A DNA stretch of 63,428 nucleotides, counting the filler. It is 9 parts of 9 records of this genome, joined end to end, with 100 filler letters (N's around TTAATTAATTAA, not from the genome) between each part and the next. Parts side by side here need not be neighbours in the genome. Positions count along the whole stretch, not along the records: positions 40,497 to 48,153 come from DRR378314_2747; 8 more parts are not named here. One strand, given 5' to 3'. The translations under genes were made by a program, and so were the position numbers. The notes beneath the pieces were generated by a model, which was not told the origin of the DNA, ran no database searches, and saw nothing but the letters and a program-made list of their open reading frames with translations. This document shows, piece by piece, positions 1 through 63,428 of this stretch (within the stretch, counting starts at the first letter, position 1; each line of letters begins with the position of its first letter).

Positions 1-7
1 CGGCCTT

Positions 8-45
8 TCGCTTGCAGGCAAGCTCCCACAGGGCAAGCGCCTACA
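8..45. repeat. REP-like palindromic elements (GTGG/GTAG type) at contig start
   Basis: The minus strand of 8-30 reads TGTGGGAGCTTGCCTGCAAGCGA (inner GCTTGC/GCAAGC palindrome); a partial copy TGTAGGCGCTTGCCC lies at 31-45. Confidence 0.65.
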
Positions 46-73
46 AGAGGTCCAGCCGCTCACGCCTCCTGGC

Positions 74-100
74 TGCATCCTGAATCCTGCATCCTGTATC
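74..100. repeat. Short heptamer tandem repeat
   Basis: TGCATCC TGAATCC TGCATCC TGTATC immediately downstream of the moxR stop. Confidence 0.6.
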
Positions 101-113
101 GACCGGAAGGCGA

Positions 114-1079
114 TCATTGCCGGGGCGCCTCCACCTGCTCCAGCAGTTGCGCGAGCACCGATTCCACGGTCTGGCCTTCCAGCTCCGCGTCCACGCCCAG
201 GCGCAGGCGGTGGCGCAGCACCGGCGCCGCCACCGCCTTGACGTCGTCGGGCACCACGAAGTCGCGGCCGCTGAGCAGCGCCTGGGTTTTGGCGGTGCGG
301 GCCAGGGCGATGCTGGCGCGCGGGCTGCCGCCCTGGATCAGGCTGGGATGCTCGCGGGTGGCGCGCACCAGGCGCAGCAGGTAGTCGATCAGGGCCGGGT
401 CGATCAGCACCTGTTCGGCGCTGCGGGTCAGTTCCAGGATGCCGGCGGCGTCGGTGACCGGCGTCAGCTGCGCCGCGTCCAGGCTGTCCGGCAGCCGACC
501 GTCGAGCACCATCTCCACCATGCGCGATTCGTGCGCCTGGTCCGGGTAGTCGATCAGAATCTTGAACAGGAAGCGGTCCAGCTCCGCCTCCGGCAGCGGG
601 TAGGTGCCTTCCTGGTCGAGCGGGTTCTGGGTGGCCAGCACCACGAACGGCGGCGCCAGCGGGAAGCTCTCGCCCTCGATGGTGATCTGCCGCTCCTGCA
701 TCACTTCCAGCAGCGCCGCCTGGGTCTTGGCCGGCGCCCGGTTGATCTCGTCGGCGAGCAGCAGGTTGGTGAAGGCCGGCCCCTTGCGCACCCGGAAGTC
801 GCCGCTCTGGCTGTCGAACAGGGCGTGGCCGGTGACGTCCGAGGGCATCAGGTCGGGGGTGAACTGGATGCGCTGAAAGTCCAGCTCCAGCACCCGCGCC
901 AGGCTGCGCGCCAGCAGCGTCTTGCCGAGCCCGGGCACGCCTTCGATCAGCACATGGCCGCCGGTGATCAGGGCGATCAGCACCTGCCGGGTGATCGCCG
1001 GCTGGCCCACCAGCACCTGGTTAAGCTGCTCTTCGATGCGGCGCGCCAGGGCGCCGGCCTGTTCCGTCTGGCTGGTCAT
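114..1079 (-). CDS. MoxR-family AAA+ ATPase
   Basis: Walker [21 protein letters not shown], Walker [26 protein letters not shown]. Confidence 0.95.
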
Positions 1080-2389
1080 AAACGGCTCCTAAGGGTTTGC
1101 AGTATCGCCACCCGGTCCGCCCATTGCTGGCGGTCCCGGGGGCGCGGTGGTCGGGTGGCGCTGCCGCTGTTCAGGGCGTCGCGCAGAGCGGCTTCGGGCA
1201 GGGCCAGCCGCTCGGCGGCGATCGCCAGGGCCTGGTCCCGGTCCGGGTGAAGCAGGTCCAGGCGCCGCCGCGCCTCGTCGCGCAGCGGCGCCGTTAGCCG
1301 CTCGCTCTGGCCGGTGCGCCAATGGAAATGGCCCAGCGCCAGCAGGTGGCCGAGGTAATCGGTGCGGTCCGCTTCGGCGGCGTGCCACTGCGGCCCGGGG
1401 CGCGGCAGACGCCGCCACAGCCAGGCCGCCAGGGCGAGCAACAGGGCCAACATCAGCGGCCAGGCGTGCTGCCACAGCCACAGCGGCAGCGGCGGCATGT
1501 CGATGCCTTGCACGAACCACACCGGGCCGTCGCCGATCAGCTGCTCCAGCAGCCAGGCGTGGTCGAAATAGTGCAGGTGCTGGTTGTCCCACAGCGTCAG
1601 GCCGGCGAGCACGGTCATCTGCCCGTCGCCCCAAGACAGGTGAACCAGTTGCGCGCCCTCCGCATTGTCGGCCTTGGAGGACGGCAGCGCCGGCAGCAGG
1701 TCGGTGGGACGATGCTGCAGGGCCTGGCCGGGCGAGGCCAGCAGTTGCCGCCGGTCGCCGTCCGCGAACACCCAGGTTGCCGGCGCCGGTAACGGCGGCG
1801 CTTCGCAGGTGAGCGCCTCGCACTGCGGCGACAGGTCGCCGTCGTTGTCGCCCAGGCAATACTCCAGGAACAGGCTTTCCATGGGCTGGAAGCGGTCCAG
1901 CAGGGTGGTGAAGGGGTCGTCCTCGGTGTCCGTCTCCACGGCGACGGCGTGCAGGCCCAGCGGCGTCAGTAGCGGGTCGTCGTTGCCGCCGGTCCGCTCG
2001 CTGTTCCCGTCCTTGTCCCCGGTTTCGTCGGCCACGTAGTGATAGGCCGGGCGGGCGGCGACGATCAGATGGCCGCCGCGCTGCACCCAGTCGAACAGGG
2101 CGTCGATCCGACCGCTGCCCAGCTCGCCCCGGTATTCGTCCAGAATCAGGGTGGTGCCGGTGTCCGGCAGCGGGAACAGGGCGCCGGTGCTGAAGATCCG
2201 GCGGGTGGGGCGCTGCCAGTTTTCCAGCAGGGTCTGGGCGGCCAGGTAGGGGTTGCCGCGCACCGAGGCGTCCGGCGCCGCCGGTGCCATATAGCGTACC
2301 GGCTCGGTGGCCCAGACATAGAACACCAGGGCGGCGACCACCAGCAGCAGCGCCAGGCCGCCCCAGAATCTGCCGCGCCGCCGGCTCAT
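1076..2389 (-). CDS. DUF4350-like membrane-anchored protein
   Basis: N-terminal TM, NPYLAAQ and [10 protein letters not shown] motifs, C-terminal TM. The ATG at 2389 overlaps the upstream stop (ATGA). Position in the MoxR operon fits. Confidence 0.75.
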
Positions 2390-3876
2390 GTTCTTGCCTC
2401 CGCCGGGCGCAGTCCGCGCCATTGGTCATAGAGCGCCTGGACCTGTTCCGGCGTGGTGGGGCGGTGCGCCCAGGCGGTGCGGGTCCAGGCCTCGGTGAGC
2501 CGTTCCAGGTAGACCACCGCCGGGGTGTCGCCCAGCAGCCGCCGGTAGGCGCGCAGGCAGTCCTGCTCGGTGGCGCCGGGGGTGAGCGGCGTGGGGTGCC
2601 GGCGGAAAAAGGTGACCAGGGTGTCGCGCAGCAGCAGTGCCAGGGCCTCACGCACCCGGCCCTGGCGCAGCGCGTCGTCCAGAGCGCCGGCCAGGTCCAC
2701 CGGTAGATTCTCGGCGCGGGTGTCCAGGCCCGCCACCTGCACCGGCATGGCGGTGGGCGGCCGGCGCAGCGGCGAGCCGGGAAGACGGCGCAGCAGGGCC
2801 CAGGCGATCACCGCCAGCAGCGCCACCAGCAGCGTCCAGCCGATCCCGTGGATCAGGCCTTCCGGCAGCGCCAGCGGGTCGCCCCGTTCGTTGTCCCGCT
2901 GGCCGTCGATCAGCCGCTGCAGCAGGTCCCGCCACCAGCTGTCGCCGTCGTCGTCGCGGAATTGTTCCTTCAGGCGGCGCTCTTCGCGCAGCGCCATGGG
3001 CATGAAGGTGTCCGAGGCGAGCAGCTCCACGGCCTGCTGCTTGCTGTCTTGTTGCTCGGCTTGGCCCGGCGCCGGCAGGCCGCCCAGGCACAGCACCATC
3101 AGCGCCAGCGCCCCGGCGCCCCGGCTCAGGCCCAGCGCGGCGCGGCGCTTGCCGATGCGAGTCAGGCCCAGCTGCAGATCCCAGCCTTCCAGGTGGGTGC
3201 GCTGATTCAGGTAGAGGGCGAAGGAGGTGGCCACGTACAGCGGCTCGGTGACGGTCAGCACCAGATACCAGAACAGGTTGCCCAGGGCCCAGTGCAGGCG
3301 GCTCTGCTCGCCGAACCAGACGCTGAACTCCAGGTTGAACTGCCACGGCGCCAGGGTGATCGCCAGCAGGATCAGCGCCACCGTCATCAGGTGTTCCAGG
3401 GTGAGCAGGGTGAACGTCAGCGTGGCCGGGCGCTGGCCGGGGGCGCGCAGCAACACCGCGATGCGTCCGGAAGCGGCGTCGCCGCGGTTGCCTTCCAGCT
3501 GCCAGACGCCGGTAAGCATGCCCCGCGCCGGGCTCAGCCGCCGCCAGGTGAGCTGCCCGAACAGCCCGTTCAGGCCGTACTCCCGAAAGCCTTTGAGCAG
3601 GGCCCAGGGGCCGGGATAGTCATCGAACAGGGCGCGGCTGTAGAACGCCAGCAGCGGCCTTTCCCACAGCGGCTTGAGCCACCAGAACAGCAGCATTGGC
3701 CAGATGCTCTGCCAGGCGGCGGCGAGGCCGGCCAGCGCCAGGAAGGGCAACCCGGTGAACACCACCCACACCAGCGCCGCCGACCGCCACCAGTGCCGGT
3801 ACAGGCGCGTGCCCATATCCATGGCCTGCCAGCACGAGCGCGGTGCCAGGCGGGCGTTGAGCTTATTCAGGTCCAT
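2386..3876 (-). CDS. DUF4129-containing membrane protein
   Basis: Multi-TM N-half with LYLNQRTHLEGWDL; C-terminal REALALL..GATEQDC..W..AWAHR typical of DUF4129. Confidence 0.75.
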   Translation of the reverse strand: MDLNKLNARLAPRSCWQAMDMGTRLYRHWWRSAALVWVVFTGLPFLALAGLAAAWQSIWPMLLFWWLKPLWERPLLAFYSRALFDDYPGPWALLKGFREYGLNGLFGQLTWRRLSPARGMLTGVWQLEGNRGDAASGRIAVLLRAPGQRPATLTFTLLTLEHLMTVALILLAITLAPWQFNLEFSVWFGEQSRLHWALGNLFWYLVLTVTEPLYVATSFALYLNQRTHLEGWDLQLGLTRIGKRRAALGLSRGAGALALMVLCLGGLPAPGQAEQQDSKQQAVELLASDTFMPMALREERRLKEQFRDDDGDSWWRDLLQRLIDGQRDNERGDPLALPEGLIHGIGWTLLVALLAVIAWALLRRLPGSPLRRPPTAMPVQVAGLDTRAENLPVDLAGALDDALRQGRVREALALLLRDTLVTFFRRHPTPLTPGATEQDCLRAYRRLLGDTPAVVYLERLTEAWTRTAWAHRPTTPEQVQALYDQWRGLRPAEART

Positions 3877-4852
3877 GCCGCCCTCCCTGGCGCCGGCGTT
3901 GCCGGCCGGCGAACAGCAGGTACAGCGCCAGCAATGCCCAGCAGGCGGCGCCCACGCCGTACTTGATCTGCGGCGCCAGCTCCCGGGACGACCAGAACGC
4001 CTCGATGAACGCGGCCAGCACCAGCAGCGCGAACACGCCGTACATCACCGGCAGGCATTCGCCGGCGGCGCGCCGCAGGGCGTCCACCCGGCGCCAGGAG
4101 CCGGGCGCCAGCACCGCCCAGCCCATGCGCAGGCCGGCGCCGCCGGCCAGGAAGATGGCGGTCAGCTCCGGCGCGCCGTGGGCGATCACGAAGGTGAAGA
4201 ACGGCTGCGCGGCGCCGGCCAGGGTCAGGTGGCCGGCGGCGGCGCCGAAGAAGCTGCCGTTGAAGAGCATCGCCACCAGCGCGCCCACGCCCAGCAGCAG
4301 GCCGCCGGCGAAGGTGCGGAAAGCGATGCCGATGTTGTTGTAGATGTAGTAGCCGAACATCATCACATCGTCCTGGCGGTCGCGGCCGCTGACGTCGCGC
4401 AGCTCCGGGTGGTACATCTCTTCCAGTTCGGCCACCTGCTGCGGGCCCACCACGGTGTGCACCAGCTCCGGGTCGTGCAGGATCATCGCCCACACCAGGC
4501 CGGCGGACAGCACGAAGCAGAGCGTGCTGACCAGATGCCAGCGCCACTGATAACGCACCGCGCGTGGGAAGCCGCCGGTGAAAAACGCCACCAGCCCGGG
4601 CAGCAGCGGGGTGCGGTAGCGGTACAGCTGGCGGTGGGCGCGCAGCATCAGGTCGTTGAGGTATTCCTGCAGCGCCAGGCTGTAGCCGCGCTCGCGGGCC
4701 AGCGCCAGCTGGTGGCAGAGGCTCTGGTAGTCGGCGGTGAAATCGGTGAGCGCCGACGCCTGCGGGCGGCGGCGGGCTTCCAGCGCGGTGAGACTGGTTT
4801 CCAGCCGTTCCCACTGGGGCCGGTAACGCTGCTCGAACTGGCTCTGCCTCAT
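3863..4852 (-). CDS. SpoIIM (DUF95) family membrane protein
   Basis: YIYNNIGIAF, HGAPELTAI..AGGAG, AAFIEAF motifs. Confidence 0.85.
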   Translation of the reverse strand: MRQSQFEQRYRPQWERLETSLTALEARRRPQASALTDFTADYQSLCHQLALARERGYSLALQEYLNDLMLRAHRQLYRYRTPLLPGLVAFFTGGFPRAVRYQWRWHLVSTLCFVLSAGLVWAMILHDPELVHTVVGPQQVAELEEMYHPELRDVSGRDRQDDVMMFGYYIYNNIGIAFRTFAGGLLLGVGALVAMLFNGSFFGAAAGHLTLAGAAQPFFTFVIAHGAPELTAIFLAGGAGLRMGWAVLAPGSWRRVDALRRAAGECLPVMYGVFALLVLAAFIEAFWSSRELAPQIKYGVGAACWALLALYLLFAGRQRRRQGGRHGPE

Positions 4853-5526
4853 GCGCCCCCCAACACGTGCCGGGCCACGCGCTGCAGTTTTTCCCGGGCG
4901 GCGGCGGGCGCCAGCTCCGGGTAGGCGAGGGCGGCGAGCTCCTCCTGACGCTCGGCGGAGAGCCGCGCGCCCCGGTCGGTGAAGGCCAGCAACACCAGTT
5001 GGTCGTCGCGGCTGAGCGGCCAGTCCGGCGCTTCGCTGTCGCCGTCCTGGTGGGGCCGCGCCGGGCGCGCCGGCGGCGTGTGGATCACCAGGGTGTCGGC
5101 GGCCAGGTCGCCGAGGCGCTGCGAGCGTCGGGTGATCAGCATCACCACGAAGCCGGTGAGATAGAACATCGGAAACAGGTCGGCGGTGCGCAGCAGGTTA
5201 CGCACCAGGCTGCCGTTAAAGCCCAGCGGCGCGCCGTTGCCGTGCACCACCGCCAGGCCCATCATCCGTTTGCCCGGCGTACGCCCCTGCCAGAGTGCTT
5301 CGAACAACACCGGGTAAAACCATTCCATCAAGAACAGCATCACCAGGTAGAGGCCCATTCCGCCGCGCCCGAACAGCATCAGCGGAATCGCGACCAGCGC
5401 CAGCGCCAGGCCGCGAATCGCCAGATCGATCCCGTAGGCCAGGGCGCGCGGCAGCGGCCCGGCCAGGGACAGCGTCAGGCGCGCCCCCTCCGGTGTATCG
5501 ATGTGCAGCTGGTCATCAATCCGCAC
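4849..5526 (-). CDS. RDD family protein
   Basis: TPEG, RALAYGID, GRTPGK, RNLLR..D, QRLGDLAADT. Confidence 0.9.
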   Translation of the reverse strand: MRIDDQLHIDTPEGARLTLSLAGPLPRALAYGIDLAIRGLALALVAIPLMLFGRGGMGLYLVMLFLMEWFYPVLFEALWQGRTPGKRMMGLAVVHGNGAPLGFNGSLVRNLLRTADLFPMFYLTGFVVMLITRRSQRLGDLAADTLVIHTPPARPARPHQDGDSEAPDWPLSRDDQLVLLAFTDRGARLSAERQEELAALAYPELAPAAAREKLQRVARHVLGGA

Positions 5527-5857
5527 GGCCGCCCCGGCGCATGAGCTGCATGGCGAGCAGGAACAGCACCACCGTCAGCGACACCTGAACGATGGCCAGG
5601 GTGCGCACCGGCGGCGGGTTCAGGCACTGCACCACATAGCCGCAAAAATAGAAAAGCAGCAGGAAACACAGCCAGGTGAGCGAACGCGGGTGCAGCGTGA
5701 TCGGCGCCGCCGCCATTAACGCCAGCGGGCCGTAGAGCACCGCCGCCATGATCACGGCGGCGAAGGTGGGCGTGTCCGGCGGCGCGAACCAGAACAGACC
5801 GGCGATACCGAGAACCAGCAGCAGAATATAGGTGATGCGCAGAAGGGCGCTCAGCAT
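5516..5857 (-). CDS. DUF2069-like small membrane protein
   Basis: Four hydrophobic segments, W.CFLLLFYF; usual neighbour downstream of wrbA. Confidence 0.7.
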   Translation of the reverse strand: MLSALLRITYILLLVLGIAGLFWFAPPDTPTFAAVIMAAVLYGPLALMAAAPITLHPRSLTWLCFLLLFYFCGYVVQCLNPPPVRTLAIVQVSLTVVLFLLAMQLMRRGGRAD

Positions 5858-5878
5858 GGTGTTCCCCCTCGGTTGGGT

Positions 5879-6849
<971 letters not shown>

Positions 6850-6921
6850 GGCGTCACGTTGTCGTCTGATAGGATGGGAGCATTGTAAGGCACCGACCCA
6901 CAGCTACAAGCTTGCCGCTAC

Positions 6922-8247
6922 GTGATTAAAGGAAGCAGTGTGAATCAGGACCTGGAAAGCAGCGAAGAAGATCCGGTAATTCCGTTCCGGGCAAGGGCGC
7001 AATCGGTGTGGGCGTTTCTCAAACTGTTGCGCCGCCAGTTCGTGGAGGACGGTTGTCAGTCCAGCGCGGCGGCGCTCACCTATACCACGCTGTTCGCCAT
7101 CGTGCCGATCATGACGGTGATGTTCGCGGTGATCGCCGCGATCCCGGCCTTGAACGAACGGGGCATGGTGATCCAGGAGTGGGCCTTTGAATATTTCGTG
7201 CCGTCCGCCGGCGCCGAGATTCTCGAATACCTGAGCAAGTTTTCCCGCCAGGCCACCAACCTGACCGGCGCCGGCGTACTGATTCTGATCGTCACCGCGA
7301 TCCTGATGCTGCGCACCATCGAGCAATCCCTGAACCGGATCTGGAAGATCCGCCAGCCGCGCAAGGGCCGGGTAAGCCTGATGATGTACTGGGCGGTGCT
7401 GTCCCTGGGCCCGCTGTTGCTGGGCGCGGGGCTCGGCATCTCGTCCTATCTGACCTCGCTGTCGCTGGTCAGTGACACCGTGGCCTATCTGGGCGGGGTG
7501 CGGTTCTGGCTCACGCTGTTGCCGTTTTTCCTGACCACCTCGGTGCTCGCCTTGCTATATATCGTGGTGCCCAACACCTCGGTGCCGTTGCGCCAGGGGC
7601 TGATCGGCGCGGCGTTCGCGGCGTTGCTGTTCGAGCTGGCCAAGGCCGCGTTCGCCCAGTTCATCAAGCACGCGCCCAACTATCAGGTGGTCTACGGCGC
7701 TTTTGCCGCGGTGCCGCTGTTTCTGTTATGGATTTATATTTCCTGGATGCTGGTGCTGTTCGGCGCCGAACTGGTGCGGGCCCTGGTGGTGTTTCAGGAG
7801 CATCAACGGCGGGTGCCGCGCATGCAGGCGCTGATGCGGTTGCTGAACGTGCTCTGGGAACGCCAGCGTGACGGGCGGACCCTGCACGGCAACGAGGTGC
7901 GGCGGGTGATGCAGGATGCCGGCATCACCCACTGGGATGAATTCCGCAACCTGCTGCAGGACTGCCATCTGATCCGCCGCACCGAGGAGGGCGGGTATGT
8001 GCTGATCCGCGATCTGCGGGCGCTCACCATGGCCGAGCTGCTGACCATGGTGCCCTGGCCGGCGGAGCAGCAGTTGCGTATTCACGCCAACGGCAAGGAG
8101 CCCTGGGAAGCGGCGCTGAAGCAACGCTGCGATCAGGCCCGGGAAGGCCTGCGCCTGCCGCTGGATTTCAACCTGGAAGCGCTGTTCGGCAACCGGTTGG
8201 AGGAAAGCCGGGATGTAAAAGAGGAGGAAAATCGTGACAACCGCTAG
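6922..8247 (+). CDS. YihY/BrkB family inner membrane protein (start may be GTG 6940)
   Basis: AAALTYTTLFAIVP, LNRIW, YGAFAAVPLFLLWIYISW. Confidence 0.9.
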   Translation: MIKGSSVNQDLESSEEDPVIPFRARAQSVWAFLKLLRRQFVEDGCQSSAAALTYTTLFAIVPIMTVMFAVIAAIPALNERGMVIQEWAFEYFVPSAGAEILEYLSKFSRQATNLTGAGVLILIVTAILMLRTIEQSLNRIWKIRQPRKGRVSLMMYWAVLSLGPLLLGAGLGISSYLTSLSLVSDTVAYLGGVRFWLTLLPFFLTTSVLALLYIVVPNTSVPLRQGLIGAAFAALLFELAKAAFAQFIKHAPNYQVVYGAFAAVPLFLLWIYISWMLVLFGAELVRALVVFQEHQRRVPRMQALMRLLNVLWERQRDGRTLHGNEVRRVMQDAGITHWDEFRNLLQDCHLIRRTEEGGYVLIRDLRALTMAELLTMVPWPAEQQLRIHANGKEPWEAALKQRCDQAREGLRLPLDFNLEALFGNRLEESRDVKEEENRDNR

Positions 8248-8515
8248 GATTGCCCGACAAGCCGTGGTGAGTGGCCGTGTCCAGGGTGTGTATTATCGGG
8301 CTTCCACCCAGCAACAAGCGCGCCGTTTGGCGGTCGCCGGCTGGGTGCGCAACCGCCCCGACGGCAGCGTCGAGGCGTGGCTGGAAGGCGCCCCCGACGC
8401 GGTCGAGGCGCTGCTCGCCTGGATGCGGCGCGGCCCCGCGGGCGCTCGGGTCACGGATATCACCGTCACCGAGACGCTGCCCCGGAACGACGCCGATTTT
8501 GTAGTAACCGATTGA
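8234..8515 (+). CDS. acyP: Acylphosphatase
   Basis: GRVQGVYYR, GWVRNRPDGSVE, GP..ARV. Confidence 0.92.
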   Translation: MTTARIARQAVVSGRVQGVYYRASTQQQARRLAVAGWVRNRPDGSVEAWLEGAPDAVEALLAWMRRGPAGARVTDITVTETLPRNDADFVVTD

Positions 8516-8528
8516 AGAGGCTTCGCCC

Positions 8529-9407
8529 ATGAAGCAGGTGGAAATGGTTAACGGGCACTTGCGCTTCCCGACGCTGCTCAGCGGTGACGGCGAGCCGGTG
8601 ATTTTACTGCACGGTTTTCCCGATACCCACGAAAACTGGGCGGTGCAGATGAAGCTGATCGCCGACGCGGGCTACACCTGCCTCGCGCCGGCCCTGCGCG
8701 GCTACGCGCCATCCTGTCAGCCCGGCAACGGCGACTATTCCCTGCACGCCGCGGTGGACGACCTGCTGGTGTTCGCCAATCAACTGGGCGGGCGCGTGCA
8801 TCTGATCGGCCACGACTGGGGCGCCGCCGTGGGCTACCTGGCCTGCGCCCGCTACCCGGACACCTTCTGCACCTTCACCGCGCTGGCGATTCCGCCGCTC
8901 AAGCGCCTGCCCCAGGCGTTACTGAAAGTGCCCGAGCAGATCAAACTGAGCGGCTACATGCAGTTCTTCCAGTTGCCCATGGCGCCGGAAGCCTGGCTGA
9001 AGAAGGATGATTTTTCCGGCATCGACAAACTCTGGCAACGCTGGTCGCCGGACTGGGAGCCGGGCCTCTACCTGGAAAACGCCAAGCACACCCTGCGCGA
9101 GCCGGGCGTGCTGCCCGCCGCGCTGGGCTGGTACCGGCATCTGATCCGCCTGTGGCGCAAGGAGCAGCGTGAGACCCAGGAGTGGCTGGGCATGAACATC
9201 ACGGTGCCCACCCAGGTGCTGATCGGTGAACAGGACGGCTGCATGAGCCCGCGCCTGCTCGACCACACCGTCAACCACGGCGACTTCCCGGGCGGGCTGC
9301 GCGTGGAGCGGGTGTCCGGCGCCGGCCACTTCCTGCATCTGGAGCGTCCCGAGACCGTTGCCGATTTGCTTATCGCCCATCTTAAACGCGGTGAGTGCCT
9401 GGCGTAG
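8529..9407 (+). CDS. Alpha/beta hydrolase, epoxide hydrolase-like
   Basis: HGFP oxyanion motif, LRGY, GHDWGA Asp nucleophile, GHFLHLE. Confidence 0.88.
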   Translation: MKQVEMVNGHLRFPTLLSGDGEPVILLHGFPDTHENWAVQMKLIADAGYTCLAPALRGYAPSCQPGNGDYSLHAAVDDLLVFANQLGGRVHLIGHDWGAAVGYLACARYPDTFCTFTALAIPPLKRLPQALLKVPEQIKLSGYMQFFQLPMAPEAWLKKDDFSGIDKLWQRWSPDWEPGLYLENAKHTLREPGVLPAALGWYRHLIRLWRKEQRETQEWLGMNITVPTQVLIGEQDGCMSPRLLDHTVNHGDFPGGLRVERVSGAGHFLHLERPETVADLLIAHLKRGECLA

Positions 9408-9442
9408 GTCTCTGGGATCCTGCCGGCAAGCCTTGCTTGCCT

Positions 9443-9462
9443 TTCGCGGGCAGGGCCCGCTC
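9443..9462. repeat. Truncated REP-like palindrome at contig end
   Basis: TTCGCGGGCAGGGCCCGCTC (GCGGGC/GCCCGC stem), cut by the linker. Confidence 0.6.
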
Positions 9463-9562
9463 NNNNNNNNNNNNNNNNNNNNNNNNNNNNNNNNNNNNNN
9501 NNNNNNTTAATTAATTAANNNNNNNNNNNNNNNNNNNNNNNNNNNNNNNNNNNNNNNNNNNN
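9463..9562. other. Artificial contig linker
   Basis: 44 N + TTAATTAATTAA + 44 N. Confidence 0.99.
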
Positions 9563-9564
9563 CC

Positions 9565-12500
9565 GGCGATGCGTCGGCGTTTACCGGTATTGGGATTGAT
9601 GTGGGTACCACGGGCAGCGGCGGACGCCGCGGGTCTCTTCCGCGGACATCGTCTCTGGACACGCAGTCGTGGAAATTCGATGCGGAAGTGGAGTCGGCGT
9701 TTAGCGACGGCGACGACACGGACGGCGACGAGTCGCTCGTTTCGCTCACGGGCGGCGCGGGCCCCGCGGGTATGAGCTATGGATCCGGCGGGCGCGGCGG
9801 CGGCGGAAGGGACGATATCGGCGCTCCGGCGCGGTATGCGCTTGCGGCGAAAGCGGATGCGCTTCTGGCGGCCGTGGGGCATTACGTCAACGGGTCGCGT
9901 GTGATCTGGCTGTCCGTGGACGTGCCGCTGCGGCTGCTCGACGCGGGGCTGGGCCCATCCGTGGACACGCCTGTGCTCTTGCACCCTGTACGCCTGGTGC
10001 GGTCGATGTACAATGCGGCTATCCGGCGACTGGAGCCGATTGCCACCGGCGGCGAGCAAATCGACGCAACAACCGAGCAGCTGCTGCCTGTTTTGCACAC
10101 CGCGTCGCTCACGTTGCGCCTCGTGTGCGCCGCGGAGAGCCCGTTGACTGCTGCGGAGCTGCGCTCGGCTGTGAGCCTGGCGCGGAGCCTGGGGCTGGTC
10201 CGCGCTGCGGATGCGGCGCTCCTGCGCGACGATGGGTGGAGCGGGGCATCGCTTCCGGGCTCTTCTTCGCCGTCGGATATGTCGACAGTATCGGCCGCTC
10301 CCTCGGCGAGCTCCGTCTCGAAGGGGAAGTCTCCCGAGGCGAGCTCGCGGCACGGCGGCCGCCGGTCGCCGCTTTCCGAGCACGGCGGCAATGCCGTCGA
10401 CGACGCCGACAGCACCGATGGCTCCACGATCAGCGTCTCGCACACGACGCCGATGTCGCTGTGCGCGCCGCTCCTCTCCCGCAACGGCGAAATGCTGATG
10501 GCCACGCACGACTCGCTGCGCAGCTGGCTGGTGTCTCAGGAACGAAACGTCGTGGCGGACGCGGGGACTCCTGCGTGCGCGACGCGCGCGGTGTGCCTGC
10601 GACTGTTGGTGGTCGGAGCCGCGCTGTCGCTGCGCTCGTGCGCGTTTGGCGGGATTAGCGACGGCGGCGCGGAAGGGAGCGATGCAGGCATGCCTTCGCT
10701 CTCGCTGTCGGCTGCGCAGCTTCTCGACTGCGAGCCGGCCACCGTGCGTGCTGTGCTAGAGGCTGGCGCGTTCCATCCTGTCTCTGTCCGGTCTGCCGAG
10801 CACGCGTCGTTCCTGTTTGTCCGGATGTGCGAAGCTGCCGTGCCGATCCTCGAGCGCGACGCCGTGGCGCTCCGCGGCGTATTTGCGTCGTGCGTGGCGC
10901 CCGCGCACGCCGACATGCTGGTGGCGCTGATTCACGGGCGGCACATTGGCCTGCTGGGGCCGCTTGTGTCTGCTGGCGTTCTCGGAACGCGGCCCTCTGC
11001 GGCGCCGCTGCTTCTACACGAGGCGGTGCTGCGCGGCTCTGCGGGCGTCGAACTCGACTGGGCGGTCGAGGTCGCAACGGCGTCGGAGCGGGCGCGACGT
11101 GGCACGCGGCGCGATGCGTACGGCCTCCCCGCCGTCCACTATGCGGCCATGTGCGGGAACCGCGCTGCGCTGCGGCGCTTCGCGAAGCTTGAGATTCCAC
11201 AAGAGGTGGCGGAAACTGTGAATCAGATCACGGGCAGCAGCAGCATTGGGGCGTCCGTCCTTGACGGGGAGCGCCGCGGCTCTGTCATCGGCACGGCGCC
11301 GTCGGGCCGTCGCGGGAGCGCGGACCGCACGCGGAGCACGATCGACAGCGAAGCAACCGACCTCGGCACTCTCGATAGCGCTATGACGTCGCGGAACAGC
11401 TACGAGAGCTCTGAGCCTCCAAGTGCGATTGTTGTGACTTCGCCTACGATGCTGTCGCATGGCATTCGAACGCGCGGATTCTCGCGGCGCGATTCGACGG
11501 ACGACGATGGCGGTGGCATGCCGTCGCGGCGGAGTTCGAGCGAAGACGACGGCTCGCGGGCGGCGACGGCGGCGGCGGTCCTTGCAGCGCGGCGAGGCAG
11601 CGCGTCGAGCACGGGCAGCGGCGGCGCGCCAGCGCCGACGATTCAGCGCAGCGGCGCGTCGTCGGGGTCGCTGTGGTCGCTGCGCTCGGCTGCGTCTGGG
11701 TCGTCCCGGTCGATCACTCTCGCGGAGAACCACGCGTCTGCGCTGCTCGACGCGGCGGGCCGCTCGGCGCTGCATCACGCGGCAGCGCACAACCAAGCTG
11801 TGGCCGTGCGCGACCTGGTTGACAATGCTGGGGCGAGCGTGGAGGCGCGCGACGAGATGGGCGCGACGCCTCTGCACGCAGCTGCCGAGTCCGGGAACGA
11901 CGAGACGGCCGAGGCTTTGATGGCGCTTGGCGCCGATCCAGCTGCGCGCGAGACCACGTTTAGCCGCACGCCGCTTCACCTCGCTGCCATGCACGGGCGT
12001 GTCGCGTGCGTCCGAGCGCTCCTGCGGTCGCAGGAATTCACGGCGGATGGTATACATGTGGATGACATGGTGGGCGTGGAAAGCGATCGCGATGGGGAGG
12101 GCAAGTCCGCGCAGGACAGCGGGGGCGACGATGACGACGACAGCGGCAGTGACGAAGGCACCGCCAGCGCCAAAGTGCGCCTTATCGATCTCGTGGATGT
12201 CGAGGGTCGCACCGCGCTGCATCTGGCGGCGGCGCACGGCCACGCGCGCGTCGTCGCGCTTCTCATTGAGAGTGGCGCGAATGCCATGGCGCGGGACCAG
12301 TGGTACGGCGAGATGGCGCTGCACCTCGCCGCGCAGGCGCCGACGGGAGCGGCGAGCGTCAAGGTCCTGTGCAGCGCGGGGCCGCGCGCGGCCTCTGTGC
12401 GCGAGCGCTGGCTGGGGCGTACGCCGTTGCACTACGCGTGTGTGCTTGGAAACGTGGACATGATTCGTTCACTTGTGCGGGCTATTTCGAGCGTGCAGCA

Positions 12501-14828
12501 GTCGCAGGAGCGCTCTGCGTCGGTGCGCGAAGACGGCGAAGACAGTGGTGGCGTGGTGTTTAGCAGCGATAGCGACGACCCCGACGACGGGTCTGCCAGC
12601 GGCAGTGACGACGACGCCGACGACAACATATCGGCTAGCTCCACGGAAGAGGCACGCCAAGTGGAGCGCCTGCGCCGTGAGCTCAGCGGGCAAAGCACCG
12701 ACGACATTCCGCTGGGTCGGAGCCCGAGCCGAGGCGGTGTCGATCTGCATGACGACGACGGTGCGACGCCGCTGCATATAGCAGCCATGCACGGCCACGC
12801 AGCTGCTGCGGCCGTGCTGCTCGGAAGCGGCGCGTCTCCTCTGGCGCGCGATGCGCGCGCGCGCACGCCGCTTCACTATGCGTCGGAGTGCGGCGCTGCG
12901 GCGCTTGCGCGTCTCCTGCTTCGGTCGGCAGCGGCCGACTGTGACGGCGACGACAGCGAGAAAGCTCGCCAAGTACTTGATGGCTATCACGATCTGCACT
13001 CGGCGCTCCGAGCGCGCGATGCTCGCGGGTGCTCAGCGGCGCACCTTGCTGCAAGGGGCGGGCACCTGCGCGTGTTGAACGCGCTGGCGGATGCGGGTGC
13101 GATCAGCGTCCACCGTGACGAGCGCGGACGGACTGTCGCGCACGTTGCTGCTGCGCACGGAAGAGCGGATGCGCTGAGTGTTCTTCTTGTGGCGTCGCCG
13201 TCGTTGGTGGACGTGTGCGACCGCGGCGGGGCCACTCCCCTGCACGCAGCCGCAGCGCACGGCCAGGATGGCGCGCTGGCGATTCTTTTGCACGCGGGCG
13301 GTAACATGCACGCTCGCGACTGCATTGGGCGCGTTGCTCTGCATCTTGCCGCCGACGAAGGGCACACCGTCTGCGCCGCCATGCTCGTCGCTCGCGACGA
13401 CAGCCTCCTTGGCGCTCGTGACTGCTTTGGCCTTACTCCGGTACACCTCGCCGCGCGCGCTGGTCGCCTCTGCGCCCTTCGTGTATTCGCAGAAGTGCTG
13501 CTGCAACGCGCGAAAGCGGGTTCGCAGGGCGGTGCGAGCGGGGGCGGCGCAAGCGGAGGCGGCGCGAGCGGAGCCAGCGGCGAGCGCGCCTCTGGGGATG
13601 GCGCTGGGGTCAAGCGCAGCGCGGCAGGAGCGAATGGGCATGGCGGCGACGACGGCGCGACGAGCGAGGCGCCAGCGGCGCCGCCGGAAAAGCGGTCGCG
13701 TCCTGTTGTGCGCGTTGTTGTCCAAGCTCCGGACGACGAAAGTTCCGACGATGGAAGTGAGGACGGCAGTGGGCTGCGTAGCCGACCGTTTACCGTGGAT
13801 GCCACCGATGACGATGGCGCGTCAGCGCTTCTGTATGCAGCCGCGGGCGGGCACACGGCGTGCATGCGCCTGTTGGGCGATGTGCTGCGCGCCTCGTGGT
13901 GCGTGCGCGACTCGCGAGGCCGCTCGGTTGCGCATCTTGCCGCTGCGGGCGGTCACACGGCGGCGCTGAGGCTTGCATTCGAGAAAGTCGGCATTGCACG
14001 GTCGACGACACCTGTCCACGATGGCGACGGCGGTAGTCGGCGACCTCGCTCTGGCGAGTGCATGTCGATCGGCGCTGTGGAGGCGCTTGACGTCCTTCTG
14101 GCTCCCGACACAGAGGGGTGGACGCCCTTGCACTATGCGGCGTGGAACAACTCCGCGGAGGCCGTGCAAGAGCTGATTGAAGTGGGCGGCGCGGAACTTG
14201 TCCGAACATCGGACAGCAGCGCGTCTCCGCACGTGCTGGCTCGCCGCAGTGTATTGTCGCGCGGCTTGTCGACGGATCAGCTGTCTGCGGTTGACTCTGT
14301 GGATGTGCTGAGTGCCGTTAGCTCTGTTGTGCTGTCTCCTGTGGCGTCGCCCACGGGCTCGGACGCCGACAGTGCTTCTGCGGCGTCCGACTCTTCGGAT
14401 GACGATGATGAGGCGGACGACGAAGGAAAGCGCGTGCGTCGCGGTAGCAGCGCGTCAGACGAGCGCGCTGGCGACGCGGACGGAAGCGGACACGCGGCTG
14501 CGCTGGCGCTGATTGCCGGGAATACTCCCCTCCATTATGCGGCCAACTTTGGCAACGACCACGCCGTCGAGGTGCTGCTTGCCCACGGGGCTGACGGGAC
14601 GCTTCCTAACGTGAACGGGATGACGCCGCTGCATTGCGCAGCGTTTCACGGACACGCGCGCGCGACGGACCTGATAGCGCAGGAGTGCCCGGCTGCCGTC
14701 GATACGCTGGATTCGTCGGGCCGCGGCGCGCTGCACTATGCGGCGGAGCACGGGCACGCGGATGCGGTGGCGGCGCTCCTGCGCGCCAGAGCCAATGCGA
14801 CCATGTCGGACGGGGGCGGGAACGCGCC
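9565..14828 (+). CDS. Large ankyrin-repeat protein, partial at both ends (probably eukaryotic)
   Basis: The frame is open across the whole contig. About 20 TPLH.AA..G-type repeats are separated by Ser/Asp/Gly-rich low-complexity inserts. Confidence 0.88.
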
Positions 14829-14928
14829 NNNNNNNNNNNNNNNNNNNNNNNNNNNNNNNNNNNNNNNNNNNNTTAATTAATTAANNNNNNNNNNNNNNNN
14901 NNNNNNNNNNNNNNNNNNNNNNNNNNNN
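14829..14928. other. Artificial contig linker
   Basis: 44 N + TTAATTAATTAA + 44 N. Confidence 0.99.
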
Positions 14929-14957
14929 ACACATACACATACACATACACATACACA
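14929..14957. repeat. (ACACAT)n microsatellite, intronic, at contig edge
   Basis: About 5 copies of ACACAT. Confidence 0.85.
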
Positions 14958-15049
14958 TTGACGATACATAAGGCTGGGAAGAGAGGTTTCGCCGCTCGTG
15001 CGCTCAACCCGCTCACTCCTTTCCCCCTGCAATAGCGCTCGCAACGTAC

Positions 15050-18000
15050 TTCTTCGTCGAGACGCCGCCGCTCCGCCGCATCGACCTCTTGTTGACGAGC
15101 AAGCGCGTTCCGTTCCTGTTCGAGTCGAGCGATCGATGCTTTCTGGTCCGTAGAGAGTTTCTCCACATACTGTTCGGTTTGCCCGCGGAAATCCCGGAGT
15201 TTCGCATCGAATTTCGCTCGTTGCTCCGCAAGATCACGCTCGTGCTGTTCTTCCAGCGCGCGGAGACGCGCATCGCCCTCGCTGCAACACCGGAACCACA
15301 GCAAAACCGAGAGAAAAGGGCGAAGCGAGGTGAGTCCAACAACACGCGCGCGTGAGTCAACGGAGGTGCTCGCACGCGCTAGACGCATCGGAGTCCCCGC
15401 TTCGCCCTGAACCTCGCACATCTTGGCAATTGATGCATTGGCTCCTCGTCGTCTCCTCACGGTGATTCGCCGCAAATGCAGCACATGCGCCGCGATCTGT
15501 GGCGAAAGCGCCTCGCACTGCACTGCACCGTACAACGCACACAGCGCTACCGGCAACAGCAATGGCAAGCTCACAAAAGCAGGGAACCTAGAAACTCGCT
15601 GCAGCGCGCTCACGCAGAGAACAATCGCCACATCGAACACGAGAAAGACTGCAAAACCGAGACGATGAGAGACCCGAAATGGAATTCGCAGCGAAACCGC
15701 AACGTCCACAACTATACACAACCCTATGCTTAACCAAATTCTACTCGCAGGACCGTCGCTCCTTTGAACCAGCGCATGGTGCGCGCTAAGCGAAGAAATC
15801 GTGTGAGTGGATGGTGTGCATGGAGATAAAAGGCTGTAGTGCAGTGTTTTGCGTGGGTAGTGGGAGAAGCTGGCCGGATAGGCCTGTTGGAGCCGCGAGT
15901 GGGCGGCCCACAATCCGCTCCCGCTCGGTTCCCGCACCAAGAAGTACCAGAGGGAGAGAACAGCAGAAGATCACGTACGTAGCGGCGGTGTTTGCGCGCT
16001 GCTCGGCTTCGCGCTGGGAAGCGTTTGCGGCGCGTTCGCGCTCTTCCGCGGCGGCGAGGCGCTCGCGAAGCGCTGCAAGTTCGTTTGCTGCTTCGCGCGA
16101 GGACTGCTGCGCGCTCTCTCGCTCGCGCGTAGACGCTTCGGCGAGATCGCGGAACTTGGACGTCTGGACGACAGCAACACATACGTACGCGCCACAAGAG
16201 CACGTGAGCGTGTCATAGAGGTAGAACGGAGTCCATGCCAAGCGTTTGCCAGCGCGCGGACACGTTTCCAGTAGAAACTGTACGGAGAAAGCGAGAAAAG
16301 CGTCTCCGCAACCGATCCGGTTGGAAACAACAAAAGCAAGTACATCGGAACAACCATCGCGCGAGTACCACCGCGCGATTGTAGAGCATCAGCAGCCGTC
16401 GGGAACCCCGCGCGCGCCGTGACAAGCGATGTTGCCCATTGAAGCGCAGCGCGAGAGGCTCCAGGTGCGAAGGAGCGAGAGCGCGCTGCGACCTCTGCGC
16501 GCGCCTCACTCCTTCGCCCTCGCCCTCTCCCTCTCCCTCTTCCCCCGTGCGCCGCTTCGCGCAGTGAGCCGTCCGTTCAGCCATTGCGCACCTCTGCCTG
16601 CGCCTCGCGCACTGCACGGCGTGCGCTCTCTTCGGCGGCGCCCGCGCGCTCCGCTTCCTCGCGCGCGCGCCGCCGCATCTCCTCCGCCTCCTCGCGCAGC
16701 TCGCGCGCCGCCGCCTCGCTCCGCTCGCGATCGCGCGCCAGCGTCTCCTCCAGCTCACGCGCCCGCGCCGCTGCCAGCTGCGCGGCCTCGCGCTCCTTGG
16801 CGATCTCGTTCTCTGCGTCGCGCGTCGCAGCGGCGGCGCTCCGCGCGTCCGCCTCGGCGCGACCGAGCGCCTCGAGCGCCTCGTCGGCACGGGCGCGCGC
16901 CTTCGCCGCCGCGTCGCGCTCGCTCCGCAGCGCTTCGTCGTGGCGCGCGGCGAGGTCGCGCTCGCGGTCCTCGGCAGCGCGCGCCGCGGCAGTGGCGTCG
17001 GCCTGCGCACGACGGAGCGCGTCGGCGGCGTCGGCGGCGCGCGCGCGTTCCGCCGCAGTGGCGTCGCGCTCGCGCTGCAGCGCTTCATCGTGGCGCGCGG
17101 CGAGGTCGCGCTCGCGCTGCTCGGTGCGCCGCTCCGCCTCCGCGATGTCCGACTGCGCACGAGAGAGGTCGCCGCGCAGCGTCTCTATCTCCCTACAAGT
17201 AGAAGCGAGGCCATGTAGTGCGCACGCACAAGCGCATGCTGTTTTAGACGCACCAAGAGCACCCGCGTGCGCAGCGCAACGCAACAGAAGCAGCTTGCGG
17301 ACTCCCTCGCGTTCGCCCGCTCGTACTCTCCCTAAAACTTCATGTTGCGTACACTCGCTCTCCCCTTTCCATGTCGTCCGGCACGCAGCTGCAAGCTCTA
17401 TGTGCGCTTCCTGCGACAAGCGAATGAAGCCGCGTAAGGAACTGCTCTCGGAAGGACGTGGAACTCGGGCAGGGCGAACGCGCTCTTGCTCTCGACGTGG
17501 CGCCGGTGCAGCGACGCTCACGGCCGTGCCGGGAAATGCGCAATTGCGTACCTCTGCGCCCGTTCCTCGGTCGCTTCCATATTCGAGCGGGCGCGCTCGG
17601 CTTCGCGTTCGGCGCGCTGTGCTCGCGCTTCTGCGTCGGAGAGCTGTGCGCCCAGTTCCGCGCGAATCCGAGACACCTCTTCGCGCATCTGCCGCTCCGT
17701 CTCCACCAAGCGCGACTCCAGCGCAGTCACTTGCTGGCGATAGTGCTCCGTTTCCGATACAAGCCGCTCGCGCATTTTCGAGACCTCGCTACCCAGACGC
17801 GCAAACACATCTTCAACCGTTCGGACCGCGTCCGAGTTGCTCGCTTGGACGGAGCTTTCCACGCTGCGCAGCGCTTCGGCCAGCGCGCGCGCGTGCTCCT
17901 GCAGCTCGCTCTCCGTCTGGCGGACGTCGACAGAGAGTCGCAGCGTGCGCACCTTCTCCCACGTTTGCTGTGAGAACGAAAAGGTGGTGCTCTCCGCTGC

Positions 18001-18483
18001 GTACTCGCGCCGGCTTGATGTAAACGAGCGTGCCGGAGAGGCGTCACGCGCCGCAGACAAGGGAGGAGGCGCAAGGTCGCGCCGCAGCGGGGACGCCGGC
18101 TCGGCGCTGGCGGCGGCGGGCGCGTTCGACGCCGCGCTCACCGAGCGGAACACCGCGTGGTCCGCACGCGTCCCCGCCGCACGCGAAGAAGCGTACGACG
18201 CGCTAGTCGTGCTCTCGTACGTTCGCGCAGTCGCTGTTTCGCGGCGCAGTGCGCTGCTACTCTCGGACTCGCTCGAACGCGCGCCGCTGCCCACCGAGCC
18301 GCCGCGCTCGTCCTCGACGTCCCAGCGCGACCGCAGCTCCTGCAGCCGCGACAGCTTGTCCGCGCGCGTCGGCGTCAACGCGTCGCCGAGCGCGCTCCGC
18401 GGCGCCGAGCGCTCAGCGAGCGGGGAGCTGCCGTACCCAACGCGCTCATCACTCGTAAACACGGAACGAGGCGAGTCGACCAT
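15050..18483 (-). CDS. Spliced long coiled-coil protein, 3'-partial; exons 18483-17552, 17192-16592, 16163-15979, 15281-15050
   Basis: All GT-AG junctions are phase-consistent (2,0,2). The product is E/R/A-rich helical sequence after a Ser-rich head (MVDSPRS...). Confidence 0.75.
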
Positions 18484-19515
18484 GGTGGAGGGGAAGGCCA
18501 GAGGGGGTGTGTGCCGAAATACAACGCCGGTGGAGGTGGGGCTACAGCGGCGACAGACCGGGCGCGGAACGCAAACTAGCCGTTCCCCGCAGCGCGTTCT
18601 GGTGCGCGGAGGCGTCGAGCGCGGGAGAAACCGGGCGCGCAGCGAGGGTCCGCCCGCGTGCCGCAACGGCGAGACGAGCGAAGAGAGCAGCGGAACCCAA
18701 GGACCGCCTTTGCCGCGCCTGTAATATTCTGTACCGCGTGGGTTCCTTGCTTCTGGTGCGCGGTCGGCCTGGTGACGTGTGCACGGCGTGTACAACGCGA
18801 AGGATGGGGGAAGGGCAAGGAGCGGCGCGCGACGCGTTCCTCGCGGAGGAAAAAACGGTCACAGGCGTCCGAGGCAACGAAGCAGCGCAGCGCACAGACG
18901 CACCCGTTGCGCCAGGCTCTGTCGTGTATCGCGCACCGAACGTGCTGCCAACAGGACCGACCTCGTACAGCCCCAACCCAGGAAACGAAGTCAAGGACAG
19001 ATCTCCAGTAATTTTGACTTACTTACACAAACATAAAGGATCTGAATTTGGATCGAATCCTGGTTGGTTCAATTTCAGTATCGTTGACTGAGCTTCCGTC
19101 GACCATGCCAAGATATCGATTCATTTCCTATTACACTGGCAGGGACTTGCACGCAAGGGCTGGGTGTCATTTCACCGTGTATCCATTGGTTTCTGCACTC
19201 CGCAGAACCCGGTCAGAAACGATGGTTTTTAAAACCATGCACAAAACGCTACAAGCGTACAAAAAGAAAGTGGAGAAACACAAGGTATATCTCTTCATTG
19301 CGCGCGCCATCATTTCCTAAGTGAATGTACTCCTTATTGGGAAGCGGACGCGGAAGGCTTCCCTACTCGCTGGGAGCGGAGAAAACGCTCCGCGCTGGCC
19401 TGACCGCCTTGCCATTCGCCGCGTCGTTTCGCGTGTGCTGACATCCCCGCCCTACACGGGCGCGACAAGCAGGTCGTGGGTGGTGCAGACATGTCATAGA
19501 CTTTCGGCATCGAGG

Positions 19516-21419
19516 ATGGCCGCACCATCTCCCCTCCGCGGCCTGCACTCCCACGGCGATGGGCTCGCCTTTGTCGGGAGCTACGGACAGCAGTCTTCCG
19601 GGGGGGAGGAAGGGCATGGGTGCCTGCCTGCAAGTATCGTACGGAGGTAATCTGCGCTATCCGCTTGCAGAGAATTACGAAACAAAGCAGGGAGCACTCA
19701 TTTTACTACAAACCATCGCCGAGCTCATCAATGAAAAGGGCAAGCCGCGCGCCTTGACGGAGAAAGTGACTCTGTGTGCTCGCGTTGTGTACGAGGCCCT
19801 GCAGGACTGCACAGACGACGGCGTCGCCTCGCCAACATCGCTAGCGTCGCAAATTCCCAATTGTTTGCTGCAAACTGAAAAGAAACGGAAAATCCTCATT
19901 CGCGAAAATTGCACAAAAGACGTGCTCGTCGGAGCTTTCTGCACAAACCTTGAGACGTGTCTCGCGTACAGCCCGCGAGCGCACATCGCGGGGCGAAGCC
20001 TATTCGGGGTTCCCCGCGCTGCACTACGTGCGCGAGGAGCGCGGCCCGCCTTGCTCCTCTCGATCATCAGCGACAATGACGACGATTTCTGGGAGCGAAA
20101 AGAAAAATGAAGCAATATTTCACGCCAGCAGTGAGTGGATGAGACTGATTGAAATCGCTCGCTCTTCGGAACATGGGTGTAGACCGGCAATGCAAAGAGC
20201 CTTCCTCAGCTGGCACGAGGCGTCTCGCGACGCGTGGAGCGAATATCTCGACGACCTTGCCGTGCTGATTCGCAACAGGCTTGCCAATCCTTCCCCAGCT
20301 TGCGTCCGTGTAGTGCTTTCAAGTGATACTGTACACCGCGAAGATCGATTCTTCGTTGATTTGAAATTCAGTATTGCTTGGAAAGAAACAGACTCATGGG
20401 CTCAAGTGCAAAACTCTCTGAAGCAATTGCTGTCTTGTGCAGAGGTGCTGGCCAAAGAACAAGAGGTCTTCAGCACCCTCCGCAGCACCTGGCTCGCACG
20501 TGCTGAGCGAGTCGGAGAGGCCCTACATATGCGGTACCTCGACCGCGTAGATACTATTCTTCGTTACGCAGTAGTTCCACGGAGAAAGAAAACGGTGCAC
20601 TGTGCAACGTGGAGATCGCTCTTTTCTTCCTGTGAGTATTGGAAGGCTACATGGGAAACTGGTGCTGCTCTTCAGGATTCGTGGATGGACCTTGTCCCTG
20701 CGGCAGTGCGCGCTGACATCGCGAAAGCCGCGTTGGCACTGCTTCGGCGCGCGACAAAACGGGTGGAAAGTATTCAAGATTTATCCAATAACGTTATTTG
20801 CTGTATTCTTGAGTACCAAAATGACACCTTAGAGCTCGTTGGAGTTCCCATAATTCGAGCAAACTACAAGCCGACGGACCAAGAGGGGAGAATCCACGCG
20901 GAGATTGCCGCCCTTGGAGATCTCGAGAGATACAGGAACGAAGCAAGGAATACCTCCTTCGTTCTTGTATCTCTGTTGGAGCCATGCGGAAAGTGCATGA
21001 GTAAGATTTCGAAATCGTTCTCGATTCGCGTATGCGCCTATCTTTTCCAAGATATGTACGAGAGAGGTTCCGGCCACTTTCTGTGGGGGGTGCGGCCTAG
21101 ATGCCCCTCTCTGTACGTGCAGGGTCTGCGCGACCTCCCCGGTGACTCGTCGCTGTGGGATGCAATTTCTGCAATTGACAGTAATTTGAACCAGCAGAAT
21201 TCGGATTCTAAGCAAAAGGTGTTTGCAAGCAGAAATCTTTGCAACGGCGACGTGATTAGCTGTCCTGAGTTATCCTCGTTCGAGGAATACGGCGAACGCG
21301 ATGTGCTGCTCAATATTGTGGAGTGTCCAGAGGAGCGCCTTAGCCAGACAACGAGCCACAGCCAGCGCGAGAGCGGTTTGCTGTCCCCCAAGGACCTTTC
21401 GACGAAGTCTTTGTTATAA
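19516..21419 (+). CDS. Uncharacterised protein with C-terminal TadA-like zinc deaminase domain; spread over three frames (19516-~19605, ~19605-20107, ~20108-21419), possibly a pseudogene
   Basis: HAEIAAL (20895) ...VSLLEPCGKC (ending 20996) with TadA-like spacing; AATAAA overlaps the stop. Joining the upstream frames is inference. Confidence 0.6.
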
Positions 21420-21503
21420 ATAAACTTGTTATATTTGATTAAGGAAACCATTTTGCACGATGAAGCTTCACGAAGATGCAGCAAGAATATCGAAAGGCTT
21501 TGC

Positions 21504-21603
21504 NNNNNNNNNNNNNNNNNNNNNNNNNNNNNNNNNNNNNNNNNNNNTTAATTAATTAANNNNNNNNNNNNNNNNNNNNNNNNNNNNNNNNNNNNNNNNN
21601 NNN
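21504..21603. other. Artificial contig linker
   Basis: 44 N + TTAATTAATTAA + 44 N. Confidence 0.99.
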
Positions 21604-21645
21604 ACAGCCATAGGTCTTGATAAACAGCTTTTTAGGCGCGGTCAT
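21604..21645 (-). CDS. miaB: tRNA methylthiotransferase MiaB, first 14 codons only
   Basis: Translates MTAPKKLFIKTYGC, the UPF0004 N-terminal motif; truncated by the contig end. Confidence 0.8.
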
Positions 21646-21759
21646 GGCATCGGTCCAACTGGTGCAGAAAATCAAAGGCGGCATAACAGGGCCACCGATC
21701 GCTTGCAATGCACGCCGATTTAACCGATTCTGTTCTAAAACGCGCCAACAAGAGGCCCC

Positions 21760-22629
21760 ATGCAGTACCCCAGCTTATCGCAGATGATCACAGCAGAGGC
21801 CACGACCCTTGCCAAAGGGCCACTGGCCGTTGTCATGATCGAAGATGATGTAGAGGTCGCCACCTCCCTGCGCCATCATCAACAGATGGGATTTTCCGTC
21901 GTGATCGCGCTGATGCCGGCTGTGTTCGACCTGCCCCGTGACCTTGAGGAAACCATCATCCGCGTGGATTACAACATGTCCGCTGACCACGCGATGGAAC
22001 AGGCGATCAACGCGCTGATGGAACCGGCAGCCGGGCAATGGGTCTTTTATTGCTATAATGCGGAGTTCTTTTTCTTCCCGTTTTGTGAAACGCGCAATGT
22101 GGTCGAAATGCTGGCCTTTCACACCGAAGAGCGGCGCGATGCGATGCTGGCCTATGTGATCGACCTTTATTCCGACGATCTGGATTTGCATCCAAATGCT
22201 GTGTCACTGGACAACGCCCATATGGACCGTTCGGGGTATTATGCACTGGCACGGCCCGATGCCGACAACCATAGCCACCCCAAGGAACGGCAACTGGATT
22301 TCTTTGGTGGGCTGCGCTGGCGTTTTGAGGAACATGTGCCAAAGCTGCGCCGCAAAATTGACCGCATTCCACTGTTTCGCGCCAAGAAGGGGCTGAAAAT
22401 CCGCTGGGATCACACGTTTTCAGATGAGGAATACAATACCTATGCCTGCCCGTGGCATCATAACATCACCGCTGCGATCTGTTCGTTTCGCACCGCAAAA
22501 GCGCTGAAGAGCAATCCGGGCAGCAAGTTCGAGATCGACAGCTTCAAATGGCACAATTCCTCGCCTTTTGAATGGCATTCGCGCCAGTTGCTTGATCTGG
22601 GGCTGATGGAACCGGGGCAGTGGTTTTAA
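21760..22629 (+). CDS. Conserved Rhodobacteraceae protein, glycosyltransferase family 2-like
   Basis: W.FYCYNAEFFFFP (degenerate DxD position), IDLY and FFGGLRWR resemble roseobacter GT2-like proteins. Confidence 0.55.
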   Translation: MQYPSLSQMITAEATTLAKGPLAVVMIEDDVEVATSLRHHQQMGFSVVIALMPAVFDLPRDLEETIIRVDYNMSADHAMEQAINALMEPAAGQWVFYCYNAEFFFFPFCETRNVVEMLAFHTEERRDAMLAYVIDLYSDDLDLHPNAVSLDNAHMDRSGYYALARPDADNHSHPKERQLDFFGGLRWRFEEHVPKLRRKIDRIPLFRAKKGLKIRWDHTFSDEEYNTYACPWHHNITAAICSFRTAKALKSNPGSKFEIDSFKWHNSSPFEWHSRQLLDLGLMEPGQWF

Positions 22630-22714
22630 CCAAGGGAAACAACCGGTTCCCATCCGGCACCTTGCGTGAAAAAACAGCGCTGGATTTTTCCAACGCTGTC
22701 TCTCGATCAAATGA

Positions 22715-23623
22715 TCACTTGGCCTTTTCCTGAACCTTCAGTTCTTTGGACAGCTCGACGATCTGCTCTTCCCCGATTTTATACAGCTCGGTCATTCTCT
22801 TGATCAGCGCGTCGATCTCTTTCGCGTCTTCATTCGCCTTGATCTCGGACTTCATCTTGGTTGATGCGGTCTTGGCGTCCTTGGCCCATGGTTTGAGTTT
22901 CTTGACCAGTAGTTCGGTCTTTTTGATGTAACCCTTGGCGGCTTTCAGGTCTCCTTCTTCAAGCAAGAGCCATGCAGAGTCACAAAGACCACTAAGAGAT
23001 TTCTCGTCTTTCTTAAGCCGCTTTTCGGTCGCCGCGCGGTTCTTGGCAGTCAGGGGTTCCGGGAACTCCTTGGGCGTCACCGCCTCAATGGCCTGTTTCA
23101 CAATGGCATCATTGGTGCGTTTGGGGATCATCCCGTACATCACGACAAAGCCTTCCAGCCCGCCATAGGTCTTTTCCGCCTTGGTGATATCAGCCAGGGC
23201 CTTGCGCGCCTCATCCATGTCCTTTTTGACCGTCTTATCGGGCTTGCCCCCGGCCTTTTTCAGGTCTTTTTCGGCCAAGGCGATCTGCTTTTCCAGATCC
23301 TTGCGGATTACCGTTGCCTCGTCCTGAAACTTCTTGAATTCAGCCAGCCCCGCACGATGCTTTTTCAGCGCAGCTTCCCATGTCTTGCGCGGGCCAGCTG
23401 CATCTTTGTGTTTGAGGAAATCGTCGGTTTTCTTGCCAGCCATACCGCCCAGCTTGATCTCCTGAATTGCCTCTTGCAGCTTGTCTTCCTTGGCCCATGT
23501 ATCATCCAGGTTGGATAACAGAGTCTTTTTTATCTTATCCGCCGCTGCCGGCGAATATTTCTTAAGCTTGTCTTTGATCTTTTTCGTAACGTGGATTTTT
23601 AGCTTCTCAACTTCTTTGGACAT
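22715..23623 (-). CDS. Lysine-rich all-helical hypothetical protein
   Basis: About 300-aa ORF, very K/E/A/D-rich, no recognisable motif; start taken at MSKEVEK. Confidence 0.7.
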   Translation of the reverse strand: MSKEVEKLKIHVTKKIKDKLKKYSPAAADKIKKTLLSNLDDTWAKEDKLQEAIQEIKLGGMAGKKTDDFLKHKDAAGPRKTWEAALKKHRAGLAEFKKFQDEATVIRKDLEKQIALAEKDLKKAGGKPDKTVKKDMDEARKALADITKAEKTYGGLEGFVVMYGMIPKRTNDAIVKQAIEAVTPKEFPEPLTAKNRAATEKRLKKDEKSLSGLCDSAWLLLEEGDLKAAKGYIKKTELLVKKLKPWAKDAKTASTKMKSEIKANEDAKEIDALIKRMTELYKIGEEQIVELSKELKVQEKAK

Positions 23624-23958
23624 AATAAATTTCCTTGGGCTTTGGTCGAAATAGACCATGCTAAAAGCTCAACCCTAGGAGCAAACTTTGCTCAAAAGCA
23701 AGCTATAATCGTTAATTTACTGGGGGTGCGACGACAACAAGAGGAACCGGACAGAGCGCAGTTTTTGCCCCGCCTGCAAGTCATGACCGGGAAAGGGCGG
23801 TGATGTGGGGCCGCGATTGGCAATGCGGCGCACTACACTGTTGCGCGGGGTATCAACCTGATCAGCAAACAGCCCCTTGATCAGCACAACGCCATCACGC
23901 TGATAAGTATCATTGTCATTTTGGGTCTGAATGGATGGGACAAGCCCATGGGTGGGGT

Positions 23959-24387
23959 TTACCCCGCCACCTCTTTGCGCCGCAGGCGGATCACCACATC
24001 GACGCTTGCAATCTCGGCACCGGCAGGCGCGTCCGGAAGGCCGGAAATCACCAATTGCTCGGCTGGCGCATCGGTCAGTTTCCCATCGTCTTCCCAGTAG
24101 AAATGCGGGTGGTCGTGGGTATTGGTATCAAAATAGCTTTTGGATCCGTCAACCGTCACCTCCTGCAACAACCCAGCGCCACAAAAGGCACGCAGCGTGT
24201 TATAAACAGTGGCCAAAGACACCGCATCACCCTGCCCTTTAGCCGCGTCAAACAGGCTTTCTGCCGTGACATGCCTATGCTGGCCATCGCCTACCAGAAG
24301 GCTGGCCAAAGTCACCCGTTGACGGGTCGGCCGCACACCGGCCTGTTCCAGCCAGCGGATACCGTTTTCCTGAAGGGTCTGCGTCAT
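23959..24387 (-). CDS. irrA: Iron response regulator Irr (Fur family)
   Basis: RPTRQR, HVTAE, SLATVYNTL, YFDTN.HDHPHF; divergent from fabA as usual in Alphaproteobacteria. Confidence 0.9.
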   Translation of the reverse strand: MTQTLQENGIRWLEQAGVRPTRQRVTLASLLVGDGQHRHVTAESLFDAAKGQGDAVSLATVYNTLRAFCGAGLLQEVTVDGSKSYFDTNTHDHPHFYWEDDGKLTDAPAEQLVISGLPDAPAGAEIASVDVVIRLRRKEVAG

Positions 24388-24596
24388 GGATCGCTCCGTT
24401 ACGTGTTGACCGGTAATATAGGGCCTTTTGCGAGTTGTTTTCAATTCGAAAACCAAAAACTGGCATTAGAGTGCATCATTGTTCAATCATACGCAGGCAT
24501 AAACCCGATTTTCAGGCCCCGTGAATGGGGCAACTTCGCCTCTTCAACCGGTTTGGCCGCGTTGTGCAGGGTGCAAGCTGCCTCTATGATCCAAAT

Positions 24597-25253
24597 GTGA
24601 ACATCGCTGCTCTATTTGCCCCTGATCATGAACTCGCAGCACATCTTTTGCGGCTGCTGGATGGCCAAGCAACTGACAGCGCACATGATCGAGCACATCT
24701 CTTGCGTGTCTGGCAGAACGTCAGGAAAATTTCAAAGATCGAAGGTGGCGACCTCACGGTTCTGACAGCGGCCACCCTGATGCATGATTTTATACATGTC
24801 CCCAAGGATTCACCGGATCGCGCGAATGCCTCGCAGCGCGCTGCTGATGCCGCTGGCGCAGTGTTGGCCGCGCTGAGCTGGCCTGAACAGCAGGTATCGG
24901 CGGTCAAACATGCCATTACCGCACATAGTTTTTCGGCATGCATCCCGCCCAGAACACTGGAAGCACGGATTTTGCAGGACGCCGACCGGCTTGACGCCTT
25001 GGGCCACATCGGCATCGCCCGGTGCCTTGCCGTTTCAGGCGCATTGAACCGACCGCTTTACGATCCGCTTGATCCACAAGCGCAATCGCGCAAGCTGGAT
25101 GACAGTGCCTATGCACTCGATCATTTTCAGACAAAGCTCTTGCGGCTGGCGGGAGAGTTTCAAACCCAAACCGGGCGCGCACTGGCTGACAAACGCCATG
25201 CAGTTCTTAAACAATTTTACGATGGCTTCATCAGCGAGGTTTCTTTGCGCTGA
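24597..25253 (+). CDS. HD-domain phosphohydrolase (YedJ-like); start uncertain
   Basis: AHDRAH..RV, LMHD, AHSFS, QDADRLDALG.IG, DHFQTKLL. Confidence 0.85.
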   Translation: MNIAALFAPDHELAAHLLRLLDGQATDSAHDRAHLLRVWQNVRKISKIEGGDLTVLTAATLMHDFIHVPKDSPDRANASQRAADAAGAVLAALSWPEQQVSAVKHAITAHSFSACIPPRTLEARILQDADRLDALGHIGIARCLAVSGALNRPLYDPLDPQAQSRKLDDSAYALDHFQTKLLRLAGEFQTQTGRALADKRHAVLKQFYDGFISEVSLR

Positions 25254-25353
25254 CCAGATGATCCAAGGGGGAGGTTATGGCGCTCTCTTGCGATAAGGCG
25301 GCGCACAATGTAGACCGCCCCGAAGATCACATTCCGTCAGGAGAACCCTACGC

Positions 25354-25863
25354 ATGGCCGACTACCCCACCAGCTTTGACAAGGAAGCACTGTTGAAATG
25401 CGCCGCAGGCGAGTTGTTTGGACCTGGTAACGCACAGCTTCCTGCACCGCCCATGTTGATGATGGACCGGATCACTGATGTCTCAGGCGATGGCGGGGCG
25501 CATGGCAAAGGGCATATTACAGCAGAATTCGACATCACGCCGGACCTTTGGTTCTTTGACTGTCACTTTCCCGGCAACCCGATCATGCCGGGTTGTCTGG
25601 GGCTCGACGGCCTCTGGCAACTGACCGGTTTCAACCTTGGCTGGCGCGGTTGGCAGGGGCGTGGTTACGCCCTTGGTGTGGGCGAAGTGAAACTAACCGG
25701 CATGGTCCGTCCAGAGCGCAAGATGTTGACCTATAAGATTGATTTCACCAAAGCGATCCAAACCCGCCGCCTGACCATGGGCGTCGCCGACGGTATCGTT
25801 GAGGCCGACGGCGAGGTAATTTATCAGGTCACCGGTATGAAAGTTGCCCTGAGCGAGAGCTGA
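25354..25863 (+). CDS. fabA: 3-hydroxydecanoyl-ACP dehydratase/isomerase FabA
   Basis: [32 protein letters not shown]. Confidence 0.96.
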
Positions 25864-25871
25864 ACCACGGC

Positions 25872-25891
25872 GCGGCAGGGAGACCTGCCGC
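25872..25891 (+). terminator. GC-rich hairpin after fabA (terminator or mRNA stability element)
   Basis: GCGGCAGG-GAGA-CCTGCCGC with a GNRA loop; no clear U-tract. Confidence 0.5.
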
Positions 25892-26002
25892 CCGGTTACA
25901 TGTGTTGCATGAAGTATTGCCAGAACCTTGCTGTAAACTTAAGGTTTGCTAAGAGATAAAGACATTTTTTGAATGCGGCCCTTAACCGCGGAGCGACAGC
26001 AA

Positions 26003-26878
26003 ATGGCCACGGCCCACGTCTTGATTGCCGATATTACCGGCAGCACAAGCCTGTATGATAGATTGTCCGATCAAGACGCTTTGGCGCAGGTTAGCGCGAT
26101 TCTGGCACAGATGCGCACGATCATCGAAGACAACGGCGGGCATTGCGTCAAATCACAGGGCGACGATACGCTCAGCTTTTTCAGCGATGCCGCCAGCGCC
26201 TTTACCGCAGCCCGCGAGATGATACAGGCCGACTGGGGTGAGGGTCTGGGCGTGCATGCGGGTGCCCATTGCGGGGATGTGCTAAGTCAGGATTCCGACA
26301 TCTACGGTGACGCGGTAAACACCGCCGCGCGACTGGCCGCCTTGGCCAAACCCGGTGAGGTGCTGATTGGTGATACGGTTTTTGAACAACTGGCCACCCC
26401 TTTGCAGGCGCTGTTTGTCTCAATGGGTGGGGTAAAACTAAAAGGCAAACGCGACGCGACGCGGGTGCATTCCTTTGCCGTCAGTGACCTGTCCACGCAG
26501 ACCGTTCTGTTTGGCATGAAAGACTCTCCCATTGGGCCGCGCACCGAATCTGCGGTGCTTACCTGCGGATCCAAGGAATGGCCGCTGCTGGATGGGGAAA
26601 GCGTCATGGTCGGACGGTCATCCGATTGTCAGGCGGTGCTGGAACACCCTTGGGTGTCGCGCAAACACGGCATTTTCGAACTGCGCAGCGCACAGCTGGA
26701 ATATACCGATCACAGTTCCTCCGGCAGCACGGTAATCACCTCGGGCGGGCAGGAATATACCCTGCAACGCCGCTCCATGTTGCTGAGCGGTGAAGGCATG
26801 GTGCTGGTCGGCACCCGCGACAAAACCGTCGCCAGTTCGATCATCCGCTACAGCACCAATGATCTGGTGCCGGACTAG
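26003..26878 (+). CDS. Class III adenylate cyclase with C-terminal FHA domain
   Basis: ADITGST, VKSQGD (Lys), DIYGDAVNTAARL (Asp; N..R); FHA GR.....VSRKH. Confidence 0.88.
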   Translation: MATAHVLIADITGSTSLYDRLSDQDALAQVSAILAQMRTIIEDNGGHCVKSQGDDTLSFFSDAASAFTAAREMIQADWGEGLGVHAGAHCGDVLSQDSDIYGDAVNTAARLAALAKPGEVLIGDTVFEQLATPLQALFVSMGGVKLKGKRDATRVHSFAVSDLSTQTVLFGMKDSPIGPRTESAVLTCGSKEWPLLDGESVMVGRSSDCQAVLEHPWVSRKHGIFELRSAQLEYTDHSSSGSTVITSGGQEYTLQRRSMLLSGEGMVLVGTRDKTVASSIIRYSTNDLVPD

Positions 26879-27007
26879 CATATTGCACCTGCGCACCCCG
26901 TTACAATCCTGCTAACCGCTTGCACCGCCAAGCCTTGCCGTCCTAGATAGACAGGAAAGTAATTAGGGAGAGCAGCCCATGCGCCGCGTCAATCCAGAGG
27001 TTTGTTC

Positions 27008-27479
27008 ATGAAACGAGTCGTCGTCACAGGTCTGGGCATCGTTTCCTCAATCGGGAACAACGCCGAAGAAGTCACCGCCGCCCTGAAGGCAGGCACATCG
27101 GGCATCGAGGCATGCCCCGAGATGACAGAGCACGGCTTTCGCAGTCAGATCGCGGGCACGCTGAAGATCAATGTCGCGGATCACATCGACAAACGCACCC
27201 TGCGGTTCATGGGACAGGGTGCCGCCTATGCCTATCTTGCCATGGAACAGGCGATTGCCGATGCCGGTCTGGACGAGAGCATCATTTCAAACCCGCGCAC
27301 CGGGTTGATTGCCGGGTCCGGCGGCCCGTCCACTTCGGCAATGAAGGCTGCACATGATGTGGTCGACAAGACCGGCGCGACCAAGCGGATCGGGCCCTTC
27401 GCCGTACCGAAATGCATGTCCTCCACGATCAGTGCCAACCTGTCGACGGCGTTCAAGATCAAGGGCATCAACTATTCCA
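27008..27479 (+). CDS. fabB: Beta-ketoacyl-ACP synthase I FabB, 5' part
   Basis: MKRVVVTGLGIVSSIGNN, GSGGPST, IGPFAVPKCM, GINYS. Confidence 0.93.
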
Positions 27480-27579
27480 NNNNNNNNNNNNNNNNNNNNN
27501 NNNNNNNNNNNNNNNNNNNNNNNTTAATTAATTAANNNNNNNNNNNNNNNNNNNNNNNNNNNNNNNNNNNNNNNNNNNN
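27480..27579. other. Artificial contig linker
   Basis: 44 N + TTAATTAATTAA + 44 N. Confidence 0.99.
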
Positions 27580-28710
27580 ATACAAGGGCTTGGTACACTG
27601 ATACTATCATTATTATTATGGAGAAATCAGATGGAAATTGACGAAACACACACTTGCGCGAGGGGCTTTGCGCTTGTCGCGCGCGACCAGCGAAAGAGCA
27701 AGGGGGCTGAGCAAACAGCTACAAAACGTACGCGCACGATCTTCCAACGAATCGTCCATGGCAGCAAAGCAGACCCAGTATGACGAGGAAATAGAAAGAC
27801 GCGGGTTTTTTCCTTCCGTACGCAAGATACTCCCGTCGCTGCGTTGCGGTGGATTGGACGGCAAAACCCTCCTGTAGCAGTTGCTGAGCCACGCTGGTGT
27901 GCGCTGCACTGCGCAGCCTTCGCTGCGACGGCGGGAAGAGAGGAACCAAGTACACCCTAAAATTATTGTGTCCCATATTTATGCAAAGTAGGAAAGTTCG
28001 CGACGCTTGCACGACGATGCTTCGCCTCAGCACCTCTGCACAGCACAAGCGGGCCCACTCCGTCGCTAGTGCAAAAATATATAGAAGGCGTCCAGAACAA
28101 AAACGTGGTCAATTTCTTTCTATAGCCGCAGCTGCGTTCCCGTGACATGCATTCTTGTATTCGCTTTTCACTTTCCCCGAGACCTGGAGACTGCACTGGG
28201 CGGCAGCGCGGAGCGTTGGCAGTGGGGACGTGCGTGATCACACCGTTACCTCAGCCAGCATAAGCCTTTCGCGCTCCGCGAGCGCGCTATGACAACAGAA
28301 AAAAATGCAGAAGAAAGAAAGAAAAGAGAATAAAAACACCTCTTCTCGGTTTGAAATTGCACACAAACACTGCGGAAGAGCAATCCGCAGAGAGCACCTC
28401 GCCCACCGATCAGTCCACGAACTCGAATGGGGTCCGTTGCATTCACGGGCGCCCGTGGGTTTCCTACCGTACTGCCGCAGGACGGGAAGGAAGCCGCACT
28501 TCCAGCCCGCCCCGCTGGGCACCACACTTCACGAGGTGGTTGTGAGCAACGTAGCACATGCGCTGTGTGAGTTGGAATGCGCTCCGCGAACCTGCGGTCG
28601 CTCAGTGCCGCTTTCCCGCGCCTCAGGCGCCCAACGGAACTCGGCCCGTGGGATAACGAGCCGGGCAGGGAGATCATCGCTGGCACTGAGACCGGAAGCG
28701 TGCCCATCGA

Positions 28711-31700
28711 TTAGTTCGACACTTCGCCGATCAGGTACTCCTCCAGCATGTCATCCACCTTCGGGAACGGATGCTGATCGCCACGGAATCCTTCCGACGC
28801 ATCGCCTCCGGCATTGTTCAGGATCGACTCGCCACCCGGATGATCTTCGACGAACGTGGTCAGATCGTACACTTTGCCATCAATAATAAGCCACAAGTCT
28901 TTCGCCGAATCGTGCTTCGCGACTTCTTCGCGTGTAAACTTCTTCAGGGACGATGAGGATGAACCAGCAGCCTTTGCCGGCGCGGAAGACCCCGCCTTGC
29001 TCCCGGGTGCCTGCGCTGCCTTCGCGGAGGGCGTGGTGCCGGCCTTGAACTTGAGCGCGCGCCCAATTGTCTCCTTGCGACGGCGGTAGCGCACCGTGCA
29101 GGGCGGCATCGGGCCGACGACCATCGCTGCGTAGTCCGCCTCGGGGACGTCTCCGACGAGCTCCATATCGAAATTGCGCAGCAGGATACTCCAGATCGTG
29201 CGCACCTGCAGGAAGGCGAAATTCTCTCCCATGCAGCCGTGGCGCCCGCCACCGAACGCCTGGTAGCAGAAGGGGCGCTTCTTATCTTCGGCACGATCGG
29301 GGTCGTAGCGCTGCGGGTCGTACTCGTCGGGGTGAGAAAATACGCTCGGAAGACGACCGTTCGCCGCCGGCGAAGTGATGACCATATCGCCGGCTGGGAT
29401 GACGAATTCCTTCGATTGCAGCGGCTGGATAGCTTTGCGCATCAACATAATCAGCGGTGGGTACATCCGAAGCGCCTCCTTCATGGCATTGTACAGCTCC
29501 GACATTGCCGAAACGGACTCGTGCGTGAGCTCGTCTCCGTACTGCTTGACAATGGCCTCTTGCTCGCGCAGCAGGCGCGGTATGTGGCGCTTCTTGTCAG
29601 CAAGCATCAGCAATCCAGTCCAAGTGGCTGTGATCGACGAAGTGTGCTGGCCAGCGAAAAGCGCCACGATCAGAATACCCGTGATCTCGTCATCGCTCAG
29701 CATCGTGCCATCCTTGTACTCGGCCTCGATCAGGACCTGCAGAAAATCGTCTTCGCGGTGACCGGACTTGCGGCGGTTTTGGATGACCTTGGCGAACACT
29801 TCGCCCATCTCCTTGCGCGCCCAGTCGCGCTTCTTGTGCGCGGGGAGCGGTGCGTACGGGAAAAACACTGAGATTGGCGTCATGCCCAGATCAAGGTAGC
29901 TGTACAGGCCGGCAACCTTCTCATGCAGATTCTCGCGCACTTCGCGACCAAGAAGAGCGCGCGATGCAGTCAAGATAATGAGCTGGCTCATCGATTCGCG
30001 GAGGTCAATGACGCCTTCATCGCCCCACGTTGAGAAGAACTCCTGTGCCTCGGCAACCATCATGTCGACGTACGTGCGCATTTTCTTGCCACTGAGCGCG
30101 TGTCCGACAAACTTGAGCTGTTGCTGGAAAACTTTCAGATCGGCAGAGTCGTACACGATGCCGCGGCCAAACACCGGGATCGTGAACTTGTACGCCTCCT
30201 TCTGCGACAGCTGCTCGTCGGGCGCGCGGTAAAACTGGTCAACAGCCTCGGGGCCGACCAGGAACGTGAGGCGAACCCACAAAATCTTGAGCGTGAACAC
30301 GTCACCGTACTGCGCATAATAAAGCAAACGGGAACGTGGCCGGAGCGCGGAACCGATGAGTACGCAGCGTTCAAACGAGATCCACGGACGACAAAGGCAG
30401 GGCCAGGTGAGAGGTACGCGGCGCAAGGGCGCGGGAGTGCCTTGCCCGCTCCGTCACGACCACGCTCAGCAACAAGCTCACAGCCTCGGAACTCGTATGA
30501 GCAGTCGACCTATTCAGACATTCCTTGAATAAATTAACGCGTTCAATTTTATGTACCGTCTGCAATTTGCTCGCGTGGAAACAGGAGTCATGGGAGAGAG
30601 ACTGGGCAAGTATCGACAACCTTCGCTGCGTTTCGCACGTTCCCTGGCGCGCCGTCGGACGGCTCGGACGACTTGCCCAGGCCCTCGTCCTTCCCAAGCA
30701 CGCACCTTTTTCGAGAGAGAGAGAATCAGATCAATGGGATTCTTGTACAGTCGAAAGATGACTCCAAGGATAGGGAGGAAGCCATTGACAGTGGGCGGCG
30801 CATTCTTCAGCTGCGCGAGAGGGAGAAGAAAGAAGAAAAGGAAAAACAAGCACGGCGCAACTCACGCGTAAGTGGGGAGTGATTGCCAAAGAGAACCCGT
30901 TTCGCACACAACGCACACGTCCCAGGACGAGCCCCTCGACGAGCCACCAGACGCACTGAGAGCGCATCGTTCTGACAGTAGGTAACAATGCGTGCACAAA
31001 CGTGATTGTGAAAGGCATGTCAACTCTGCGCACAAGAGGCGCCCGTCTGAAGCGGCAACCGATGCTGCGCTGTAGCACCTGCCCCTTGCAGTACACACCA
31101 GCTGAGCAGAAGACTGCCAGCTACCGGCAACAAAAGAGAAGACTGCCACGCAAAAGAATTACCACTAAGCGAGTCGCCGCCACCCCAGGCAATACACAAT
31201 GCAATGAATGAGGAAGAAGCTTGCAACATGCAGCTTCTGCTGCACGTAGAGAAGGAGCCTTGAATGTCTCGCGATGCATGTTCCGTCGCTGAAGCATACA
31301 CGTTGGTGGCCGGGCAGGGAGCAACAGCCAGCCAGACACCACACTCCGCACGTCCGCGGCGGCAGCTCACACAACGGTTGCAGGCAAAAGGGCGGTGCGC
31401 GGCAGAAGAAAAAAATCGATGGGTCGCAACAAACAGGTCACTCGGAATCATGCCCGTGGCGTGCATGGTACAACATCGTGCACACAAGAGCTTCGCAGGC
31501 GCTTCTCTGGAAGAATTCGAGTCACCGCAGCGGCGCAGACGCGGTGTGGTCCGCCGTCCTTCGCGAACCTGCGGTGTGGAGCGTCCAGCCCCCTGGTGCT
31601 GGGCGGCCTCTGGGGCCCCTTCACGGGCGTTGATGACCGGCTAAAAAAAGCGCGTACACAGCGGTTTTCTTCACGCTTTCTCGCGCGATACAAGATTGCG

Positions 31701-32524
31701 GGGCGCATACGATCTACTTCAAATGAATGCAAATGTATAGGAGCACGGTTGTGGCCTATGCTGCATAAAAAAGCGCTCTCGCCCTTCTCCCCACTCGCCC
31801 CACAAGCGGGCAAGCGGCGATGCAGCGCGCGCCAGTTCATCATGAGAGTGCTACACTGGGAGCGGACGCGCGTCGCAACGGCGTGCCCCACGGCGCACCC
31901 AACACCACAGACTGCGCTCGTTCCCAAGCGCGTGAATTCATGGGCACGCAGGCATATGGAATATTCATGCGATATGATCATACTGCATAAACGTTTACCA
32001 ACTAAGTGCGCAAGGTTCTGCCGCAGCGCCACAATCGTGAGAGAATTCAGAGCGGAGCAACCGCGCCAGTACAGTACAGTACAGCGTCAGCCGAGACCGT
32101 GCGCGACGCAACGCGGCGGCAGGTCCCTTCACGCAGCTAAAGCAACTGCACAAAGCACTTGCGGGACTGCGATCCTGACCCGTTCTTGATGTCTACAGCA
32201 GCCACTTATTACAGTCCTGCTTTTCCTTTCATTCCGCGCCGACTGGCGTGACGGCTCGTTGCGCACTTGAGAAAGCACCGGCACTGACCAGGGAGCGGAG
32301 CGCGCAGTAGTGCGCTGTTGCGCTGCCCGGTCGCTCGCGTGGCAAGCAGACCGGATAGCAGGCCAAGCGCGCCCACGGCGCAGTGCAACGTGATCCGGAC
32401 GTACCGAAGCAGTCTGGATCCACGAGCGGATGATATAAACTACCATCATCGCCCCCAAGATCTGCCAGAAATACTGCTGCAGGTAGTCATTGGCAAGCGT
32501 TAGAATACCGCTCACGTCAAACAT
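28711..32524 (-). CDS. CYP51: Sterol 14-alpha-demethylase CYP51 fused to C-terminal cytochrome b5; exons 32524-32405, 30810-30706, 30309-28711 (607 aa)
   Basis: Exon 1 is a TM anchor and exon 2 carries PP..G.LP.LG. Exon 3 has YGDVFT, PVFGRGIVYD, AGQHTSS, EALR and FGGGRHGC, then an A/S/P/K linker and the b5 motif GKVYD.T.F...HPGG. Both introns are phase 0 GT-AG. Confidence 0.92.
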
Positions 32525-33063
32525 GGCGAAATATCGGTGTACGCTAGTCGCGGAACCAGGCGGCCGGCACAGGGACAACACAGGGGAGCGAAAGTTCCTC
32601 GCCCTCGCACGCGGCGCGCAGTGCGAACAGCGAGGCGAATCAGCGCGCCGTGATGTCTACACAGTAGGGTCGCCTGCCTGCACGTCCATCCTCCAAGGGA
32701 TGCTGTGTAGAGTTACCAACGTTTTCCATCGAATACATTCCACCCCTAGCCCACCGATGGACTTGCGCGCAACCTCCGCAGTTCGTCTGTGAACGTGTAC
32801 CCACCCTTGCGAGCTCCGCACGGTCTTGTTTTGCTTACTTTCCACGTGTAAGGGGCTACATACACTGCTTAAGAATATATATGGAGCTAGGCACTTGAAA
32901 GAGAAGAAAAGCTTTCCACGACGGTGGCCAATCGCGCTTGGAATCGCACACAACCCACGTGTGCCCACACCAAATCAAGGACAGGAGAAGAGTTGCGCGC
33001 CCTCGAAGTACGCGGCGCGCATGCATGCGAATTTTCCCTTTGAACAGCCATAGATTTGCCAAA

Positions 33064-33163
33064 NNNNNNNNNNNNNNNNNNNNNNNNNNNNNNNNNNNNN
33101 NNNNNNNTTAATTAATTAANNNNNNNNNNNNNNNNNNNNNNNNNNNNNNNNNNNNNNNNNNNN
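33064..33163. other. Artificial contig linker
   Basis: 44 N + TTAATTAATTAA + 44 N. Confidence 0.99.
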
Positions 33164-33194
33164 TCCGGCGGAGGTATTTGGGAAAAGATGAAAC
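33164..33194. repeat. Probable Rhodobacteraceae intergenic repeat at contig edge
   Basis: The minus strand reads TTTCATCTTTTCCCAAATACCTCCGCCGGA, resembling the TTC..CT....AAATA..C repeats common in roseobacters. Confidence 0.4.
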
Positions 33195-33201
33195 ATGGCG
33201 A

Positions 33202-33534
33202 TCAACCTTCGAATTCGCGCCAGGTCCAGCCCGGACGCTTGGCGTTGATCTTGTCCTTGACCTCCTGCGGCGGCTCGGTGGTCTGAGCGCTGTAGGTGGC
33301 AAAAACCTCGAGCGTCTGGGTGCAGCGGGCAGCGTGGAACCACTTGCCGCAGCCGTTGACGTGACGCCAGCGTTCCAGGTGCACCCCGCGCGGGTTTTCC
33401 TTCATGAACAGGTAGTCGTGGAATTCATCATCCGAGGAGCCGGGGCCAAAGCGTTTCAGATGCGCTTCGCCACCACCATGCAGTTCGGTTTCTTCGGCTT
33501 TGACGCCGCAATAGGGACATTCAAGGATCAGCAT
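33202..33534 (-). CDS. soxD: Sarcosine oxidase delta subunit
   Basis: MLILECPYCG..EE.E...GEAH, ENPRG..LERW.H..GC..WF. Confidence 0.93.
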   Translation of the reverse strand: MLILECPYCGVKAEETELHGGGEAHLKRFGPGSSDDEFHDYLFMKENPRGVHLERWRHVNGCGKWFHAARCTQTLEVFATYSAQTTEPPQEVKDKINAKRPGWTWREFEG

Positions 33535-33735
33535 TGTGCGTGCTCCGTCGAAAGAGTTACAGCAGCGCCCTGCCCCGCAGAGATGGCGGGCAGTGTCGCG
33601 GGATGAGATGTTCGGGGAGCAGGCCAATGAGGCGCGCCACCTGAGGTCGGCGCCGCAGCGAAAGTCACACGTCGGGCAAGACGCGTGTCGCAAACATAGG
33701 ACACGCCACCATCAGAGGCGGCGTGCCCCTGATCG

Positions 33736-33927
33736 TCAATTGCCTTCGATGTCGCCTTCGATGGCCCCACCGCCGGGCAGCTCGATGCTGACATCGGGCT
33801 CATCCATCGGGTTTCCACCGCCAAGGACGAACCAGCCAAGCACGGCGAGTGCGACAACGACACCACCAAGGATGAAGGCAAGTGCGCCATTGCCGGAGCC
33901 GGACGAATTCTGCGATTGATCGGACAT
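33736..33927 (-). CDS. Small single-TM hypothetical protein
   Basis: 63 aa, LAFILGGVVVALAVLGWFV TM, acidic tail, AGGAG RBS. Confidence 0.7.
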   Translation of the reverse strand: MSDQSQNSSGSGNGALAFILGGVVVALAVLGWFVLGGGNPMDEPDVSIELPGGGAIEGDIEGN

Positions 33928-34042
33928 GTTTGTCTCCTGCGCGATGTTGAGTTCGGGGCTATAACGCCCGAACCCGCGCAGAAGTTCCCGGTCACCGCGG
34001 CGGACCGGAAAACAGTGTCAGACTGTGAACGGAGGCGCTGCA

Positions 34043-35287
34043 TCAGTGCGCCACCCCGGCCGCGACGCTTTCGTCGATGAATTTGCCTTCCTTGAAGCGC
34101 GTCATGGAGAATTCCTCGGCGAGGTTGGAATGTCCCGTCGCCATCAGTTCCGCCATGGCCCAGCCGGAACCGGGGATCGCCTTGAAGCCGCCTGTGCCCC
34201 AGCCCGCGTTGACAAAGCAATTGTCCACCGGGGTCTTGGAGATCAGCGGCGAGCGGTCGCCGGTCACATCCACGATACCACCCCATTGGCGCAGCATCTT
34301 CAGGCGCGACACCATCGGGAAGGTCTCGACCAGCGCGCGCACGGTTTCCTCGATATGGTGGAAGGAGCCGCGCTGGGTGTAGTTGTTGTAGCCGTCGGTG
34401 CCGCCGCCGATGACCATCTCGCCCTTGTCGGATTGCGACATGTAGCCGTGCACGGTGTTGGCCATCACGACCACATCCATGCAGGGTTTGATCGGCTCGG
34501 AGACCAGCGCCTGCAGCGCCACGCTCTCCACCGGCAGACGGAAACCCGCCATCTCGGACAGGACCGAGCAATTGCCCGCCACCACCATGCCCAGCTTGTC
34601 GCAGTCGATCGCGCCCTTGCTGGTGTCGACGCCAACAACGCGACCGTTTTCGGTGCGCACATTGGTGACTTCGCATTGCTGGATAATGTCCATGCCCATG
34701 TCAGAGCAGGCCCGCGCATAGCCCCAGGCGACTGCGTCGTGACGGGCGGTGCCGCCGCGCTCCTGCCACAGCCCCCCCAGAACCGGATAGCGCGGCCCTT
34801 CGAGGTTGATGATCGGCACCAGCTCCTTGACCCGCGCCGGCGAAATCCACTCGGTCGGCACGCCTTGCAGTGCATTCGCGTGGGCGGTGCGCTTGTAGCC
34901 GCGCACCTCATGCTCGGTCTGGGCCAGCATGATCACACCGCGCGGCGAGAACATGATGTTGTAGTTGAAATCCTGGCTCAGGGTCTCATACAAGCTGCGC
35001 GATTTTTCATAGATCGCGGCAGAGGGATCCTGCAGGTAGTTCGAACGGATGATCGTGGTGTTGCGACCGGTGTTGCCGCCGCCGAGCCAGCCCTTCTCGA
35101 TCACCGCAACATTGGTGATGCCGAAGTTCTTGCCCAGGTAGTAGGCGGTGGCCAGGCCATGGCCGCCGGCGCCCACGATGATCACATCATAGTGCCGTTT
35201 CGGCGCGGGCGAGCGCCAGGCCCGTTCCCACCCGGTGTGGTAGCGCAGACCTTCCCGCGCCACTGCAAAGGCTGAATAGCGTTTCAT
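34043..35287 (-). CDS. soxB: Sarcosine oxidase beta subunit
   Basis: GAGGHGLATA, GGGNTGRNTTIIRSNY, GWGTGGFKA, AAGVAH. Confidence 0.96.
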   Translation of the reverse strand: MKRYSAFAVAREGLRYHTGWERAWRSPAPKRHYDVIIVGAGGHGLATAYYLGKNFGITNVAVIEKGWLGGGNTGRNTTIIRSNYLQDPSAAIYEKSRSLYETLSQDFNYNIMFSPRGVIMLAQTEHEVRGYKRTAHANALQGVPTEWISPARVKELVPIINLEGPRYPVLGGLWQERGGTARHDAVAWGYARACSDMGMDIIQQCEVTNVRTENGRVVGVDTSKGAIDCDKLGMVVAGNCSVLSEMAGFRLPVESVALQALVSEPIKPCMDVVVMANTVHGYMSQSDKGEMVIGGGTDGYNNYTQRGSFHHIEETVRALVETFPMVSRLKMLRQWGGIVDVTGDRSPLISKTPVDNCFVNAGWGTGGFKAIPGSGWAMAELMATGHSNLAEEFSMTRFKEGKFIDESVAAGVAH

Positions 35288-35530
35288 GAGCGAATCCAAT
35301 GCTTCGTGTCTGATCCCAGATATGACCGGGATCCGCTCCGCCCCCGCGCCGTTAATCGTCGCGTTTCGTCAGGTTTGCGACATCGCTCTCGTTGGAGTGT
35401 CGGAAGGGGCCCCGATCTATGGTCTGCGTCGAAGCTGACATATATCTCAGAAGCGGGACAGCGCGTCGCACCGATAGGGCTTTTTTCCGCAGCCGTCCGC
35501 CTATACATGAGAGCAAACGGCGGAGAGACG

Positions 35531-36784
35531 ATGATATTTTGGATTTTGACCGGGCTGGTGACACTGACGATGGCAGGCATGCTGGCGCTGGTGTTGCTGC
35601 GCAACAAGAACGGATCGGGGGAACCCGCCGCTGCTTATGATCTGCGCGTCTATCGCCAGCAGCTGAAGGATCTGGATCGCGATGTCGCCAGAGGCGTCGT
35701 CGGCGCCGAGGACGCGGATCGTCTGCGCACGGAAATCTCGCGCCGCATTCTGGCGGCAGATGCACAGGTTCAGGCCGCAGAGACCGGTCAGGACCAACCC
35801 AATGGCCCCAGCCGCGTCGCCGCCGTCCTGATGGTGGCGGTGATCGCGTTTGGCACCGCTGGCCTCTATTGGTGGTACGGTGCGCCCGGCTATGGCGATT
35901 ACGGCCTTGACCGTCGCATGGCGCTCGCCGAACAGCGCGCCCAAACACGCCCCAGCCAGTCCGAAGCAGAGGCCCGCCAGCCTGAGCCCCCAGCGGCCGA
36001 GATTGATCCGAACTATCGTCAGCTGGTTGTCGAATTGCGCAAAGCCACCGCGGATCGCCCCGATGATGCCCGCGGTCAGGCCCTTCTGGCGCAGCACGAG
36101 GCCCGCCTTGGGAACTTCACCGCCGCCTATGAGGCAAAGGCGCGCTATAACGCGCTGCAATCCGACGCCCCCACCCCACAGGATCTGGTCGATCAGGCTG
36201 AGCTGCAGGTCATGGCCGCCGGTGGCTATGTCTCGCCCGAGACCGAAGAGCTGTTGTTGCAGGCTCTGTCCGAGGCCCCGGAGGACGGGCGCGCGCGCTA
36301 TTACTTCGGTCTTATGATGGGGCAGAACGGACGTCCGGATCGCGGCTATCAGATCTGGGCCGAGACTCTGAAACAAGGCCCCGCAGGCGCGCCGTGGATC
36401 CGCGCGATCCAAGCTCAGATCCCGGAGATGGCAGCGCTTGCCGGGGTCGACTACAGTCCGATCCCTCCCGGTGAGGCCACGGGTCCCGGCGACACCCCAG
36501 CCCTGCCCGGCCCGAGTGCCGAACAGATGGCTGCCATGCAGGATATGACCGCCGAAGAGCGCCAGCAGATGATCGAAGGCATGGTCTCCGGCCTTGCAGC
36601 CCGTCTGGCCAGCGACGGCGGCAGCCCTCCGGAGTGGGCCAGGTTGATCACCGCCCTCGGGGTACTGGGTCGGTTGGAGCAGGCGCGTGAGATCTACGCC
36701 GAAGCAGAACAGCAATTTGCGGAAAATGATCCCGCTCTGGAGATCCTGAAATCCGCGATGGATCAGGTCGAGGCAAACCAATGA
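35531..36784 (+). CDS. ccmI: Cytochrome c biogenesis protein CcmI/CycH
   Basis: TM, VYRQQL.D..RD..RG, EISRRIL, TM-LY...GAP, TPR-like region, MI.GMV.GLA.RL. Confidence 0.9.
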   Translation: MIFWILTGLVTLTMAGMLALVLLRNKNGSGEPAAAYDLRVYRQQLKDLDRDVARGVVGAEDADRLRTEISRRILAADAQVQAAETGQDQPNGPSRVAAVLMVAVIAFGTAGLYWWYGAPGYGDYGLDRRMALAEQRAQTRPSQSEAEARQPEPPAAEIDPNYRQLVVELRKATADRPDDARGQALLAQHEARLGNFTAAYEAKARYNALQSDAPTPQDLVDQAELQVMAAGGYVSPETEELLLQALSEAPEDGRARYYFGLMMGQNGRPDRGYQIWAETLKQGPAGAPWIRAIQAQIPEMAALAGVDYSPIPPGEATGPGDTPALPGPSAEQMAAMQDMTAEERQQMIEGMVSGLAARLASDGGSPPEWARLITALGVLGRLEQAREIYAEAEQQFAENDPALEILKSAMDQVEANQ

Positions 36785-37254
36785 TCCATGATGATTTTGC
36801 AGAGTTCGCCGCCGCCCTGCCGCCCCTGTCGGCGCTCGTGGGGCTGGATTTCGGCGAAAAAACCATCGGGGTTGCCGTCTCCGACCGGATTGGTGCGGTG
36901 GCGACGCCGCTGGAGACCATCCGGCGCAAGAAGTTCACCCTCGACAGCAACCGCCTGCTGGAGATCATCGCCGGGCGCGAGATCGGCGCCATCGTGCTGG
37001 GGCTGCCGCGCAACATGGATGGCTCCGAAGGGCCGCGCTGCCAGTCCACCCGCGCCTTTGCCCGCAACCTGTCACGGGTGACAGAGCTGCCGATCAGCTT
37101 CTGGGACGAGCGCCTGTCCACAGTGGCCGCCGAACGGGCGCTGCTGGAGGCGGATACGTCGCGCAAACGTCGCGCAGAGGTGATCGACCATGTGGCGGCC
37201 TCGTATATCCTGCAGGGAGCCCTGGACCGGCTGAGCCACATGAGAAACGGGTGA
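36781..37254 (+). CDS. ruvX: YqgF/RuvX pre-16S rRNA nuclease
   Basis: GLDFGEKTIGVA.SD, GLP.NMDG, DERLST, D..AA.YIL. Confidence 0.93.
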   Translation: MIHDDFAEFAAALPPLSALVGLDFGEKTIGVAVSDRIGAVATPLETIRRKKFTLDSNRLLEIIAGREIGAIVLGLPRNMDGSEGPRCQSTRAFARNLSRVTELPISFWDERLSTVAAERALLEADTSRKRRAEVIDHVAASYILQGALDRLSHMRNG

Positions 37255-37257
37255 CGC

Positions 37258-37491
37258 ATGAATGACGACGTCTGGCAACGTGACGAGATCGAGAGCCCCT
37301 GCATCAAGCTGTGTGTGGTCCACCCGGACACGCGGCTATGCACCGGCTGCGCGCGCTCCATCGACGAAATCACCCGCTGGTCAAAGCTGAGCCATGACGA
37401 ACGCGCCGAGATCATCGCCGAGCTGCCCTCCCGATCTGCCGTCCCAAAGGGTCGCCGTGGCGGTCGGGCCGCGCGGATGAAGCGCGACTGA
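37258..37491 (+). CDS. DUF1289 Cys-rich protein
   Basis: SPCIKLC...LCTGCARSIDEI..W. Confidence 0.85.
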   Translation: MNDDVWQRDEIESPCIKLCVVHPDTRLCTGCARSIDEITRWSKLSHDERAEIIAELPSRSAVPKGRRGGRAARMKRD

Positions 37492-37682
37492 CACAGGCTG
37501 GCGCAACATCCGGCTTTTGACCGAATTCCTGCGTCACGAAACGGGCAGTTCGGTCCGGGGTCGCGCCGTTGCTCAGCCTGCGAACGCCCTGCTAACACCT
37601 TGAAAATCATGCGGAACATGTATTGACCCATTGTTGCGCGCGCGACACAATGGATCAACGGGGCTGACCTATCTGGCGAACG

Positions 37683-38486
37683 TCACGGATCTGTCAGCCA
37701 GCGGGTCTGCCAATCCGCCAGTTCCGGGCGGAAATAGGCGATCATGCGCCCCTCGCCCGCCGGCGCAGTCGCGTCGTCCCCCCAGGGCGCAACCCCGTGC
37801 AAACACAAACGGTGCATCAAATACGCCTCACCGGGCTGCGCATGCACAGTGACGCGTGGGCAAGTCTCGAAGACCTCACGCCTTGCGGCGGTATAGCTGT
37901 CGGTGACATCCACCGCGTGCCAGTCTTCGGGCGCAACGCCCGCAAAGGCGGCGGCAAAGGCCGCGCGCATGATCTCGTGGCTGCCCTCCCAGACCACCAA
38001 GGGTGCGGCGTCGGGACTGGTCGCGTTCAGTGGCAGCCCCAGCACCCAGGCGTGCGGCTCCTCGACCCGGCGGCGGCGGGCCTCGCCGAACATCTTGACC
38101 CCATCCACATGCGCCGCATCCCGGTTGCGACGATAGCCAAAGGCCGCCGTGCTCTCGCCCTGTCGTGGTCGCGGATAGCCGGGGTAGATCACCGAAAGCT
38201 GCGCACGGTGCAGCGCGCCCAGCGGGCTGATCTGGCGGGTGATGAAGTCGATGGCGGGACCTTGCAGGGGTGGCCCGTTCTCCAGCCGTCCGGCGGGATC
38301 ACTGGGCAGCGCATCAACGCCGATGAACCAGGTGCCCTCGCAATCAAGCCAGGCGGCATGCGCCGGGTCAGCCACCGCCACCTGCGCCAGCAGGCGGGCG
38401 TGCTGCGCCCAGGCCATCGTGCCCGCGTCCGCCGGGAACCGCAGCCAGCCCTTTGCCCTGTAGTGATCGCGCCCCATGGGGTTCAC
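37683..38486 (-). CDS. Hypothetical protein, possible Fe(II)/2OG dioxygenase (PhyH-like) fold
   Basis: HVD, LVVWEGSH, PGEAYLMH..CLHG suggest an HxD...H triad; overlaps the dusA stop. Confidence 0.55.
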   Translation of the reverse strand: MNPMGRDHYRAKGWLRFPADAGTMAWAQHARLLAQVAVADPAHAAWLDCEGTWFIGVDALPSDPAGRLENGPPLQGPAIDFITRQISPLGALHRAQLSVIYPGYPRPRQGESTAAFGYRRNRDAAHVDGVKMFGEARRRRVEEPHAWVLGLPLNATSPDAAPLVVWEGSHEIMRAAFAAAFAGVAPEDWHAVDVTDSYTAARREVFETCPRVTVHAQPGEAYLMHRLCLHGVAPWGDDATAPAGEGRMIAYFRPELADWQTRWLTDP

Positions 38487-39493
38487 GCAGCCCGCGCCAC
38501 AACAAGGCCCAAAGCCTGTTCAACAAGTTCCGGCCCCGCGCCTTTCTGACTGACCCCTTCTGAGAGGTGGCGCCGCCATTGCCGCGCGCCTGGACGGCCC
38601 GCAAACAGGCCCAGCATGTGCCGGGTCACCTGATGCAAGCGGGCGCCGTTCTGCATCTCGCGCTCGATATAGGGCAGCATCTGCTGCACCACCTCCACCG
38701 GATCGCTGGCCTCTCCACTGCCGAAGATCCTCGGATCGGCGGCACAGAGCACATCCGCAGGTTGGTGATAGGCCGCCCGCCCGATCATCACCCCGTCCAG
38801 CCCGCGCGCCAGATGCGCCTCGGCCTCCGCCAGCGTCGCAATGCCACCGTTGATGGAGATATGCATGTCCGGAAACGCCGCCTTCATCCGATGCACCAGC
38901 TCATAATCCAGCGGCGGGACGTCACGGTTTTCCTTGGGCGAGAGCCCCTGCAGCCAGGCCTTGCGGGCGTGGATGGTGACTCGGGACACACCTGCAGCGC
39001 GGATCTGCTCCAGAAACCCCGGCAGGATCTCTTCCGGCGTCTGATCGTCCACACCGATGCGGCATTTCACCGTCACCTCGACATCCACGGCCTCGGCCAT
39101 CGCGGCCATGCAATCAGCCACCAGTTCCGGCGACTGCATCAGCACCGCGCCAAAGGCACCGGATTGCACCCGGTCGCTGGGGCAGCCGCAGTTGAGGTTG
39201 ATCTCATCATAGCCCGCCGCGGCCCCCAGACGCGCCGCCTCGGCCAGCTCTGTCGGATCGGACCCGCCCAGCTGCAGCGCCACCGGATGTTCGCTGGGAT
39301 CATGGTCCAACAGATGCAAGGCCCCGCCGCGCACCAAGGCCGGCGCGGTCACCATCTCGGTATAGAGCAGCGTCTCCTTCGACATCAGCCGATGCAGATA
39401 ACGGCATTCTCGCGTGGTCCAATCCATCATAGGCGCCACCGACAACCGCGCAGGCCGCCAAAGCCCTGATTTTCCTGCGATCTCCTTGCTCAT
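38483..39493 (-). CDS. dusA: tRNA dihydrouridine(20/20a) synthase DusA
   Basis: SVAPMMDWT, LYTEM, NLNCGCPSDRVQSG.FGA, HARKAWL.GLSPKENR. Confidence 0.96.
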   Translation of the reverse strand: MSKEIAGKSGLWRPARLSVAPMMDWTTRECRYLHRLMSKETLLYTEMVTAPALVRGGALHLLDHDPSEHPVALQLGGSDPTELAEAARLGAAAGYDEINLNCGCPSDRVQSGAFGAVLMQSPELVADCMAAMAEAVDVEVTVKCRIGVDDQTPEEILPGFLEQIRAAGVSRVTIHARKAWLQGLSPKENRDVPPLDYELVHRMKAAFPDMHISINGGIATLAEAEAHLARGLDGVMIGRAAYHQPADVLCAADPRIFGSGEASDPVEVVQQMLPYIEREMQNGARLHQVTRHMLGLFAGRPGARQWRRHLSEGVSQKGAGPELVEQALGLVVARAA

Positions 39494-39613
39494 CGTAAGA
39501 TTTCCCTGACCGTCAAACTAGCCGATTATTGCATATTTTTGGACGTTCATATTTTTGCACGTTCTGGCATGTTCCCCCAACAATGTTGGGGATTTTTTGG
39601 GGAATGTTGGGGC

Positions 39614-39819
39614 ATGCCAGTCGTTGAACGTAAACGAGCCGATGGCTCGATGGCCTATCTGGCACAAATTGACATTATACGAAAGGGAGAGCGCTACCGA
39701 GAGAACCGTACTGTCGACAAGAAGCGACATACCGAGCAATGGATAAAATCCAGATCCAAAGACATCAGAGAGCTTGTCGAGAATGGTCAGGGCCATGAAC
39801 TCAAAATGAAGGGGCGAAG
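39614..39819 (+). pseudogene. Truncated N-terminus of a DusA-associated-type tyrosine integrase
   Basis: MPVVERKRADGSMAYLAQIDIIRKG..YRE.RT.DKK....QW resembles the arm-binding domain of dusA-associated integrases. It is divergent from the dusA 5' end, and no core or catalytic domain follows. Confidence 0.65.
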
Positions 39820-40328
39820 ATGCACCCACCCTGCACCCGGCTCTGCAGATCCGGCCGGCGCTGGATGTCGAGACCGGGCAAGTGGACCCATCCGAAGAAG
39901 CTGCCCAAGGGGCGGTCCTGGGCGGAACTAAAAGCTGAGTTCGAACTCGGCGTGGACATCTTCACGGCCTGCTGGCACGCGCCCATTCCCTGCCGCGCTA
40001 TCGAGAACCCGACAATGAATGACCTCGCCCGCGATCGCATGCCGGCGGATCTGCCTGCGCCCGATATCGTCCAGCCCTTCCAGTTCGGCGATCCCGCCTA
40101 CAAGGCAACCGGCTGGTATCTCGATGGGCTTTCACCGCTGCGGGAAACGAACCGCCTGCCAGAGCCGGAACGACTGTCCCCCGAATGGAAGTGCTGGAAC
40201 CATGTGCATCGCATGCCACTAGCCAGGAGCGCGCCCGCCTCCGCAGTCGATCAGTCGAAGGCATGATGAACGCCGCCGCCCGCCAATGGGGTGATGAAGC
40301 GGACAGGCACTGCGCCCTCGCCGCCTAA
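39820..40328 (+). pseudogene. 5'-truncated, frameshifted phage-type DNA cytosine methyltransferase-like gene
   Basis: HPPCT, AIENP, QPFQFG...KATG. After HRMP (~40220) the family-like tail ERARLRSRS.EGM..A.A.QWG continues in another frame to TAA 40328. Confidence 0.65.
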
Positions 40329-40396
40329 CATCCCGCCCCCAAACGAAACACACCCTCGCGACATCGGAGACGAGCAGGTCGCTGTTCAGCTATGTC

Positions 40397-40496
40397 NNNN
40401 NNNNNNNNNNNNNNNNNNNNNNNNNNNNNNNNNNNNNNNNTTAATTAATTAANNNNNNNNNNNNNNNNNNNNNNNNNNNNNNNNNNNNNNNNNNNN
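40397..40496. other. Artificial contig linker
   Basis: 44 N + TTAATTAATTAA + 44 N. Confidence 0.99.
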
Positions 40497-40685
40497 AAAT
40501 GGTTCAACACCACCAAAGGCTTCGGCTTTATCGCACCTGAAGAAGGTGGCAAAGACGTCTTCGTACACATCTCTGCTGTCGAGCGTTCGGGCCTCACCGG
40601 TCTGGCCGACAACCAGAAGGTCACGTACGAGCTACGCGCTGGTCGTGACGGCCGCGAGAGCGCCGACGACATCCAGCTGGCCTAA
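40497..40685 (+). CDS. cspA: Cold-shock protein, 5'-partial
   Basis: KWFNTTKGFGFI (RNP1), DVFVHISA (RNP2); not shown in the ORF track because the start is missing. Confidence 0.95.
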   Translation, partial: KWFNTTKGFGFIAPEEGGKDVFVHISAVERSGLTGLADNQKVTYELRAGRDGRESADDIQLA

Positions 40686-40695
40686 GCTGTTCAAA

Positions 40696-40717
40696 GGGCG
40701 GAGGTTTTTCTCCGCCC
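40696..40717 (+). terminator. Hairpin downstream of csp
   Basis: GGGCGGAG-GTTTTT-CTCCGCCC. Confidence 0.55.
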
Positions 40718-40865
40718 CACCCTTATACTGCTAGACGCTTCATCGTTGACGGTGTGGCATAGGGAATACATCACAATCGGGTTATCTCTCCCCGGTGATT
40801 GACCAAATAGGCTATCATTTCGAAACTAGCGTAATGATTTCTTTGGTCATTTGAGGGAAACCACT

Positions 40866-41420
40866 ATGTTCACACGCCGCATATTTCTGGCCGGCACTGC
40901 TGCCAGCCTGCTGCCGGGCGTCGCCAGCGCTAAGAAAGCGGTCGAGTATGATCCCACGCCGCAATTCGTACGGGTCAAAAAGCAATTCCAACCGGGTCAA
41001 TTGCTGGTCGTCCCCCGCTCATTCTATCTCTATTATATCACAGAACCCCGCAAAGCTGTTCGCTACGGGTGCGGGGTCGGTAAAGCAGGGCTGGAGTTTA
41101 CTGGCACGGCTACGGTCGACGTCAAGAAGGAATGGCCAACTTGGCGACCAACCGATGAGATGATCGAGCGCGATCCAGTCGCTTATGGCCGGTTCAAGGA
41201 TAACGATTATGTCCAACCCGGCGGGAGCGATAACCCATTGGGCGCGCGCGCGTTGTATTTGTTCCAGAACGGGGTCGACACCTATTTCCGAATCCATGGC
41301 ACAACACAGCCACAGACCATTGGTCGTGCGGCCTCAAACGGTTGTATCCGGATGCTGAATGAGCATGTGATTGATCTTTACAATAGGGTGCCAATCGGAA
41401 CGGTAGTGACAGTTGTCTAA
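40866..41420 (+). CDS. L,D-transpeptidase (YkuD family) with Tat signal
   Basis: TRRIFL signal, NPLGARALYL, RIHGT...ASNGCIRM. Confidence 0.93.
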   Translation: MFTRRIFLAGTAASLLPGVASAKKAVEYDPTPQFVRVKKQFQPGQLLVVPRSFYLYYITEPRKAVRYGCGVGKAGLEFTGTATVDVKKEWPTWRPTDEMIERDPVAYGRFKDNDYVQPGGSDNPLGARALYLFQNGVDTYFRIHGTTQPQTIGRAASNGCIRMLNEHVIDLYNRVPIGTVVTVV

Positions 41421-42031
41421 GCCGCCGACCAATCCACATCATCTGCTTCTTCAATCCTGAGCCGACCTTCGGGCCAAGGGCGCGTCAGGCCCTGTGCCTC
41501 ATCCTCGGGCCCATGCAACCAGCATTGCACATCCTTCGCCTCCAGCAGCACGCCCATGCGATGATGGATCGGCTCTACATCGGCATTTGGCTCGCAGGTC
41601 ACAGCCGCAACCTGATCCACGCGTTGCCCGCCCGGAGCTTCCCAGGTGTCCGTGATCGCAGCAAATAACAGCGGTGCGCCATCCTTGGCGGCGATCCGCC
41701 ATGCCGTTTTGCGCCGTTTCTCTCCGGTCCATTCGTACCAGCCATCAACCGGAATGATTGCGCGCCCGACCCCTTCGAATGCACTTTTGTCAAACACCGT
41801 TTCCGAGCGGGCGTTGATGATGGTCTCCATCACCGGACGTCCGCGCGCATTGACCCTGCCAACCGGGATCATCCCCCATCGCATCGTCGTCAACCCCTCA
41901 CCGTTCAGTACGATCACTTCCTGACCCGGTTGAATGTTTCTGCGCGATGGTTGAGGCCCAAGGCTGTCTTCGACATTCAGGAACTGAGCGATCTCGCCAA
42001 CTGGACGTGTAAGAAAAAACCGGCCCGGCAT
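41417..42031 (-). CDS. SRAP/YedK/HMCES-family protein with N-terminal Pro instead of Cys
   Basis: MPGRF (canonical MCGRF), NIQP, MRWG..P, INARSET, GWYEW, PIHHRM. Confidence 0.9.
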   Translation of the reverse strand: MPGRFFLTRPVGEIAQFLNVEDSLGPQPSRRNIQPGQEVIVLNGEGLTTMRWGMIPVGRVNARGRPVMETIINARSETVFDKSAFEGVGRAIIPVDGWYEWTGEKRRKTAWRIAAKDGAPLLFAAITDTWEAPGGQRVDQVAAVTCEPNADVEPIHHRMGVLLEAKDVQCWLHGPEDEAQGLTRPWPEGRLRIEEADDVDWSAA

Positions 42032-42040
42032 AGCGTCCTC

Positions 42041-42700
42041 CTAATCGGCAACCCGTTCAGCAAGCGCCACAACAGAAGGCCCCAAATGGGCAACGATCAT
42101 CGCAACGCCTTGGGCATTCGGATGGATGCCATCAGATTGCATGAACTGGCGCGCGGCGTCTGGATCACCTTCGGCTGTGAGCCCGTCAAAGAAGCTTTCC
42201 GCATAAAGCGCATCGTGTTGCTGGGCCAGTTCCGGATACATGGCATCGAAACGCTGCTTGTAATCAGCTCCGTAATTACCGGGCGCCTGCATTCCGATTA
42301 TGAGCACCTCGACACCTGCGGTTTCTGCGGCAACCAGTATTGCCTCAAGGTTGGAGCGGGACACACTCGGGTCGATCCCGCGCAACATATCATTGCCCCC
42401 AAGGGCCACAATCATGCCGTCAACCTCAGGTGTCAGTGTCCAATCAACGCGGGCCGCGCCCCCTGCGGTCGTATCTCCGGACACGCCCGCGTTGATCAGT
42501 TGGATATCCACCCCATCATCCTGCAGCCAGCGCTGCAATTGCGGCACAAACCCATCCTGCTCTGGTAACCCGTATCCTTGGGTCAGAGAGTCTCCGAGCG
42601 CAGCAATCACAACAGGCTGGGCCATCGCTGCAAATCCGCAACAGATGAACACACCTGACATCAAAACCTTGCGCAGTTTCTGTTTCACGCCATATCCCAA
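42041..42700 (-). CDS. tesA: GDSL arylesterase/thioesterase (TesA-like)
   Basis: GDSLTQGYG, NAGVSGDTT, GGND, DGIHP. Confidence 0.92.
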   Translation of the reverse strand: MGYGVKQKLRKVLMSGVFICCGFAAMAQPVVIAALGDSLTQGYGLPEQDGFVPQLQRWLQDDGVDIQLINAGVSGDTTAGGAARVDWTLTPEVDGMIVALGGNDMLRGIDPSVSRSNLEAILVAAETAGVEVLIIGMQAPGNYGADYKQRFDAMYPELAQQHDALYAESFFDGLTAEGDPDAARQFMQSDGIHPNAQGVAMIVAHLGPSVVALAERVAD

Positions 42701-42730
42701 TGGACCGTTCCCCTTTTAATGGCCTGATTG

Positions 42731-43426
42731 ATGACGATACCCGTTCTCACCCTCCAAGATGCCGCATTATCGCTGGATGGCAATGCCGGAAGGGTTGATA
42801 TCCTGCACGACATCTCTCTGACCGTGAACCAGGGTGAAACTTTGGGGCTGGTCGGTCCGTCCGGTTCGGGGAAATCCTCACTGCTGATGCTGATGGGCGG
42901 GTTGGAACAGGCCACCGGTGGCCGCGTTACAGCATTGGGCCATGATCTGACGGAAATGGGCGAGGATGCGCTAGCGAGATTCCGACGAGACGCCATGGGT
43001 GTGGTGTTTCAGAACTTCCACCTGATCCCGACGATGACCGCACTTGAGAACGTGGCCACCCCACTGGAACTTGCGGGGCACAAAGATGCTTTCAAGCGTG
43101 CCGAGGCCGAGCTAGAGGCGGTGGGACTGTCTCACCGAAGTGATCACTACCCGGCGCAGTTGTCAGGTGGCGAGCAGCAACGCGTGGCACTGGCGCGCGC
43201 TTCGGCCCCGCGCCCACAGATTTTGCTGGCTGACGAACCCACAGGCAATCTGGATGAAGCCAACGGATCGGCGATCATTGATCTGTTGTTCGGCCTGCGC
43301 GACAGACACGGTGCCACTCTGGTTCTGGTCACACACAGCCATACGCTGGCGCAGAAATGCGACCGTGTTGTCCGCTTGCGGGATGGCCGTATCGCTGAGG
43401 AGTCTCAGCGCGAGGCCGCCGAATGA
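42731..43426 (+). CDS. ABC transporter ATP-binding protein (YbbA-like)
   Basis: GPSGSGKS, LSGGEQQR, ADEPTGNLD; divergent from tesA. Confidence 0.93.
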   Translation: MTIPVLTLQDAALSLDGNAGRVDILHDISLTVNQGETLGLVGPSGSGKSSLLMLMGGLEQATGGRVTALGHDLTEMGEDALARFRRDAMGVVFQNFHLIPTMTALENVATPLELAGHKDAFKRAEAELEAVGLSHRSDHYPAQLSGGEQQRVALARASAPRPQILLADEPTGNLDEANGSAIIDLLFGLRDRHGATLVLVTHSHTLAQKCDRVVRLRDGRIAEESQREAAE

Positions 43427-45951
43427 GCCTGCATCTGGCCGGACGCCTGGCACGGCGCGAGCTGCGTGGTGGGTTACGCGGGTTTCGGGTATTTCTGGCC
43501 TGTCTGGCCTTGGGCGTTGCAGCGATTGCCGCGGTCGGCATGGTTCGCCAGGCAATCCAGACCGGCTTGCAGCAAGAGGGTGCATCGCTTCTGGGCGGGG
43601 ATGCGCAGTTGGAATTCACTTATCGCTTCGCCAACGATCAGGAGCGCGCGTGGATGGAAGGAACCGCGCAGGCAGTTTCCGAAGTTGTCGACTTCCGGTC
43701 CATGGCCGTTACGGGCAACGATACGAGCGCGCAACGCGCGCTGACCCAGGTTAAGGCTGTGGATGACGCTTACCCGCTGTTAGGTTCTGCGATCCTGAAA
43801 CCTGCGCTTTCTCTGACCGATGCATTTGCAGGCGCCGATGGGCTACCCGGCGCGGTTATGGCCCCCTCTCTGATTGACCGTTTGAACCTTACCGTTGGGG
43901 ATCAGTTTGACCTTGGCACTCAGAGATTTGTTCTTATGGCCGCGTTATCGCATGAACCTGATGGTGCGGCAGATGGGTTCTCGCTGGGACCGCGCACATT
44001 GGTTCGCACAGAAGATCTGCAGTCCTCGGGCCTGTTGGCTCCGGGCACTCTATTTTCCACCAAATACAGGTTGGATCTGCCTCAGACCGCCGAGCTGGAT
44101 GCACTGTCGTCCGAGGCGAGGCAGGCTTTTGAGGGAACCGGTATGCGCTGGACCGATGCCCGCAATGGTGCGCCGGGAATTTCTGAATTCGTGGGCCGCC
44201 TCAGCGCGTTTCTGGTGCTGGTTGGCCTATCCGGCTTGGCAGTGGGCGGGATCGGTGTGTCTGCTGCCGTACGCGCCTATCTTTCCCAGAAAACAGAGAC
44301 AATTGCGACACTGCGGACTTTGGGCGCGGATCGGGCCACGATCTTTCAGACCTATATGATCCAGATTGCCGTTCTGTCTGGCATCGGCATTATCATGGGG
44401 CTGATCCTGGGTGGGATATTGCCGCTGCTGCTGGCCCCGGTAATCGAAACCCAATTGCCAATCCCCGCAGTATTCTCGCTGTATCCGCAGCCATTGTTCG
44501 AGGCCGCACTTTATGGGGTGCTGACGGCGTTCCTGTTCACACTATGGCCTCTGGCCAGAACCGAAGAGGTGCGCGCGGCAACCTTGTTCCGGGATGCGCT
44601 GTCCTCAGCGCGCAGTTTACCGCGCCTGAACTATGTCGTTGCAACAGCCGTGGGTCTTGCGGTGCTGATCGGATCCGCCGCATGGTTCAGCGGTTCTACC
44701 CGGTTGACGTTATGGACCAGCACTGGATTGGCAGGGGCGCTTGCGCTGCTGGCACTTTCTGCATTCGCCGTACGCAAACTCGCCCAGGCAGGCACCCCTT
44801 GGGTGCGCGGGCATCCAGCCCTGCGATGGGCCTTGTCCGCCATATCTGACCCGCGCGAGGGCGCGGCTTCGGTGGTTCTGTCCCTTGGGCTCGGTCTTTC
44901 GGTTCTTGCAGCGGTAGGGCAGATCGACGGCACCCTACGCAATGCAATTTCGGGGAACTTGCCGGAAGTGGCACCCTCGTATTTCTTCGTGGATATCCAG
45001 AAGGACCAGATGCCGGGGTTCAGCGAGCGTCTTGATAACGACCCAGCCGTCACCCGGGTCGAAAGTGCGCCGATGCTGCGCGGGATCATTACCAAGATCA
45101 ACGGGCAGCCTGCGCGCGATGTTGCAGGCGATCACTGGGTTCTGGAGGGTGACCGCGGAGTGACCTATTCCGCCCAACCGCCGCAAAATGCACGCGTCAT
45201 AGACGGAAATTGGTGGCCTGACGATTATGCAGGCACTCCTCAGGTCAGTTTTGCCGCCGAAGAGGCTGCTGAAATGGGTCTGCAATTGGGTGATGAACTG
45301 ACGGTTAATATCCTTGGCCGCGACATTACGGCTGAACTGACCTCACTGCGCGAGGTTGATTTTTCCACCGCTGGAATGGGATTTGTCATGTCGATAAACC
45401 CATCTGCACTGGCGGGTGCCCCCCATAGCTTCATCGCGACCGTCTACGCGGAAGAGCAGGCAGAGGCCGCCATCCTGCGCGATCTTGCTGGGCAATATCC
45501 CAACATCACCGCTGTCCGCGTCCGCGATGCCATCGACCGGGTCTCTGGTTTGTTGGCAGGCTTGGCAGCCGCCACCTCATATGGCGCGGGCGTGTCCTTG
45601 CTGACCGGGTTTCTGGTTCTAATCGGTGCTGCAGCCGCAGGAGAGCCCGCGCGCAGATACGAGGCAGCAATCCTCAAAACTCTGGGCGCGAACCGAGGCC
45701 GAATTCTACGTAGCTTTGCCTTGCGTGCGGTCCTGTTGGGGGCTGCCGCCGGATGTGTCGCCCTGTTGACCGGCATTGTGGGCGGTTGGGCGGTTGCCAC
45801 TTATATCTTCGACACAGAGTTCACGATCATCTGGCCATCCGCGTTAGGGATCGTTTTCGCAGGCATTGTCGTAACGCTGGGGGCGGGGATGCTCTTTGCC
45901 CTGCGCCCGCTCTCGGTACGCCCAGCCCGCATCCTGCGCGCAAGTGATTGA
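43423..45951 (+). CDS. FtsX-like ABC permease (YbbP-like)
   Basis: Two MacB/FtsX halves (IATLRTLGA; AILKTLGA), LLGGD, YFFVDIQ. Confidence 0.9.
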   Translation: MSLHLAGRLARRELRGGLRGFRVFLACLALGVAAIAAVGMVRQAIQTGLQQEGASLLGGDAQLEFTYRFANDQERAWMEGTAQAVSEVVDFRSMAVTGNDTSAQRALTQVKAVDDAYPLLGSAILKPALSLTDAFAGADGLPGAVMAPSLIDRLNLTVGDQFDLGTQRFVLMAALSHEPDGAADGFSLGPRTLVRTEDLQSSGLLAPGTLFSTKYRLDLPQTAELDALSSEARQAFEGTGMRWTDARNGAPGISEFVGRLSAFLVLVGLSGLAVGGIGVSAAVRAYLSQKTETIATLRTLGADRATIFQTYMIQIAVLSGIGIIMGLILGGILPLLLAPVIETQLPIPAVFSLYPQPLFEAALYGVLTAFLFTLWPLARTEEVRAATLFRDALSSARSLPRLNYVVATAVGLAVLIGSAAWFSGSTRLTLWTSTGLAGALALLALSAFAVRKLAQAGTPWVRGHPALRWALSAISDPREGAASVVLSLGLGLSVLAAVGQIDGTLRNAISGNLPEVAPSYFFVDIQKDQMPGFSERLDNDPAVTRVESAPMLRGIITKINGQPARDVAGDHWVLEGDRGVTYSAQPPQNARVIDGNWWPDDYAGTPQVSFAAEEAAEMGLQLGDELTVNILGRDITAELTSLREVDFSTAGMGFVMSINPSALAGAPHSFIATVYAEEQAEAAILRDLAGQYPNITAVRVRDAIDRVSGLLAGLAAATSYGAGVSLLTGFLVLIGAAAAGEPARRYEAAILKTLGANRGRILRSFALRAVLLGAAAGCVALLTGIVGGWAVATYIFDTEFTIIWPSALGIVFAGIVVTLGAGMLFALRPLSVRPARILRASD

Positions 45952-45953
45952 AT

Positions 45954-46400
45954 TCAGCGCACGCAGGCGACGGGCTGTAGTATCTTCAACAATTGATCGT
46001 TGTCACAAATCAACGCATCGAGTGTGATTTCGTCCAGTGACGCATAAAACACCTCGGCCGCGTCCTGCAGCGCCAACCGCAAGCGGCAGGCATCAGTCAG
46101 CGGGCAGGTGTTATCAGCATCTGCGAAGCACTCGGCAATCGGTAAACCGCCTTCGACATGACGGAACACGGACCCGACCCGAATCTGGTCCGCAGCGCGT
46201 GCCAACGTCATGCCGCCATTGCGGCCACGTTGGGTGCTGAGATAATCCAACTGACTAAGTTGGTTGATCACCTGCGCCAGATGGTTCTCTGAAATATTGC
46301 AGACTTCGGCAATCTCGGCTTTCGTCACCAGCCGATCCTGATGCGCGGCGCAATACATCAGAACGCGCACAGCTATATTCGTCCGTTTGGTAATCCGCAT
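45954..46400 (-). CDS. Rrf2-family regulator, NsrR-like
   Basis: ISENHL, RGRNGG..LA, three-Cys motif ECF.....TCPL..AC. Confidence 0.88.
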   Translation of the reverse strand: MRITKRTNIAVRVLMYCAAHQDRLVTKAEIAEVCNISENHLAQVINQLSQLDYLSTQRGRNGGMTLARAADQIRVGSVFRHVEGGLPIAECFADADNTCPLTDACRLRLALQDAAEVFYASLDEITLDALICDNDQLLKILQPVACVR

Positions 46401-46494
46401 AAGGGCCTCCCGAATCTCAAGATGAAGCCTTATTGCATGTCCCGTAAAAAGATTGTTTGACATACATCAATCGTCAAAGAAGGACACGACCCGG

Positions 46495-47106
46495 ATGGCA
46501 GACCCCTATTTCTTCGGCTATGGCAGCCTCGTGAACCTGTCGACGCACGACTTTCCCGACCCGCGTCCAGCACGTCTGAAAGGTTGGCGACGGGCATGGC
46601 GGCATACCGATTTGCGCCCGGTCGCGTTTCTGACGGCGATCCCGGATCCTGCGTCAGAGATCGATGGAATGATCGCCCATGTGCCTAATGATGATTGGGC
46701 TGCGCTGGATGAACGGGAATGGGCTTATGATCGTGTGCCCGCCACCCAATCGGTAACACATACCTTGACGCAAGCGGCGGAAATCGCCGTCTATGCCGTT
46801 CCGCACGACCGACATACCGCGCCCAGCAATCACCATCCGCTGCTTCTGAGTTACATTGATGTTGTCGTGCAGGGTTATCTGAGGGCATTTGGACAGGACG
46901 GTGCCGATCGGTTTTTTGCGACAACCGATGGATGGGACGCCCCGATTTTGAATGATCGTGCCGAGCCGCGATATCCCCGCCACCAGCAGTTAAAACAGCT
47001 GGAAACCGAGTTTGTGAACGACCGCCTGCAACGCGTTTCGGCGCGAGTTTTGCAACCCGGAGAACGAAGAAAGGCAGGCGATTTGCCTACCTCCTTCGTC
47101 TTCTAA
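46495..47106 (+). CDS. Gamma-glutamylcyclotransferase-like protein
   Basis: YFFGYGSLVN, LDERE..Y. Confidence 0.82.
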   Translation: MADPYFFGYGSLVNLSTHDFPDPRPARLKGWRRAWRHTDLRPVAFLTAIPDPASEIDGMIAHVPNDDWAALDEREWAYDRVPATQSVTHTLTQAAEIAVYAVPHDRHTAPSNHHPLLLSYIDVVVQGYLRAFGQDGADRFFATTDGWDAPILNDRAEPRYPRHQQLKQLETEFVNDRLQRVSARVLQPGERRKAGDLPTSFVF

Positions 47107-47123
47107 AGCTCTGACGCGCTACG

Positions 47124-48153
47124 TTAGCCGCGCGCGCGGATCACCTGCAGCAGCGGCAACAGGGTTGCCATTTCTGGGCCCCGTTCCATCCCGGTCAGCG
47201 CTTTGCGCAGCGGCATAAACAGACCTTTGCCCTTGCGGCCCGTGGTCTCTTTCACAGCCTTGGTCCACGCACCCCAGGTTTCCGCATCAAACGAACCTTC
47301 AGGCAACAGCGTCATGGCCTCTGCGATGAACTCGCGATCCTCATCGGCAATCAACGGTTCAGCCCCATCGCGGCACAACTCCCACCAACCCTTGAGATCG
47401 CTCAAAGTGGTGATGTTTTCGCGTGCCATGATCCAAAAGGGCTCGGCCAAATCTGCCGGAACACCTGCCTCAGCAACAGCGTCGGCCACTTCGGTCAGCG
47501 GCAGTGATTGCAAGTGTTTCGCGGTCAGTGGGAACAGGTCCTGCACGTCGAATTTGGTCGGTGCAGCACCAAATCGAGTCACGTCAAACCCGTCAATCAA
47601 CTCCGCCATATCCGAGCGCAACTCGACCGGATCAGAGGACCCCAGCCGCGCCATCAGGCTAAGCAGAGCCATTGGCTGCACGCCCTGTTCACGCAGATCG
47701 CGCAGGGCCAGCGTGCCTAAACGCTTAGATAGCGCCTCGCCCTGCGGGCCTGTCAGCAGCGAGTGATGCGCGAAATGCGGGCAAGTGCCGCCCAGCGCAT
47801 CGATAATTTGAATCTGTGTCGCGGTGTTAGTCACGTGATCCGATCCACGCACCACATTGGTCACACCCATTTCGGTATCGTCCACAACGGACGCAATCGT
47901 ATAAAGAACCTGCCCATCGCCTCGGATCAGCACTGGATCAGAGACCGAGGCAGCATCGATCGAGATATCGCCCAGAATGCCATCATTCCACTCGATGCGC
48001 TCATGGTTCAGTTTGAATCGCCAGACCCCATTGCCCCGCTCAGCGTGCAGCGCCTCTTTCTCGGCGTCTGACAGGTTCAGCGCAGCGCGGTCATATACCG
48101 GGGGCCTGCCCATGTTCAGCTGCTTCTTGCGCTTGAGGTCCAGCTCGGTCGGC
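47124..48153 (-). CDS. gltX: Glutamate--tRNA ligase, 5'-partial
   Basis: SVVDD, VVRGSDH, LSKR (KMSKS equivalent), LFMPLR.ALTG...GPEM. Confidence 0.95.
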
Positions 48154-48253
48154 NNNNNNNNNNNNNNNNNNNNNNNNNNNNNNNNNNNNNNNNNNNNTTA
48201 ATTAATTAANNNNNNNNNNNNNNNNNNNNNNNNNNNNNNNNNNNNNNNNNNNN
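48154..48253. other. Artificial contig linker
   Basis: 44 N + TTAATTAATTAA + 44 N. Confidence 0.99.
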
Positions 48254-49029
48254 TCGCGTAGCTGTGGGCTTCTCTCCTTTCGTGCGGCTACTAGCCACGC
48301 GCCTTTGGTCGGCAAGTTGGACAGTGTCACTCTCATCGCTGGGGCGTGGATCAATGCCGCACAGCCATCCAAAGGAGACTCGTCCTACGAAATATCTTGC
48401 TCACTCCAAGAGACGTCGCTGTCCCACGAACTTTCAGAAGAAGGAGCTGGTACACGCTGGCTGATCCCGTTCGCAGGTAGAGCTTTCGCTACGCGGTGAG
48501 TCTCCTCTGCGGAGCTTCCAGCTGCGTGCGCTCGCGCCTCAAGGGCCGCCACCAAGTCACCGAGATTATTCCCTAGCAATGTCAGACTAGATGTCCCCAC
48601 ATTGTCATTAAAGGCAGAAATATGAAGTGCATCGCTGCTATATTCTGCATATTTCCACGTCAGTCTGGTATCGATGGGAGCGACTACATGCCGTAGTGGC
48701 CGACGCGAAGCGTACGATATGTGAAAGTGTCATTAGTTTTGCTCTCTTCTCGTTCAGGGCTCACAGTCACATATCGTCGCATCGTCAAGCCAGCACAATG
48801 GCAAGGAGCCTCCCATACTGTCGGAATCACTCTCTGCATGCTCTTTGGACCTGTCATCCTTTTACATAGGAAAATATGATCAATTTATGCGACTGTGTTG
48901 CGCGTTACCGAAGGAACTGTACGCCGAACGAGAAGACTTGCAGCGTGAATGCACAGCAGCCCTTTCTTCTGACGACAAGGGAGATAAGATAGGTGTCGAG
49001 GCCAACGCGCTTCCTTACCGTATCACTCA

Positions 49030-51562
49030 CTAGGTGGAGAGTAGAAGTGAGTTTGCTTGCCTGCCTGAGAGTAAAGACGCACCTAGGATGACTTCCATAA
49101 CAGAGAGTTGTGGTCTTGTTTGAGATTTGGCGATTATCATCGTGTTGTCGCAGAGGATAGCCAGTGCACCGTGAAGCGAAGCATCTGCCATAACAATTTG
49201 GCAGAGGAAACAGCGAGCGTTGTTGCGCTCCGCAAACGCAACAATCGTCGCTTCCTCGCATACATCACCTGCATGGAACGCATTCTCATCTACATCTCCA
49301 CCGCTGCTCATTGCGGTGCGGTCGCGTACATGCGACCACGAGCCCTGAAACTATCTCGTGAGAGAGGCAGCACAAGTAGCAAAGCAAACCGCACGAGCAA
49401 CAAAGCTCGTTAGACCGCCAGATCTCCCGAGTACAGGAGGAACGTGCTGTACGAAAACCCCGGAAATATTGCGATGTAGTGCTAATACCGCACAAAGATT
49501 CGATTGGGTAACACATTACATTCCAATTACTCGATCACGCGGTTCTGTGTTGCCAATGAGCAGTGTGATGCTGGGTAGGGGGAGGTTCAGAAACGCTCAG
49601 CAGCAACTCCGTAGGGCGCTACTACCACTGAACTTGTAGCCTTTGTGCTGGGCTTTTGCGGGAAGTGTTCATTTGCAACGTTTCCATAAGAGTTTGATCT
49701 CCACAACCGTGAATCAAAATATCCTGCGTGTTTCTCTCCAGCAGAGATCAGTGAAGTGATTTTTTTTTAAAAAAATACGCAGCAGGGATATGCTGGCGAG
49801 GGACTGACGCGAGGTGAGTTGACAGGAGCAATACGTCCCTCCGTGCACGCAGCACAACACAACGTACCATCGCACTCCTACCTCCTGCGAGCGCTGCGCA
49901 TTCATCAATCGAGCAGGATAATATCGATACGTAGGGAAAATTCAAAGAAATAAGCTTACGTGCGGCCGTAAGGGCTCGCTCGCAATCGCCTCCGCTGCCG
50001 AGAACCACGATGCGGTTCCCTCGTAATGCCTCTATGAACACACTATCCTCCAGGCTGCGCTCGCAAGCGTACTTCCCAAGAAGCAATGAGCTTCCTGATA
50101 TACAGAATGACGATGCGATACGGAAACGCCGGAACTCTGCCAAAGACCGCGTGTCAAGAATTACGTGCAAGCTCTGCGCAGCACGAGAATGATTTGCGCT
50201 CCAAAACCGCATGCTTTGCATGAGTTCGTGTGCGCCGGTCTGCGGGACGATCTCTCCGGGTGGACCGTGTCTCAGCGCCTCCTCAGCCAGGCGGCGCTCA
50301 CTGCATAGTGCGACCGTTGCTGTCTTGCGCGTCGCAATGGGGAAAAAATCCATCATTTCCCGAGCTTTGTCACATACATCATCAATATCCTGTTTAAGAA
50401 GGAGTGAGGAGGTGGTAGACAAGTGGATCAGTACAAAAAAGAGGGGGCACCTAGTATTTCAGTCGGAGCTATCCAATACTCTGCTTCAACCATGCGCGCT
50501 CTGCCATTTTCGGGCACACCAAACATCCTGAGAGATAATTTCTTTCCGTTGTAACGTTATTTCATGCCCAACAGGGGGGATGTATGATCACACTGGCGAG
50601 CATGGGGTTGGTCTCGATATTCCTGATTTTCTTCAGTAAGGACATAGACGCCAGATCAATGAAATACTCGGGAATAATTTTGCATTGCACGCTCGCTTGC
50701 ATCAAGTCGGTGTCGCTTATCTGCGGCTGTGCTGGACGTGACCTTCCAAGCGCTGCCGTACCTCGTCGCGAATTTGCAGTGCGTCCTCGCATGTGATGTC
50801 GGTTTCTTTCATACGCGATTTCGAGACAAGATAAGCACCCAGAAATACAGGGAAGAGAGGACTATCTTCCACGAGAAGGACATCCCATAGCTTTTCGACT
50901 GTTCCTTGCGGTAGATGGGAGAAGAGGCAGGGAAAGCTGCGGCGAGTAGCTCGTTGCAGTAGCTCGGTGTCTTCCCGCAGTGCCGCCGCAGCTGCGGGAT
51001 AAGTGTACTGCACTGCTAAGCTGAACATCCATGGGGCTGTTCGGTGGACAGCTGTAGTGTTTTCAAATGCAAAAGAATCGGCCAAGCCTTCTATACAGTC
51101 TTGCAGTCGTTCGCGAGGAATCCCACATCCCGTCAGCACCGCAGCAAGCCGGAGCATAGCTGCGCCGTCGGTGCACCCCATTCGCGCGCAGCTCCGAACA
51201 GTAGGAGCAACCAGATCCTGTAGTGTGGTCATTCCAGCACCGCGAAATCCCCGTTTGCGACTCTCATTTTCTATTCTATGAGCTTCTGCATGGACCAATG
51301 TGGTAAGACTGCTGTCAATTTGCACCGGGGCCTCGTCGGGGGGGACTCCTGCGCCGCGTGACAGGTATGAGCTCCAGAACGCCGCCCGCAAGTCCGCCGG
51401 TATGCCATCCTTGGCCAAAGCGCGTAGTTTCTCCTTCTTGGGACTTGGATTTTCTAACTCTTTGCGCAGTCGCTCATGTTGGGATATATTTGAGCTCGTT
51501 TTTGTGTTAGCAGATGCGTTCGCAACCTTGTGGCGTGGTGTGCGCTTCGCAGGCGCTGCCAT
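49030..51562 (-). CDS. Spliced TBC + rhodanese-like protein (TBC1D23-like); probable exons 51562-50762, 50389-49868, 49344-~49060; 3' end uncertain
   Basis: LRALAKDGIPADLRAAFW and LWDVLL (TBC); ILDTR...F...I..S, VVLGSG, FPYVSIL (rhodanese-like); phase-0 GT-AG junctions. Confidence 0.65.
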
Positions 51563-53266
51563 CCTTGCCGCTGCTGCGCAGGCGGGCAAGACACAATGGG
51601 TGTTCTGTACTACTGAATGTGTATAAAAAATTTACGTAGTTCCCGCGACAACCGTTCTTTTTGGAGCGCGCTTGACAGATCCTACAGTTTTTATGAAGAG
51701 ATGAAGTTGGGTAGACGGGCGTACGCGAAGAGGTCAGTGTTGTACTTCATGTCATGAAATCATGGTGCTTGACGCACTGTAGTTCTGGCAGTCGACATTC
51801 ACAACGACTTACCTGTGGGTCTCAGTGCGTGTACAATGTGCAGCAGCACCCCCGGCGGAATGAAAACCCTGACTATTCTGAGACGATTGTGTTGTTTCCG
51901 TTGTCGTGACGCAATTGCATAGGCTTACAACATGGTCACGTTTATCAATTGGTTACTTTACTTTGCAGCGCATGCGTGGAGTGACCCGCAGTTTGGTGCG
52001 TGGCCCGGCTCGGAGGGAACGCGAGAGTAAGAGCGATAGTCACGGCTGGCGGCGCAGCCCTACTGTTTACCCAACCCCACCCTGAACCTAATAGCGCAGC
52101 ATGGTACGCCGGGCCACCGGGGCCACCGGGGTGAGCGGTGGCAGTGTCGTTTCCTAAAACAGAATCCCTCTTCCAACTCTGAATATAGTGCACGGATCAA
52201 ATTGGGAACAAAAGTCTTCGTGTTAAGATGGTGATATACTTTTTATAGTCTTCTTTCGCTAATCTGAGTAGGGTTTCCTCTTTCTTGTTGGGATTTGAGA
52301 GTGACAGCAGAAGGGCAAAAACGTGGCACAGCAGCTGGTCAGCTGGCGCCGCGATTTTTATGTGCCTACTGCATTGGGTCCATCCTGCATCATAGCCAGA
52401 AAAAATACCACAGAAGTGACAAAATATTACACATTTGCTTACCTAGAAAAGGATTTGGAACAAGGACGATGCAGAGGGATGGATACGTTTACCAGCTACG
52501 CCTCAGCAGGCCCCTTGGATGTAGCGCCCAGGACGCTGGGCTGTGGGCATCAGTCTCTGCACGCGACCACGAACGGACAACGCAGCCCATAGTCCACGTT
52601 GCTCTTGCCTTCTTGTACGATTGGTGATAAAGAGGAGCATAGTTTTGTATCAAAGAAAGTGCTACCAAACTTGTCTATCCAGGGATGCATTCCCAGTTGA
52701 GAAGGAAGTGTTAGCATGCGGGGAAAATATCTCCACAGTGTCCGGAGAATTGGAAGTGCTGTGCCCTGAGCCTTGCGGAACGACGTTCTGAATGCGGGGC
52801 ATCCAAAGCTGAGAAAAGCCACCATTTCAAGCATGTACCAATCTCGTATTTCTTTACGCAACTCGCAGAGGAATTCTGGATATGACTGCAATCAGAAATG
52901 GGCTGAATGCTGGGCAGTGTATAGGGCAGGCGCAAAGGGCGTTCTGGTGCTCGGCTCGCGGTTGTAGGGAGAAGCGCGTAGTGCCCGTATCTGCCGGTGG
53001 TTCATTTTTCAGGGGATATTTCGTCGCCCCCAGATGAAGTGGCACGCCATCAGCGCCTGCTGCTGGTGTGCTGGGCTTCTGCACAGTGCCGCTGTTGTGT
53101 TGCTATACCCCTCAAAAACACAAAGCGTAGTAGCGCTAGTGCTAGCGTTGCGGTTCTGATCATCAAGAAAAGTGAAGATATTGAAGTTTCTTCAAACGCT
53201 GCGCCGAATCTGACGTAGGCAGTCGCTCTCCAGCGCGACTTGAGAGTGAACCGAAGTGCTGTCGAC

Positions 53267-54703
53267 ATGGCTTCCGACGACGAAGGCAAGCAAGAGCGTC
53301 TCGCTCGCAATCGTAAGCGCGCGTGCGACGAGCTCCTCTCGACGGAGCGTTCGTACCGAGACACGGTTGAGACAATTATCACCGTTTTCCAGAAGCCTCT
53401 ACAAGAACATACAGAAGATGTCAAGCAACTTGCGTCAGATGAAGAGCTGCGCTCGCTTTTCTCGTGTATCCAGGTACTGTTTGTCGTGCTGCTGACGGCG
53501 CAGCACAGAAGCTTGCGCGCCTTGAAACTCAGGACACCCGCGTCGCACGGTGGTGATCCCTCTTGCAACACTTGTATCGTGCGCTGCACGCGATTGCCTT
53601 TCGTAACGCTGGCTTGCCTTTGAATCTATGTACATTTCATATTATTATGTCATTATTGTGTATTTACATAGCGAAGCCGCTGTTAAATGGGCTTTGTGCT
53701 CCGCTGTAGACCTGGCCCTTGTAGCCTCGGCACGGACTGGTCACGCCACGCAGCGCCGGTCGCCTACTGGGAGCGATACTGCATGTTCGGTGCGGTGCTT
53801 TGCTGGGTCTTTTGTCGTTGCTCTCGTGTCAGCACCCGATGTAGATTGATATGGTGCTCCCCATAAATGCTCTTCGCCTGCTAGATTGTAAGACGATGTT
53901 GATTGGATAGAAAAGAGGAGAAGAACGAAGAGCAAGACGAGGGAGCGGCAGTCCTACCGGGGTTATATGTTGTCGTTGGCCCACTGCTAGTGCTCGCACG
54001 CGTGTACGTGGCGGAGCGCCGTTGTTTTAGCGCGACGAGAATCTCGTGCGTGCGCCGGTGTATCTGCCTGCGCATTCGTGCGCGCTTCCAGCGGTTGCTA
54101 ACACCGCAGAGACTATCTCGTTGGAGAACATAGAACCCTCTATTTGTCTTGCTGGCAAGTCCCATTCATGGCGGAAATCATGCTCTCTTCTTCGCCTGGC
54201 GTCTGGGAGCTTGCTTTCAGCGGAATTTCAACCTGGCGCAGAGCGCATTCGTACTGCGCTGTGTGCGTGGAGCAGTAGCAGTTGCTCCGTTACTGCGTGC
54301 AACTGCCACCTCCACTGCACTTCTGCATTCCTACTGCTTTGTATTCACATTGGGATACGCAATGGTGCACTTGGTGCCGAATTCTCGTGCAATGCATTGG
54401 CGCGCTGAACAACGTTTGTGTTCTCGTCGCCCGCGTGCTGTGCTGAAACTCGAAACCTTGGGCTGCTCTCTCGGTCGTTTCCTCGTTCGTTACCAGGTGA
54501 TTCACGCCATCAGCTCGCAGCTCTGCAAAGATCTCGAGCGCGTTTGGGAGAAACGCAGCTCTCCAAATGAGACAATTGCATCCGTGATGGTGTCTTTTGC
54601 ACCCTTTCTCAAATCCTACACTGAGTACATCAACAATTACGAAAACGCCCTGTCAGTGTACGAAGCCTGTATGAAGCGCAAGGCGTTCAACGAGTTCATA
54701 GAG
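53267..54703 (+). CDS. Dbl-homology RhoGEF, 3'-partial; exons 53267-53473, 54497-54703
   Basis: R....ELLSTERSY (CR1), LFS.I, APFLKSYTEYINNYE.A, F.EFI; phase-0 GT-AG intron. Confidence 0.85.
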
Positions 54704-55052
54704 GTACCGTGCTCACACGCACTGCTTCTTTCTCGTCTTGCGCTCATCTCTAAGCAATGAATAAGGAAAATCCCTCCGTGCACAAAATCATTGTAGTGTA
54801 ACGTTAGCAAATATCTCTCGATGCAGCGGCGACAAGCGGCTTTGTCGCATTTGCTTCGCTTCGTTGGTACTATCTACCAGCGTGCCACGCGAGGTAGTTT
54901 GCTCGGTGACGTCGTTGGATTCCCTTCTTTTCGCGGCACGCGCTGCCGTCAAGGAGATGCGCTTCCTTGTGGCTCTGATGTGCGTCATGTCTCCTTTTCG
55001 CAATTCAGCAGTAAACCCTTTCAGATACTGGTTCCATGATCGTGAGCGCTGT

Positions 55053-55152
55053 NNNNNNNNNNNNNNNNNNNNNNNNNNNNNNNNNNNNNNNNNNNNTTAA
55101 TTAATTAANNNNNNNNNNNNNNNNNNNNNNNNNNNNNNNNNNNNNNNNNNNN
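55053..55152. other. Artificial contig linker
   Basis: 44 N + TTAATTAATTAA + 44 N. Confidence 0.99.
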
Positions 55153-55177
55153 CTCTCTCTCTCTCTCTCTCTCTCTC
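55153..55177. repeat. (CT)n microsatellite at contig edge
   Basis: About 12 CT units. Confidence 0.9.
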
Positions 55178-55279
55178 GCGTCATTGCGGCTCCGTACTGC
55201 CTCATGCTGTGAACTATCACTTTGTGTTGTTCCACGAAAACCAACCGGCCAGGCACATCTATCTCCCTGCTTTCCGCTT

Positions 55280-56140
55280 ATCGGCTCATCTCCTGCTTCT
55301 CTTGGCGCAGTTTCTCCTTTAGTATGTTCCATGCTCTCTCACTCCGATCCGGAAGTCAAGTTCTACGCCTGTGGGTGCATAACAAACATGTGCGTCCAAG
55401 AATGGGTCAAGGCTGAAGTGTGTCGATACGGTACGCTCATCGCGCGCGAGGGAGAAAGAGTGAGAGAGAAAATGCGGCGTCTTCCTTGTGGTCGCGGAAG
55501 CAACCGGTGTGCATCGAGGAAGTGTTTACAAGACCGGCCTTGATCACCATGCTTTACGTTTTTGTGTGTGATGTATATGCCCTATGCAACAAAGTGTATG
55601 CTGCCTCTTTCATTATTTCACAATGCCAACCGACAAGTCTACGCTCCTGTACTGTAGCAAGCAGTGATGCACGTTACGAGATGTAGCAAGTCTTCCAACA
55701 GGCCGGTCTGCTTGCCTATGCTCCCGATCATGCAATGGAGAATGGTTCATGGAAGCTGTTTTCGGACATGGTTTCACTACAATAGAATTGCAGTTCTGCT
55801 TGTAAAGGGCTTCACATACTTGTCATAGGAATAGAGATTGATGTAGGTCTGCGCAACTGGCTATTCAGTTTGACATTGGGCCCCGTTCAAACAGCACCGC
55901 GGTAGAACGCCGCATACCCTCGGCGGTGCGCGGCTACTTCCTTGGTTGTAAGTACGCGCTTTTTGTCGCACCCTGTCTGACTTAATGCACGTTTTTTTCT
56001 CTTACAATCACTACAGGAGCTGTGTCCGCGTTGCTGTTGATTGCCGAAGAATCATCACCCATAGACGCTCGTCATACTTATGCCGCACTCATGGCGATCT
56101 ACAACTTGGCTTCCCACGTGTCGGACCCGTCGCTGCGACT
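55280..56140 (+). CDS. Exon fragments of an armadillo-repeat protein (boundaries approximate)
   Basis: GAVSPLV..L.HSDPEVKFYACGCITNM followed by donor GTACGC; after a CTACAG acceptor, GAVSALL.......AALMAIYNLA. Confidence 0.5.
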
Positions 56141-59100
56141 GATCCATTTCTTGGCTCACGAGGTGTGGGCTCTCCTTCCCTCTTGGTATCACCGCTTTTG
56201 CATTGCACTCCCATCATCAGCGAACACGGCGTTGCTTGTCCAGGCGGCAGAGTTATGTGCTGTAGCAATATCTCGAGATTTGTCTCACCATATCATCGCA
56301 GACCAACATTAGTGCAAAAATGGATCTTGCTACTGTTACTGATTGTCGTACCCATGCGCCTCGCGATTGTAAAGCAGATTGTGGCCGTCTGCTCAATTGG
56401 ATCATGGTAATTCAAATGTCTCTTACCTCTAATATTAAGCGATCTTTTGAAAATTATGCACAAACCTTTAGTCCACTTCCTTGCACAGGTGTGCGTGTGA
56501 GTTGGCGGTACGCAAGGCTTTTATACGTGGAGATTGTCCTTGGACACCTGTGGCAATGGGAACCTCTGATGATGATGCTGCGCATTCACCGGACAGAGAT
56601 CGTCCTTCTCGCCGCTCCGGTTACAATGTTGGTAATTTTTCCCGCTTGTATTCATACAGTGTGATGCGCTAGCGGTTCTATGCGAGAATGTTCCGCGCGA
56701 GCTGCGAAACGGCCCTGGTGATGAAGCGAAATTATACCATCACGCATGCTGCGACCTTATCCGCGAGCTGGCAACGCTGTTGGAATAATTTTTCTTCCCA
56801 CAACCTTGCGTATGCCTTGTTCTGTGAGAACAATGACCTACATTACAATAAGATGGCGCTAGGAAGAACGATGAAAGACAATTGCGACCAAAACTTTCCT
56901 TGTTTGTTTTATGGCGAAAGCAACACTGGACAAACGAGAAGAAATTTGGCAGGAGGCGAATTGCGTTTGGGGAGCGCGTAACTGTCGCACAAGCGACCTT
57001 CTCAGACCCGTGGATCTTTGCAGTGCGCGGTGCACGTATGTTTAGAGCCAAAAGACATGAAATACATTTTGATCTTTATGTTTCTGTGCGCACCGATGAC
57101 TGGCCGGTATTGGGGGAGGGATAGGGATCCGAAGTAGTGGATTTTGTGCAACGCGTCCGAGCCGGTTGCGCCGCTCGTCGTGGCGACCCAAGAATGACTA
57201 CAGGAAATACCGGAGTACTCATCGAATGAGCAAGCATAGCCCTTTACATTCCACTACTGACACGACATTGGCCATTCTTAGCCAAATATACGCATTTGCA
57301 CATGACGTGCCATGAAAAGATTCGCAACAAGATGAGTGGGGACTGGAATGTCGAGCACGTGTTTGTCGTTGTGCTGTGCGCTGGCCGCACGCTAGAGCCA
57401 GATGGGATTCGCGCTCGCGGGGGGGGGGTCGCACTCCTTGCGGCTCAGTTGGGCACGAATCCAGCTGAATGCGCTCTTGCGGTGGTGAGAAAGTACGCAT
57501 TTGCTCCACTACATTCGGCATGAATGGAGAGATGGACTGAACAGTAAATTTGCGGCTCAATATCATGTGACGGCGCGGCAGTACCCGTTGGCTTGGAGAC
57601 CAAGGACCACTGCCATACATTGCGAACAACTGGCCAAAGCACCTCTCCCTTTCAATTTTCCCATACTGCGCCTGTGTTTCTGACGGTTAGTAAGGGATCA
57701 AATAACTCTATCATCCATTCAACCCAAAAAGATCTAGGGTGATACTTTCATGCATCGCCAGACTGTTGCAGAGGTTGAAGGGACTGCGTTACGGAGGCGC
57801 GGCGTTGGTTACCCGCCGTGATACTCTGCATCGCAATGGTGGCGACCGGTGCAGAATAATGTAAGTGCAAGCACTTTACGGGAGAGTACCCCTGGACATC
57901 CCATACCCCGAGCAACAGCGCTTCAGAAACTATTTTCTTGGACTGGCAATGTATGTTGGCGAGAAATTGGTCTTCGCGAGGGCCGTACTGCTACCCACCG
58001 CGTCCTTGTAATGGGGTAGACTTGTCCTCAGCACGACCGCTACCGTACCAGGGGCGATGACTGGGCGTCACGCGCACAGCTTGCAATCAACCGGGATCGA
58101 CTGCGGGTGTCGCACGGACTTACCTCAAGTACGGCTACGTCGGTATGCTCGGAAACAACATCACAATCTGTTGAGCGACGACGGTAGCGCAAAGCTCGCT
58201 GCTGCTCCTGTAATCGTTGAACAAAGCAACACACACGTTGTGCAACGAAATCACCTTCTTCAACCAGTGCATTGATAATGAGCCGTAGCGCTGGGGCAAT
58301 GCGTTCGGGCGCCGCAGCTCTCGTAACCCACTATAATGGCCAATATTGATCTATGATTAAAATATTTAGAAAAAGTATAGACGAATAGATGTCACCGTGC
58401 GTGCGCTTTTGGTACGAGAAATTGCTGCTCTGCGCGCACAAGCACTCTCGCATGCGCGCATGTGTGCATACATACTCGTCATCGACACGCTAAGCAAACG
58501 CCCATGGAAATCGCGCATGCTCGGTAACTACCGTTCAATACCATATGCATATTCGCATGAATACGTCCTCATCACCAGTTACCGGTGTCTTCAAAATGTA
58601 AAACTCCTATCGTGAGCTGTCAATCGTTTCTCGCTCATGATTATCGCATTCTCACGCCTATGATCGTACGTCCAGCTTATCGTCTATCTTTTATGCCCTC
58701 GTTGCAAAAAAAGAGAAGGTATTCTTTGTAACGAGAGGGCCTAAGCTCCTGATACAGATTCATATAGGGCTTGGGGGAGGCAACTGCGATGTTCACCAAC
58801 ACGACGCATACGTTCTTTCCTCTCCGCGCGCTCCAATGCAGCGTTGTGTTGTAAACGGCTGCAGGCAGGCGTGCGCAGCGGCGCCTTGCTCCTCTCAACA
58901 TACCATTGACAGCGACATTTTTTTATCCTCTGCAGTCATGCTTCCGCGCCTACCGTCGCCTTCAATTCGCGAGGGAACTCGTACTGCAGTCTCCTGGACG
59001 CGATTTGCAGTCTCAAATATACTGCGGAGTCGTTCTCGGTGCCGATGTACTTTTGCACGTTCCCGATCTCTGGCATCGTATCGTTTCATTCAAATGCACG

Positions 59101-59860
59101 GGCCGGAAACGCAACATTAGAGCATCTTTCTCCCACTGTTTTTGTATTTTTGTCCCATTTCTCTATCATTTAGAGAAATATATTACAGGTAACGGGTGAT
59201 TGTATGGGTACATGCGAAGAAGCAGCTGTACATGCACGCCGACGCTACGCGCTTGCGAAGGGAACGCAGGCGCAGTGCCATCAGGTACAACACGGGCGCC
59301 GAGCGTCCCGGGCATCCGATCCACTACGTTTACCAGTAGCCACCGCAATCGTCCCAGGGGGGTTTCAGAAATTTTGAACGTGAATACATTCGATTCAACA
59401 GTAAAAACCTTTGCTTTTGCTCGAAATCAAGGCATACGGCCATTGAGGGGGGGGGCGGGCGTGGGCGTACCTCTTTCGATCCTGAAGGCCCTGGCGATCC
59501 ATGCGGATGAGTTGCGACAGTGCGTCACCGCCTTCCGACATTGGTACATGCTGGTTTCGTTTCAGGAGATGCGCGCCAACAACGAAACAGAGGAGAATCA
59601 TACATACGAAAACCCAATAGCAAATAAAATCCACATATCGAGCGGCCTCGTTATCACAAGAAGCATTTTTTTTTGCTTACGAGTAAGTGCAAATGGCCTT
59701 GAGTGACGCCTAGGAGCGTGCAGTGGCAGCGCTGCGTCCTCTCCGCTTTCCGTCGCTGCTCCAAGCGGTCGGCAGGCAGCAGTTTTTAACAGGCCCACGT
59801 AGGCCGCGAAGTGTCTACCTTTACTCAGCCATCTTTCGCTATCATCACTACAACAAGAAT

Positions 59861-62800
59861 CTACCTACGTACTGGTTGTGTAGAGGCGATACTGTGTTGT
59901 CCGCCCTCTGATAGATCCGACTCATCGTCACTTATGTCGACCGTTTCATTGATATCCTGCACTTCGCCAAGAATTTCGCGAAGCTCGCCTTTCAGCTTTC
60001 GATACTCTACTAAATTGTCTTCGATTGCCATGAGCACAAGGCTGAAATTCTCGAGCATGCGCGGTGTCAAGTTTGTAAAGTCAGTGGACTCGAGAAACCG
60101 CTGTGAGCGCCACGTTTCCTACGTTTCGGGGGGCCGGGGCGCAAGAAGGTAGCGCCGCCGGTTCAGTCGTAGGAAAGTGGCAGCCAGCCAGAGGGGCGTG
60201 TCTGTTGTTCGCCCATTGTAGTGGTCGCGAGATGAGGACAGCCCCCGCCGGTCGCTTTGCAAGGCAGTCTAGTCAGCGGGCCAAATATGTGAGATTCCTT
60301 ATCATCATAAGAAAGAAGTGGTTCCAGAAAATCGCTCCGCATGGTGTACCAGGAATGCACAGTTTGCGCGGGAAAGCGGTCAGTAGGCGCAAAAGGTGAG
60401 AGGGAAAGGCAGTGCGGCCATCGCGCCTGTTGCCACCCAATGCCAGTCATTGGCATCCGTTCGTACCGGAGGAACCTCTTCGATTCCGCATATCTGAGGA
60501 ATAGCCTTGTTCTGAAATGTAGAATTTACGGAAAACTCCCGTGCGCGCGCCTGCGCATTGAGAATGGGAGACGCATCACAGGAGAGACGGACTACCAGGT
60601 TCAAATGCCAGGGAAGCCATCCACGGATGCGACCCATTTTGGGCATCACTGACACTTTCGCGAAACGCACGGTCATTCGCTACCAAGAGGGGGTTAGGCA
60701 CAGTGGACAGACATTCTCTCTCTACCTTGGCAGGCTATGCTTGCTATCCCGCTCTTGCTTTTGGTACTAAGAAGAGTCTTTGTAGCGTGCGGGGCCATTT
60801 CGAAAGAATCTCGGTACTATCCGAAACGCGGGGAGAGTGCCGGGGAACGGGCGCATGCAGAAGCAAGGCGTGGACAATGCTGCCACTGCGCTGTGTCCAT
60901 GCGCAGGGCCCATCTTGTTTTGTTTCCTTCCTTTCCTCACCTCACGTACTTCGCTAGTATAAGCTCACAGAGTACGCTGCGTGGTATGATCTTTGCAACA
61001 TGACTGTGTTTTTGCGCCAACGAACCCTGTTTTCGCGGGAAACTTCGGAGTACGACTGCTGAAGATTTGTCACGATCACGCCGACAATCATGTTCGCGAA
61101 GATGAAGGCGCCGAATATAATAAAGAGCGCAAAGTAGATGGCAGCAACGACAAAATCGACAGAGTCTTTCTCTACTAATAAATTGAACAAATCGACCCAT
61201 CCGTCCTATAAGTGGTTGTTCGCGAAAATAATAGTAGAAATGCCGCATCTGCATGTGAGTGCTATGCTGTGTGTGCATCGTGTATGGTGGGGCGGGCAGG
61301 CTGCGCTGGCGAACTCCCGGTCTTCAGGAGGGCGGAAGGACAGCGGTATTGTGCGCGCTGGGAGGGTGTCGACTGCCATTGCACCCCAACAGCAGCGCAA
61401 AGACTTCACGGCACCCTCTGTAGACCGTTGAGGAAAATAAAATTACTGTTAGTTTTGAAGCTGCGGTCACGAGTGCGAATTGGCACGGGAGACTAGCTTA
61501 ATACTTTGTGGCCGCGGGGCGGGAACGGATGAATAGGACAGGTGCCGTCCAAGCTAGCCCGAGACGCCGCGCGGGGCTGGCTATTCGTAGCCGCGCACGT
61601 CAGCGCACATGCACACGGTTGCAAATGCACATGCGCTACAGGCAAGTACATATCAGAAATGAGCGGGCGTTTGTGTGTTCTCGCAAAAAGCGAGGGAGAA
61701 GAGGACGATGCATGCACACATACCTGCGTCATCATGATAAACAGCGAGTACAAGTTGAGGTCGATGGATCCAAACCATTCCGGCAGTGCTTCGCCGAACA
61801 AGTTGACGCCCAAGACAGCAAAGATGAACATAACGATGAAAAGTAGGAGTAGAATATTGATTACATCGGGAATGGACTGGATGACAGTCTGCACAACAAC
61901 TTGGAGTCCCCTGAGGATGGAAATGCCGCGCAGCGTCCGAAAGGCACGTAGGACGCGGAGAATTCGCAGAACTCGCCCCGACGAGACAAACGAGAACCCT
62001 TCGCCAAGGACAGACACTGCAACGAGAACAAAGTCGAAAATGTTCCACCCGTTGTCCCAGAAAGCGACGAAACCGTGGATCCACTGCAAGCACATTTGCC
62101 CCAGATTGGCACGCGTTCCAATATTATCGGCATGGTAATCTCTCCTGGTATGTATGCCAGCTCTGTCAAGGCTCAAGGTGATAAAGGATCTGGAGAGAGC
62201 GCGGGTTTGCATGCCGTGTCTGCAAGGCGAAGAGCTTGCTTGCGCGAAAGCAAGCTGTGAAGGCGATTTTCATCCGCGTGTGCGAGGTTGGCAGCGAGAA
62301 GGGTGTGCCGGAAACTGACGGACACGGCGTCTCCCAGAGCAGCAGGCGCACCTTTAGACATATCTCAATGACAAATACCGTCAGAAACACATAGTCGATA
62401 GCAGAGAATAGGACGTTGAATTGTTTTTCGAGTGCGTAATTTGTTTGCAGTCCAATCAGAAGCGCGTTGAAAATGATCAACACTAGGATAGCGTTGCGGA
62501 AGAGCGCGGAGCTGACGAGTCGACGGACGAGGTCTTGCTCCAGATACAAGCGGAAGGCGTCGTCCCCGTCTGTATCTGCAACCTCGGTGAATGCAGCTAA
62601 TTTGCGCTCTGCGTTTCCGCGATGCTGTTTTTCGTTATTTTTCAGAGCTCTGTGGAAAGACAGCTGCGACCAGTCGCTTGCGGACGACAGGGCCGAGAGG
62701 CGCCCGCTAGGTGCTCGTCCAGTTCGGCTGAGACGGCTAGCCTCGCGGAGCAGACTACCGGGCGCCGCGCTTGTGGACCCACCCTCGGAGCTTCCTTGCG

Positions 62801-63035
62801 TGCTCTGGCGGAAATACCCAGCGCCACTCTCGTTCGCACCCACATCGCCAAAGCCAATCTTTGGACGAATGAATATGGCGCGCGCTTGCCGAGGAGGGTC
62901 GAAGCCGTGCACCTGCGGAAGGACGATGCCAGGGACCGCAAACTCCTCGGGCGCCGTGACGCGCTCCGCTCCTTCCCCGCGCGCCGCGGCAGGGTCATGG
63001 GACCTTGAGCTGCTTGACGTGCTGGGCCGCGACAT
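59861..63035 (-). CDS. CatSper4-like single-domain voltage-gated Ca2+ channel; probable exons 63035-62352, 62083-61724, 61205-61026, 60550-60467, 60118-~59870; further 3' exons possible
   Basis: S1-S6 with FVIEI.LK, WNIFDF and S4 RVLRILRVLRAFRTLR. The filter TQ|DGW spans an intron. C-terminal ENF.LVLMAIEDNL.EY..L..EL..I..EV. All junctions are phase 0. Confidence 0.8.
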
Positions 63036-63428
63036 CGCGCACAGGTGCGGCGGGTAAAGGAAAGGAAAAGAAAGAAAACAACAGCAGCAAATGCAACGGA
63101 AAGGACGACGGAGATAGACTCTCCGGTCTCGTGCGCTACAGGTACAGGAAATGCCAGAGGAAACAAGGAAACAAGAACAAACAAACAAACAGCGGTTTGT
63201 GCGTCGCCAGGCCCTCGTGGCATTCCTCCTTTTCCTCGCGCTAGGGTCGGTGACGATGCGCAGCGCTCCCTCCATGAGGTGTCGCGTTTCAACAGCAGGA
63301 GAACGGGTAGAAACACGCAGCAGCGTTTTATTCCGGAGTGGAGAAGCACGCTTAACTTGCAAAGTATAACAACAATGAATACAGCCATCATTTTCAACTG
63401 AACCCGCCGCGACAAAGCGGCGCGCTGC

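What the first reader, a model, noticed from the sequence alone, without database searches (positions are those of the whole stretch)
28711..32524. Natural CYP51-cytochrome b5 fusion in a microbial eukaryote
Seen: one exon (30309-28711) runs without a stop from the P450 core (AGQHTSS, EALR, FGGGRHGC) through a ~35-aa A/S/P/K linker into a complete b5 domain with both heme-ligand His (HPGG and DQH). The b5 has no C-terminal membrane tail. Two upstream exons supply the ER anchor, giving 607 aa. Known: b5 can deliver electrons to CYP51, and a CYP51-ferredoxin fusion exists in Methylococcus capsulatus. I do not know a characterised CYP51-b5 fusion. Inference: this is a tethered electron-transfer partner that might let NADH-b5 reductase drive demethylation, with possible effects on azole sensitivity.
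Basis: partly seen in the sequence, partly recalled or inferred. Interest (0 to 1): 0.82.

Follow-up and report, generated by a model that had tools for sequence, protein, structure and literature searches.

The report
CYP51 fused to cytochrome b5
A protist gene joins the sterol-making enzyme CYP51 and its likely electron donor, cytochrome b5, in one expressed protein, an arrangement found in several protist groups but apparently never studied.

Summary
On the minus strand, three exons (32524-32405, 30810-30706, 30309-28711) encode 607 aa: an N-terminal membrane anchor, a full CYP51 P450 domain, a 42-aa Ala/Ser/Gly/Lys linker and a complete tail-less cytochrome b5 domain with both heme-ligand His. 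A 2356-nt contig from a public run lacks both introns exactly at these GT..AG borders. It runs unbroken through P450, linker, b5 and 3'UTR, so this is not a misassembly or a merged gene model.

The architecture is not unique. 25 of 120 listed protein clusters carry p450+Cyt-b5. Named members include Fabomonas tropica and four chlorarachniophytes, among them Bigelowiella natans. Nine literature searches found no paper describing it.

The most likely function is a tethered electron carrier for CYP51 that still needs a separate flavoprotein reductase. This is inferred, not shown.

P450-domain phylogeny rejects a single clade of fused forms (AU p=0.0003), while their b5 domains mostly cluster together, so the number of origins is unresolved.

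The window is a concatenation of contigs. The gene sits alone on a 5.5-kb piece, and the organism is unidentified.

The parts
32405..32524 (-). Exon 1: start codon (32524-32522) and 40 codons holding the hydrophobic N-terminal membrane anchor
   Evidence: Read from the sequence. Hydropathy peak 1.3 at residues 18-40. The RNA-like contig covers 32405-32519 and joins to exon 2.
30811..32404 (-). Intron 1, 1594 nt, GTACGTCC...TCGCGCAG
   Evidence: Skipped exactly by the X1 contig. Intron ends printed. No Rfam match.
30706..30810 (-). Exon 2: 35 codons, the proline-rich hinge and first part of the P450 domain
30310..30705 (-). Intron 2, 396 nt, GTGCGTGC...ATGCGCAG
   Evidence: Skipped exactly by the X1 contig. 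Intron ends printed.
29074..30309 (-). Exon 3, first part: CYP51 catalytic domain, including the helix-I AGQHTSS motif, EALR and the heme-thiolate loop FGGGRHGCMG (Cys codon 29233-29235)
   Evidence: Pfam p450 E 8.2e-58. Best solved relative is Acanthamoeba-type obtusifoliol 14alpha-demethylase 6q2c, E 4.2e-145. AlphaFold pLDDT is mostly 85-96. Codon checked.
28948..29073 (-). Exon 3, middle: 42-aa linker (11 Ala, 9 Ser, 5 Gly, 5 Lys, 3 Pro, 3 Thr), predicted disordered
   Evidence: Composition. pLDDT <50 for exon-3 residues 420-453. No stop, and colinear in the X1 contig.
28714..28947 (-). Exon 3, last part: cytochrome b5 heme-binding domain with axial His codons 28840-28842 (HPGG) and 28771-28773 (DQH), and no membrane tail
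   Evidence: Pfam Cyt-b5 E 7.5e-23 over profile positions 1-73 of 74. Best solved relatives are canonical microsomal b5 (4hin, E 1.6e-18), aligned over residues 3-77. Both His are invariant in 16 fused proteins. pLDDT for the 10-residue blocks covering exon-3 residues 451-532 runs from 58 to 91 (71, 91, 91, 79, 73, 80, 58, 84, 75), with a beta/alpha pattern.
28711..28713 (-). Stop codon
28300..28710 (-). 3'UTR. It reaches at least 28300, and the contig runs on 126 nt beyond the stretch laid.
   Evidence: X1 contig record 1: its position 127 lies at 28300.
27580..33063 (.). The contig piece that carries the gene (5484 bp). It is bounded on both sides by an artificial spacer of N44 + TTAATTAATTAA + N44.
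   Evidence: N runs and piece table. Spacers read.

Best explanation
This is an expressed, intron-containing eukaryotic gene for an ER-anchored sterol 14alpha-demethylase (CYP51). Its C-terminus continues, through a flexible 42-residue linker, into a canonical, tail-less cytochrome b5 domain.

Shown: the gene structure, the two domains, the conserved heme ligands, the colinear spliced contig, and recurrence of the architecture in other protists.

Inferred mechanism. The b5 heme is reduced by a separate flavoprotein, either NADH-cytochrome b5 reductase or NADPH-P450 reductase. The linker lets the b5 swing onto the proximal face of the CYP51 domain, of the same chain or of a neighbouring chain. 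There it passes electrons to the P450 heme, at least the second electron of each of the three oxygenation cycles that remove the 14alpha-methyl group. Tethering raises the local concentration of the donor and replaces the membrane tail that free b5 uses to stay near its acceptors.

In design it is the b5 counterpart of the Methylococcus CYP51-ferredoxin fusion. It is not a self-sufficient P450.
For: Gene and domains
- Pfam p450 and Cyt-b5 lie in one open frame.
- CYP51 identity: E 4.2e-145 to solved obtusifoliol 14alpha-demethylase 6q2c, and 52-56% identity to named CYP51s from Galdieria, Pyramimonas, Chlorokybus, Balamuthia, Vermistella, Luapelamoeba, Selaginella and Coccomyxa.
- The b5 part aligns end to end with solved microsomal b5, with both axial His in place.

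Expression and continuity
- An X1 contig of 2356 nt and word depth 95 is spliced at both predicted introns. It is unbroken from exon 1 through the b5 domain into the 3'UTR, with a single synonymous difference (GTG>GTT, Val223).

Conservation
- 6 of 120 listed homologues and 25 of 120 with a profile of fused proteins carry PF00173+PF00067.
- 11 of 150 listed 50%-identity representatives match the profile from the P450 part through the end of b5.
- Cys407, His538 and His561 (P0001 numbering) are invariant in 16 fused proteins at a mean column identity of 40%. This argues for selection on heme binding in both domains.

Structure
- The AlphaFold model has two confident folded parts and a linker with pLDDT <50.

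Precedent
- Plant CB5LP, a b5-type protein, is an essential electron carrier for CYP51A2 (PMC13155568, Discussion read).
- A viral b5 reduces Candida CYP51 (PMC11814380, passage).
- The Methylococcus CYP51-ferredoxin fusion is itself a strong hit (6mcw, E 1e-106).
Against: - No biochemical datum exists for this or any related fused protein. Heme loading of the b5 domain and any electron transfer are inferred from homology only.
- Recalled general knowledge, not from a call: b5 midpoint potentials are usually far above that of ferric P450, so b5 normally supplies only the second electron. A tethered b5 therefore does not remove the need for P450 reductase.
- No genome was held, so I could not check for CPR, b5 reductase or free b5 in this organism.
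- On the P450-domain tree the fused proteins sit in at least six places with non-fused CYP51s between them, giving 7 changes of state. One clade is rejected (AU p 0.0003). The b5 is therefore either gained repeatedly or readily lost, which means it is dispensable in many lineages.
- Other CYP51 fusions to sterol-pathway enzymes exist: 3beta-HSD in 4 representatives and EBP in 1. This suits a scaffold or metabolon reading as well as an electron-transfer one.
Confidence: 0.6

Rival explanations
1. The fused b5 mainly works in trans. CYP51 acts as a membrane-anchored scaffold that presents b5 to the b5-dependent di-iron enzymes of the same pathway (sterol C4-methyl oxidase, C5-desaturase) within a sterol-synthesis complex. 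CYP51 itself is driven by P450 reductase.
For: - The domain is a canonical b5 lacking its own membrane tail, so the CYP51 anchor is its only tether.
- Three fused homologues carry two tandem b5 domains (P0014, P0035/P0275, P0086). That is more than one P450 heme needs.
- Among the 150 listed representatives, other CYP51 proteins are fused to sterol-pathway enzymes: 3beta-HSD-type in P0150, P0186, P0195 and P0197, and EBP-type in P0226. This suggests physical clustering of the pathway around CYP51.
- That C4-methyl oxidase and C5-desaturase use b5 is recalled knowledge.
Against: - In every other b5 fusion recalled or hit here, the acceptor is the enzyme it is fused to: SCS7 hydroxylase 4zr0, flavocytochrome b2 and sulfite oxidase.
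- Plant CYP51 does use a dedicated b5-type carrier (PMC13155568).
- The longer CYP51 fusions could be merged gene models. I did not check them.
Confidence: 0.15
2. The b5 domain is a non-redox activator, stabiliser or heme-handling module for CYP51, acting as Dap1/PGRMC1-type proteins are reported to act on CYP51. It is not an electron carrier.
For: - The Pfam Cyt-b5 family also covers heme/steroid-binding MAPR proteins (family description).
- The literature listings contain several papers on Dap1/PGRMC1 regulating CYP51. I saw titles and abstract starts only.
Against: - Both bis-His ligands are present and invariant.
- The best solved matches are true cytochromes b5 at E 1e-18, aligned over the whole core with no insert.
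- That MAPR proteins lack the His pair and carry an inter-helix insert is recalled, apart from the insert, which is named in the abstract of 10.1101/737684 listed.
Confidence: 0.08
3. Artefact: two neighbouring genes merged by misassembly or read-through, or a decaying b5 remnant that is not part of the mature protein.
For: - The assembly is fragmentary. The window is nine short contigs joined by artificial spacers.
- The library type of run X1 is not on record; it is listed as 'RNA?', a guess.
Against: - One contig assembled from another data set lacks both introns and is colinear across P450, linker and b5.
- There is no stop and no frame change, and GC3 stays at 0.65-0.79 across all parts.
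- The same junction occurs in 25 of 120 listed clusters from transcriptomes and genomes of other taxa.
Confidence: 0.02

Closest known systems
MCCYP51FX, the CYP51-ferredoxin fusion of Methylococcus capsulatus (solved as 6mcw)
   Same: CYP51 with a small one-electron carrier fused at the C-terminus through a simple linker. It still needs a separate reductase. The CYP51 part is a strong sequence match (E 1e-106, query 47-476). It is cited as the only natural CYP51 fusion in the Discussion of PMC13155568.
   Different: It is bacterial and soluble, and the carrier is an iron-sulfur ferredoxin. Here the protein is eukaryotic, has an N-terminal membrane anchor and introns, and the carrier is a heme b5 domain.
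Plant CYP51A2 with its dedicated b5-like carrier CB5LP (PMC13155568)
   Same: A b5-type hemoprotein with two essential His serves CYP51 as electron carrier, fed by either NADH-b5 reductase or NADPH-P450 reductase (Discussion read). The CYP51 domain here is of the plant, algal and amoebozoan type (52-56% identity).
   Different: These are two separate polypeptides. CB5LP is described as topologically distinct from tail-anchored b5 and restricted to red and green plants. Here the b5 is covalently fused and is closest to canonical microsomal b5.
b5-fusion oxidoreductases (front-end and delta-9 desaturases, fatty acid 2-hydroxylase SCS7, flavocytochrome b2, sulfite oxidase, nitrate reductase)
   Same: A tail-less b5 domain is fused to the enzyme it reduces. 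SCS7 (4zr0), flavocytochrome b2 and sulfite oxidase appear among the b5-domain hits.
   Different: The acceptor in those enzymes is a di-iron, flavin or molybdenum centre, not a P450 heme.
Self-sufficient P450 fusions (P450 BM3/CYP102, CYP505, P450RhF type); recalled, not retrieved here
   Same: P450 and redox partner are in one chain, joined at the P450 C-terminus.
   Different: Those carry the NAD(P)H-binding flavin reductase. This protein has only p450 and Cyt-b5 domains and cannot take electrons from NAD(P)H by itself.
b5/b5-reductase-driven P450 systems: Candida CYP51 with NADH-b5 reductase/b5 (recalled, Lamb et al. 1999, not seen) and the CBBR-CYP540A2 system (PMC12462446, abstract start seen in the listing)
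   Same: They show that a b5 route can carry electrons to a P450, including CYP51.
   Different: In those systems b5 is free or fused to its reductase, not to the P450.

Membership tests
CYP51 (sterol 14alpha-demethylase) family of P450s | P450 fold with a Cys-ligand loop FxxGxxxCxG | tested here: met
   Pfam p450 E 8.2e-58. FGGGRHGCMG with Cys at 29233-29235. The Cys is invariant in alignments A1, A2 and A3.
CYP51 (sterol 14alpha-demethylase) family of P450s | At least 40% identity to named CYP51 members (P450 nomenclature rule, recalled) | tested here: met
   52-56% identity to named CYP51s. Top solved hits are all CYP51, from E 4.2e-145 downward.
CYP51 (sterol 14alpha-demethylase) family of P450s | CYP51 signature stretches in the B' helix region (Y-x-x-F-x-x-P-x-F-G-x-x-V-x-Y-D) and helix I (A-G-Q-H-T-S). 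The motif definitions are recalled. | tested here: met
   AYKFTIPVFGRGIVYD and FAGQHTSS are present. Y88, F90, F95, G96, Y101, D102, Q269, H270, T271 and S272 are invariant in 16 fused proteins.
CYP51 (sterol 14alpha-demethylase) family of P450s | Catalyses removal of the sterol 14alpha-methyl group | not testable with these tools
   Needs an enzyme assay.
Cytochrome b5 (canonical, bis-His) | Full-length b5 heme-binding core | tested here: met
   Pfam Cyt-b5 E 7.5e-23, profile positions 1-73 of 74. Aligns to residues 3-77 of solved b5 4hin at E 1.6e-18.
Cytochrome b5 (canonical, bis-His) | Two axial His (H-P-G-G and a second His about 23 residues on) | tested here: met
   His codons 28840-28842 and 28771-28773. 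Both are invariant in 16 of 16 fused proteins.
Cytochrome b5 (canonical, bis-His) | C-terminal membrane tail anchor of free microsomal b5 | tested here: not met
   The protein ends 2 residues after the b5 core. The highest 19-residue hydropathy mean in the last ~120 aa is 0.58. It is therefore a b5 domain, not a tail-anchored b5.
Cytochrome b5 (canonical, bis-His) | Binds heme and cycles Fe(III)/Fe(II) | not testable with these tools
   Needs spectroscopy of the expressed protein.
Self-sufficient P450-reductase fusions (BM3 type) | FMN/FAD/NAD(P)H-binding reductase domain in the same chain | tested here: not met
   Only two Pfam families match at E <= 0.01, p450 and Cyt-b5.
P450 fused to a small electron carrier (MCCYP51FX type) | One reading frame and one transcript covering the P450 and the carrier | tested here: met
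   Open frame. Colinear spliced contig.
MAPR (Dap1/PGRMC1) heme/steroid-binding proteins | b5-like fold without the His pair and with an inter-helix insert (recalled; the insert is named in the abstract of 10.1101/737684) | tested here: not met
   The His pair is present, the alignment to canonical b5 has no insert, and no MAPR chain is among the 58 hits listed.

The most novel reading that the evidence does not exclude
CYP51-b5 fusions are an old, widely scattered class of eukaryotic P450. They occur in ancyromonads, chlorarachniophytes, this unidentified protist and several unnamed marine lineages. In this class the tethered b5, fed by NADH-b5 reductase, would deliver both electrons of every cycle, so that sterol 14alpha-demethylation runs without P450 reductase. 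The fusion would then be a 'Rosetta stone' showing that the dedicated b5-CYP51 partnership just found in plants (CB5LP) is ancestral to eukaryotes rather than plant-specific.
Probability: 0.2. Interest if true: 0.8.

Novelty: new variant of a known kind. Interest (0 to 1): 0.6.

Why it matters
[quoted passage not shown] How it receives electrons is still being revised. A 2025 paper showed that plants need a dedicated b5-type carrier for CYP51, and its Discussion says eukaryotic CYP51s rely on separate redox partners (PMC13155568).

A natural, expressed, conserved CYP51-b5 fusion offers three things:
- It is independent genomic evidence that b5 and CYP51 work together outside plants.
- It gives a ready-made one-chain system for measuring b5-to-P450 electron transfer without membrane reconstitution of two proteins.
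- It adds a heme-carrier type to the short list of natural P450-partner fusions used as templates for engineered biocatalysts.

Its patchy distribution also bears on how sterol synthesis was organised in early eukaryotes.

Tried and rejected
- **Complex prediction**. P450 domain against b5 domain gave 'no answer' (score 0.00, controls not run, my alignment not used). It is evidence neither way.
- **The look-up of sequencing runs**. No RNA holder is listed on record. The single holder X1 is labelled 'RNA?' by guess. Its spliced contig was seen only after laying it.
- **Region search with the linker+b5 part**. It returned 4 proteins from 488 candidates, none a P450, so it was useless for counting fusions.
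- **The protein-atlas search**. It returned only generic P450 clusters (scores 0.91-0.92) and no structure search.
- **Rfam on the 5.5-kb piece**. 0 matches at E <= 0.1, so no RNA gene was found in the long first intron.
- **Literature.** Nine searches and passages of five papers gave no description of a CYP51-b5 fusion. The library lacks most subscription journals. Supplements were closed, and Supplemental Fig. 1 of PMC11814380, a tree of multi-domain b5 proteins, could bear on this.
- **Readings rejected.** Misassembly or a merged gene model is rejected. A MAPR-type domain is rejected.
- **Using neighbouring genes for context or taxonomy.** This was rejected because the neighbours lie beyond artificial spacers.
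- **Naming the organism.** It failed. The best fused relative is only 49% identical (Fabomonas), and the window's row stands alone on the tree with weak support (81).
Full report
**What is in the sequence**

The minus strand holds an open frame from 30453 to 28711. Its translation (P0001) matches Pfam p450 (E 8.2e-58) and, further on in the same frame, Cyt-b5 (E 7.5e-23, profile positions 1-73 of 74).

Reading the upstream DNA gives three exons:
- Exon 1: ATG at 32524, 40 codons ending at 32405, followed by GTACGT.
- Exon 2: 35 codons, 30810-30706, preceded by CAG and followed by GTGCGT.
- Exon 3: starts at 30309 after CAG.

Joined in a script, the exons give 1824 nt, which is 607 aa plus one terminal stop. 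The Cys of FGGGRHGCMG is at 29233-29235. The two b5 His are at 28840-28842 (HPGG) and 28771-28773 (DQH). The N-terminus has a hydrophobic stretch (19-residue mean 1.3 near residues 18-40). The last ~120 residues have none (maximum 0.58), so the b5 has no membrane tail.

**Is the fusion real?**

One public run (coded X1) holds 0.99 of the sampled words of exon 3. Its contigs were laid on 28300-32800. One contig of 2356 nt (word depth 95) covers 28300-30309, 30706-30810 and 32405-32519. It skips exactly 30310-30705 and 30811-32404, with CT..AC ends on the + strand, which is GT..AG on the gene strand. Inside exon 3 it has no joint, no indel and one base difference. That difference is synonymous (GTG>GTT, Val223).

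The run's library type is not on record; it is listed as 'RNA?', a guess. An intron-less contig is what mRNA or cDNA gives. The alternative would be an intron-less DNA copy. Either way, a second, differently structured assembly carries P450, linker and b5 in one piece. Contigs cannot show isoforms or ends, so a minor shorter form is not excluded.

**What the two domains are**

The P450 part is CYP51.
- The best solved relatives are obtusifoliol 14alpha-demethylase 6q2c (E 4.2e-145), a protist CYP51 (5tl8, E 7e-107) and the Methylococcus CYP51-ferredoxin protein 6mcw (E 1e-106).
- It is 52-56% identical to named CYP51s of red and green algae, a lycophyte and amoebozoans.
- By recalled motif definitions it has the CYP51 B'-region and helix-I signatures. 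It has Phe at the B'-helix position that, as I recall, marks plant/protozoan-type enzymes preferring C4-monomethyl sterols. That substrate inference is untested.

The b5 part aligns over its whole core with solved microsomal cytochromes b5 (4hin, E 1.6e-18), and both ligands are in register. It is a true b5 rather than a MAPR-type heme/steroid-binding domain.

An AlphaFold model of the exon-3 protein was built with 31 aligned sequences (mean pLDDT 83.6, pTM 0.76). It has a confident P450 domain, a linker with pLDDT <50 (residues 420-453 of 532) and a b5-like beta/alpha domain whose 10-residue blocks over residues 451-532 run from pLDDT 58 to 91. The linker's 42 residues include 11 Ala, 9 Ser, 5 Gly and 5 Lys.

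**Relatives with the same architecture**

- With the single protein as query, 6 of the 120 listed homologues carry PF00173+PF00067.
- With a profile of 16 fused proteins, 25 of 120 do.
- In an exhaustive HMMER pass over 1.84 billion 50%-identity representatives, 11 of the 150 listed match the profile from the P450 part through the end of the b5. Eight are near full length and three are fragments.
- Ten further rows in that list are proteins made of 5-11 b5 repeats, whose best stretch is the b5 part only.

[quoted passage not shown] The rest are unnamed metagenome, metatranscriptome or MMETSP records. Some are auto-named 'sterol 14-demethylase' or 'cytochrome P450/cytochrome b involved in lipid metabolism'.

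Three homologues have two tandem b5 domains. In the 16 fused proteins, the thiolate Cys and both b5 His are invariant at a mean column identity of 40%. The window's own protein was not in the collections. The closest sequence of any kind is 56% identical over the P450 part.

**One origin or several?**

The P450 tree was a quick maximum-likelihood tree of 65 CYP51 rows. It used 15 fused rows and 50 non-fused rows that I picked from the listings, with only columns filled in at least half of the rows, so the b5 was excluded.
- The fused rows fall in at least six places, and the state changes 7 times.
- Deep nodes are weak: 23 of 62 inner branches are open.
- The window's row stands alone, loosely (support 81) beside the Galdieria and green-plant groups.
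- The AU test rejects the best tree with all 15 fused rows held together (delta lnL 99.6, p 0.0003). The group was defined by architecture, but I had seen the tree before running the test.

The b5 tree had only 78 columns and 59 rows.
- All CYP51-attached b5 domains except the two of P0086 form one group (SH-aLRT 93) apart from the 22 other b5 domains I had. That outgroup is small and biased.
- The window's b5 is nearest to those of the unnamed marine proteins P0103 and P0126 (59% identity).

These two results fit an old fusion with repeated loss of the b5, several independent fusions drawing on one b5 lineage, or transfer between lineages. I cannot choose among them.

**How it most likely works**

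Shown: the anatomy, the expression-type evidence and the conservation of the heme ligands.

Inferred: the b5 is a tethered electron carrier for the CYP51 heme.
- Only p450 and Cyt-b5 domains are present, so a separate flavoprotein must reduce the b5.
- By analogy with plant CB5LP, that flavoprotein could be NADH-b5 reductase or NADPH-P450 reductase (PMC13155568, Discussion).
- From recalled redox chemistry, b5 is a good donor of the second electron and a poor donor of the first. I therefore rate 'needs P450 reductase as well' above 'runs on b5 reductase alone'.
- Recalled work on Candida CYP51 (Lamb et al. 1999, not seen here) and the CBBR-CYP540A2 system (PMC12462446, abstract start only) keep the CPR-independent reading open.

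The main rival is that the b5 serves other b5-dependent sterol enzymes in trans, with CYP51 as scaffold. The tandem-b5 relatives favour this reading. So do CYP51 proteins fused to 3beta-HSD-type (4 representatives) or EBP-type (1) sterol enzymes among the listed representatives. I did not check whether those are merged gene models.

**Comparison with what is known**

In design the gene is the b5 counterpart of the Methylococcus CYP51-ferredoxin fusion. In function it is the covalent version of the plant CYP51-CB5LP pair. It also belongs with the many oxidoreductases that carry their own tail-less b5. It fails the defining test of self-sufficient P450s, because it has no reductase domain.

Nine full-text searches and targeted reading found no paper that describes a CYP51-b5 or any natural P450-b5 fusion (passages). 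[quoted passage not shown] The search library omits most subscription journals, and supplements were closed, so 'undescribed' is provisional.

**Context and limits**

The window is not a continuous locus. Sixteen 44-N runs come in pairs around the 12-mer TTAATTAATTAA and cut it into nine pieces of 5.3-9.5 kb with GC from 0.52 to 0.69. The gene is alone on piece 27580-33063.

Frames on other pieces match a sarcosine oxidase delta subunit, an FtsX-like permease and a 1789-aa ankyrin-repeat frame. These are not linked to the gene and may come from other organisms. The organism is therefore known only as a eukaryote with GT-AG introns.

**Verdict**

The fusion is a real, expressed, conserved but uncharacterised CYP51-cytochrome b5 fusion. 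It is a new variant of the known kind 'P450 fused to its electron carrier'. It is already visible in databases for several protist lineages, but I found no description of it in print.

Noticed in passing
window 9463-9562, 14829-14928, 21504-21603, 27480-27579, 33064-33163, 40397-40496, 48154-48253, 55053-55152: Eight identical artificial spacers (44 N + TTAATTAATTAA + 44 N) cut the window into nine contig pieces of 5.3-9.5 kb with GC 0.52-0.69. Adjacency across them means nothing, and open frames that run through them are artefacts. An example is 9511-14880, which reads through the spacers at both ends of piece 9563-14828.
   Followed up: yes
window 33202-33711 (-), 43399-45951 (+), 9563-14828 (+): Frames on other pieces match the sarcosine oxidase delta subunit SoxD (E 8.8e-27), an FtsX-like permease (E 2.3e-20) and a wall-to-wall ankyrin-repeat frame at 69% GC. 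The first two are typically bacterial families, so the assembly may mix a protist with bacteria.
   Followed up: partly
window 32110-32280 (inside intron 1): A second X1 contig of 171 nt at depth 3 lies within the 1594-nt first intron. It is probably unspliced precursor. No Rfam family matches the piece.
   Followed up: partly
proteins P0150, P0186, P0195, P0197, P0226 (not in the window): Among the 150 listed CYP51 representatives, four carry an N-terminal 3beta-hydroxysteroid dehydrogenase/C4-decarboxylase-type domain and one an EBP (sterol isomerase-type) domain ahead of the CYP51 domain. These are possible further natural fusions of sterol-pathway enzymes, or merged gene models.
   Followed up: partly
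proteins P0014, P0035/P0275, P0086 (not in the window): Three CYP51-b5 relatives carry two tandem b5 domains after the P450. P0308 (809 aa) has about 250 extra N-terminal residues before the P450 that match no Pfam family at the E <= 1e-05 cut-off used.
   Followed up: partly
proteins P0147, P0200, P0216, P0228, P0231, P0240, P0254, P0263, P0264, P0273 (not in the window): These are proteins of 673-1694 aa built from 5-11 repeated b5 domains. I did not look at them further.
   Followed up: no
window 25973-26878 (+): A frame with an adenylate/guanylate cyclase catalytic domain followed by an FHA domain, on the piece before the CYP51 piece.
   Followed up: no

Follow-up and report, generated by a model that had tools for sequence, protein, structure and literature searches.

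The closest described relatives of the gene analyzed here are YedK and HMCES, and the mechanistic work on both has dealt throughout with the thiazolidine cross-link made by Cys2, a residue of the SRAP domain which was described as "absolutely conserved" (PMC3765255). In YedK, Glu (PMC9436759), His and Asn serve to open the abasic sugar and to form a Schiff base, while a hydrophobic pocket consisting of Trp103, Ile147, Thr149 and Pro164 was described for the thiazolidine (PMC6821365). Binding to ssDNA was abolished in the YedK mutants R77A, T149A and R162A, and likewise by mutation of the Trp residues of Loop45, which wedges into the ssDNA 5′ of the lesion (PMC6821365). The ssDNA Kd was given as 0.12 µM for E105A and 1.4 µM for H160A, compared to 2.2 µM for the wild type (PMC6821365, Table 3).

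For the YedK mutants C2A and C2S, a borohydride-trappable Schiff base formed via the N-terminal amine was described, followed by DNA cleavage; C2A was found to be a slow lyase (0.05 versus 1.7 for Schiff-base formation, both figures without units) (PMC9436759). The Fpg/Nei/Nei2 enzymes use an N-terminal Pro as the nucleophile, and Nei2 was characterized as an ssDNA AP β-lyase which is inactive as a lyase after the reciprocal swap P2C (PMC11323726). In the literature on SRAP, HMCES and YedK with an N-terminal Pro, no description of such a protein (Pro2 SRAP) was found; the supplementary alignments of PMC3765255 and PMC6821365 might contain members.

Gene structure, translation start and conservation

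The SRAP-domain gene originates from a marine bacterium (Ruegeria) and is located on the minus strand at positions 41417..42031 of the window, i.e., the whole stretch of DNA analyzed (63,428 nucleotides). It encodes 204 amino acids followed by a TAG stop codon, and the product begins with MPGRFFLT. The initial annotation had assigned these boundaries correctly, the stop codon being included, and only the strand has to be added. In the minus-strand reading TAG GAG GAC GCT ATG CCG GGC CGG TTT, the start codon ATG (42029-42031) is followed by the Pro2 codon CCG (42026-42028), both together covering 42026..42031. A GGAGG ribosome binding site (42037-42041, minus strand) was identified six bases before the ATG, so that the MPGRF start behind GGAGG noted earlier was borne out. 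The RBS overlaps an in-frame TAG (42041-42043, minus strand), which is located four codons upstream of the ATG and is the stop codon of a GDSL-esterase gene.

It had also been asked whether an alternative start could expose a Cys. No such start was found: the reading frame is closed by the TAG four codons before the ATG, and within the protein Cys first occurs as C146 and Met, after Met1, as M50. In the orthologous loci, an in-frame stop is present at most three codons upstream in 44 of 80 cases, and 60 of 80 are devoid of in-frame upstream start alternatives. Pro2 itself was found in all 80 orthologous loci, which belong to 80 Rhodobacterales species. The codons used are CCG (48), CCC (26), CCA (4) and CCT (2), i.e., all four synonyms.

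In principle, an ordinary Cys2 protein could be masked by an error in the sequence or by a misassigned start codon, for which no evidence was found. This explanation is extremely improbable and was regarded as refuted by the upstream TAG, the lack of Cys in residues 1-145, the lack of in-frame upstream start alternatives in 60 of 80 loci and the occurrence of Pro2 in independent assemblies of 80 species. The change from TGY to CCN requires at least two base changes, in codon positions 1 and 2, in agreement with the earlier argument that several substitutions are needed. The single-base error that had been called unlikely on this ground is excluded, because all 80 orthologues have Pro.

Methionine aminopeptidases are known to cleave off Met before Pro. 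Based on this specificity and on the Nei2 structure (PMC11323726), Pro2 is presumed to be the N-terminal residue once Met1 has been removed.

Among the 120 closest protein clusters, Pro2 was found in 119. The remaining cluster, without a Pro2 start, represents an over-long gene call with LPGRFF inside. In the orthologue alignment, 63 of 204 positions are identical in at least 79 of 81 rows. The dN/dS ratio was 0.067-0.105 in comparison to the close relatives L002-L006 and L015. The median of all pairwise values was 0.316 with a maximum of 0.517 (143 pairs with 0.05 < dS < 1), which is above the closest pairs and below 1. Judged from these alignments, we are dealing with a genuine, conserved gene on which purifying selection acts, and MPGR marks a conserved clade, as the initial annotation had suggested checking.

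SRAP fold and active site

The protein matches the SRAP family PF02586 (Pfam) with an E-value of 2.2e-41 and 142.2 bits compared to a cut-off of 27.1. Residues 1-194 align to profile positions 1-205 of 214, so that the match begins at residue 1. The YedK-type NCBIfam model NF007413 (PRK09951) was not reached (52.4 bits; cut-off 349). The AlphaFold2 model was obtained with a pLDDT of 92.8 and a pTM of 0.90, and a Foldseek search against the PDB resulted in 21 matches at E ≤ 0.001; the matches listed are SRAP entries (2f20, YedK, 1zn6, HMCES, 2bdv, 2aeg). The best fold matches are SRAP structures with TM scores of 0.69-0.83 (2f20, 6kbz, 8d2m, 6nua, 5ko9), among them the structure 8d2m of the YedK C2A/C2S work. 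Neither the catalytic domain of Fpg/Nei nor the H2TH motif or zinc finger was detected, as PF02586 was the only Pfam match and the fold matches listed were SRAP only. The Pro2 SRAP is a stand-alone, single-domain protein. A single longer protein turned up among the relatives (466 aa, with 66% identity across 56% of the query sequence), which is probably an over-long gene call.

The homology to YedK/HMCES extends across the whole domain and includes the active site. Asn73 of the INARSET motif (codon 41813..41815), Glu100 of GWYEW (41732..41734) and His156 of IHHRM (41564..41566), all encoded on the minus strand, correspond to YedK Asn75, E105 and His160, the role of the Glu being taken from PMC9436759. 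The retention of these three motifs, noted before, could thus be verified. The residues N73, E100, H156, T145, R158, R4, P35, W101 and K108 are conserved in 81 of 81 rows of the orthologue alignment and R75 in 80 of 81. The lesion-phosphate anchor is present as Arg75/Thr145/Arg158 (YedK Arg77/Thr149/Arg162), and equivalents of YedK Arg4, Pro40 and Trp106 are found as well. Cys146 is also invariant. It was considered as a substitute nucleophile and rejected; since it aligns with YedK Ala150, next to Thr149 on a strand, and occurs in some Cys2 homologues too, it is regarded as structural.

The loss of Cys2 might have inactivated the protein, which would then either be kept for a role in DNA binding or structure, or decay. 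The missing nucleophile that defines the family, an in-frame TAG in one orthologue (G053) and the absence of a repair context would fit to such a relic. However, the gene is kept across many genera with the low dN/dS ratios to close relatives given above, and Pro2 is invariant despite the turnover of its synonymous codons. Furthermore, Glu100 and His156 are invariant although their counterparts are dispensable for binding in YedK, which argues for retained chemistry beyond mere binding. A dead enzyme is therefore very unlikely. The gene is best explained as a functional, vertically inherited SRAP (YedK/HMCES) paralogue with Pro in place of Cys at the N-terminus after loss of Met1.

Thiazolidine pocket and Arg-rich loop

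Besides residue 2, the Pro2 SRAP differs from YedK/HMCES in the pocket that surrounds the thiazolidine. The site of YedK Pro164 in the pocket wall is Gly160 (codon 41552..41554, minus strand), and among the 81 orthologue rows it is Gly in 74, Ala in 7 and Pro in none. In contrast, 30 of 31 Cys2 homologues in alignment A1 have Pro at this site. In a set of 70 rows, Pro was found in 49 of 50 Cys2 rows and Gly in 16 of 20 Pro2 rows; four deep-branching Pro2 proteins retain the pocket Pro. The number of independent pairs for testing the association between Pro2 and Gly160 was 1 (supported branches) or 4 (all branches), which is too few for power. The site of YedK Ile147 is occupied by Thr (39) or Ala (35) in the 81 rows, whereas the pocket residues W98 and T145 are retained in the Pro2 clade. 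The C-terminal VS..VN motif of the canonical homologues is absent from the Pro2 SRAP in alignment A1.

A second difference was found in the loop GRVNARGRPVMET (residues 58-70; 41822..41860, minus strand), which is clade-specific in alignment A1 and stands in for the Trp-bearing Loop45 of YedK. It is Arg-rich, three residues longer and has lost the Trp; R59, N61, R63, G64, R65, P66, V67 and T70 are conserved in 81 of 81 rows. This block is modelled less confidently than the rest of the protein (pLDDT 74-82). Due to the loss of the Loop45 Trp, either DNA must be bound in a different way 5′ of the lesion, or perhaps plain ssDNA is not the substrate.

The invariant Arg-rich loop could point to a different substrate, such as some other DNA end or base that is aldehydic or damaged (3′-PUA, 5′-dRP, an oxidised abasic site or base excision by a glycosylase/lyase) or a structure other than plain ssDNA. 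YedK was reported to react with 3′-PUA ends (PMC9436759), and enzymes with an N-terminal Pro such as Nei2 unite glycosylase and lyase activity on ssDNA (PMC11323726). On the other hand, a base-recognition pocket is not identifiable, this explanation is purely conjectural, and a separate Pro2 clade in the Planctomycetes (8 clusters) has kept the canonical Trp-containing loop, so the change of the loop is not tied to Pro2. A different substrate is considered unlikely. The Planctomycetes clade has the motif HHRMG and its nearest Cys2 relative HDRMP, so that the Pro-to-Gly exchange in the pocket recurs in this clade.

Paralogues and origin of the Pro2 clades

An orthologue was detected in 48 of 201 sampled Rhodobacterales genomes (about a quarter). 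Paralogues were searched for in the genomes of relatives, and 45 of the 48 orthologue-bearing genomes gave a second SRAP match. All second copies that were read (18 of 18) and the copies of five further genomes (5 of 5) are Cys2 SRAPs. The question raised earlier of whether these genomes keep a Cys paralogue is therefore answered by 23 of 23 genomes with an extra copy read, and in terms of gene content the carrier genomes also retain a Cys2 SRAP.

For the relationship of the Rhodobacterales and Planctomycetes clades, two trees gave different results. In the quick tree, in which the pocket columns were kept, a single Pro2 clade was 12.76 lnL better (p-AU 0.689). In the careful tree, from which trait and pocket columns were dropped, a single Pro2 clade was 31.5 lnL worse (p-AU 0.066), no fewer than two changes are compatible with the supported branches, and a single change suffices in 0 of 200 bootstrap trees. 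On balance, independent origins of Pro2 are favoured and formally not established.

Putative chemistry of the Pro2 SRAP

Without a thiol at residue 2, a thiazolidine cross-link of the Pro2 SRAP should be chemically impossible. The initial annotation had proposed a switch from AP-site protection to cleavage or other chemistry. A change of chemistry is implied, since a stable thiazolidine cannot form without the Cys thiol; the replacement, be it cleavage by an AP lyase, a reversible iminium complex or a reaction with another substrate, we infer from the retained catalytic residues, the remodelled pocket and the behaviour of YedK C2A and C2S. By analogy to these mutants and to Fpg/Nei, it is most reasonable to assume the chemistry of an AP lyase or of a transient iminium, and the Pro2 SRAP probably cuts abasic sites or binds them only briefly instead of shielding them.

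In the proposed mechanism, the protein would still bind the abasic site in ssDNA, and the secondary amine of Pro2 would attack C1′ of the ring-opened sugar to form an iminium ion. As the thiazolidine ring could not close without a thiol, the adduct would either undergo β-elimination (strand cut, AP lyase) or hydrolyse back, with cleavage taken as the likeliest result. The exchange of Pro164 for Gly and of Ile147 for Ala/Thr enlarges the pocket, which would then fit the pyrrolidine ring together with C1′. For this sequence of binding, iminium formation and elimination or hydrolysis, mainly elimination, the chances appear evenly balanced.

The resemblance to YedK C2A and C2S, which are AP lyases (PMC9436759), lies in an SRAP active site that lacks the thiol and has retained Glu, His and the amine of the N-terminus. 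The mutants have a primary amine (Ala/Ser) and an unchanged pocket and are slow, whereas the Pro2 SRAP has a secondary amine fixed together with pocket changes. With Fpg/Nei/Nei2 it would share a Pro that becomes N-terminal when Met is cleaved off and that binds C1′ covalently as an iminium, both described for these enzymes in PMC11323726, in which mycobacterial Nei2 is also reported to prefer single-stranded DNA. The fold of these enzymes (H2TH and zinc finger) has no relation to SRAP, and the similarity is a mechanistic analogy, not membership in the family.

Alternatively, the Pro2 SRAP might be a reversible shield or sensor, which either binds the abasic site non-covalently or forms an iminium or carbinolamine of short lifetime. 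It would protect or mark the site, leave the strand uncut and pass the lesion on to other repair proteins. The lesion anchor and the catalytic residues are kept, and a division of labour would fit the co-resident Cys2 paralogue. The YedK cross-link was itself found to be reversible and the cleavage by C2A to be slow (PMC9436759), and the pyrrolidine ring may be similar in size to the thiazolidine ring that fills the product pocket of YedK (PMC6821365). However, an iminium of a secondary amine cannot be deprotonated to a neutral imine and should thus favour β-elimination, and the sequence does not suggest any feature that would suppress elimination. That such an iminium favours β-elimination is established chemistry of Fpg/Nei-type enzymes. 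A shield or sensor is plausible and at the same time rather doubtful.

Cutting of abasic sites in ssDNA at replication forks is expected to be dangerous, which counts against a lyase. Because the YedK C2A lyase is slow, cleavage may also be a side reaction and not the selected function. Further points against the lyase reading are the loss of the Loop45 Trp, the lack of repair neighbours and of a LexA-type box, the median dN/dS of 0.316, the in-frame TAG of G053, the pocket Pro of the four deep-branching Pro2 proteins and the link between Pro2 and Gly160, which may reflect phylogeny.

Returning to cleavage, the Pro2/Gly160 SRAPs may tentatively be viewed as natural ssDNA AP lyases (or glycosylase/lyases) that evolved repeatedly from Cys2 cross-linkers, with Cys2 exchanged for Pro and the pocket Pro for Gly in Rhodobacterales and likewise in Planctomycetes. 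If true, they would have converged on the chemistry that Fpg/Nei carry out with their N-terminal proline, and cells with both paralogues could choose between shielding and cutting of an abasic site in ssDNA. A conserved Pro2 clade with a matching pocket change suggests that the SRAP fold naturally accommodates another type of chemistry and would provide a natural counterpart to the C2A and C2S mutants of the mechanistic studies. The source names of Pro2 SRAPs, "Abasic site processing protein" and "SOS response-associated peptidase YedK", imply a cross-linking function that should be impossible for this clade.

Genomic context and regulation

The motif GTTC-N7-GTTC is the LexA box of the Alphaproteobacteria. 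No such box was identified near the SRAP gene, and the two occurrences in the window (15107 and 30262) compare to 1.73 expected. A sigma-70-like promoter was not found between 40700 and 43500, and terminator-like sites occur there at chance level. A link to repair genes was not detected among the neighbours, neither in the 66 syntenic loci described below nor among 10 flanking ORFs of seven others. The label "SOS" is not supported at the SRAP locus because of the lack of a LexA-type box and of a repair-gene neighbourhood; in this, too, the Pro2 SRAP differs from YedK/HMCES.

The neighbours in the window are genes for a GDSL esterase, an ABC transporter and a YkuD protein. The GDSL/SGNH esterase gene (42041..42700, minus strand; PF13472, E-value 3.1e-24) is located directly upstream with a gap of 9 nt to the SRAP start and is a probable co-transcription partner. 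In 66 of 80 orthologous loci, it immediately precedes the SRAP gene in the same orientation, and the GDSL-esterase/ABC-transporter synteny is likewise present in 66 of 80, which looks like an inherited gene order of the family. In seven of the 14 loci without this synteny, the 10 flanking ORFs encode RidA-like (two loci), ParA-like, MatE, FAD oxidoreductase, racemase, FGGY kinase and Omp85 proteins; two of the 10 have no Pfam match. At its 3′-end, the interval 41417..42031, which includes the stop codon of the SRAP gene, overlaps by 4 nt with the stop of the YkuD gene, which is oriented convergently.

Gene Structure and Family Assignment

The SRAP gene is located at 41417-42031 on the minus strand and consists of 204 codons followed by a TAG stop. 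Its 5′ end reads TAG GAG GAC GCT ATG CCG GGC CGG TTT, with a GGAGG six bases ahead of the ATG. The in-frame TAG four codons before this ATG is the stop codon of the preceding GDSL esterase gene (PF13472; 42041-42700), and a start farther upstream is therefore impossible. Met recurs first at residue 50 and no Cys occurs before residue 146, so no alternative start, a refuting case named in the initial annotation, can expose a Cys. The YkuD L,D-transpeptidase gene (40851-41420, plus strand) is convergent with the SRAP gene, and the two stop codons share 4 nt (41417-41420).

The Pfam SRAP profile (PF02586) matches the protein from residue 1 (E 2.2e-41, profile positions 1-205 of 214). Sequence matches in the PDB were BT_1218 (2f20), YedK and HMCES, with E values of 5e-12 to 5e-9. 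In the alignment to these sequences, Asn73 of INARSET, Glu100 of GWYEW and His156 of IHHRM correspond to Asn75, Glu105 and His160 of YedK. The initial annotation, which had read an MPGRF start behind GGAGG and these three motifs as retained, was thus right in every detail. An AlphaFold2 model built from 57 aligned homologues reached a mean pLDDT of 92.8 and a pTM of 0.90. Foldseek returned 21 PDB matches at E ≤ 0.001, and those listed are SRAP structures (TM 0.69-0.83, query-normalised). By homology and fold, the protein is a member of the SRAP superfamily.

Conservation of Pro2 and Selection

Pro was found at position 2 in 119 of the closest 120 of 1588 matching protein clusters (67-96% identity); in the 120th, whose gene call reaches farther upstream, LPGRFF lies internally. 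For the orthologue scan, one genome per species was used, resulting in 168 related stretches, of which the best 80, from 80 species and with 59-96% identity, were kept. They include Ruegeria, Tropicibacter, Falsiruegeria, Shimia, Cognatishimia, Sulfitobacter, Marivita, Litoreibacter, Yoonia, Pseudooctadecabacter and others. The second codon is Pro in all 80 of these loci (CCG 48, CCC 26, CCA 4, CCT 2), and the start codon is ATG in 73, GTG in 6 and TTG in 1. An in-frame stop lies at most 3 codons upstream in 44 of the best 80, and 60 have no alternative in-frame upstream start.

In the alignment of the 81 orthologues (window protein and 80 loci), at least 79 sequences agree at 63 of 204 positions, P2, G3 and R4 among them. 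The Nei-Gojobori dN/dS of the window gene was 0.229 against locus L001 (dS only 0.086) and 0.067-0.105 against L002-L006 and L015. All 143 pairs with 0.05 < dS < 1 stayed below a ratio of 1, with a median of 0.316 and a maximum of 0.517; the higher all-pair ratios are probably due to compressed synonymous distances in GC-rich genes. These data mark Pro2 as fixed in a clade that evolves under purifying selection, and not as sporadic, the alternative named in the initial annotation. The same counts and ratios bear on two further readings: that the protein is an inactive relic is very improbable, and that Pro2 is an artefact has a practically negligible probability.

Conserved and Altered Active Site Residues

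The YedK residues described in PMC6821365 were mapped via the PDB-sequence alignment and tallied in the 81 orthologues. Arg4 and the equivalents of Pro40 (P35), Asn75 (N73), Thr80 (T78), Trp103 (W98), Glu105 (E100), Trp106 (W101), Lys113 (K108), Thr149 (T145), His160 (H156) and Arg162 (R158) are present in 81 of 81, and that of Arg77 (R75) in 80. In YedK, ssDNA binding is lost in R77A, T149A and R162A; it is as good or better in E105A and H160A, with a Kd of 0.12 and 1.4 µM, respectively, compared to 2.2 µM for the wild type (PMC6821365). Since these two mutants still bind, the invariance of Glu100 and His156 among the orthologous sequences argues for retained chemistry and not only binding.

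Two of the four residues lining the thiazolidine pocket differ from YedK. The Ile147 site is Thr in 39 and Ala in 35 of the 81 orthologues, and the Pro164 site (Gly160 in the window protein) is Gly in 74, Ala in 7 and Pro in none. Cys2 homologues carry Ile, Val or Leu at the 147 site and Pro at the 164 site (30/31). Because the Cys2 that defines the YedK/HMCES cross-linkers and part of the pocket are lost, and the score is far below the cut-off of the NCBIfam YedK-type model (52.4 vs. 349 bits), the protein was not classed as a cross-linker of this type.

In YedK, ssDNA binding requires Trp67 and Trp68 of Loop45 (PMC6821365); in place of this loop, the Pro2 orthologues have the invariant Arg-rich loop GRVNARGRPVMET, which is three residues longer. 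This change hints at a different substrate or DNA structure, a reading of the Pro2 SRAP that we consider unlikely. The Arg-Cys motif ahead of the GWYEW strand is mostly Arg-Ala (A in 65/81), and the Pro2 protein lacks the VS..VN motif that canonical homologues have at the C-terminus.

Cys2 Paralogues and the Origin of Pro2

No second SRAP gene was found elsewhere in the window. An even sample of 201 genomes from the order of the closest relative contained 184 with some SRAP match and, by our count, 48 with an orthologue-level match (E ≤ 1.4e-51, 53-96% identity). The next best match has an E value of 1e-30, which leaves a clean gap between orthologues and other SRAPs. At least two SRAP matches occur in 45 of these 48 genomes. 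All 18 second matches retrieved have Cys at position 2 (17 MCGR, and one LCGR with a non-ATG start), and in five of five further genomes, additional SRAP genes scoring above the Pfam cut-off begin with MCGRFAV, MCGKFAAGH or MCNLYSN. The Cys paralogue asked about in the initial annotation is therefore kept, and the Pro2 gene accompanies a Cys2 SRAP instead of replacing it.

One orthologue (L112, G053:C5:222492-223270) has an in-frame TAG at the invariant Trp of MRWG. It is the sole such case among the 48 orthologues and could reflect either pseudogene formation or an error of assembly. The Ruegeria Cys2 paralogue (L087-L090, genomes G001-G004) starts with MCGKFAAGH and reads INSKIEN; with Lys replacing the otherwise invariant equivalents of Arg4 and Arg77, it is itself an unusual Cys2 SRAP.

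A search of 1.84 billion proteins gave 12132 matches at E ≤ 0.001. Among the best 150 of these representatives, residue 2 is Cys in 98, Pro in 24 and His in 2 (fragments), and the N-terminus does not align in 26. Several of the Pro2 representatives fall outside the main Rhodobacterales clade. When P0250, one of these, served as the query, eight clusters were obtained (67-100% identity), two of them named as Planctomycetes MAGs, all with MPGRL(I/V)QDP at the start and HHRMG at the pocket site. P0285, a fragment without a complete N-terminus that reads HDRMG, is a ninth member. The other 111 proteins listed among the P0250 matches include 99 with Cys2, of which 97 read H-x-R-M-P. The nearest Cys2 relative, P0286 (MCGRYVQDP..., HDRMP), has clade-specific indels in common with the P0250-type proteins. 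The singletons P0217, P0172 and P0175 show the same pairing. Pro2 seems to have preceded the pocket change in the Rhodobacterales lineage, since four deep-branching relatives (P0123, P0126, P0130 and P0160) have Pro2 with the pocket Pro kept.

A single Pro2 clade was not rejected in a quick tree for which the pocket columns were retained (held-together tree 12.76 lnL better, p-AU 0.689). In a careful maximum-likelihood tree with the trait and pocket columns removed, supported branches force at least two changes; none of 200 bootstrap trees needs only one (bootstrap not fully settled), and the one-clade tree is 31.5 lnL worse, but with a p-AU of 0.066. There, the Rhodobacterales Pro2 clade joins the Cys2 paralogue type of the same genomes (P0190, P0146, L081; support 96/98), which suggests an origin by duplication within that lineage. 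In the raw tally the association is strong, the pocket Pro occurring together with Cys2 in 49 cases and with Pro2 in 4, and a non-Pro residue with Cys2 in 1 and with Pro2 in 16; the independent-pairs test lacks power here.

Among the Cys2 proteins in the trees, P0137 (213 aa), on a long branch, is closest to the Rhodobacterales Pro2 clade. Its active site is likewise non-canonical for an SRAP: the conserved Asn is replaced by His (HARAET), and the catalytic Glu by Asp (GWHDW). The His2 fragments P0129 (158 aa) and P0134 (134 aa) are about 67% identical to the query and start with MHGRFFQT. Their His2 is one base from a Pro codon, and either real variants or errors may be involved.

Proposed Mechanism

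In YedK, the α-amine of Cys2 attacks the abasic sugar in its ring-opened form, which yields a Schiff base; the thiol then closes the thiazolidine. The C2A and C2S mutants halt at a borohydride-trappable Schiff base (structure 8D2M), after which β-elimination cleaves the DNA, as described in PMC9436759. In Fpg, Nei and mycobacterial Nei2, the same attack is made by the secondary amine of an N-terminal Pro exposed after Met removal, and Nei2 is an AP β-lyase on ssDNA (PMC11323726). The likeness of the window protein to Fpg/Nei is limited to this N-terminal Pro.

By analogy, Met1 of the SRAP protein would be removed and the Pro would attack C1′, Glu100 and His156 playing the parts that their counterparts have in YedK. 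Room for a nitrogen bearing both the pyrrolidine Cδ and C1′ would come from the smaller residues at the 147 and 164 sites. With no thiol to capture it, the resulting iminium would be resolved by β-elimination, with strand cleavage, or by hydrolysis. We put the chance that the Pro2 SRAP is a lyase at about even. Its role may instead be that of a reversible shield or sensor, a reading that we consider less likely.

The family's founding paper describes the Cys as absolutely conserved and as residue 2 without exception (PMC3765255). No description of a Pro2 SRAP was found in the literature, supplementary alignments being outside the scope of the search. The clade is of real interest for the DNA-repair field.

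Gene Neighborhood

A GDSL esterase gene lies directly upstream on the same strand, beside a divergent ABC transporter, in 66 of the best 80 of 168 loci. In the window, the GDSL and SRAP genes are 9 nt apart, which suggests co-transcription. The GDSL neighbor is absent from 14 of the 80 loci, and the flanks are heterogeneous in the seven of these whose flanking genes were read. No GTTC-N7-GTTC motif, which we take to represent an SOS-type box, was found near the SRAP gene in the window, and the label "SOS response-associated" is therefore not supported at this locus. The gene neighborhood gives no functional clue.

At L053 (5584-5997) and L070 (5605-5997), both without the GDSL neighbor, a RidA/L-PSP gene lies directly upstream of the Pro2 SRAP gene on the same strand. 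RidA/L-PSP is an enamine/imine deaminase family. This adjacency, seen in two of the seven read loci (14 without the GDSL neighbor), may be due to chance.

At 42041-45951, genes for an ABC ATPase and a large permease lie divergent to that of the GDSL esterase, which has an apparent signal peptide; the divergent start codons are only 27 nt apart. This layout is similar to that of tesA and ybbA-ybbP in E. coli. Eight pairs of 44-base N runs, about 5-8 kb apart, were found at 9463-9562, 14829-14928, 21504-21603, 27480-27579, 33064-33163, 40397-40496, 48154-48253 and 55053-55152. Their appearance is that of masked sequence and not of gaps in the assembly, and none of them touches the SRAP gene.
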